In this document: in pieces, positions 1-64,000 of the stretch | How the letters are laid out: each line of letters opens with the position of its first letter | How positions within the stretch are numbered: position 1 is the first letter of the stretch | DNA from: Lytechinus pictus | Taxonomy: Eukaryota | Assembly (NCBI RefSeq): GCF_037042905.1 | Contig: NC_087251.1 | Location: 34,350,001 to 34,414,000 of the forward strand | Direction of reading: 5' to 3' | Length of the DNA stretch: 64,000 nt | Translations under genes and position numbers: made by a program | The notes under the pieces: model-generated | Told to the model about the DNA's origin: nothing | The model's database searches: none | The model's input: the letters and a program-made list of their open reading frames with translations, nothing else

Positions 1-99
1 GTTGAACTAAAACCACCCATTTTCAAGTCAATATACACCAAATATATTTCCTCGCACTGCAAATTATTATTGTTGTACGTAGTGACATATGCTTCTTTT

Positions 100-1252
100 T
101 CATGACTACTTAAAGTGATTGCCCCATTTTAAGGTCTTTCGTGTCCGTGCTTACGTTCGCATACTTGGATTGGTGAGATATGTCTGTTCTTCATGAATTC
201 CTAAAATCAGTCCTTAAAATGTACCTTTTCTGATCTGAATATTAAACATTTTTAGCTTGCGCTTTGCGCTCGCATAATTTGGTTAGTGTAATACGCATGG
301 TCTTCGTGAATTCCTACAAACAAGCCTTAGAATGCCCCTCTTCAGGTCTGAATTTCCTAAATTTTCAGCTCGCGCTTCGCGCTCGCAATATTTGATTAGT
401 GAGATGCGTATGATAATCATGATTACAATGACTACAAAAAGTGCTTCATGTGTTTAGATGTATATAATTCTAACAAAATAAGCATGCGCTTGGCACTCAC
501 ATTTGATGACTATGGTGAGATATGTGTAGCCTATTCTTAATGAATTCCTTAAAAAATAGCCCTTAAAATATCCCTGTTTGGGTTCAATATATACATAAAT
601 TTCAGCTCGCGCTTCGCGCTCGCATCATTTAGTGAAATACTTATTGTCTTCGTGAATTCTTACAAACAATTAAGCCTTAAAATATCTCTCTTCATGTCTA
701 AATTTCCTCAATTTTGAGCTCGCGCTTCGCGCTTGCAATATTTGATTAGTAAGATGCGTACGTTAATCATGATTACAATGACTACAAGTGCTTCATGTTT
801 TTAGATTTATATAATTCTAACAAAATCAGCATGCGCTTGGCACTCGCAATAGAGGACTATGGTGAGATATGTATACTCTAAATAGATTCCTAAAATATAG
901 TCCTTAAAAGTCCCTAGTAGGGGTCAATATATACAAAAATTTCAGCTCGCGCTTCGCGCTCGCATTGTTGGTTTAGCGAGACAGGTATGTATCATGATTA
1001 CAAAAATTTGCTTATAACGTCCCTTTTTTCACCTTTCAGGCCTTTTTATAGGTCTGAATATAAAAAAAAATAAGCTCGCGCTTCGCGCTCGCATTATGTG
1101 ATCAGTGAGATACATATCCGTTTAATGACATTCAAAATGTCTCTATTAGGTGAGTATACCTGGCAACTTAGCGCTTCTCGCGCTCACTAAGTGACCCAAA
1201 ATGTTTGCTGGTACCCCCCCCCCCCCATGCCGTGACCCACGGTACGCCACTG
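100..1252. mobile_element. Non-autonomous DNA transposon with internal ~345-bp tandem units
   Basis: GCTCGCGCTTCGCGCTCGCA recurs near 257, 368, 605, 717, 945 and 1074. The element ends in GGTACGCCACTG (1241-1252), a CAGTGGCGTA-type terminus. Confidence 0.65.
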
Positions 1253-1885
1253 CTGAAATCATTATAGAATTATAAAAAAACAAAACCAACACAAATTGCT
1301 GACTCTTTATTGCACCCCATCCCCCCCCCCCCCAAAAAAAAAATATATATAGTTCATATTCAGTTCATATATACACTTCATAGACCAAAGGGTTTCGCGC
1401 TGGCCCTAAGGCCCTAAAAATCTAGTCCTTTAATTTTATAAAGGTGATAAACTTTGGTAGAAAAAAGAACCTGTATAAATTTTCATTAGGACTTCGTCTC
1501 AACCCAACATTGGACCTCTTATATGCATATCCGGTCACTGTCATTATTTGTCTGTAAAGGTGACAAGTAGGCACTTAGCTTTTACAAGAACTTTATAAAC
1601 AATCACATGCAATATTTCATTGATTGTTTAGTATTAAAATTATGTTGGAACACACAAGGAATTAGATCATGATCTCTTTTTTAATGTCAATATTTTGTGA
1701 TATCCAACCAGATGAGGTTGTATTCTTGTATCGGTGTGGATTTCAGTTGTTCTCAGGCGAGCCTATACACAACGCCGAGATTTTTTTTCTTTTACCCCTG
1801 CCCCTTGCCCCCTTCTTTTGGCTTCCCCAACCACCCCTCTTCCTATCCTCTCGGACTCTCTCTCGATCTCTCTCTTACAACTCAC

Positions 1886-1987
1886 CTTTTCGGTAGAGAT
1901 TTCTCCGCGTTTGACTTTAGCATCTGCATTGCCTGAAACAAGCAAGATGCAGGCCAAAATCAACACGAAGAATTTTCCAAGTTCCAT
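1886..1987 (-). CDS. First coding exon of a secreted/membrane protein, possibly TMEM145/GPR180 family; gene continues beyond the left edge
   Basis: It encodes MELGKFFVLILACILLVSGNADA|KVKRGEISTEK: a signal peptide with an AxA cleavage site, good ACCATGG context, and a strong phase-0 donor AAG|GTGAGT. The mature N-terminus resembles my recollection of TMEM145 (AKYVRGNLSSKE). The family assignment is weak. Confidence 0.65.
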
Positions 1988-2099
1988 GGTCGAAATCCGG
2001 TAAATCAGCTGTATTCACTTGATTTTCTTGCGAATTTACATGCTGAACTCAACGTTTGTTCCGATCGATGAGAAGCTTGAAAAAATTGTGATTAGTTGG

Positions 2100-2225
2100 T
2101 AGCAACGCGTTGACTTAACAGGTTGCCGATTACTCTGCGCGCATGGGTTGTGACGTAACAATGCACGCGCTTGCTTAAAACGGTGATTGGTGATGGACAC
2201 CAACAAACATAGAGGGCGTGGACGC
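2100..2225 (-). promoter_or_regulatory. Proximal promoter of the signal-peptide gene
   Basis: CpG-rich patch 110-240 nt upstream of the ATG. It contains TGCGCGCA (~2136), CRE-like TGACGTAA (2151-2158), CCAAT on the - strand (2186-2190) and GC-box-like GGGCGTGG (2214-2221). Confidence 0.5.
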
Positions 2226-2249
2226 TTTGTTTGCAAACAAGGCCCAATA

Positions 2250-2668
2250 TAACTTACTCACAATTATTTCTTTTTTATTTTATTATATGAAATATGAAAT
2301 ATTCTCATTTTCTTCCCGTTACACTGTGAAAGAAGTTTTATTCCTCCCTGAACATGTCAAATTACCATTGTTTTAACACTTTATGGTTCAGTCAAGTTGG
2401 TCCTTATTGTAAAATCTGTAAAAATTGGAATATTCAATAATTCAAACAATAAAAAAAAGAAATAGTAAGTGAGGGACATCATCGACTCTCTCATTTGCAT
2501 TTCACTGAGCTGTGCATATAACTGTTTTTTGAAAAATAAGCGAAATTTTAAATTGTCGTAACTTTCATATTTTACATCCGATTTTGATCAAATTTTCAGC
2601 GTTATGCTTGTTTGATTTTTCTCTTTTGATTAAAATCAACATTTTTCTGGGGTGGACTTTACCTTTTA
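2250..2668. mobile_element. Partial Kolobok-type MITE, same family as 37968-38545
   Basis: Shares TTTTACATCCGATTTTGAT, TTATGCTTGTT and the GGTGGACTT..CCTTT end with the copy in PAP intron 6. Confidence 0.7.
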
Positions 2669-3490
2669 TTAAATAGAAAGCATTTGGTAGTTGTACACCT
2701 ATTGGTTGAGTTGTGTCTTTCTTGAATTTGATGAAAAGACGTCTTTGATTTTTAGTTGAAAATCCGTTTTGGCAATATCGTTAATTCCAATGACTCTGTT
2801 TATCATTTTCACGCCGAGGATAAGATTAGACCTTCAAACGTGTTACGTTCATTCAAATGTTATACAATCTTCATTATTTTTGTCTCCAAGTTAGTATTGT
2901 GTCTTTCTTTTGGAAACACTACTTTTCGGGTTAGCTACACGCATTATGCTTCTCATCAAATGTTGTTTTGGTTTGTTTTTCTGGGGCTTATGGTAACAGA
3001 ATATTGCTCAATATCGCTACCCCCATTTATTTTATCACTCTTTAAACACTAATTTGATATTCGATGAAAAAGTGGGATGGAAACAAGGAAACTACAATCA
3101 CAGACTAATTTGGTACTGACAGATATTTTTTATGATTCATTTGTATTTTCAAAATATATTGGCCCACATCGATATAATAATTCATTTATATAGCAAGCTT
3201 GATATATACACTTTCAACAATAATTATACGGTATAAAAACTAAATGAATCTGTAAATCCTTCAATCGTAAATAATCAATGGATAATATAATGTTTACTTT
3301 TCATTGGAAATGAGCTCAAAATGTATATATAAATTTTGAGCTTAGACCTTCATATTCATCAAAATTAAAGTTTAATAATAAGGCCTCGTGTGTAGCTATC
3401 TCCTTTAAAAATGACTTAACTATCTCTGGAAGACATGAGAAGAGCTGCTCATTTCTTTGGAGAATGAAATGCGAAGTGTCCAGTGTATAT

Positions 3491-4203
3491 CCCTGCTAGA
3501 TGAACACAGTGTGTTTACAGTGTTCACAGTATGTTCATAGTATGTTCACAGTGTGTCCCACGGTGTGTTCATAGTGTGTTCACAGTGTGTTCACAGTATG
3601 TTCACAGTGTGTTCACAGTATGTTCACAGTATGTTCACAGTGTGTTCACAGTATGTTCACAGTGTGTTCACAGTGTGTTCACAGTATGTTCACAGTGTGT
3701 TCACAGTATGTTCACAGTATGTTCACAGTGTGTTCACAGTGTGTTCACAGTATGTTCACAGTGTGTTCACAGTGTGTTCACAGTGTGTTCACAGTATGCT
3801 CACAGTGTGTTCACAGTATGTTCACAATGTGTCCCACGGTGTGTTCATAGTGTGTTCACAGTATGTTCACAGTGTGTTCACAGTGTGTTCACAGTATGTT
3901 CACAGTGTGTTCACAGTATGTTCACAGTGTGTCCCACGGTGTGTTAATAGTGTGTTCACAGTATGATCACAGTGTGTTCACAGTAGCTCACAGTGTGTTC
4001 ACAATGTATTTCGCATATTACACTACATTAAAATTTGATACACACACTCAAATGTTCAAATTTAAACAGTGTGATGATGATTTCACACGGTGGACACATC
4101 TACAGTGTGAGTACTCAATGTTTGCATATTATGTGACGGTGTGATTCACATTGTGATCCACACTGTGAACACACTGTGGGACACTATGTTCTTTCCTGCC
4201 GGA
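3491..4203. repeat. 11-bp minisatellite (GTGTTCACAGT/ATGTTCACAGT)n inside a MITE-like element
   Basis: Tandem 11-mers run from ~3505 to ~4005 and reappear inverted at 4140-4200. The ends are imperfect inverted repeats. A degenerate relative lies at ~5510-5870. Confidence 0.9.
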
Positions 4204-4264
4204 AAATTAGCATTTTGTGGATTACTTCCCAACTAAGTCTCATTAGACAAAAATACACAAGTAA

Positions 4265-4660
4265 ACAAGTGGTGTAGCGGTTCTGATTCTCGCCTTGTAA
4301 TCAGAGGGTCGTGTGTTCGAATCACACCATGGCCTAGCGTCCTTTGGCAAGGCGTCAATCCACAATTTGCCACTCTCCACCCAGGTGTTAAATGGGTAAC
4401 CGGTACGATGCGAAAGCCTATGTAGTATGCCTAGCAATTTGAGTCTTGGAACTCTTATTAGAATGCTTCCCAGAGAGTGGAGAAGGTGCATACATTGTAT
4501 GCGGGCATGCAAGGATCCGATGACCGGGGTAATAATATATATGTAAAGAGCTTAGAGACGTCGTTCCGATGTGTTAAGCGCTATATAAATGCGGAATATT
4601 ATTATTATTATTATCATAATCATTATTATTATTATTATTGATATTATTATTATTATTATA
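4265..4660 (+). mobile_element. tRNA-derived SINE with (ATT)n tail
   Basis: A box TGGTGTAGCGG, B box GTTCGAATC, central CCACCCAGGTGTTAAATGGGTA, and 3' AAGCGCTATATAAAT followed by (ATT)n. Confidence 0.85.
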
Positions 4661-6531
4661 CTAGAATTTGTACATAGACGAAAATGCATAAAGGTAAATA
4701 CTCATAATATATGCAATTTTTACTATTGCAAGTGATATGGAATGCAGTAAATTTGTTTTTAAAAAATATTTAAAAACGTATAGTACCAAAAAAAATCAAA
4801 ACAAATTCATGTAAGCCTGTCAAGATATCTACAAATTATTACGGTACAATTAGGATACATTTACAACATTAAAAAATAGATCCATGATTTCACATTACTG
4901 TATACTATTGGGACATCAGGCACGGTTACGAAAGTTCTAAGGATTTGTAGTAATTTTGCAATTATGATAACTTCCATATTAACAGGGCTCAATTGCAAAT
5001 CAAAACCAATGTCCTAGTGATCAATTACTGTAGTTCCAAAGCTACAAATAGTCGCAAGTCTTCACGAAAGAGGCCCCTATTCGAAATAGAGAACCCAATC
5101 TCTTCATATTATTTGCACATTTTAATTCCGGCCAAATGTTTAATCTATATCAGTGATTATGTCACACTCTACCAAAAATATATATATATTATTTCCATTT
5201 TAGGAAACATGTATAGACCTTAAGAGGCAGCCCGGTCCGATTTTCTGTTCCTTCTCAACCAGGCCAAGCCTTTAAACCAAAGTATATCTTTAATAAAGCC
5301 CTATAAGAACACAGTGTACAATATTATATATTTAGTTGGTTTCTCAATGTAGACACCTCCAAGGTATAGTGTATATCACAAAGCTTTCATCATAGCACGC
5401 TCAAATTTATAGTATGAACAAGGAAGGGGGGGGGTTAAAACTCCCACTTGCCTGGTATGAATGTGCTCTCTCAAATGTAATGACAATTTCATACCAGGTA
5501 ATAATTATTCCACAGTGTGAAAAATCAAATTTCACAACGTGAACACCAAGTTGATCATATTCGAAAATATGACTATAGAAATCATAGTGCCAATAACGGA
5601 ATGCCATGGTTCAGCCACACTGTGGTAAATAGTTCACAGTGTGTCCACAGTGAATCACACAGTATCTACAGGATATTTTCTCTGATTCTGTCAAAACGCC
5701 AAAATTTGAAAATGTGGTACATAATTGATTTAAACACAGTGTGGTTCACATTATGTTTTACAATGAAGTACAGTATGTCTGCAGTGTAGTCTCAGCAATT
5801 CATACTGTTTGAACTTCAGAATTTACCAGTGTGGTTTGCACTGTGTAATTCATGCGGAAAGGCCGATATGTATGTCTCTCTCTTTATTTTCAATTTCGAA
5901 TCTTGCAGGTCTGCTTAATTTTGATGTTATCAGCCGAGATCAGCACATCTACATATATGTTTGTTTTACAAAATCTATATATATGTTTTACAAAATAATC
6001 TACATCCTTATACAGCCTTTAAACCAGTTAAAACTTTAGGCACGCCGACATTGTTATTGCATCCATATAAAAAGTGGATATATATATACATAAAAATAAA
6101 GTAGCTCTCTGCATACAGATTGAGTTGGGTTTTTTTTCAATTGGACAAACACCATTGTGGCATCCGACTTTCCCATCTAAAAAGAATCGTTTTGTAAGGC
6201 ATCGGTGGTTTGTCATCGGTGGTTTTTCTCCCCTTTTTCTTTCAAAGGGACTTCCATCATTTAACAGGTCATTAGATCTGTAACTATATCATTAATAGTT
6301 TGTTGTTGGTGTTGTTGTTGCAGACGAGAGCCATATGAACAACAAGGGATTTAGAATCTGATTGGAACTTTGTCAAAGTTTCGTCACTTTCCTTTCGTGA
6401 TGAAGTTTAGACTTCCCTTGTAGCCTCATCGCCTTATATGCTTAGAATGAAGACTCAAGCATGATCATCAAAATATTGAGGAAGTCAGAACCTGGACTAG
6501 ATTCCGGGAAGATGAGCCTATCATTAAGTTG

Positions 6532-6626
6532 CTATTTACTTGTTCCAGCCTCATCCTTGGTTGATCCAGTATTTGCTTCATGTTCACTTGCCCTTTTCTC
6601 GACGATCTCCATCACAGCCGCTAAAT
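6532..6626 (-). CDS. Alternative (duplicated) terminal coding exon of the calmodulin-like gene, isoform B
   Basis: It has a TTTCAG acceptor and the same phase as the 7351-7451 exon. It encodes DLAAVMEIVEKRASEHEANTGSTKDEAGTSK*, which is clearly paralogous to the exon A peptide. Confidence 0.72.
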
Positions 6627-7350
6627 CTGAAAGTAAGAGTTATACAATAAATATGCTCTCAACATAGAAGCCCGTCTTAAGTTTTTATAAATCCCCCCAT
6701 CATAAGCGTTGAGCACTATTTTCCAGTTTATAATCACTCTATTATTTTTATGTGTTTCAACTAAAACTGGTATGGTGTCGATATGAAAGCAAGCTCTCCA
6801 AAACCTATCCTGTATTTTGGGGGGGGGAGGGGGGTCAAACTTCCTAGGGGCCCATCTACGGGGGCTGAACGCTGAAAGTGAGAGGGCGAAGCAACCGAGT
6901 TGATAATAAGGGGGAAAAAAATCATTTTTAATGGTAAAAGTGAAAAATATTCACAAACAACGAAAAAATAACAGTCTCTTCACTTTTATAAGATTGGAAT
7001 GTGAGATAAATATTTCTTAAAAAACATTTTTTATTACCAAAGCTGTTTCATTTTCAAATTCCTACCAAAGCGTTCGCATTTCTTAACCCAAGTCTTAAAA
7101 AAATATGAGTCATAATCACCCATTAAATTTTGACATAGTAAGAAACAAGACTGCAGGCACACACCCTGAGTGAAACATTAATCAACAAGTCTTCACAAAA
7201 GACTAACACAATCATGTAAAGCTTGCTGTTTAGGGGCCATCAGTAGAAAACTCATCGTAGGCTGTGCATTGAGACCCCTTAACTCAAGTGAATGCTTTGC
7301 GCAGCAGACTGGTAAAAAACGGGATTAGATTCCCCGGATGGCGGATGTTG

Positions 7351-8778
7351 CTATTTACCTTTCCCAGCATCCCCCGCGGTTGATCCAGCCTCACTACTTG
7401 GTTTGTGTGCATTTGCCCTTTTCTTGTTGAATTCCATCACAGCAGCAAATTCTGAAATAGAGAATAATCGTTCAATGAGAAAACTCAATATTGTAGGCCC
7501 TTTTATGCCCGGCTTTTAAACTTCAATCACACCAACAAAATTGACTCCAAACGACCAATGATATGCCATTGGTAATAAGGACCGTTTAATCATTTATATT
7601 TGTTGATTTTGGTGTAAATTAGATCTTTAAATATTGTTAGACCCTTCTCCCAGATAATTATGTTTATATATATATATATATACATAATTCAAAAAGAAAT
7701 AAAAACTCCGTAATGAAAGCTTTTTCACTTTTCATTACGAAGTTTTTTTTTTTTTTTGAATTGTTTATTGGACTAACTCCGAGCAGAACATTTCCACTTT
7801 GTTTATATATATATATGTATATACGATTATGTAAAAAAAAAGTAATTTGAACACTTATCTTACTGATTAACACACAGAAAAAAAAGTATACCCAAAGTTT
7901 TTCAGCGAATACCGAATAGATTTATACCGAAAGAAATAAAAATACGCAGATATTTTTTCACTTTGGTCAGAATCCAGACCAAAATACATTTTCCTGTAAC
8001 ATCGCAAAAAAAAAATTCATATTATGTCAGTGTGTATTTCGATGCGTGTGCGTACACTGTAAAATATTGTGTAAAATTTTAACCAGCACGGGGCTAATTA
8101 TGAGTCCAACCAGTTTTGAGCAATATTTTACCCAATTGTCCAGTAAGGTTAAAAAATAAGCAGCAATTACTTTAGAATGGGCAAAATTTTCATCACGTTG
8201 GATAAATAAAAAAATGCCCAATGTTGGTTGGACACATAAGTACCCTCATGGAGCATTTTTACCCAATATTTTTTAGAGTGTACTATGTGCCTGCCGCGTT
8301 TTCTTCGAAAGACGTTTTACACCCCTTCTCGATAAGCAAGAGACCAAATTATTTTTTACATACGGTCGCATCATCAATGCCTATGATTAATTACCTTCAA
8401 ATGCTATCGTACCGTCACCATTTAGATCAAAGTCGGCCAGCATCTCAGGGATTTCGTCTTGGATGACGTCATCCTGCAGAATTTCTAGAACCATCTTTAG
8501 TTCGTCTGTCCTGAAAGTGTGGAAGTGATTTTGTTAAACAATATTACAATATCCTTGAAGTATTATTGTTACAATATATGATTTTTGTTTTCTACATTAC
8601 AATTGGTTTCTTTTACATGGTTTTATCACCTTACTACTCCTCAGACTGTTGGTTTTATAATATTTAATCAAAATTATACTTATCATAATTATAAGAAAAT
8701 ATTAATTGGTTCATGCTGTTAACAATCACATTACATTTCACCTGTAATATCAGTGACAGCCCCCTCCCCTCTCTCTCG

Positions 8779-8810
<32 letters not shown>

Positions 8811-11800
8811 CGCACCCTTAAACACACACAAACACGCCCACAAATACTTCATATTGCTGAGAAAGGCTGCAGTCAGTACCCGAAAATTTCGAGGTAACTC
8901 TTGAAGATCAATTTTTTTCCCGGTGCGTTGAGAGCAAAAGCTTGAATCAATATTTATTTTCAACCAACACAGATGAACTTTCATGATACTCATCTGAAAA
9001 CAAATGGTGGTGGTGATTTTTTTTCACTCGCCAGGTGCGGCATCAGGTTATGGGGAGGGAGCAACTAAACTTTTACTTTCTAAATTGAATTAAAGTTGTA
9101 ATACATTATAGTTACAAGACATAAACTCACTTTTGTTCTTATAGTGTCTTCTCTCTTCCTTTTCTTTAACTTTTCTTCCTATTCATTTATACTTGAAAAA
9201 TCAAAGCGCGACCGCCCCCTGTCGGTTATACGCCGTCCCTGTCACTCTTGTAAACTTATGTTCGATAATTTGTAAAAAATAAAATTGCTAATTTTATTTT
9301 GATTGTAATCCTTTATGTTTGGATTTGAAATCAATAAAAATAAACTTGTAACTTGTAAACATTATTGATGTAATACTTACCTCATGTTTCCTGTGCCCTC
9401 TTTATCAAAGACTTTGAATACATCGGCAAGGTCATTTCCCTCATCTTCGTGTCTTATCTTCGACATAATGAGGAGAAAATCTGTGAAGTCAATCCATCGG
9501 CCACGCTCTATAGTTAGACAAGAACAAAAGAGAAGATAAACTTGTAATTGATACCCACTATGCACTATGCAAACCTGCATGTTATGCACATGCATGTTAA
9601 CTGCCATATTGTAATGATGGTGTGTTATATTTTAATGTTTTCTCTTTAATATGCCATCTTTTTGTTCTCACACAATGTATTTATACATGTTAGATATCTG
9701 TGTATTTTCATACCCCGAAAGGGGTCGACAGAAATCTGCAAATATAGTTCAAGTTCAAGTTAAAAAAGTTCACTATACAGTTAGGCAAGAAAATAAGGGA
9801 TAATTTGATTCATGCTATATTTAGGCAAGAGAAAAGGGTAACTTGTAATTGCTGCGGTACGGTATTGATAGAGGGCTGACCATGCAAAAGACACAATTTT
9901 ACGTTTTTTGAACATGTTTATTGCAAAAAAAGTGGTGGAGTTGCAGCACCCCCCCCCCCCTCCCCTGTCCCTGACTACTAATGGCAATTCGAAGTAAAAG
10001 TCGTCTTTTCATCCAATCAGATGTACGGATTTCAGTAGCTTATTACAATGATTCATTTCATGAAAGCTAGGCTCTCCTTATTTAGTTCTTACCGAAACCA
10101 TTGGCGTCGTGTAGATCATTGATTATGTCATTCATCTTGGATTCGGAAGGATTTTCCCCAACTGAACGGAGTAAGAACCCAGTCTTCTTGAACGATACCA
10201 AACCATTCTCCTCCCTGTCCAGAAGCTGGAAAGCATTCTTGAAAGCTACAATATCAGAAAGGGTAAATTAATAAAGCATTTTGAAACAAATGCTCAGTAA
10301 AATTTTGCAAACACATCATCAACTTTTACAATCATATCCAGTGAAAAGTACTAAGTGACGTTCTCATCCAACATATATCTGAATACGAGGACAGAAATTG
10401 ACATGTACACTTTAAAAAAACACTAGAGGTTTTTAGAGGGGGAGTTCACCATGAAGAAAAGCTTGTAGTAAAACAATAGTAGAAAAAATGATAAAAATAT
10501 TGGTGAAGGTTTGAGGAAAATCCATTAAAGATTAAGGAAGTTATTAGAATCTAAATTTTGGATTTGTGACGTCATAAACGAGCAACTGCCCTATAATTAT
10601 GTTACGTAATGTAAAATGCATAAATTTCAATATTTTAATGGTTCGTAATGAATTGTTTTTTGTTTGCTTTTTAGGAACGGGTGTGAAATAATTTGTTTAT
10701 TGATATACTAAATGTACAATAAACATCATTTTCAATTTCATGAGAAAATAACATCTCATTGATTTTTTTTTACCATTCAACATAGGAAAGCTGCTCGCAT
10801 ATGACGTCACAAATCAAATAGTTTAATATCTAACAGCTTTTTTATTCTTTGATGGATTTTTATCAAATCTTCGGCACCATTTTTTTATTATTTTTACAAT
10901 AAACTTTTTTTTTTAGTACGGGTGAATTTAAGGTGAAAATGTTGTGTGTCGTATGGGACTCAGAAATGTCCCGTACGACACGCAACATGTTTGGACAGCA
11001 GTTTAAAAAGTGTTGTGAAAATGGCTCTTTTTTCTAGCATAGAATCGCCCATCTACAAAATTCTGGATAGATAACATTCACTAGGCAATGCAGAAGCGTA
11101 AGCCGTTTCTGATTTTAAATTAAATGGCCCGTATTCTGAAGTCGGGTTTAATTTAAACTCTGGTTTAAAGTTGTAGTTTAACTATGGATAGCCAATAATG
11201 GCATAAATATCTAACCGTAGAATTTCAATGTATCAGCTCATTTTTCTCTCGAATCATTCTTCACTGTTTCGGAAGGATAAATAAGATAGCTTTCTTCACC
11301 ATTTACGAGTTAGATATAGTAAATATAAGAAACATACTCTATGTAAGGAAAATTTTGACATTTTTTGGTTTTCCATAATTTTAGCACAGAGTTAGACCAT
11401 GGTCTAAGTTAAACCTGACTTCAGAATACGGGCCAATGAGTTTAAGCTGTTAACAAAGTTTTGGAGCAATGTGTTCTGTATGTTTGTTTGATTAATTGTT
11501 ATTCAAAAGAATTATTTACATTACGAAGCATGGTGTAAAAAGGGTGCGACTATTTTTATTTATTTAAGATCATGCATGAAAAACTTACAAAAGAGACATC
11601 AAAGAAAAACTACTAGCGGAAAAAAAACCAACAGATACATCTACAGCTGGATTACCCCGTCATTTAATGCTGCTTAACTTCGAATGCAATATATTTTAAT
11701 AATACAGATGGAGAATAAAGGTGAAAGGTGTACAATAACAATATAAAAATGAAAAGAAACAAATCATGACATAAAAACACGAAAGAGATGCAGGAGCGGG

Positions 11801-14800
11801 GAAGAGAGAGGGCGAGAGGGAGAGGGTGGGGGGAGATGGTGAGCCGCATAGAGAATTTGGATACTGAGTACAGAAGAAAGAAAAGAAAAGAACGTTGAGG
11901 AAAATGACATGAACAATGGCAGTGTATGTATTACATGTCTTATTTCAATGTATCAATGTATGTTATAGACTGTAAAGTATAAAGTAAAATGATATTTGTA
12001 ATTGTAGTTGAAAAATATGACATCATTAATACGTATGGCGCCATCGAGAAGGTTTTCAATTAAAGGCAGTATTATACGTGACCAATAACACGTGGGTGTA
12101 AACTTATTCAAAACCATAGAAAAGTGGTATTATATGTATAAAGAGATCAGAAATTGAACTCTTTGTCAAAAAAAATAATGGCCTGTATTCTGAAGTCCGG
12201 CTTATGGAAAGCCAAAGATATCAAAATACTATTAATATTGTATTTCTATTGTTTCCTCCATCATATTCACGAGCTTTAACGGTAAAGAAAACAGTTTTGG
12301 TCATTATTCTCAGACAAATATGAATGCTGATAAATTGGAGCTCTATCATGTGTACTGTGTCACAATTGGCCATCCATAGTTTAACCACAACTTCGGACAA
12401 GAGTTTTAAATAAATCCCGAGTTCAGAATCATTTATTTAAATGGGAGATCTTGCGACTGGGACTGAGTGCACTTCAAGTTGTAAAGATCGTTAAAAAATA
12501 TATAATTTCCTTACCTTCAATTTCTTCTTCCGTGAAATTTTCAGCCTGTAAAATAATAACAATGTGTGATTACATAACAAATGAAATTTGTTTCGTTTGT
12601 TATATTTAACACCTTTTTAAAAGAAATATCTATTTCATGCAGTATCCTATATAACCGTGCATTTTTTAAAATCAAAATTACTTCTTCACTTGAAGCATAT
12701 TCTGCAGTGTCACAAATACATATTATTGTGTAGTTGCAAATACATTTTTAAAGATGGTATTTATTCAGTACTTGACATTATTAGAGTAACTCATTAGCGC
12801 ACCCTCTAGTGCTCTCTATCTCTCTCTGTCTCTGTATCTATCCATCCATCCATCTATCTCTCTCTCTGTCTATCTATTTATCTATCTATCCATCCATCTA
12901 TTTATCTATCTATCTATCTCTCATTTATATATCTATCTATCTGCCTGTCTGTCAGTCCGTCCACCCGCCTATCTATCTATCTATCTTTTTTTCTTTCTGT
13001 CTATGTATCTGCATAACGACGGTCTGAGCTATTTTAGGGAAGTGGAGCCGCGATAACAATGATTTTTTATGACAGATTATGAAAAATCACATTCATTCAT
13101 TCATTCTTCTTCTTTTAAACGCGCCGACACGTGATGATTATGTCAATGGACCGAAAAACACGTTTTACAGAAATTGTGAACTATGGGATGTAAAAATGAT
13201 CCTTTGATGGTCATATTCTTAATATAAGGAAGTAAATTCGAGTCTTTGCACATGCATGCATGGGCTGTTGTACTGTCTATGTTTATACCAGGCGTATAAG
13301 AAGGGGAAGATGTATAAGAAGAAGGAGTATAGTAGGAGAAGAAGAAGAAGAAGAAAAGGAGGAGGAGAAGAAGAAGAATTAAGAAGAAGAAGAAGAGGAA
13401 GAGAAAAAAAGGAAGAGGAAGAAGATGGGGGAGATTAAGAAGAAGAAGGGGAGGGGAGAAAGACGAAGTAGTTTAGTAGAAGTAATTTTGTAAGCAATAG
13501 TACGTAGCATTAGTGGCTGGATCATTTACCTTCATCACCACCATCGTAATTGCATTCATTATCATTTCACTATATTGCAGGTGTATGCAGGTAATAGACT
13601 TCTCCTTTTCATCTTTGTGTGCAAGATGGTATTTGGATCGAACTTCCTAAAGACCAGCCAATGATTTAATATCTATTTTTCGGGTATGTTTCCCCGATTT
13701 TTCAACTATAGCGCCACATTTTTACACGCCACATTTTTCACAATCGTCATCCTAAAAAAAAATGGGGTTTAGGGTTTTCACGCTAAACAAAAAAATGATT
13801 TGAAGAGCACGATTTGATAACTATGAACGCACTAGAAAAGGTGCAAGGGTGCATGGCATTCTGAATTGATAAAACGAGGGTTGCGTGAAATAGGAAGCTA
13901 AGATAACAATTAACGAATATTCTTCAACAATAGAGCACCTTAACTCTTTCATGTACTACATAAATTATTCTTATAAGAGGTATAGGGAACGCTACAAGGT
14001 AAGGGACCGGGTGACCGCCCCTATATAATTTGTCAGGTACTGAAAAAAAGCAAAAATAGATATGCCTCGAAGTTCGTCATTTCCATGTGTTCTCTGATAT
14101 ACCTCGATCAGAAAATACCAGGTATTCTTCGTGTAACTCTATGCCCCCTGAGACACATGCGTCTGGTTTGAAGCCGGCTCGACATCGCTTTTGGGGCAGC
14201 CTTTATGCCTGCAATTGGAAGCCACCTGGGCCCCGTCTTACAAAGAGTTTCGATTGATCCGATCAATCACAACTATGGATGGTCAGCAACGGCAACATCT
14301 AAAATGCAAATTTGTTCAAAATATTTTCTAGATATGATGCATATTCATGCATTCCTCATTCTCTTGGAGATTCAGTTTGATTATCTTTGTTTACAAAGGA
14401 CACTGTGCACATTTCCTGGAGAAAAAATTATGACATTGATGGATTTCCATAATGTACTTCAGGTTAATCGGATCAATCGTAACTCTTTGTAAGACGGGAC
14501 CCTGGAGCAGGGGCGGCGGAGCGAAGTTGAAAGTGGGGGGCACAGGGAAAAAAGGGCACCTTTCCTATCAAAAATGGCACTATCTTCAAATAAAGAAAAA
14601 ATGACTCATTTACAGTGGTGTAATGAGCCTAAAATTTTAAGGGGGCTAGATATGTCGTATCATGTAAAATCTATAAGCTGCGAGCGAGCAAAAATTCTGA
14701 CATTTTTCAAACGAAAATCAAATTTTGTGATAGATTTTGACATAATGTGCAGAGAATATCATATTTTACCCTTCTATCTTTCCTTTCCTTTTCCCTTTTT

Positions 14801-17800
14801 TTCTTGGTCGTGAAAAAAGACATTGGGAAGGGGGAGCCCCCAAGCCTCCCCCAATCTGTACGCCACTTACATGACTCATGAATAAGGCACGTAGGATTAT
14901 TCTTACAAGTTTTTTCCCTTCATAAGTAGTAACATCTAAAAATGAGAATATTGTTTTCTTGTTTCACATGAAACGGATCCTTTTCGCAGGTACGTGCACA
15001 TGAAAGGGACACAGAACACTTTCGTGAGGGGAAATTTTCTTGGGTAAAAGGGGCACTGATACGAGAAAGCTAGGGCATCCAAAAGAAGGCAAATGGGCAC
15101 TTGCTAACCGCATAGAAAGGGTATGAAAGGGGCACAGAACACGTTCGTGAGGGGCATTTTTCTTGGGTAAACAGGGGCACTGATTCGAGAAAGGGCACTT
15201 ATAAGAAGGGAAGGGGCACTTGCTCACACATAAAACGGGTCGTTCTCAGGTGAAAGGGGCATAGAACACGGCCATGAGGGGGGATATATTTGTTAAAGAT
15301 TGGCACTGATACGAGAAATAGCACTTGCCATAACACATAAAACGGGTCATTCTTAAATGAAAGGGGTACGGAACACGTTCGAGGAGGGGGGTGGGCATTT
15401 TGGGGTAAAAATTGGCACTTATACGAGAAAGGGCATTTGGTAACGCCTAAAACGGGCCCTCCTTAGGTAAAAGGGGCATAGTACACGTTCGTGAAGGGGG
15501 GGGCATTTTTCTGGCGTAAAAGGGGGCACTTTTCAATGTTTTAAAAAGTGGGGGTGGGGGATCGCCGCCCCTGCCATGGAGATTATTATTATGTCCCTGT
15601 TAAACATGGTCGAGGCCTGCAATGTGTGTCTACACCTAAGGTCTGCCCCTAAGCCGGCTTCACGTCACACGAGTCACTTTACAAGTTTCGTTAGCCTTAA
15701 CTATTGCTCCTTAATTCTAGTTCGGTGGTCAAGCAGGGGTGACACGACATTTGCTCCTGCGGAAATTGCTCCGGGCTTAGTTTCGTCTAAGACGTAGGGT
15801 AAGGGTTAGGGTTGCAATAGGGTTTTATGTTAGGTTTAGGGTATAGGGCAAAGTTTAAAACCCATGGTTGTAGTTGGTCATTTTATTAGCGTGTGGAATT
15901 CGGAGCGGAGCAAATGTCGCCGGAGTAAATGTCATGGAATCAGAGGTGAAAAGGGGTTATTGCTACAATTAATGATATTCTATAAAGAAAAAAAAAACAT
16001 CTTTGAATAGCGTATTGTAACACATTGTGAAAGAGTGCACTGTCCCACATCATTTTCATTTCGTTATATATCTTCACGCTTGGTTGACCAGGTGGGTGTT
16101 TCATAAAGCTGTTCGTAAGTTAAGAGCGATTTTAAGAATGACTGGTGATCCTTTCTAATGGCAAATGGTATATTCATTAGCGATGGTTTTGCGCGTAAGA
16201 AAGGATCACCAGTCGTTCTTAAAGTCGCTCTTAACTTACGAACAGCTTTGTGAAACGGCTCCCAGGAGACACTGTAACAGCATCGGGATTTCTAAGTGGA
16301 GGGCAAAAAAAATTTGTTGGTGTAAGGGCGAACATGAAAAAATTATACCCATTATTTAGTTATTATTTTACAATTTGTTATGTCATTTTTGTTTAAATTT
16401 CTGGGGAGGGAAAGGGGTGGGCAAAATCCCCCATGCCCCCCTCCCCTCTTGATTCCACCACTGATTATTAATTGCAAGCCCGATGTTTACAGGCAGCTAT
16501 TATTTGAGCCTCGGCAGCCATCGGTCATTTGCACTTCTTTCATTTAGATTATTGAGTTTATTACAACGATATTTATTTGTAATTATTTGAATACTTATTA
16601 TATTACGGACTTTGATGTAAAATTCCAATTATCTAACTAAATATCACAATGGGAAGTCAATTCTAACATAATACCCCATTAAAAATTTGTTTTTTTAACA
16701 TCATTATGGATTTGTTTGAACTAAACAACGTGGTCAACTATATCGATTCCGATTTGATATTAAATTGGGACTGATTTTACAGAAAGGTTTCGAATGGGAC
16801 ATCACAAAATTTACATACCGTCTTCAGGAATGTTCAGAATGTTTTTGCAGGAAGGGCCTGATTATGCAATAACTTCACAGTAAGTTGGTAATTTTGACGG
16901 TTTAGAATATATTTTGTTATGTACTGAAAAAAATGAGGCTTAAGCCCCCAGACACCTTCCCATCTAGCGCACCCTCTTCTGGTGGTTTCACCATACCTGG
17001 TCTTAATATCTGACAGAGAAGCTGGGAATATACTGTTTGTACCCAAAGAATGACAGCATCAATTTACAGACAAGTCGATTTTTGCACTCTTGTAAGAATC
17101 AAGTCCACACAAACAAAACAATAATTTCAATATATATATAAATAAAAGGAATGACAAGAAATGCACTTAAAATTCTGTCGAAATCGCCAAAACCCTTTTA
17201 CTTTACATCAGATTTTGATGACATTTCTAGCGTTATTATATGCTCGTTGGAATTTTCTCAATTTATAAAAAAAAGCTAATCGATGACAATGATATTTCAA
17301 GCAGCACCTTATTACGTTCAATACTACTTTCTTTTTATTAAAAATTAACAGAAAGGGAAATGTAGTTCCAGATATCATTAGACAAACAAATCTTTGACGC
17401 ATTTCATTTCTCGTTCTTTTGGTAACTCGCATTTATGAAATGAAGAATACATTAAACAAAGCTTATGAAATGCCATACTCATAAAATACTAACATACATA
17501 CCATTTTCTGATAAGTTTCAGTGGCACAGTTGCAATCCTCAAATAATACAGTCGAATACTTTGACCTATACTTCAAACCAATCGGTAATCTTTGCTCTGC
17601 AAATAACTAACTTCAGATTTTTTTTATACTCGTGTGCAGCGTTCGATGGAGGACTTTGGGCAACATCTGTCCAGAATTATAATTAGAGAAGTCTATGAAA
17701 ACTGTAGCTATTGCTCATCATCACGGCTAATATAACATCGACAAACCCTTCTTTATATCATCATTTGATAATTGATCCGAGCATATATACCAGTAACTTT

Positions 17801-18107
17801 TTTACGATCAACCTCTGATCAATTTGCTGGTCCCATGTTGAGTGCCTAAATAACCCGAGTGCAGCGCAAATAGACCTCAACTATGACGAGAGAGAACTCT
17901 CGACAAAAGCTCTTATTTGTATATTCTCTTGATGCAACTGTTGTGCGACACACAATCGTCCAATTCAACAAAAAGAACATTGGCAAGGATCAGCCTAAGC
18001 TAGCAGCTGCAATATGAACTGAAAACTGACAAGATTCGTTAAACCCTATATATGTTTCATTCGAATTGCATTAATGCTCATTTTCATGAATGCATGGATT
18101 ATACCAT
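7351..18107 (-). CDS. Divergent calmodulin-like EF-hand protein, isoform A (about 176 aa)
   Basis: Exons on - strand: 12515-12545 (AENFTEEEIE, the 31-nt exon typical of calmodulin genes); 10093-10245 (AFKNAFQLLDREENGLVSFKKTGFLLRSVGENPSESKMNDIINDLHDANGF); 9381-9507 (ERGRWIDFTDFLLIMSKIRHEDEGNDLADVFKVFDKEGTGNMR); 8395-8510 (TDELKMVLEILQDDVIQDEIPEMLADFDLNGDGTIAFE); 7351-7451 (EFAAVMEFNKKRANAHKPSSEAGSTAGDAGKGK*). All splice sites are GT-AG and phases are compatible. The ATG-only first exon at 18105-18107 (GCCATG|GTATAA) is a candidate only. Confidence 0.88.
8055..8280. mobile_element. MITE with CACT...AGTG ends and TA flanks
   Basis: TA|CACTGTAAAATATT ... AATATTTTTTAGAGTG|TA. A second copy lies at ~36328-36545. 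Confidence 0.75.
11126..11434. mobile_element. PIF/Harbinger-type MITE
   Basis: Perfect TIR GGCCCGTATTCTGAAGTC with a 3-bp TSD AAT on both sides. A decayed copy lies at ~12180-12430. Confidence 0.85.
12810..12990. repeat. (TCTA/TCCA)n microsatellite
   Basis: Seen directly in the sequence. Confidence 0.9.
13295..13470. repeat. (GAA/GGA)n purine-rich microsatellite
   Basis: Seen directly in the sequence. Confidence 0.9.
14228..14502. mobile_element. MITE with GGGCCCCGTCTTACAAAGAGTT TIR
   Basis: Long imperfect TIRs. A second copy lies at ~51659-51910, downstream of the PAP stop codon. Confidence 0.85.
14508..15573. mobile_element. hAT-type non-autonomous element with internal ~115-bp AAGGGCAC repeats
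   Basis: TIR CAGGGGCGGCG with 8-bp flanks CCCTGGAG/CCATGGAG (7/8 match). A CAGTGGTGTA...TACGCCACT element is nested at ~14612-14870. Confidence 0.8.
15740..15940. mobile_element. MITE with internal degenerate TTAGGG repeats
   Basis: Inverted ends GACATTTGCTCC / GGAGCAAATGTC surround GGGTAAGGGTTAGGGTT. A decayed copy lies near 48715-48850. Confidence 0.7.
16091..16263. mobile_element. Palindromic MITE
   Basis: About 60-bp near-perfect inverted arms (TTTCATAAAGCTGTTCGTAAGTTAAGAGCGA...). A decayed relative lies at ~53040-53280. Confidence 0.85.
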
Positions 18108-18190
18108 GGCGACAAAGGTGCCGCGAAGCGTCCAAGATCCCTTTTCGTCCAGGGCTCTGTTTGCCCCGAGGACCACTGCCAGTATATAAG
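18108..18190 (-). promoter_or_regulatory. Candidate TATA box and 5' UTR of the calmodulin-like gene
   Basis: On the - strand TTATATA (18183-18189) lies about 76 nt upstream of GCCATG|GT. Calmodulin-family genes typically have an intron directly after the ATG. Confidence 0.45.
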
Positions 18191-20032
18191 TTTGACATCA
18201 TGAGTGTACACAACAGCACTGCACGGCGGGGTGATGTGTATACAGTGAAAAGGGGATCAAAATTGCTAAAGCCAGGAAAATGGTATACTTTACAACCATG
18301 TAAACTGCATGAAAAGGGTTTATATTTCACCCAATCACAAAAAGAGAATATATGAGACATTATTTAGGATGGATAAATATATCATTCTTCAGGGTACAGC
18401 TGGGCTGACTCTGAGATGGGATATTTAGAAGGCCTACTATAAATTTCAGGATCCACCTTCTAACGACAGTGCCACCAGAACCTTTGTAAAGAGGTAACTC
18501 CCATTGTGAATTTTGTCATTCAACATCTGGTTTTCTTAAAATTCCCAGAATTTCAAAAACTTTTGGGAAAAGGTATGTTGATAATTATGGAGTCTCTGAG
18601 CAGTTGCAAGACACTAAAATATATTAAATCACAGTTTAAAAGAAATATCCATCTTGCAGTGCATGGGAAATAAGCATATTTCCTCTGCTGAAATAATATT
18701 TGACCTGCCAATCCAATACCAACACTAAGTCGCCCGTAAAGAATTTCGAGATTTTTATTGATTGAACTTGAAAAGCACATTCTAAGCTTTAAAATGATTG
18801 ATAACATGTCAAAATTGATCAACAATAACTAACACAAATACTTGGTTGGATGTAGGAGAATGTCACTGAGAGCTCTACTAATAATGTGTATGGGATCTAA
18901 ATATGCAAGGTTTGAAGGTCGACATTTACTCGAGCATGAATTTTTAGGCCCTACGTGTAATTTAATGAAACTTCTAAGCAGTCTGGGAAAGTGGTGTCAA
19001 AGAAACTCTTGTATCCTATCTTAAACTTTACAGCTTCAAATTTTGACAGTATGAAGGGAAACAATTACTCTTTCAGAGAAGTTTATTTCTGTATTTTTAC
19101 GTTTTGAAAACCAAATGATTGTTTTAACTAATAACGGAAATTTTCCTGCCGAATCATTGTTGGTTTTGGAGTGGATGGTCACAATTATGGATTGGGATAT
19201 CAAAACATTTTTTTAGATGGAGTAACTTCGGAACTTTTGATCGCTTCCATGTTTTTATTGTCTATTGGATATATTCAACTACGCCAAAATTTATGTATAT
19301 ATTTCTTTGAAAACTTTTAGCTCCTTTTAAGTTTTATGCGAAAAAATATCAAAAGCGTAAGTTGTATGAAATCATACCATGCACTCACTCAACCTATAAT
19401 ATAAATGCTTGTTTGCTAATATCTAAATCTGACGAGCTCGAAAAATAACTTAAAATTTGACGTTTTCCCCCACATGTTTACATTTTTTATTCTGGGTTGC
19501 ACTGGTTTCTTCGGAGTATAAAAAATAGTATAGATTGTTAAATCCTTTTATTAGAATCCTTCATTGTTCATTGAAAAAGCATGAACTTCCAAAGCAGCCT
19601 TCCCAAACTCGTAAAGGGTCAAAACATTTCTTTTCAATGACCTTTACCTCGAATCTAAAGATTGTCATATAAAAGAGCGTGGAATTGTGACAATGGGTCG
19701 AAGAATTCTTTTTGACAAGTCCTTTTCACTGTTCACAACGTAAATAACCATACATGACTGATAAAACCTGTATCCCCCAGGGGGGTGGGGGGCTTGGAAT
19801 GATTTTTAAAGAGGGGCGCTGTTTGACAAGCAAATAAAGGATGTTGATGCAAAATGAAGCTGATTTTTTTCAAGAAAGGGTTGAAAAACAAAATAAAAAA
19901 GGTTTTCACTTTCAAATGAAGATGATTTTGTGATTATGGTAAAAAAATGACAAGGAAAAAGAAGGGGGTCGATCCTAAATAAAAGTGATATTGCGTCAAA
20001 TTTCTACATTATATCATACCAACTTAATTTCC

Positions 20033-23000
20033 GGGGTGCTACCCACCCCCAGAGAAACATTCCCACGGGCACCCCGCAGCACCGCAGAGACTTGGGGATG
20101 ACCGCCCTCTTTGATTTACCCAAAAAGTGAAAATGTGCATGGAGAGAAAAGGGGAATGGGAAGAAAGAACAAAAAAAGAGTATAAAAATAGAGGTCCGGG
20201 TGTGTAACCCAATAGATACCCATGTTGTTGGGAAGCGGGGTTGCTATAGGGGTGCAGAAGCACCCCCAAAATTTTCCTGGGGTGCTGCGTGTATTCTCCA
20301 TCGGCAAAACACCTCCTGGAATTCTGGTAGGTATGACAAAATGGATAAAATGTATCGAAACTGACCTACATTTTGTATTGAACCTCCCCCCCTTTTTTTT
20401 TTGCTTGTCAAATTTCTCCAGACCAAACGACCTTTGTTTTGTCGTGAAACCCTTTTTTTGTCAAATTTCTCGAGACCAAAAAAACCTTTATTTTGTAATG
20501 ACCCTGTTACACCCACAAATGTAATAATCGCCCACAAATGTAATAACGCCCACAAATGTAATAACACTTTACCCACAAATGTAATAACACTTTACCCACA
20601 AATGTAATAATTTCACCCACAAATGTAATAATGCACTTTACCCACAAATGTAATAATGCACTTTACCCACAAATGTAATAATTTTTGATCGCCCACAAAT
20701 GTAATAATGACTTTACCCACAAATGTAATAAATTTGAAGGGATTTTTGGCGAATCCGTTCTAAACTAAAATCCTATAGTAATACGTTCATATAGCACAAA
20801 CGTGCAAAGTCTTTTTTCCAGACCCGGTTAATTCAAAAATTAAAATATAAGTCCAAAGTCTTTTTTCCAGACCTGGTTATTTCAAAAATTATAATTTAAG
20901 TCCAAACTAAGATACGATAATGATATTCCAGTGGAATAAAAATGAGAATCGAGCTTAGTCTTTTCTCAAAACCCAGTTAATTAAAACTGGTGGAATGAAT
21001 GTCTTTGTTGTTGTTTTAACTTATACGGCGCGTATTGTGAATATATGCGCTAAGAGTAAATTGAGAATCATGCATAGTCTTTTCTCCAGACCCGGTAACT
21101 AAAAACTAAAACCTTATAGTAATGCGTTCATATAGCACAAAAGTGCAAAGTCTTTTTCCAGACCCGGTTAATTCAAAATTATAATATAAGTCCAAACTCT
21201 TTTTTCCAGACCCAGTTGTTTCAAATATTATAATATAAGTCCAAAGTCTTTTTTCCAGACCATGTTATTTCAAAAATTGTATTATAAGTCCAAACTAAGA
21301 TACGATAATGATATTCCAATGGAATAAAAATAAGAATCAAGTTTAGTCTTTTCTCCAGACCCAGTTAATTAAAACTGGTGGAATAAATGTCTTTGTTGTT
21401 GTTTTAACTTATACGGCGCGTATTGTGAATATATGCGCTAAGAGTAAATTGAGAATCAAGCGTAGTCTTTTCTCCAGACCCGGTTACTTAAAACTAAAAA
21501 TTAAAACCCTTTACCCACAAATGTAATAATTTCACCCACAATTAATGTGACAATGCACTTTACCCACAAATATAATAATTTTTGATTGCCCACAAATGTA
21601 ATAATGACATTACCCACAAATGTTATAAATTTAAAGGAATCTGTTCTAAACTAAAACCCTATAGTAATGCATTCATATAGCGCAAAGTCACAGTCTTTTT
21701 TCTCCAGACCCGGTTTTATAAAACATTTAAACAATCTTCCAAATTAAAATCCCAAAATTAATTCTTTTTAATGTTGAATAACATAGAAGTTTAGGGTAGT
21801 CTTTCCTCCAGATCCAAATATTTCAAATAGCAAATAAAAAATAATAATAAAAAAAAACAAAGACCCCACGATCTTATTAATGTTGAACAAAATGTAAATT
21901 TAGTCTTTCCTCCAGACCCATTTATAAAAAAATCATTCAAAAACAAAACAACAACAACCAAAAACAGACCCCGCAATCTTTTCAACATTGAATAGCATCG
22001 AAATATGGTGTAGTCTTTGTTTCAGCCCCGGTTATTTCAAATAGGAAATTATAAAGAACAATATTAACAAAGACCCACAATCCAATTGATGTTGAATAAC
22101 GTTGTTGTTTTAGCTTATACGGCGCGTATCATTCAGTAGTGAATATTTGCGCCAGACTTGAAAATATAGCGTAGTCTTTCTTCAAGACCCAGTTATTTTA
22201 AAATAACAAATCATAAAAAGGATATATAATAATAATAAAACAAAGCCCCCACAATCTTACTGATGTTGAAAAATATGGAAATATAGCGTAGTCTTTCCTC
22301 CAGACCCAGTTATAAAGATCATTAAAAAACAACAACAAAACAAAGACCCTGCAATCTTATCAACATTGGATAGCATGGAAATATGGTGTAGTCTTTGCTT
22401 CAGACCCAGTTATTTGAAAATAGGAAATTATAAGGAACAATAAAAACAAACAAACAATATTAACAAAGACCCCACAATATCATTGATATAGAATAACATT
22501 GTTGTTGTTGTTATCTTGGGCTTTAAGGCACGTATCATTCAGATATGAATATTTACGCCTATGATTAATTTGTCGTTTTTGTGGTATGCGTTATCACAGG
22601 GTTTTTATAGTTTGGAAAATGCTGGGGTCTAAGATTAATGTTTCGCTTAATTTGTATTTTAAGAGAACTGGGTGTGGGGTAAAGACAACGCTCTAAAACC
22701 AACCATTTTAACTGGGTTTAATTTTGAAGATTGGTTTTCGCTTTGATTTTTTAAAAATATTTGTTTATCTTTTAAATAACCGGGTCTAGACGAAGGACTA
22801 AGCATAATACTCGTGTTATTCCACAGTAATAAGAATATGACAAAGCCTTATGTTTTTAAGATTGTTCAAATTATTTTTTGAATGACTGGGTCTGGAATAA
22901 AGACCACGCTCTAAACATGTGCTTTTCTACATGGTCTTAATTTGGAGGATTGTTGGTTCTTAGATTCGTTGTTGGGGGTTGGGTTTTATTGTTTTTTTAT

Positions 23001-24814
23001 TCTTGAAATAACTGTGTCTGGAGGAAAGTCTACAATCGATCTTCATGTTATTCCACAATAATTAGATTATTGGGTATTCGTTTTAGAATATTTGTAAAAA
23101 CTATTTTTTTTTTCCAAATAATAACCAAGTCTGGAGAAAGGATGTTTGCTTTACCCATGCATTATTTCAATGGTTTGTAGGGGTCTTAGTATTATTTTTA
23201 AAAAAAATTGCGTCTGGGGTATAGACATATTCTTTTTACTGGGTGTAACATTCGAAGATTAGTCTTAGATTTGAAGTTTCTTAAATCCATTTTTTAAATA
23301 ACCGGGTCTGGGGGAAAGAGTACGATTTAAAGCTCATGTTATTCCACAAGAATACGAATAAGATAGGGTCTTACGTTAGAAGATTTTTTTTGGTATTTTT
23401 TTTAATGATTAGGTCTTGAATAAAGACAACGCTCTGAACCTCTTTTTAAAACAGGTTCTTAGGTGGAAGAATTGTTTGGTCTTAGATTTTGAATTAATTT
23501 ATTATTACTATTAGCGTTATTTTGAGAAAAAAAATAACTGGGTCTGGCTAAAAGGCTACGCTATATGTCCATTTTAGCCATCATTTTTATGAGATTATTG
23601 GGTCTTTATACTGTTTTTGTTGTTGTATTGATATTTATAATTTTGGAATAACAGGGTTTAGAGAAAAGACTAAGCTCGATTTTCATTTTTATTCCACTGG
23701 AATATCATTATGGTATTTTAGTTTGGACTTATATTATAATTTTTGAAACAACCGGGTCTGGAAAAAAGACTTTGGAACTATATTATAATTTTTGAGACAA
23801 CCAGGTCTGGAAAAAAGACTTTGAACTTATATTATAATCTTTGAATTAACCAGGTCTGGAAAAAAGACTTTGCACTTTTATGCTATATGAACGCATTACT
23901 ATAGGGTTTTAGTTTTTAGTTTTAAGTAACCGGGTCTGGAGAAAAGACTACGCTTAGTTCTCAATTTACTCTTAGTGCATATATTCACAATATGCGCCGT
24001 ATAAGTTAAAACAACAACAAAGACATTTATTCCAACAGTTTTAATTAACTGGGTCTGGAGGAAAGACTAAGCTCGATTCTCATTTTCATTCCACTGGAAT
24101 TTCATTATCGTATCTTAGTTTGGACTTATACTATAATTTTTTTAATAACTGGGTCTGGAAAAAAGACTTTGGACTTGAATTATAATTTTTGAAACAACCG
24201 GGTCTGGAAAAAAGACTTTTGACTGATATAATAATTTTTGAATTAACCGGGTCTGGAAAAAGACTTTGGACTTATGTTATAATTTAAAAAAAAAACCGGG
24301 TCTGGAAAAAAGACTTTGGACTTATATTATAATTTTTTAATTAACCGGGTCTGGAAAAAGACTTTGGACTTATATCATAATTTTTGAAAAAACCGGGTCT
24401 GGAAAAAAGACTTTGGACTTATATTATAAATTTTGAATTAACCGGGTCTGGAAAAAAAAGACTTTGCACTTTTGTGCTATATGAACGCATTACTATACGA
24501 TTTTGGTCTAGAACGGATTCGCCAAAATCCCTTCAAATTTATTACATTTGTGGGTAAAGTCATTATTACATTTGTGGGCGATCAAAAATTATTACATTTG
24601 TGGGTAAAGTGCATTATTACATTTGTGGGTGAAATTATTACATTTGTGGGTAAAGTGTTATTACATTTGTGGGCGTTATTACATTTGTGGGTAAAGTGTT
24701 ATTACATTTGTGGGCGTTATTACATTTGTGGGTGCAACAGACCCCCCCCTTTTTTTTTCTTTGCTTGTCAAATTAATTTACATCAGCACCTGTAAAAAAA
24801 ATCGGTAGTACCCC
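20033..24814. mobile_element. Host MITE interrupted by the foldback element
   Basis: TIR GGGGTGCTACC / GGTAGTACCCC. The TTTTTGCTTGTCAAAT unit continues on both sides of the insertion. Confidence 0.65.
20505..24739. mobile_element. 4.2-kb foldback-type non-autonomous DNA transposon (TGT...ACA ends, 5-bp TSD GACCC)
   Basis: Ends are TGTTACACCCACAAATGTAATAA and TTATTACATTTGTGGGTGCAACA, with GACCC at 20500-20504 and 24740-24744. Arrays of CCCACAAATGTAATAA and ~45-bp CCAGACCC units switch orientation near 22600. No transposase ORF is present. Confidence 0.9.
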
Positions 24815-26099
24815 ATTTGAGGGATAGGTGATGTAACCTTTTTGCTGCCCCCTGTCAAATATTCCCCAACAAACACAAATCCAAAAATCTATATGTTTGA
24901 CATAAATTCGATCTTTGTGATGCGTGCATTGTGTATAGTACGAAGGCATTTTTCATTCAGAATATTTAAATAAATTCTAAAAGGAGTCAAAAGGCCCAGG
25001 ACTCATTCTGAAGACGTTTTAAGATCGAACAGTATCGCTATGTCTAAAAGTAGTCCTCATCACGGGGTCCTTATATACGAATAAAATGTGATATAGATTG
25101 TAATCTAGCAGAAGTCTAGAATTTATTCCTGCCGGTACCAATTTACACCTCCATTGGTAGAAATTCGGTAAAAAATATCAATATCTTGCTCGTGAGTCTC
25201 GAATCCTAAACCTGGTGATTCCAAATCGAGGGACACATCCCAATCATGGCGTGTTTCCTCAAGAAAGAAATTAAGCTAAATTGTGCTGCACTCGACCCAG
25301 GATAGGTGAATGGATTAATTAGGATTGATGCTTTAAATGCACTGAGCGCTGTTGATAAAGTGAAATTGAAAATTGAAAATGGAATTTTTCAATTTGAAAT
25401 TGAAAAATTTAAAGCAGTGGTAGATCGAATTATAGACGGATTAGTAATAGTTGCGCTTTTAATCATCTGGCAAAAGCGCTATCTAAATACAGATACAATC
25501 ATTATTATTATTCACTTCATGTATACCTCCGCACAATAATAAGGTGTAAATAACAAGGGAAACGTCACCAAGACAGGACAATACTTTTTTTTAAAAATCG
25601 GATAAATAAGCAATTTACCAGATAGTCAATTTCTTACTCAGATGAGCCCATTTTTAATGTTCATAGCACGCACTTAAAGTGGATATTGAAATGAATGGAA
25701 ATCGATTTGAAGAAATCAGGAGTGTTGTCAGAGGATTGTGATCAAGGTTAGTGGCAGATTGATTCCCATGTATAGAAGATGATTCCACTCTCATCATGCA
25801 TGTAGTGGAAAGAAATCAATGACATCACAAATCCAGTCACGTTTATGTTTGCTTCGGGTCAGTGAATAACAACGTTTTAAAGATAAAAGGCCCAAAATTT
25901 GTTTCACTGTTGCTGATATATGAAAGAATTTGATCAGCCAGCAAATCCTATACAAAATGATTATTTCTTGCTCATTTGTCACTTGCCGCTTGAATGAGGG
26001 GGGCCACTGAGCCTGACACCCCCCCCCCCCCCTTCTGGCGCATATGACGATTGGCGGCGATCCTGGGTGAGGGGGAACTTGTTCCCCTTCGATTTCTAT

Positions 26100-26182
26100 T
26101 ACTTCTACTACTACTTCTACTACTACTACTTCTACTACTACTACTTCTACTACTACTACTACTAATGCCACTACTACTAATG

Positions 26183-26214
<32 letters not shown>

Positions 26215-26240
26215 GTTGCTGCTGCTGCTAACTACTATAG
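26100..26240. repeat. (CTA)n microsatellite
   Basis: Seen directly; it explains the poly-Leu and poly-Val ORFs. Confidence 0.92.
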
Positions 26241-26243
26241 TCT

Positions 26244-28150
26244 AGGGTAGGCCCCGTAAAAGGTGGACAAAACCTTACTTTTTATATATACAATGTTTTT
26301 TATGGTTTCTTGTCAATTCGAGGGTGCTGATTCCGAATCTGAATGATGCCACTTGTGTAACCTTGTGCATTTTCCGCAAATTGACCAAATCTAAAGTGGC
26401 CGCCAAAATATGCAAATTACCCATAGAAATCATAAAATATTGCTAACACATTGATAATTAAATGATTGTATTTGTGTTGCAGGAGTGAAATACTCTCTGA
26501 AAACATGATTTTGACAAAATATTTGTTTTCTTAATATTCGAACTGGCCGCCATAAACCATGTATTATGCAGTAAAATATAAATATGGGGAAAATAATCTT
26601 TAAAAAAAAGAAAAAAAAGGGCAATTAAGTGAATGTGATCGTAATTTATGAGTAGATTACTGTCTGAAAACATGATTACTAACAAAGTATGTATTTCTTA
26701 TTACACTGTATTTTGATATTCAAGGTGGCTGCCGGGTGGCTGCCATAATCCCCTGATACAAATGTACAATTTAAAAGACTTATATTTTTGACATTTTGGA
26801 TTTGCTTGACTATGAAAATGAAATGCCTATTATTGTCCGACAATATGATTTCTAATGAGATATATCATTTCTTTTGCCATGTAAGTAATTAATGCTGTAT
26901 TATGAAATTCAAAATGGCCGCCATAGGCCCTATCTGTATTATATACAATGCAAATGGGAAACTAATTTTTACCAGAGGAAGAACCATCAAATACTTGTAA
27001 TTGTGATCTACGAGTAAAATATTGTCTGAAAACATGCTTTCTAGCAAACAACTATTATTTCTTTTGTCATGAGATAACTGCTGTATTTTGAAATTCAAAA
27101 TGGCCGCCTTAGGCACTAACAGTATAATGTACAATGAAAGTGGGGACAGAAAAGTTTGACAGAATTTGGATTTGTTTGACTACGAAATGCTTATATTGTG
27201 TTGAATGAGTGAAATATTGTCTGAATTTTTAAAAAATGAAATATGGCATTTATTTGCCATGTAGGTGATAGCCTTTTGTCGAGGCCCTGGCGGCTGCTTC
27301 CCGAGCGAAGCGAGGGATTTCCTAATTCGCGAAGCGAATTGGGCCTCTCTCCCTTGCTTAGCCATGTTCGCTCGGAAAGCAGCCGACAGGGCCTTGACAA
27401 GAGGCTATGTAGGTGACAGATACTGTATTTTGGAATTCAAAATGGCCGCCACGAGCCCTAACTGAATTATGTAACATGCGAATAGATAATTTTCACAAGA
27501 GTGAGAACCATTAAATGCACATGACAGTGATTTATTAGTAAATATTGTCTGAAAACATGATTTCTAACTAAATATGTGAACAATTGGTCATGTAGGTAAT
27601 AAATGCTGTACTTTGAAATTCAAATTGGCCGCCAGACCCTAAAGCCATTATCGTATTTTGTACAATTTGAATGGGGACCAAAAAAATCACAAAAGGGCAT
27701 ATGGCGGCCATTTTTTTATTTTAAAATGCAGCATTTCTCCCCTAATTGACATAAAATATGTATTTCGTTAGAAATATTCTTTCAGACATTATTTCACTCA
27801 TACCACATAATTTATATAAAGCAAAGCCAAATATTTGTCCCCATTCACATTGTACATTATACTGTTAGGGCTTTGGCGGCCATTTTGAATATCAAAATAC
27901 AACATTTATCACATAAATGACATTAGAAAATAATGTATTTCGTTCACAATTATGTTTTTTGTCAGAATTCCACTCGTTTATTGCTTCATCTTGTGATATT
28001 TTTTATCCCCATCCCCATTGTACATTGTACTGTTAGGGCCAACAGCGGCTAATTTGAAGATCAAAATAGAGCATTTATCACATAAATGACATAAGATATT
28101 TCGCTAGTTATTATGTTTTCAGACATTACTTCGTTCATAGATTAAAATTA
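26244..28150. mobile_element. DNA transposon relic built from ~150-190-bp units carrying AAAATGGCCGCC
   Basis: The motif is forward near 26396, 26544, 26912, 27097, 27439 and 27622, and reversed near 27702, 27874 and 28046. Boundaries are approximate. Confidence 0.7.
27269..27407. mobile_element. 139-bp Academ(H)-type MITE
   Basis: TAGCC...GGCTA ends, a ~41-bp TIR with 4 mismatches, and a perfect 9-bp TSD TGTAGGTGA (27260-27268 and 27408-27416). Confidence 0.85.
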
Positions 28151-30639
28151 CTTGCAGGTTGAATAAATAATACTGTTAGAAAAGATAAGACTTCAGTTTA
28201 GATTTGAAGGTCTCCAGTGATGGTATAATTGTTAAATTCAACGGCAAAATTTTCCAGTGAGAAAGTGCTGAGGCAGAGAAAGCTTGTATACAAGAGAAAA
28301 ATTTGGGATACAAGAGAAAAAATACAAAAGAAAAATTGGGGATATGACGTCATAAGTTTGCTCGTTAAATTCATGGTAAACTTTATTTCCAAATCTATTC
28401 AAAGCATTCGATGATAACAATCACGAATAAACTATTTTTGTACAATAATATATTAACCTATAATAATATAATAATATATTAACCTATAGGTTAATTAAAA
28501 AACAAAAATACAATTTAACACAAGAAAATGCAGCGCATTTCACTTGGAAAATGGTGTATGGGAAAAGGCAAGGTATATGTCCTGTCTAAAATACACCAAA
28601 GAGATGAATAATCAAAGAAATTGAAGCAACCAGTAATATAAAAAACAAGACATCAAATGCCCCAAAATAAACATTGATATACAAACAAGACGGAAAAGAG
28701 GAAAATCAAAGAATTATTACATTGAAAGGTTAATGTAGGCCTATTTAATTATGTTTATGAATTTCATAAAATATATATAGCGCCAATATGACGCAGACTT
28801 TGTTTACTTCTATTATTACATTTCCACCTATGGAATTTATGACGAGATCTGGTATTGTAGTATGGATTTCAGAATTGAAGAAAACATGTTCATAATATAT
28901 AGAGACAGCTTTTGTCAATTGAATCGTTGCATAAAAGAAAAAAATTTGTAATTCATTAATATCTTATAATTGTATGATGGTTCTTATACGTTTGAATAAA
29001 GGGTGTGTGTTTGTGCTAAATAGTTTGATTTTGTACTGATTCTAATGGCTCTTTTCTGTAATTTTAAAAGCCCCTTGGCCCTTTTATTATCATTATTTCC
29101 CCAAATTGAGTTACATCAGTTGGGGAATATGCATTATACAATTGATATTAAATATTAAAAGTTATTTTCATACTTAAAGCGTTTCATATTAACAATATAT
29201 TTTGAAAATTTTCTCGATATGTTATATGTTAATTTCTATTAAAAAATCAATCAAGAGTTACTCCAAAAAATGTCAACGTATATCATTTTTATATTGATTT
29301 TCAACACACACATGTAATTATTCTGAAGAGTTTTCTTTTTTTTTTAAATGCAGTTTGTCTTATTTACATTTACAGACAATTTATTGCACCTTAACCATAT
29401 TGCATCTTTTGAAAGAATAAATCAGCATTTGCACATTCATTAAAGTTTTTATTGGAGGCAAGAAGAGTATATGTCATCAGCATACAAAATAAAATAAAAA
29501 TAATGGTAAGAATTGAAAATATCAAATAAAAAACGAAAAGGATCCCTGGGCCACGCCAGTATCGATTGATTTTAAAATCAGTTAAAATGAATTAAAAATA
29601 GTGAATTGCTTTTGTACGACAAAGTTTAAATCGTTAAAAAAAACCACCTCTGACAACACTAGTAGGCCTAAAAGTGTAGTTTCTTTAAATATTGATACAA
29701 AAGTGTGTCTTTGAATATTCATGAAGACATGCATAGAACTGTTTCCTGAAAAATGTAACTTTGTTATTCCTTGTCTGATTCTGATAATGTTCAGTGTTTT
29801 GTTTGTCTGATTTTCTTCATCTGTCAAAAACACAATTCTCAGCCGGGAGTACCTAAACTGGGCTTCCTCCGCTCCAGTAGACCTATACAGGACGGATGCG
29901 GTGCCCTTAAAGTTGTATGCCGGGGTTCTATGTTTATCATCAATAAAGCTAATTGAATCAGAATGATTTCCATTATCTTTTTAGCGTACTCGATCTCTCA
30001 ACATTTTCAGATTTTGATTCTGTAAAATTTCTATCTGTAGAGAGTTGGCTGTGGAGTTCTTGAAATGACAGTTCATTATGAGTTCAAGCCAGCCTTCCAG
30101 GAAAACGATGACTAAATCGTGGGTGGCGCTATTCTCTTTTCCTTGAAATTCATGTGACTGAAGTAGCGGATTAATATATTTCCTACTACTTGTAATTTTG
30201 GCAATTCAGAGGAATAAAGTGCGTTATTGATCGTGAATGAATAGTGTTCATGTAAGTTATGATCATGACTTCAAGTAACAAAAATTCCTATAATTTTTTA
30301 TATTTCAAATAAAAAAAAGTATATGAAAACTCCGATTACTTCATGCTCGAAATCCCTCTTCCAAAACTAAATGGCACAAGGCTACCGTATCATTATGTTG
30401 ATCTTCAAAATAATCGATATTTTCAGTTAGATTCGCTCAATGACATAAATTTCCATTGTCTCTGCGTAATTGAGTCCCGAACTCAGTGGTTTTGGAAAGT
30501 TCAAACGCTTCATATTTATTCATTTTATTGGGTATCATCCCAGTTGTATTCTCATTAAATAAATCCGATGTTCATTTAACCGACTAAACGTCTTGAGATA
30601 AACTTCAAGTTAAAATGTTAGAGTGATGTAGTTGCCAAA

Positions 30640-30876
30640 AAGTGGTTCAGCTGTCGATACTCCGCAAAGCGAAGGCGGCCAAACCCAGGAACATCGTTTA
30701 CCGCCACGGCACGGCACCGGTACAACAGCGGCCGCTAGCTAAAAAGTAAGACTGGCTGCAGTTGGCCTGGCCTGGAACTAGCGGCCAGACTTTTTATTAG
30801 TCTCTTTCCGCCTAACGTTAGTTGTAGTTTCTACATCTACTTTTGAGCCAGTGGTTTGTTACAAGATCAGCGAAAA
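30640..30876 (+). promoter_or_regulatory. CpG-rich promoter/5' UTR region of poly(A) polymerase
   Basis: Local GC/CpG enrichment directly upstream of the ATG at 30877, against an AT-rich background. Confidence 0.5.
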
Positions 30877-49052
<18,176 letters not shown>

Positions 49053-52000
49053 ACAGAGCTTGCAGAATGTGGCTCAGGGTCACGTGGCCTTGATCCTTGA
49101 AGCTTCACGAATGATGATGTTATGATGATGTCCCGAATTTCCTCCGGTCACTCCTGGCAGTCAGTGAGGAAATAAGGTAAGACATCTGCACGTCGATCGC
49201 TAATTCTCAGAGGAATTCAGATGATGATTTTTTTTTAGAGAGAGGAGAACAAACACACAAAAAAGAATCACCAAAGAATATGCTGGAGATGAATATGATA
49301 TGCATCCAATGAGGAAGGAGCGCGACTGTACAAAGTGATTTGTACCTACATAGGAATATAGTATTCTTTATAGACCTCATGTAATTTATATTTCTAGGAT
49401 GAGATAGAAAAGAAACCAATTGATTATTGTTGATCATTTTTTTGTTCGTATTTCAGTTATGTGATGATATCTGTGAAGGAATTTTGATATTGACTTAATA
49501 AAAATGGGTATTGTTAACCGGAAAGATGGTACCTGTGGAGTTTGTTCCATTTCCTAAAGGTGTGTTTTCACCAGCATGAGAGCATCAAGGATGTCATTTG
49601 GATGTGAATGTAGGGAAAACAAAAATTCAATCCATTCTTCATATTCTATGCATTGAAAGTTAGCCAAACTTGCACCCTTGTTTTCAGTTGTTATCAGAAT
49701 GCTTGTGGGAAACATTTGCTTACAACATTTTATGGCAATGATTCAGAGAGAATGCTATTCATGTTCCTCACATAAGTCTGCCATAATCAGGTAGGGGTAG
49801 TATTCACTTTCAGTGATATGTCAAGGCTTTTCCAAATTCTTCCAAGTTAAACATGAATGATTGGATCCTTTGATTTTCAAACCACCAATGCCAGTTTTGT
49901 GCATTTCAGTTCATAAAGTGGAACTGATCGATTTTCTTTTTTTTTCTCCAACATTCACATCCTTTGCAAATGCTTGCATGCCTTAGAAAACACACTTTTA
50001 TTGGTTTGTCTTGTAAATGTAAACAGGAAGTGTATTGTTAGTAGCAATACGGTATTATCAAAAGAATGTTGTTAAAAAATCATCCATAGTTTTAAAAAAA
50101 AAGTGTACATGTACAACAATTTATGGTAGTATCGTTCATATATTGGAATATATTGTGTTGGCTGGTATCTCTGTATTATGGTTGTACATTTCCCCCCTCA
50201 ATTATTTAGGCCAAAATGTTATCTAAAAAGTGTGGTGTATGTACCCAGAAAATAATTATTATTTATGGAAAGGAACTATCGAAATTATGGTTTTCAGTGG
50301 AGGATCTAAGATGAGAATATAAGACATATCTCTTTTCTTTCAATGCTGCAAGACAATCTTTGTCATCAGAGAGGGGTAAGAAGAGAGTATATATCTAGAT
50401 GAATTAACCATAAATATTTTGAAAAATTTAGATTGAAAAAGGACTTATAAAATAAAATTTTCAGCACTATCTCTCTATTAGAAATGACACAGAGCGACAC
50501 AGTGTGAACACATGGTCATTGTGTTTAGCCTCTTGGTTGAACAAATTGACTTTGTTGAATTGAAGCATTCTTTATGTATGTGTTCACACTGTGTCCCTCT
50601 GTCTTATTTCCAGTAGGGCAGTTTCTGAAAAATACCTTTCTTTCATTTTTCGTCTGACCTTATATGATATGGGGCATGTAAAATCTTGGCATGCTCGTGG
50701 TTGGGGTAAGGTTAGGATAATATAGTATCTCCTTAAGTATAAAATATGTCTATTATCAGTGAAAAATTATCTTCCAAAACCTGCAGGCCTGTATGCATAG
50801 AGCATACACTTATCAAGTAAAAATATACTTGATTTCGTCACATAAATAGGTTCACTTAAATTTATCATGTGTGGAGTGTGAGAGAATGAATGCTGACATT
50901 GTTGCTGCGTGCTCTGTTTATATAGCAATGAAACATGAACAGAGTTTCTTGGAAAGTCTTGCTGACAAGAAATCTAAAACATTGATGTGCTTAGCAGAGA
51001 AAAGACAGAAAATGAAAAAAAATGTAGGACCAAGTATTTGAAAAGCAAAGAGACTGAAAGAGTGTGCAAAAGAGAGAATTGTATGTGTGTCTGTATGTCA
51101 TTTTAAATTCTTAATCCTTTAAAGAAAGAGTAACGCATTATTCTTCTATATAAAAAGAGAGCTCTTCACTTATTCTGTTTGTTATATGAGCCTGATTAGG
51201 TCTTTGCAAAACTATATTGACACTCTGAGAATCTGTTAATAATCAGGGCTGTGTGACATGAAGCTTAGCCATTGATCGTTTGTGATAGCTCTTCCCTCAG
51301 AGCTAATCATTATGGGCACATTGCTCTACAAAAAGGGCAGGGCCATTGGAGGGGTCAAAGGGGGTAACAACACCACCACCACCCCCCCCCCCCCCCCCAT
51401 GAGATTTAAAAGGAACTGATGAAAAAGAGGCTCAAAGGGGAATGACTCGAGTATTGCGAAGAGTGTACTTGATTTTGTAACTATTTAATACCTGTAAGTT
51501 TTTTGTTTAAAAACACAAACAAGTTATTTTTTAGGTCACCTTGTACCCCAACCCCCCATTAAAATACCCTGGTCCTGCCCCTACTCAGAATTAAGCTTTC
51601 CATGGAAGTTAGTATTGATGTCAGTTATACTATCAATGTTCGTTGTGTACCCTAATCAGGGCCCTGTCTTACAAAGAGTTACAATTGATCTGTTACAATT
51701 GATCTAATCAATTGTAACTACGGAAATCCATCAGTGGCATAATGTCCTTTGTAAACTAAGGAGAACACACCGAACTTTCAAGGAATTTATGGACATACAT
51801 TCATATCTAGAAATTTTTTTGAGCAAACATGCAATGTATATGTTGACTTTGCTGGCTTTCCATAGTTGCGAGTGATCGTATCAATCGCAACTATTTGTAA
51901 GACGGGCCCCTGTACCGTCTATTCCTCATCCTGATAATCTTTCATGTAAACCAACACTTTGTTTTACTGGTATGGTACTTGACATTGCTCTCAAACCAAC

Positions 52001-55000
52001 CTAACCTATTGATAACATTAGTAAGAGGATACACATGCACGTAATGTGAGATGAGTGTTTTTGTATGTTGTTAAATCCTGTTCATTTACCAGCATTCATT
52101 TGCATGTTGATACTTAACCTTTCATAAATTCACTTGGGCATGGAATATAGGTTCATAAGATAAGCACAAACTTAAAATTGAGTTTGGTTTTTTTTTCTTA
52201 GCTTTTGCACTCTTCATGTATTGATATAATTTATATCATATCAAATGCAGTTTTATTTATTTCAACCTTCATCTTTAATGGTTAAGACCATCAAACTAAG
52301 ACATATACAGTATGTCATTTATACAATGATAAGACACAATGATGATAGCTTATAAAAAGGGGCGAACAAGTTGAAATAACCAGAATTTTGACCAAATTAC
52401 CTTTAGGCAGAATATCATAGGTTAAAATTTTTTACTGCATGTTGCTCTTCTAAGGCTGTCATGTTAGAAATATGACAAGAATGTCAGCCAGATGCATATG
52501 TTGTTCCATACACATGTTTATTTGGTAAAAAAAATACACTGCAAATGCTTTTGTGAACAACTTATTTATTTATCAATTCCATTAACATAGGTTTTGACCT
52601 TGCAGCTAATTTACATGGATTAAAAATGATGTAAAATTATGAAAAATATATATTATCACTGTCAGGATCTCTTTTACATCACAGTGCACTAGTGCAGGAG
52701 GGAATATGTATATCATTGCTGCACTATATAACTTTTCTAATCATTATGATTATTATTGTTGTTTAATTTATGCTGCTTGCCGTTGCTGTCGTGCATGAGT
52801 GTTTATCATCATATAACCCTTTGCATGGCTGCCATTCCTCCATCCCGACCAAATGCAACATCTTCAGCTGTAAACCGAAGAAGCATTGGATAAGGGTCCT
52901 GTTGCAGGAATGTTACTATTACTTTGCCATCCAATGGTAACTACCCTGGAAACGACACTAAACAGCTTAACAGAATCAAGGATTCCAATAAAGATACCGT
53001 TGGATAACAAAGTTAATATAATAGTAGCTTTTATGCAATGGGGCCCGGAAGATCATTTCATAAAACTGTTTGTTGTATGACTTTGCACACAACTGGTGAC
53101 TGTTTTTTTGTGCTAAAATATATATCCATGGAGATAGAAGCTTGTATCTCCATGATATATCCCTATGTAGCTAATTTAGCACATAAGAACATGTTCCAGC
53201 CAAACATTAAGTTGTGTGTGTTAGTTTTGCATAAAGTTGTGCATAACTCTACAAACCGCTTTATGAAACACTACCCAGAATGTACATACTTCATCAGGGA
53301 TCTAATTCATGGAGCTTATATTGATAACAATAGCAAGACATTTTATGACATATTTGCTGTTGAGACCAATCAAAATGCAGGATGCAAATGGGTTGCTTTT
53401 AAAAGTAGCTACTTGTGAAATAGGTTCCACGTTGTGGAGAGGTCAATGCACTCTGTAACCTACATATTTCTATGTTCATGAATATGGTCAGGCATTATTG
53501 TCATTGAAAAGTCATATGTACTGTGGGAAGTGAAATGAAAAATGGCTGTTATTATCATAAAGATATACTGTTGCCTTTTTGTCTTATTTCACTCAGCAGA
53601 AATGAATACAGAATGAAGAGAAATCAACAATATTCCTTGACATTCTTGCATCTGTCTGTGATGAGTGCATGACTGAATGCTTCAGAATGTATTTTCTTAT
53701 TGCATGTTGCTTTGGATGAATGAACTTAATTGATATAACTCTAATGTGACATTAATGATAGGTCCAGTTTTATCAGAGGATATATATACTATAAAGGGGA
53801 TATGATTTGCATCCATTTATTTGATATCAGAAATATTTCAACAATTAGAGATAACTTTTTAGAGATAGCTTTCTCATTTGGTGATAATGTGCTCTTGCAC
53901 TATCATGCCATGTAGACCATTTATATAATGCAGTTTGAGTTCATTTTGTTATCTTTTATAATGTTGAAAGTCTGTGAGTTGTATAAGCATACTTGAATTT
54001 AGAATGCATTGTAAACCAGGGAGCTTGTTTCACAAAGCTGTTATGAATGATCGGTCACATGCTTTGCATGTAACTATCAAACAGATTTATGAAACAGGAC
54101 CAAGGCTTACAGTATATTGGTGATAAGCATTACAAATAAATGCAAAAATCACTCAAACACATCACCATAATTTTAGATTTTCCTGATTTTATTAAGTCAA
54201 AGTGAGACGATAGTAAGAGTTATAATATGTTACCTATGAACAAATACATGTACTTATTTCTTTTCTATTTTATTTATTCAATTTTTAGAGTCAATATTCA
54301 GGAGAAAGTCTTGACCACAATGATAAAAATTAAGAGTTGATTGCTGAAAAGTGTAAATTGATTGTACATTATTTTACTTTCTGCAGGAATGTGAAAATAA
54401 AAGTGGAACATAATATTAAAACAAAATAGATTTAGAACTGTTGAAAATATACAACACATGAAGTCACTATAGTGTATCAAAAATTTCATTTTTGGGGGGT
54501 CTTTTTTATAGGTTAGTGTCTCCATTCCAACAAATGTGCATTAAATCAATGAAAAATATTTGTCTGGCTTAGAAATTCAGATATTACAACCCATGTTAAG
54601 ATTACTACTCACGTAGAAAAGTATGTTGTTTTTATTATTGGATAAGTTGATGAAATTAAGATGTCTAAAAAAGTAGGATTACTCGTGGACAATGCAGAAT
54701 TCCTTAAACCTGACATAAAGTTATAGTTGTGCACAATATCAGGTAATCACAAATATATTCTAAATCTATTTAAAATAACCTTTCAAAACCCAATGAAACA
54801 TCTGTTTGACCAGTATCAACATAGATAGACATTTACTTGTAATGTAAATGAATACAAGTGGTCTACAAGTCTTTTTTGGGGGGTAAAATTATGTTAATTT
54901 TTAGCAACTGCGTTAAAGTTATACCATTGTTAGAATTGGGAAGAAAATTATATACATATAATAAGCTTTTATATCAAAATAATGCCTGTTGCTTCTCACA

Positions 55001-56628
55001 CACAACACAATGTTGTGTGTTAACTCTTTATTTCCCTTCTTGTATGTAAGAATACAGACCAAGATATGTAAAGGTTATTGATGACAATAAGGAAAGAACA
55101 CAGAATCTGTTTGTAATTTGAGGGCCTTTGTCAGCAATTCAATCAATCAGTGACAGTTGACTCATATTTTCCTGGTACATGAAAAGATTTATTTTAAGGT
55201 CTACTTGCCTTATTTCATTCAAAGAATTTCACATAAAACTATAAGCTTTCATATATGCATTTTAGAACTGCATTTTAAACGATTAAACAAAGTCCTGTGT
55301 AAGTAATAGAAATTAGATGTTAGTAACCATATTTACTGCTTTTCTGTTGGGATTGTCAATGTATATTTTGGCATAAATCTCCATTGTACATGTATCTATT
55401 TGGTTTGTTTTGTTTTCATTGTGTACTCCTTTGTAGCTTTTGTTATTTATCATTATTAAAGGTGTGGTAAAAGAGTCTAGAAATTTGATATCCTCTGGAT
55501 ATTGTAGAATGCTATCAAAAGAATAGAAGTAAATATTCCAACTGATTACAGGTTTATTGTAATAACAATATTTCTATTGTAAATTCACCAATGTGCTTAT
55601 ACTTTGCCTGTGTATAGTTCATATGCTTTATACAAACTTAAATATCGGTCAGAACCAATAACTTAGTTTATTTCATACATTTTGATAAAATGAGAAGTAT
55701 TGTCTAATTATTGTTTTACATGTAGGTGCTGTGTTTGTGAGAATTTTGATGAAAGATAATTGATATTCTGACATAGCAAAAAGCATGACTTCAGGAAATA
55801 ATAAAAACAATATTCTGCTATTATCATTCTGTTATATGTACATTAAGCACTTAAAAACATTTGGAATGATGTATCTAAAATATTGTTTGTTATTTTCTTA
55901 TTTAGAAGCCCAAAAGCATGACTGACATGATTTTTTTTTTTACAGAAAATTGAATATTAATTGAATCAATGACCTTTATGATATATCCAAGCATATGATT
56001 ACAAAATGAAAAACTTTTGGTACAGTTGGTCAATATATAATACCCCTGACATTTTAACATTTCAAGTGATTCAGACAGCTTTATATAAAGTATTATATTT
56101 TTGCGTTCTAAATGTAAATACTATCAATTGTTTAATTTAAATCACTGAAATGTTATTTTTCCTCTAATAATACAAGGTGTGAATCAGCCTTTTAAAGGTT
56201 TTTTTTTTTTCTGTAGCGTTGTTTCTGTAGGAATCAAATATATGCCAGTATTTGAATTTAAGTAATTGTAAATCAATTGTTAGATTGATTTATTGTATTA
56301 GCAAATTTCTGCTCATTGTTTACAAACAGGGCATAGACCAGCCACTAGTTTGATATCTCTTACATTGTCTCGAGATTATTTTGTATTAGGAAAGCAAATG
56401 ACATGAATTATTAGGAAAAGGAGTGAAATGAACAATCCTCTTCCCTCTAGGCCCAACTTAACATTACTGTGTATTACTTAATTTATTATTTATAACTTGA
56501 GGGGATGATGATTTGTGGTATGAAACATTTGTTGGTATGTCATTAGTTTAGAAATTGTGGTTTTACACATTTGTTTAGGACCTGTCTTTAATTTGAATGC
56601 AAATGTTGGCCTTGTATGTATATTAAAG

Positions 56629-56634
56629 AATAAA
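56629..56634 (+). terminator. Candidate distal polyadenylation signal of PAP (would give a ~7.6-kb 3' UTR)
   Basis: AATAAA preceded by TGTATGTA and ATTAAA and followed by T/GT-rich sequence. Other AATAAA hexamers occur earlier in the region. Confidence 0.35.
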
Positions 56635-57317
56635 GATGCAACCTTTTGTGCCAGTTATGTTTTTGCTTCAGAAACTGAACAAATATGCATTGTTCCGAGT
56701 TGATAGGAACTTATATGTTGGTTTAGAAATATCTACAGATATTTTTAAACCAACATATAAGTTCCTATCAACTTTTGGTTTAAAAAAATGCATACAAAAT
56801 GAACTTGGATTTTTTTTTCAACACCAGTTGATCAGTTCATATTTTTTACCAACTTTGTGGTTGGTTAAAAGTAAATGTTAGAGTGAACATGATGACCATC
56901 ATACATTTCACTTTTTAGAAAGCCAGTAGTAAGGGAAATATTGTAATTAATGGAAGATGCACATTGTCACCTAAAAAATGTGCCCCATTAAGTCAGCAGA
57001 ATTTATTGTCTTTGTGTCTACAAATATGTGGTGATTATGCTTGGTCTTTTAGACATGACAGGTCATTGTGTATTGTCATTTGTAGTACAATAGTAAACTT
57101 CATATATGTAAAATGTTTCTTTAGTAGGCTTAAGGAGATGGCTATCAAAAATCTTTTTTTTGTGTGTAATGTGCATGTGTTTTATTTATGCTATGTTAGC
57201 ATATGCACAACAAATCATTATTATCACAGTGATGAAAATGTTTCACAAACATTAATCAATGAAATTGCGTATAACTGGCAGGTCGTACCGGATTCTTTTT
57301 CCATTTACTCTCTCAGA

Positions 57318-57480
57318 GGACATGTTGGCTCAGTGGTAGAGTACCCGCCTCGTGAACGTGAGGTCGTGGGTTCAATCCCTGGCCAAGCCATACCAAAAAC
57401 CTATAAAATGTGGGACCTTCTACCATATAGTCAGGCGCTCAGCCTAGAAGTCTGGCAATTTGGTTGCCTAGATCAACTTG
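57318..57480 (+). mobile_element. 5' part of a tRNA-derived SINE
   Basis: A box TGGCTCAGTGG and B box GGTTCAATCCC, followed by CATACCAAAAACCTATAAAATG instead of an acceptor stem and terminator. Confidence 0.7.
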
Positions 57481-59211
57481 GTTGCCATTCTGCGCCTTTC
57501 TACAAGAATTGAAAATCAATGTGCTGTAGTTAGAATTAATATAGTGAGAGTTAATTACCAACAAGAATATGCAATTGATTGCAAAAATTTTTGTGTCAAC
57601 TCCTTTTTTATGTCTTTGTGAAAATCCCTTTGATCTTTATCATAAAGATGTTGGTAAAGATATGGTAAACTGTACAAATGGCAGGGTTATGGTAAGCCAA
57701 ATGTAGTTCTTTACATTACACCATCAGTTTATATCCAAATATGCAGGCTAAATATTATTATTAGTAATATTAAGAAGCATTTTCAATACAAATCATATTT
57801 TTGACTGGGTCTCCTTGAAAATGTTAAAAATATAATTATAATTTAGTTTTAAACATATGGGAGCTTGATGTTCCTGATTTGGCACTTCATACTCCTATCA
57901 GTTGTTCATTAAATTGTTTGTAATATCCTGCATAACTTTGTAACCAACTTTATGAAACACCTTCCCAGGTTATAAAGATGTTTGTACATATAGATTATAC
58001 TCATTTTGCGAAACAGTAAGTATCGTCTGTTCAGAGCCAAAAGGGTGTTTAGTCTGTGTGTGAACATCCTTCTTCAACAATGTTTTAGCATTTCTTGTAC
58101 ATGTCCTATTTGTTTCCTAACATATTGATTTTGATATATTGCAAAAAAAAAATTGTACAGTATCTTTTGTGTATTTTATTATGAAGAAAAAACATTAAAA
58201 AACAAGGCAGGTGACCAAACAATATAGACGAGTTTTTGGTTGTTTAATATCCACTAGATTGTTGTTTATGATTGTTGTGAACTGTGGCAAGATAAATGCC
58301 CGGATAAATGCAAAATAAAGAGGCTGGTGTAAGTGAAATAGTGAATAAAGATATGATTTATATGGGCATTGAAGAGGCAAGTACAATATGTCAAAATGGA
58401 GACCTTTATAAGAGAAAAGACTAAAGATATGTACATGCATGCTCAATTTAATAATCTTTTAATAGTAAAAGCAACTTCAACAAGTTTGACAGGAAATGAA
58501 ATGAAATTTAGAATTTAGAACCTACATTCTTGAAGTAGACTGAAGACTTGATAGAGAAATTTAGGAATTATTGAAAGTTAATGATCATAAATACACTAAT
58601 TTGTTTGATATCGGTGATTAGTGAGTTCAAATCACAACACTTAACCATGCATGGGCCAGCAGTTGTTACTTAAATTTCCTGTTGAACATTAATTTTCTCA
58701 TTCCTTGAATATTCAACTTTGATCCCTAAGTACTATGATGATCATTTGGAATACAATGTTTAAGGTTGAATGTTTGGTCTGGAAATATATATTTTTTAAT
58801 GAAGATAAGGTGAAACTTCAGGGGTTCATTTAATAAAAGTTACATCCATTGTAACTTTGTCATTATGGAGACTACCATGCATGTAACATGGCTCAGCCAA
58901 TCACAATCTAGGATTCTGTGGTAGTTGCAATGATGGCCAGGTTACAGTAGTTTAAAGTATTTATGGAACGGTCCCAGGGCAGTGTGGAGTGGTCCATTTC
59001 ACCTGAGCAAAATGTAACTCATCACACCATAATCCCTCTAAAAGCAATATCAACTTTAACTAGCTGTGTTACATCTCACCCCCTTCCCTTTGTTAATGAT
59101 CAGATGAATCTTATTAAAAAAAAATATTTAAAAAAACATGAAAATGGTGATGACAAGGTTTAAGTTACATTATTTTGCATTACTGATCTGCACGTTAGTA
59201 TACTAGTAGGC

Positions 59212-60666
59212 CTATTCTGGTATTTCTATGCTCGATGTTGTTTTCTGGTGGGAATCCGGCGATGATCCGTTGTATGATGTCGCCGCGGTGGGAGCGTGGT
59301 CGAGCGGGGTCTTGTCCTCTTCGCCTTCTCCATCGTCACCTACTGCCCACATGATACACTTTAAAGGTAGCTTTATGAGTGAGAGTAATAAGTCGAGGAT
59401 GTACTCAAGACAAGGCGCACAGCAGGGACAACAGATCTTCACTGCGTGGGGACAAAAGAAAATAATAAACAAGAGGAGAGGTGGAGAAAAAGAAAGAAGA
59501 GGATGAGGAAAAGAAGGAGAAAGAAAGTAGGAGGAGAAGGAGGAGAAAGAGAAGAAGAAAAAAATTAAGAAGAAGAAGATGGAGGAGGAGGAGAAGACGA
59601 AGAAGAAGGAGGAGAAGAAGAAGGAAAAGAAAAAGAAGGAGAAGGAGAAGAAGAAGAAGAAGATGAAGAAGAAGATGGAGGAGGAGGAGAAGACGAAGAA
59701 GAAGGAGGAGGAGAAGACGAAGAAGAAGGAGGAGGAGAAGAAGAAAAAGAAGGAGAAGAAGAAGATGGACGAGGAGGAGAAGACGAAGAAGAAGGAGGAG
59801 GAGGAGAAGAAGAAGAAGAAGGAGGAGGAGAAGACGAAGAAGAAGGAGGAGAAGAAGGAGGAGAAGAAGAAGGAGGAGGAGAAGACGAAGAAGAAGGAGA
59901 AGGAGAAGAAGAAAAAGAAGGAGGATAAGAAGAAGAAGAAGTAGAAGAAGATGGAGGAGGAGGAGAAGACGAAGAAGGAGGAGGAGGAGAAGGAGGAAGA
60001 GAAGACGAAGAAGAAGGAGGAGGAGGAGAAGAAGAAGAAAAAGAAGAAGGAGGAGAAGAAGAAGAAGAAGAAGAAGATGGACGAGGAGGAGAAGACGAAG
60101 AAGACGGAGGAGGAGAAGAAGAAGAAGTAGAAGAAGAAAGAGGAGGAGGAGGAGAAGAAGAAGAAGGAGGAGGAGAAGACGAAGAAGAAGGAAGAGGAGG
60201 AGAAGAAGAAGAAGAAGAAAGATGAAGGTGAAAATGAAGATGAAGGAGCAGGAGGAAAAAATGTAGATAAATCGATGAAGGCATGCGCAATACCGAATTG
60301 TCGAGAAGAGATCATAATTATCGTTACTTTGTATAATTCATGATTATCTGGTTTATTCTCATTATTCCTATAAATGAATAATTTTCTCTTCTCTCGCTCG
60401 ATCGCTGCGCACACTCAAACTTTCATTCAAGATATTAGGCCAATGACCATTTTCAAGCCAGGTGCTGTACTATCCCAAGTTTTATTAATAATGACTGTAC
60501 TTGAATTAGAATAGTAAAAAGGTATTTTATATTTACGTGGGCAACATATGATGCCAAGTACAATCCCCAGAAGACTGAGTGCAAGTAGCAGAGGTAGGCA
60601 GATGATCACAAGAATCACCTTCAAGATGACCTTGAAACAGACCACGAGACCCTCTCCACAGGACAT
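59212..60666 (-). CDS. Small Cys-rich hydrophobic/membrane protein, 119 aa, TAXIMIN-like motif
   Basis: Exons 60537-60666 (donor C|GTAAAT) and 59212-59441 (acceptor CGCAG) join in frame: MSCGEGLVVCFKVILKVILVIICLPLLLALSLLGIVLGIICCPLKICCPCCAPCLEYILDLLLSLIKLPLKCIMWAVGDDGEGEEDKTPLDHAPTAATSYNGSSPDSHQKTTSSIEIPE*. An acceptor (TTCAG) sits 3 nt before the ATG, and a candidate upstream non-coding exon ends at 61324 (AAAG|GTAAGG). Confidence 0.8.
59470..60260. repeat. ~790-bp (GAA/GGA)n polypurine tract in the intron of the Cys-rich gene
   Basis: Seen directly; it includes a recurring unit GATGGAGGAGGAGGAGAAGACGAAGAAG. Confidence 0.95.
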
Positions 60667-62379
60667 TTTCTGAATCCTCAGAATCGAAATATAAATAATT
60701 GGTGTTTAATTATAAGCAGTAATGTGATGACCAACAAGTTTTAGGGGCAGAATATGGCGTATGGGCAAAAAAAAAAAAAATATAATTGAAATCTAAATCT
60801 TTTATAAAATGTTTACCTATTTACATATCACTGTATGAAGCCAATACATAATATAATAATAATATAGGGTATTTATATTGCGCACATATCCACCTTGTTA
60901 GGTGCTCAAGGCGCTCCTATATTACCCGGCTAAGCTAGGCGTTCATGAAACCATGAAACATGAAACATAAAACCATAATATGTTTGAAATACGTATATAT
61001 TATACATTTTTATCAGAATAGTGGTAAATAGCGAACAAATAACGAGTTATTTTAACTTTAAACAATAAATTGTCGTTTTATCGTATATCATAAATTAGTT
61101 GTTTTTTTAACACTCTTTGGTTTTATATTCAAACTCTAATTTTAAAAAATGATGTCAGTTAACACCTCAGTTTTACTCTTTAATTAAACGAAACCATACG
61201 AGGTCGGTAAGCAGTTGAATGTTTATCACAATAGCACTCAACTTTCTATTATTTCTAATATTATTGTTTAATATAATGAAAAGAACAAGCGATCGCGTAA
61301 CGTTTCAATCAAAATTACCTTACCTTTGTTGCCTTTGTGTAGAGTATGTGCCTTCAATTCAAAGGGAAATTGAATCCATGAAAATAAATGAACGAAATGT
61401 CTTAAAATTCTGCACTTCAGCAATTAGAGATTAAACGAAAGCAGCTATTTCCCCAATAGATGGATCCTGCATATGAATTATGCGGGCCGGATTATTAACA
61501 ATACAGGCATCAGCTCCATATGTCCCTACTTTTATTTCATCCCCATGGCCTCTCTCTCCCCCTCTCCCTCTTCTCCTCCCTCCCCTCTCTCTCTCTCTCC
61601 CTCCCCCCTCTCCCATTCCTTTCCCTTTCTCTATATTTCCTCGCTGTCTCTCGTACCCTTCACCTTTCTTTATTAATCACCCTTCTTGTATAATATCTTC
61701 CCCTTTTTTCTTAATCAGAAATCTTGAATGATGGTGGGGGGGGGGTGTAAATCACCACCATTGATCAGTTTACGATCAAACTTGTTTCCCATCATGATAT
61801 AGTGCAATTTGCACAATTAATGTGGTCTTTATGTTATTATAATTTATTCATAATTTTGATCCCTTGTTAAGTTGGTGATACTTTTCTTCTCCCCCATTTT
61901 AGAGCACAGTGTATCACCCTTTAATGTAATGTGACCCTACTTGTTTCTAGCTTATTAATGTCCTGGCGTCTACTCGGTTTCCTTACAACCAACTGTTGGT
62001 TATGATGAGCGCTTCCCCTCAGACCCGCGTTGATTATTATTAATTAGTTTAATTATTTTTTTTAAGTATTAGGCGTATCGATTAAAAAACAAACATTTGG
62101 CAGTCCCATCAAACTCATCTCTGACGAGACAAAGAGCGGCATCCGATTGCATTGATGGGCGACTTCTCCTGAAAAGATAGTCTGCCCCCTCTCGGTAGCA
62201 GACAACACAACTGTTCTGTTCTTTATTCACTTTTATAATTGACCAACGGTACGCGACAATGTCCCCCGCGATCTTCTTATAAATTGCAAGTTTGCAATGC
62301 AGATTAGATAACTGATGGAAATACGTGATTTACTGAATTGGGTTCACTTGAAATTGCATGGATTTGAAGTAAATCCAGC

Positions 62380-62545
62380 TGGACTGTAAATAGGGACTAA
62401 TCAAATTCTGAATTTAGTTATATAATCTTACACAAAATATTTTCAAACCTCGAGGGATTTGAATTAAAATCATTTGATATTTAAAAACCAAGCCTTATGA
62501 TAAAAACTAAATTCAAAATTCGATTGGTCCCTAACTATAGTCCAT
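62380..62545. mobile_element. Small MITE
   Basis: Imperfect inverted arms TGGACTGTAAATAGGGACTAATCAAATT / AATTCGATTGGTCCCTAACTATAGTCCA. Confidence 0.6.
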
Positions 62546-63281
62546 CTGGGGGCGGAAATATTATGTCCACTTTACCCGAGTCGCCGCTCAGAGCTAAAAA
62601 CCAGAGGAGGGGGGGGGGGGGGTAAGGGGGTAACCATAAGTCATTGAGACTGGGATCTAATTAGCTTTATTCTTACAAACAAAAGTTACTGTGTCTCATG
62701 TTGCATAAAGAAACATTGTGAGCGCTTGGTAAACATTTGTTTGAGCTATTTCATTTATGTAGACTTGAAATCGACGATTTTAAGCACTTTTTGTAACCAT
62801 GAGTAAACTTTCTAACGAGAGCGCGAGTGAGAGCTGACTAAAACTGTTAATACACTAACATTAAGAGGGACAGTGTAAGGATTGTTTCAGTGACTTCTGA
62901 ATAGGATGCATACCTCACCAATAAAAATTCGACCCCGTAAACCAACAGAAGGGAACATAGGCCTATGCCTATTATGATCCCTGAAATAAAGTCTTGAAAA
63001 TGGTGATTGAAATTGTAAGTCTTTGGGGGGTATACCATGGCTTTTAAATTTCAGTCTTGAAAATGTGCTTATATCAGCAGCAACATCTCATTGTATGTTG
63101 TGATGGGCAGGTATGAACTTCAGTGGGGGTAGGGGCGATCGTCCCCTATATGCTGTTGGACAAAATAATAAAGAAGAAAAGATAAAAGGAAACGGAAGAA
63201 AGGAACTCTATGATAAAGAAAACAAATGTCTTGCTTTGGTGAATTTTATAATTCAGCTGTATAGAAAACAAAGTCACCTGT

Positions 63282-63411
63282 AGGCGCTATAGCTCTGTGG
63301 GGGGGGGGGGGTTCAGATTCAGGTGACCCAGGCTCGATTTCCACTTGGTGCGCTAGTGCCCTTTGGTAAGGCATTAATCCTCGGTCCCTTGGAGAGGACT
63401 TTAAACCGTCG
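63282..63411 (+). mobile_element. Decayed tRNA-derived SINE (Nin/Deu-domain-like), truncated by a Transib-like insertion
   Basis: GGCGCTATAGCTC head, then CCTTTGGTAAGGCATT and GGTCCCTTGGAGAGGACTTTAAACCGTCG. Confidence 0.55.
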
Positions 63412-64000
63412 CACAGTGGGCCAGGAGAGGGCAAAAGTGCGCCAAAACTGGTTTTTGGTCATGAAACAAATTTTGTTTTTTTCATGTTCTAAGCGAAGAT
63501 GAGAACCTGTAGAATGTCTCCATACAATATTGCTCCATTAAATTGATTATTAGTTGCCCATTTTTATTCAATATTACCGGAAAATGACTCTTTACGGCTA
63601 CCGCATATGTAAATGACACGTTTTAGATATTTCACTGTATTGACCAAACGGATTGCTCAATTTATTTCTAATTCACGGTGCTTTTTGATGAATAATTTTT
63701 CTAAGTGATCAAAGATTTTCAAGATAAAATTACAATTCCTTCAGAGGAAATTTAGGACGAAACCATTTGACATTGGGGGTTTTAGCAATTTTTTTTTTCA
63801 CGAGCATTTCTTTTACAAATTGCTGCCGATTGCTGCGCTGTAGATACCATGACGGTCTTTGTTATAGTTCATGCTTTACATTGATACTAAATTTAGCTGC
63901 ATATACGTGCATTTTCTGGAGATATAACCAATTTTCCAACCACATGTTCGCCGTATTTATCACAAAAATCGTTCCAAGTTAGTGTCCCATTATGCGCGTG
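63412..64000. mobile_element. Left end of a probable Transib-type transposon
   Basis: It begins with CACAGTG directly after CGTCG, at the point where the SINE breaks off. The other end is outside the window. Confidence 0.6.

Follow-up and report, generated by a model that had tools for sequence, protein, structure and literature searches.

The window (the whole 64,000-nt stretch of Lytechinus pictus DNA analyzed here) carries on its minus strand a spliced gene for a small, Cys-rich protein that resembles the plant peptide TAXIMIN. The features of this gene and its surroundings are listed in Table 1. The neighbors, a poly(A) polymerase gene and an EF-hand gene, add nothing on its function.

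Table 1. Features of the TAXIMIN-like gene and its surroundings; positions are counted from the first nucleotide of the window.
Feature	Position	Strand	Description
Open frame	1766-2014	minus	Signal-peptide-like hydrophobic stretch, then a Lys-Arg pair; no Pfam match; possibly exon 1 of a secreted precursor
EF-hand calmodulin-like exon	10085-10267	minus	Under the curated cut-off
Poly(A) polymerase exons	32889-42980 and beyond	plus	Tail to tail with the TAXIMIN-like gene
First AATAAA past the stop codon	58180		
3' UTR	at least 58771-59211	minus	One X1 contig spans 59441-58771
Coding exon 2	59441-59212	minus	230 nt including stop; Lys45, Cys cluster 47-54 (C-C-P-C-C..C), amphipathic helix, K-x-P-x5-W (67-75), acidic tail 79-119
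Simple repeat	~59484-60259		Inside the coding intron
Coding intron	60536-59442	minus	1095 nt; GT..AG, phase 1 in codon 44
Coding exon 1	60666-60537	minus	130 nt; ATG at 60666; residues 1-43 and first base of codon 44; Cys3, Cys10, Lys12, Lys16, then nearly the whole 28-residue uncharged run, Pro25 and Pro43 included
5' UTR part of coding exon 1	60667-60676	minus	Joint in X5 contig; AG at 60678-60677
Short interspersed repeats	60853-60946; 63306-63382		Very high read and contig depth; the second with tRNA-like loose ends
5' UTR intron	61323-60677	minus	647 nt; GT..AG; joint in one X5 (organism B) contig only
Upstream non-coding exon, 3' end	61324-61380	minus	Contains an in-frame stop
Upstream open reading frame	61379-61359	minus	Six codons within the 5' UTR exon; shares the frame of the main ATG

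The spliced translation is 119 aa long, contains 11 Cys and ends in an acidic Ser/Thr/Pro tail, and the frame 5' of the ATG is closed by an in-frame stop. The window was compared with four sequencing runs, two of contigs and two of raw reads. The junction 59441/60537 was present in one contig each of the contig runs X1 (organism A) and X5 (organism B), both of which we presumed, as a guess, to be RNA; in the raw reads of X17 and X18, of which about 6 in 100 were examined, depth was zero in the bins inside the coding exons. A second comparison with four contig runs listed no splice joint, and two of the four had no match at all; there, the differences of organism B were confined to the tail, and the 10 changes classed comprised 6 silent and 4 residue-changing ones, a number too small for dN/dS. 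The long open frames that run through the coding intron are spurious, because a simple repeat lies there. We conclude that this is a real, spliced gene. An earlier note on this DNA had proposed the two-exon, 119-aa product from the letters alone; its exon coordinates were exact, and the junction it named is spliced in contigs of two runs.

AlphaFold2, supplied with a 58-row alignment, predicted two helices, at residues 5-47 and 49-78, joined by a turn at the Cys cluster; the tail came out as disordered, and the pLDDT of this hairpin was 86-92 over residues 11-70. Its second helix has an amphipathic character, with a moment of 0.54 in the urchin protein. The uncharged run is exactly 28 residues long in 6 of 7 animal rows and in two of the four algal fusion proteins described below. 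In animals, Lys closes it on the C-side and Lys/Arg stand on the N-side; in animal rows and algal fusions alike, its two ends carry basic residues and usually Cys. There are 5-8 Cys in animals (8 within residues 41-78 of the urchin protein) and 3-6 in alga-like rows, often an odd number, and their spacing and register vary. The length of sequence ahead of the run also varies, with 46 residues in the sea cucumber and 73 in the nemertean. A fold search with VIA-align against 48,161 chains returned only generic helical hairpins (best Z 8.7, rmsd 1.9, 79 aligned), the structure search of the ESM Atlas returned nothing with a name, and a PDB sequence search with the family profile gave a single weak match (E 0.077).

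A search of the 812-Mb genome with the urchin protein (P0001) found the gene in single copy; two possible paralogues, L003 and L004, scored 5 bits or less and were dropped. By word search, LOC121417967 of L. variegatus is 91% identical across exon 2, and LOC115929489 of S. purpuratus is 68% identical over residues 1-80. Conservation against S. purpuratus lies in the core (46 of 62 residues identical at 17-78), with only 16 of 41 in the tail. Among 1.84 billion representatives, phmmer gave 25 matches at E up to 0.001, 20 of which were looked up by name. They comprised two urchins, four named animals (Asterias, Apostichopus, the annelid Dimorphilus and the nemertean Tubulanus), two proteins in clusters with named green-algal proteins, 16 others that had no name or were outside the 20 looked up, all of them motif-bearing, and one repetitive protein (P0005), which was similar to the tail only and was discarded. 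No land-plant TAXIMIN was among these 25 direct matches. Relatives therefore span two other urchins, a sea star, a sea cucumber, an annelid and a nemertean, and the orthologues on which the earlier note had made its proposal depend do exist.

Five fragmentary relatives (P0007, P0010, P0011, P0020, P0022) begin to be similar at the column of Lys45, where urchin exon 2 starts, which suggests the same intron site in their source organisms. An ESM Atlas cluster of 82 aa, with 139 members, mostly Arthropoda, scored 0.84 against residues 1-79 and may be an arthropod branch of the family.

TAXIMIN is reportedly called 'plant-specific' in the title of Onrubia 2014, and our literature search, which covered few subscription journals, found no report of non-plant members. 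The plant proteins (Taxus TbTAX, Arabidopsis TAX1 At2g31090 and TAX2 At2g20562; Pfam PF28483) and the urchin protein have in common a hydrophobic segment with Pro, S-x-x-G, C-P-C-C..C and K-x-P-x5-W, in the same order and at near-identical spacing: from the Cys cluster to K-x-P-x5-W, animals and plants differ by one residue only. The urchin core is identical to plant P0072 at 21 of 62 residues. P25, P49, C50, C54, P69 and W75 are kept in all six named animals and all six plants compared, and urchin C48, C50, C51, C54, P49 and P69 align with plant residues. The differences are also clear. The urchin protein has 119 aa against 72-81 aa in plants, and it ends in a 41-residue acidic tail where plant TAXIMIN has a terminal Pro-Cys. 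It has P-x-K before the cluster, which plant TAXIMINs lack; its Pro25-Ser31 stretch is three residues shorter; and its second helix, unlike the plant one, has charged residues.

In the ESM Atlas, TAXIMIN clusters ranked first, with scores of 0.84 for the whole protein and 0.88, with 180 shared features, for residues 1-79, both below that tool's bar of 0.9; only three of the ten best family matches agreed. A profile built from 18 cores, animal and alga-like, matched 44 proteins at E up to 10. Two of these (E 4.3e-6 and 2.4e-4) are plant proteins that carry PF28483, and one of the two bears the name 'Signaling peptide TAXIMIN 2'. Precomputed PF28483 (TAXIMIN), in a table whose threshold is not given, is carried by 16 of the 44, including the annelid protein P0004, and is absent on the urchin proteins P0001 and P0002. 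An animal-only HMM (7 rows) scored the plant TAXIMINs P0069, P0070 and P0072 at 37.3, 33.5 and 41.8 bits. None of 2000 shuffles matched these scores at any of four levels, including shuffles within five-residue windows, which leave the hydrophobic profile intact and the Cys cluster in place, and the reversed plant sequences scored 0-2 bits.

Because these three plant proteins had been selected by a profile that contained animals, an independent set was fetched with a plant-only query. It gave 47 loci, among them three without the TAXIMIN family (L057-L059), and 28 good two-exon models, 14 of them distinct; 18 loci had no two-exon model. The animal-only HMM scored 13 of the 14 models at 32-41 bits and the other, which we take to be TAX1-like by its second helix, at 19 bits. 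For the four models submitted to the shuffle test, at most one of 1000 shuffles scored as high. In the opposite direction, a plant-only HMM, built from a narrow set with an effective sequence number under 1, scored the urchin protein at 14.9 bits as a whole and at 17.1 bits over residues 1-80, a score reached by one of 2000 five-residue-window shuffles. Profile-profile comparison by hhalign gave 97.0% for animal and plant (E 1.1e-10, 58 columns), 97.1% for alga and plant and 99.4% for animal and alga, and none of 40 column shuffles scored as high in these group comparisons.

Other families of similar character were also considered. CYSTM, PLAC8/cornifelin and caveolin are Cys-rich or hairpin membrane proteins, and the urchin protein is likewise small, hydrophobic, Cys-rich and, by prediction, membrane-bound. 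Pfam scans gave no CYSTM or PLAC8 match, either with P0001 at E up to 10 or with the 18 core rows at E up to 1, in both cases with HMMER filters that remove most matches above E 0.1; Pfam on the exon pieces and P0001 gave only TMEM192, at E 2.1. Kinship with caveolin (PF01146) was rejected: a caveolin profile, made of six pieces from the same genome, gave hhalign values of 0.07% with the animal, 0.37% with the alga and 3.7% with the plant profile, and 29 of 40 shuffles reached the animal score. The genome itself has eight caveolin matches (L005-L012) in about six genes on contigs C1, C2, C3 and C11, three of them clustered on C1.

Hydrophobic, Cys-rich hairpins can look alike by composition, and the animal family might owe its likeness to plant TAXIMIN to convergence. 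The null2 bias corrections were large (12-29 bits), the plant-only HMM gave three echinoderm rows only 1-7 bits, the intron differs in site and phase, and the fold is generic. Against convergence stand the scores above those of the five-residue-window shuffles, the near-zero scores of reversed sequences, the spacing that agrees to within one residue and the PF28483 assignments, the annelid included; caveolin, another Cys-bearing membrane hairpin, stayed at chance against the animal profile. We regard convergence as very improbable. These results suggest that the animal family is very probably homologous to plant TAXIMIN; the likeness proposed in the earlier note held up in composition-corrected profile tests, with no better match to CYSTM or PLAC8.

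The urchin protein is probably a divergent homologue rather than a member by the strict features of the plant family. According to the parts of PMC4526920 used here, plant TAXIMIN has a precursor of 73-75 aa with a C-terminal mature part of equal length (46 aa), six conserved Cys and three conserved Pro, and two coding exons with one intron. In the urchin protein, 84 residues, acidic tail included, follow the site equivalent to the plant cleavage site. At column 46 it has Ile in place of the plant Cys, and it lacks the terminal Pro-Cys; the identity of the six plant Cys was taken from the alignment and not from the figure of PMC4526920.

In a tree of 42 rows and 74 columns, the 17 plant rows formed one clade on a long branch (100/100), and the animal rows fell outside both this clade and the alga-like group; animal monophyly was neither shown nor rejected (77/35). 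The tree is unrooted and poorly resolved, and most of its 'alga' labels were assigned by similarity to four named genomes. The urchin and plant genes each have two coding exons. In all 28 plant models the intron interrupts the gene in phase 2, 19 nt ahead of the Cys of C-P-C-C, whereas that of the urchin is a phase 1 intron 11 nt ahead of this Cys, so that the plant site lies 8 nt further upstream. An intron common to both was thus not found, which leaves common descent neither favored nor excluded. A recent transfer from plants is unlikely, given the different intron site and the place of the animal rows outside the plant clade. Since the family occurs in deuterostomes and lophotrochozoans, it would be at least as old as Bilateria. 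Animals have P-x-K in common with alga-like rows and the C-P-C-C..C register in common with land plants, as an old three-way split would give. The earlier note had offered ancient patchy retention or horizontal transfer as origins; a recent plant source is disfavored, and the data fit ancient retention and ancient transfer equally.

The closest non-animal profile to the animal one is the alga-like profile, which aligned to it without gaps over 67 columns. In all four full-length algal proteins (P0031 of Chlorella vulgaris, P0076 and P0102 of Coccomyxa and the JGI Chrzof1 model P0028), the TAXIMIN-like module is fused behind a BRO1 domain that scored over its cut-off, and it lies 450-530 residues in from the N-terminus. 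The urchin protein is free-standing, where only the phmmer search would have covered longer forms. The two have in common Pro25, P-x-K and a final Pro with Trp/Tyr; the algal cluster is mostly C-C-P, with fewer Cys than in the urchin. Because it lies C-terminal to BRO1, the algal module cannot be a signal peptide. Our literature search found no paper on a BRO1-TAXIMIN-like fusion. The nearest parallel is human BROX, which, in the parts of PMC3230590 used here, is one Bro1 domain followed by a C-terminal CAAX lipid (farnesyl) anchor; Bro1 domains are cytosolic and bind CHMP4 (PMC3230590). BROX and the algal fusion each have a single Bro1 domain and then a Cys-based C-terminal element, prenylated in BROX and putatively an acylated hairpin in the alga. 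This is an analogy, and we claim no sequence relation between BROX and the urchin protein. By this analogy, the algal module occupies the place of a membrane anchor.

The position of the algal module, the varying Cys and a large residue at the plant cleavage position lead us, on balance, to favor a Cys-rich helical hairpin, fatty-acylated and anchored from the cytosolic side, over a secreted peptide as the likely form of the urchin protein. The 28-residue uncharged run (17-44) would dip into the bilayer, Cys on both of its flanks would be S-acylated, the amphipathic second helix would lie on the membrane surface and the acidic tail would face the cytosol. With less support, the membrane may be the plasma membrane or an endosome, where the protein might act as a small tether or organizer, as suggested by the algal fusion to a domain of a type that binds ESCRT-III. 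For the animal protein, the ESCRT link would be indirect, because the fusion was seen in green algae only. Variation in the number and register of the Cys appears to fit S-acylation better than a fixed disulfide frame.

A homologue that acts as the plant papers propose would instead have an N-terminal signal or signal-anchor and an extracellular, disulfide-bonded, Cys-rich C-terminal part, perhaps released as a ligand. The C-P-C-C..C register common to animals and land plants and the even number of Cys at urchin residues 41-78 agree with such a protein. The position -1 at the predicted plant cleavage site, which we set 46 residues ahead of the plant C-terminus, is Ala in 6/6 plants, in contrast to Ile, Val or Leu in 6/6 animals (Ile in the urchin). 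Signal peptides follow a small-residue rule at -1, which Ile breaks. The long stretches ahead of the run in the sea cucumber, nemertean and algal proteins and the often odd Cys counts in algae also speak against an extracellular form.

The plant data themselves can be read in two ways. In the sections of PMC4526920 used here, TAX1-Venus is at the cell membrane and needs the N-terminal hydrophobic part, the overexpression effects depend on that part, and the signal peptide is an in-silico prediction. Secretion is the authors' reading of the localization, tax double mutants look normal and without phenotype, and these sections show neither a processed peptide nor a receptor (PMC4526920). A review passage cites TAXIMIN as a plant secreted Cys-rich peptide (PMC11012589). 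The localization of TAX1 and the normal double mutants would fit an anchor as well as secretion. We consider an extracellular urchin protein quite unlikely. The earlier note had named a palmitoylated membrane hairpin and a secreted peptide as possible forms; on the reading given above, the former is favored and the latter disfavored.

A single-pass microprotein is a further alternative, with its N-terminus outside or lumenal, one kinked helix across the membrane and, on the cytosolic side, the acidic tail and a palmitoylated Cys cluster. Directly after the run come Lys45 and the Cys cluster, and a Lys and a Cys cluster just past a hydrophobic run are the usual layout for juxtamembrane palmitoylation; the tail is acidic and poorly conserved, as this topology would allow. 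Against it, basic residues and Cys stand at both ends of the run, and the BRO1 domain of the algal fusions must be cytosolic according to the parts of PMC3230590 used here, so that the topology cannot apply to every member of the family. We find it unlikely for the urchin protein. The opposite single-pass arrangement, with the Cys cluster outside, should also be named, since 28 residues can cross a bilayer once. The hairpin anchored from the cytosolic side is the reading that we retain.

A wider proposal can be built on this anchor. TAXIMIN might be an ancient eukaryotic S-acylated hairpin anchor that recruits or organizes BRO1/ESCRT-III, rather than a plant hormone, and that has been kept in bilaterian animals, green algae and land plants; the algal fusion would then be a BROX-like adaptor in which the hairpin replaces the prenyl anchor, and the plant overexpression effects would reflect disturbed membrane traffic. 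Taken jointly, we hold these statements to be doubtful. The animal and algal homologues change the age of TAXIMIN, and they define a membrane microprotein family of invertebrates that has no name, for the study of which sea urchin embryos are suited. If the animal and algal forms are indeed anchors, they would question how plant TAXIMIN works, and determination of topology and acylation is a cheap and direct test of this different mechanism. The gain is tempered by the fact that PF28483 already marks an annelid protein in a precomputed table, and the function given here is a prediction.

Several smaller observations concern the plant proteins and the tail. TAX1 and TAX2 are absent from two supplementary files of an Arabidopsis S-acylation proteome (PMC12236689), which is no evidence either way, as tiny hydrophobic proteins are easily missed. 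Three plant models (L047, L021, L033) have acidic or Cys-rich N-termini ahead of the hydrophobic part, which is unusual for signal peptides. A Y-G-S/T/A motif, for the Y-G-S/T form of which our literature search found no paper, occurs in the acidic tails of P0003, P0004, P0012, P0015, P0007, P0011 and P0022, where an acidic stretch and a Pro/Glu-Leu pair often precede it. It is absent from P0006 and P0010, and the urchins have Y-N/D-G-S (59215-59330). This tail motif may be a sorting signal.
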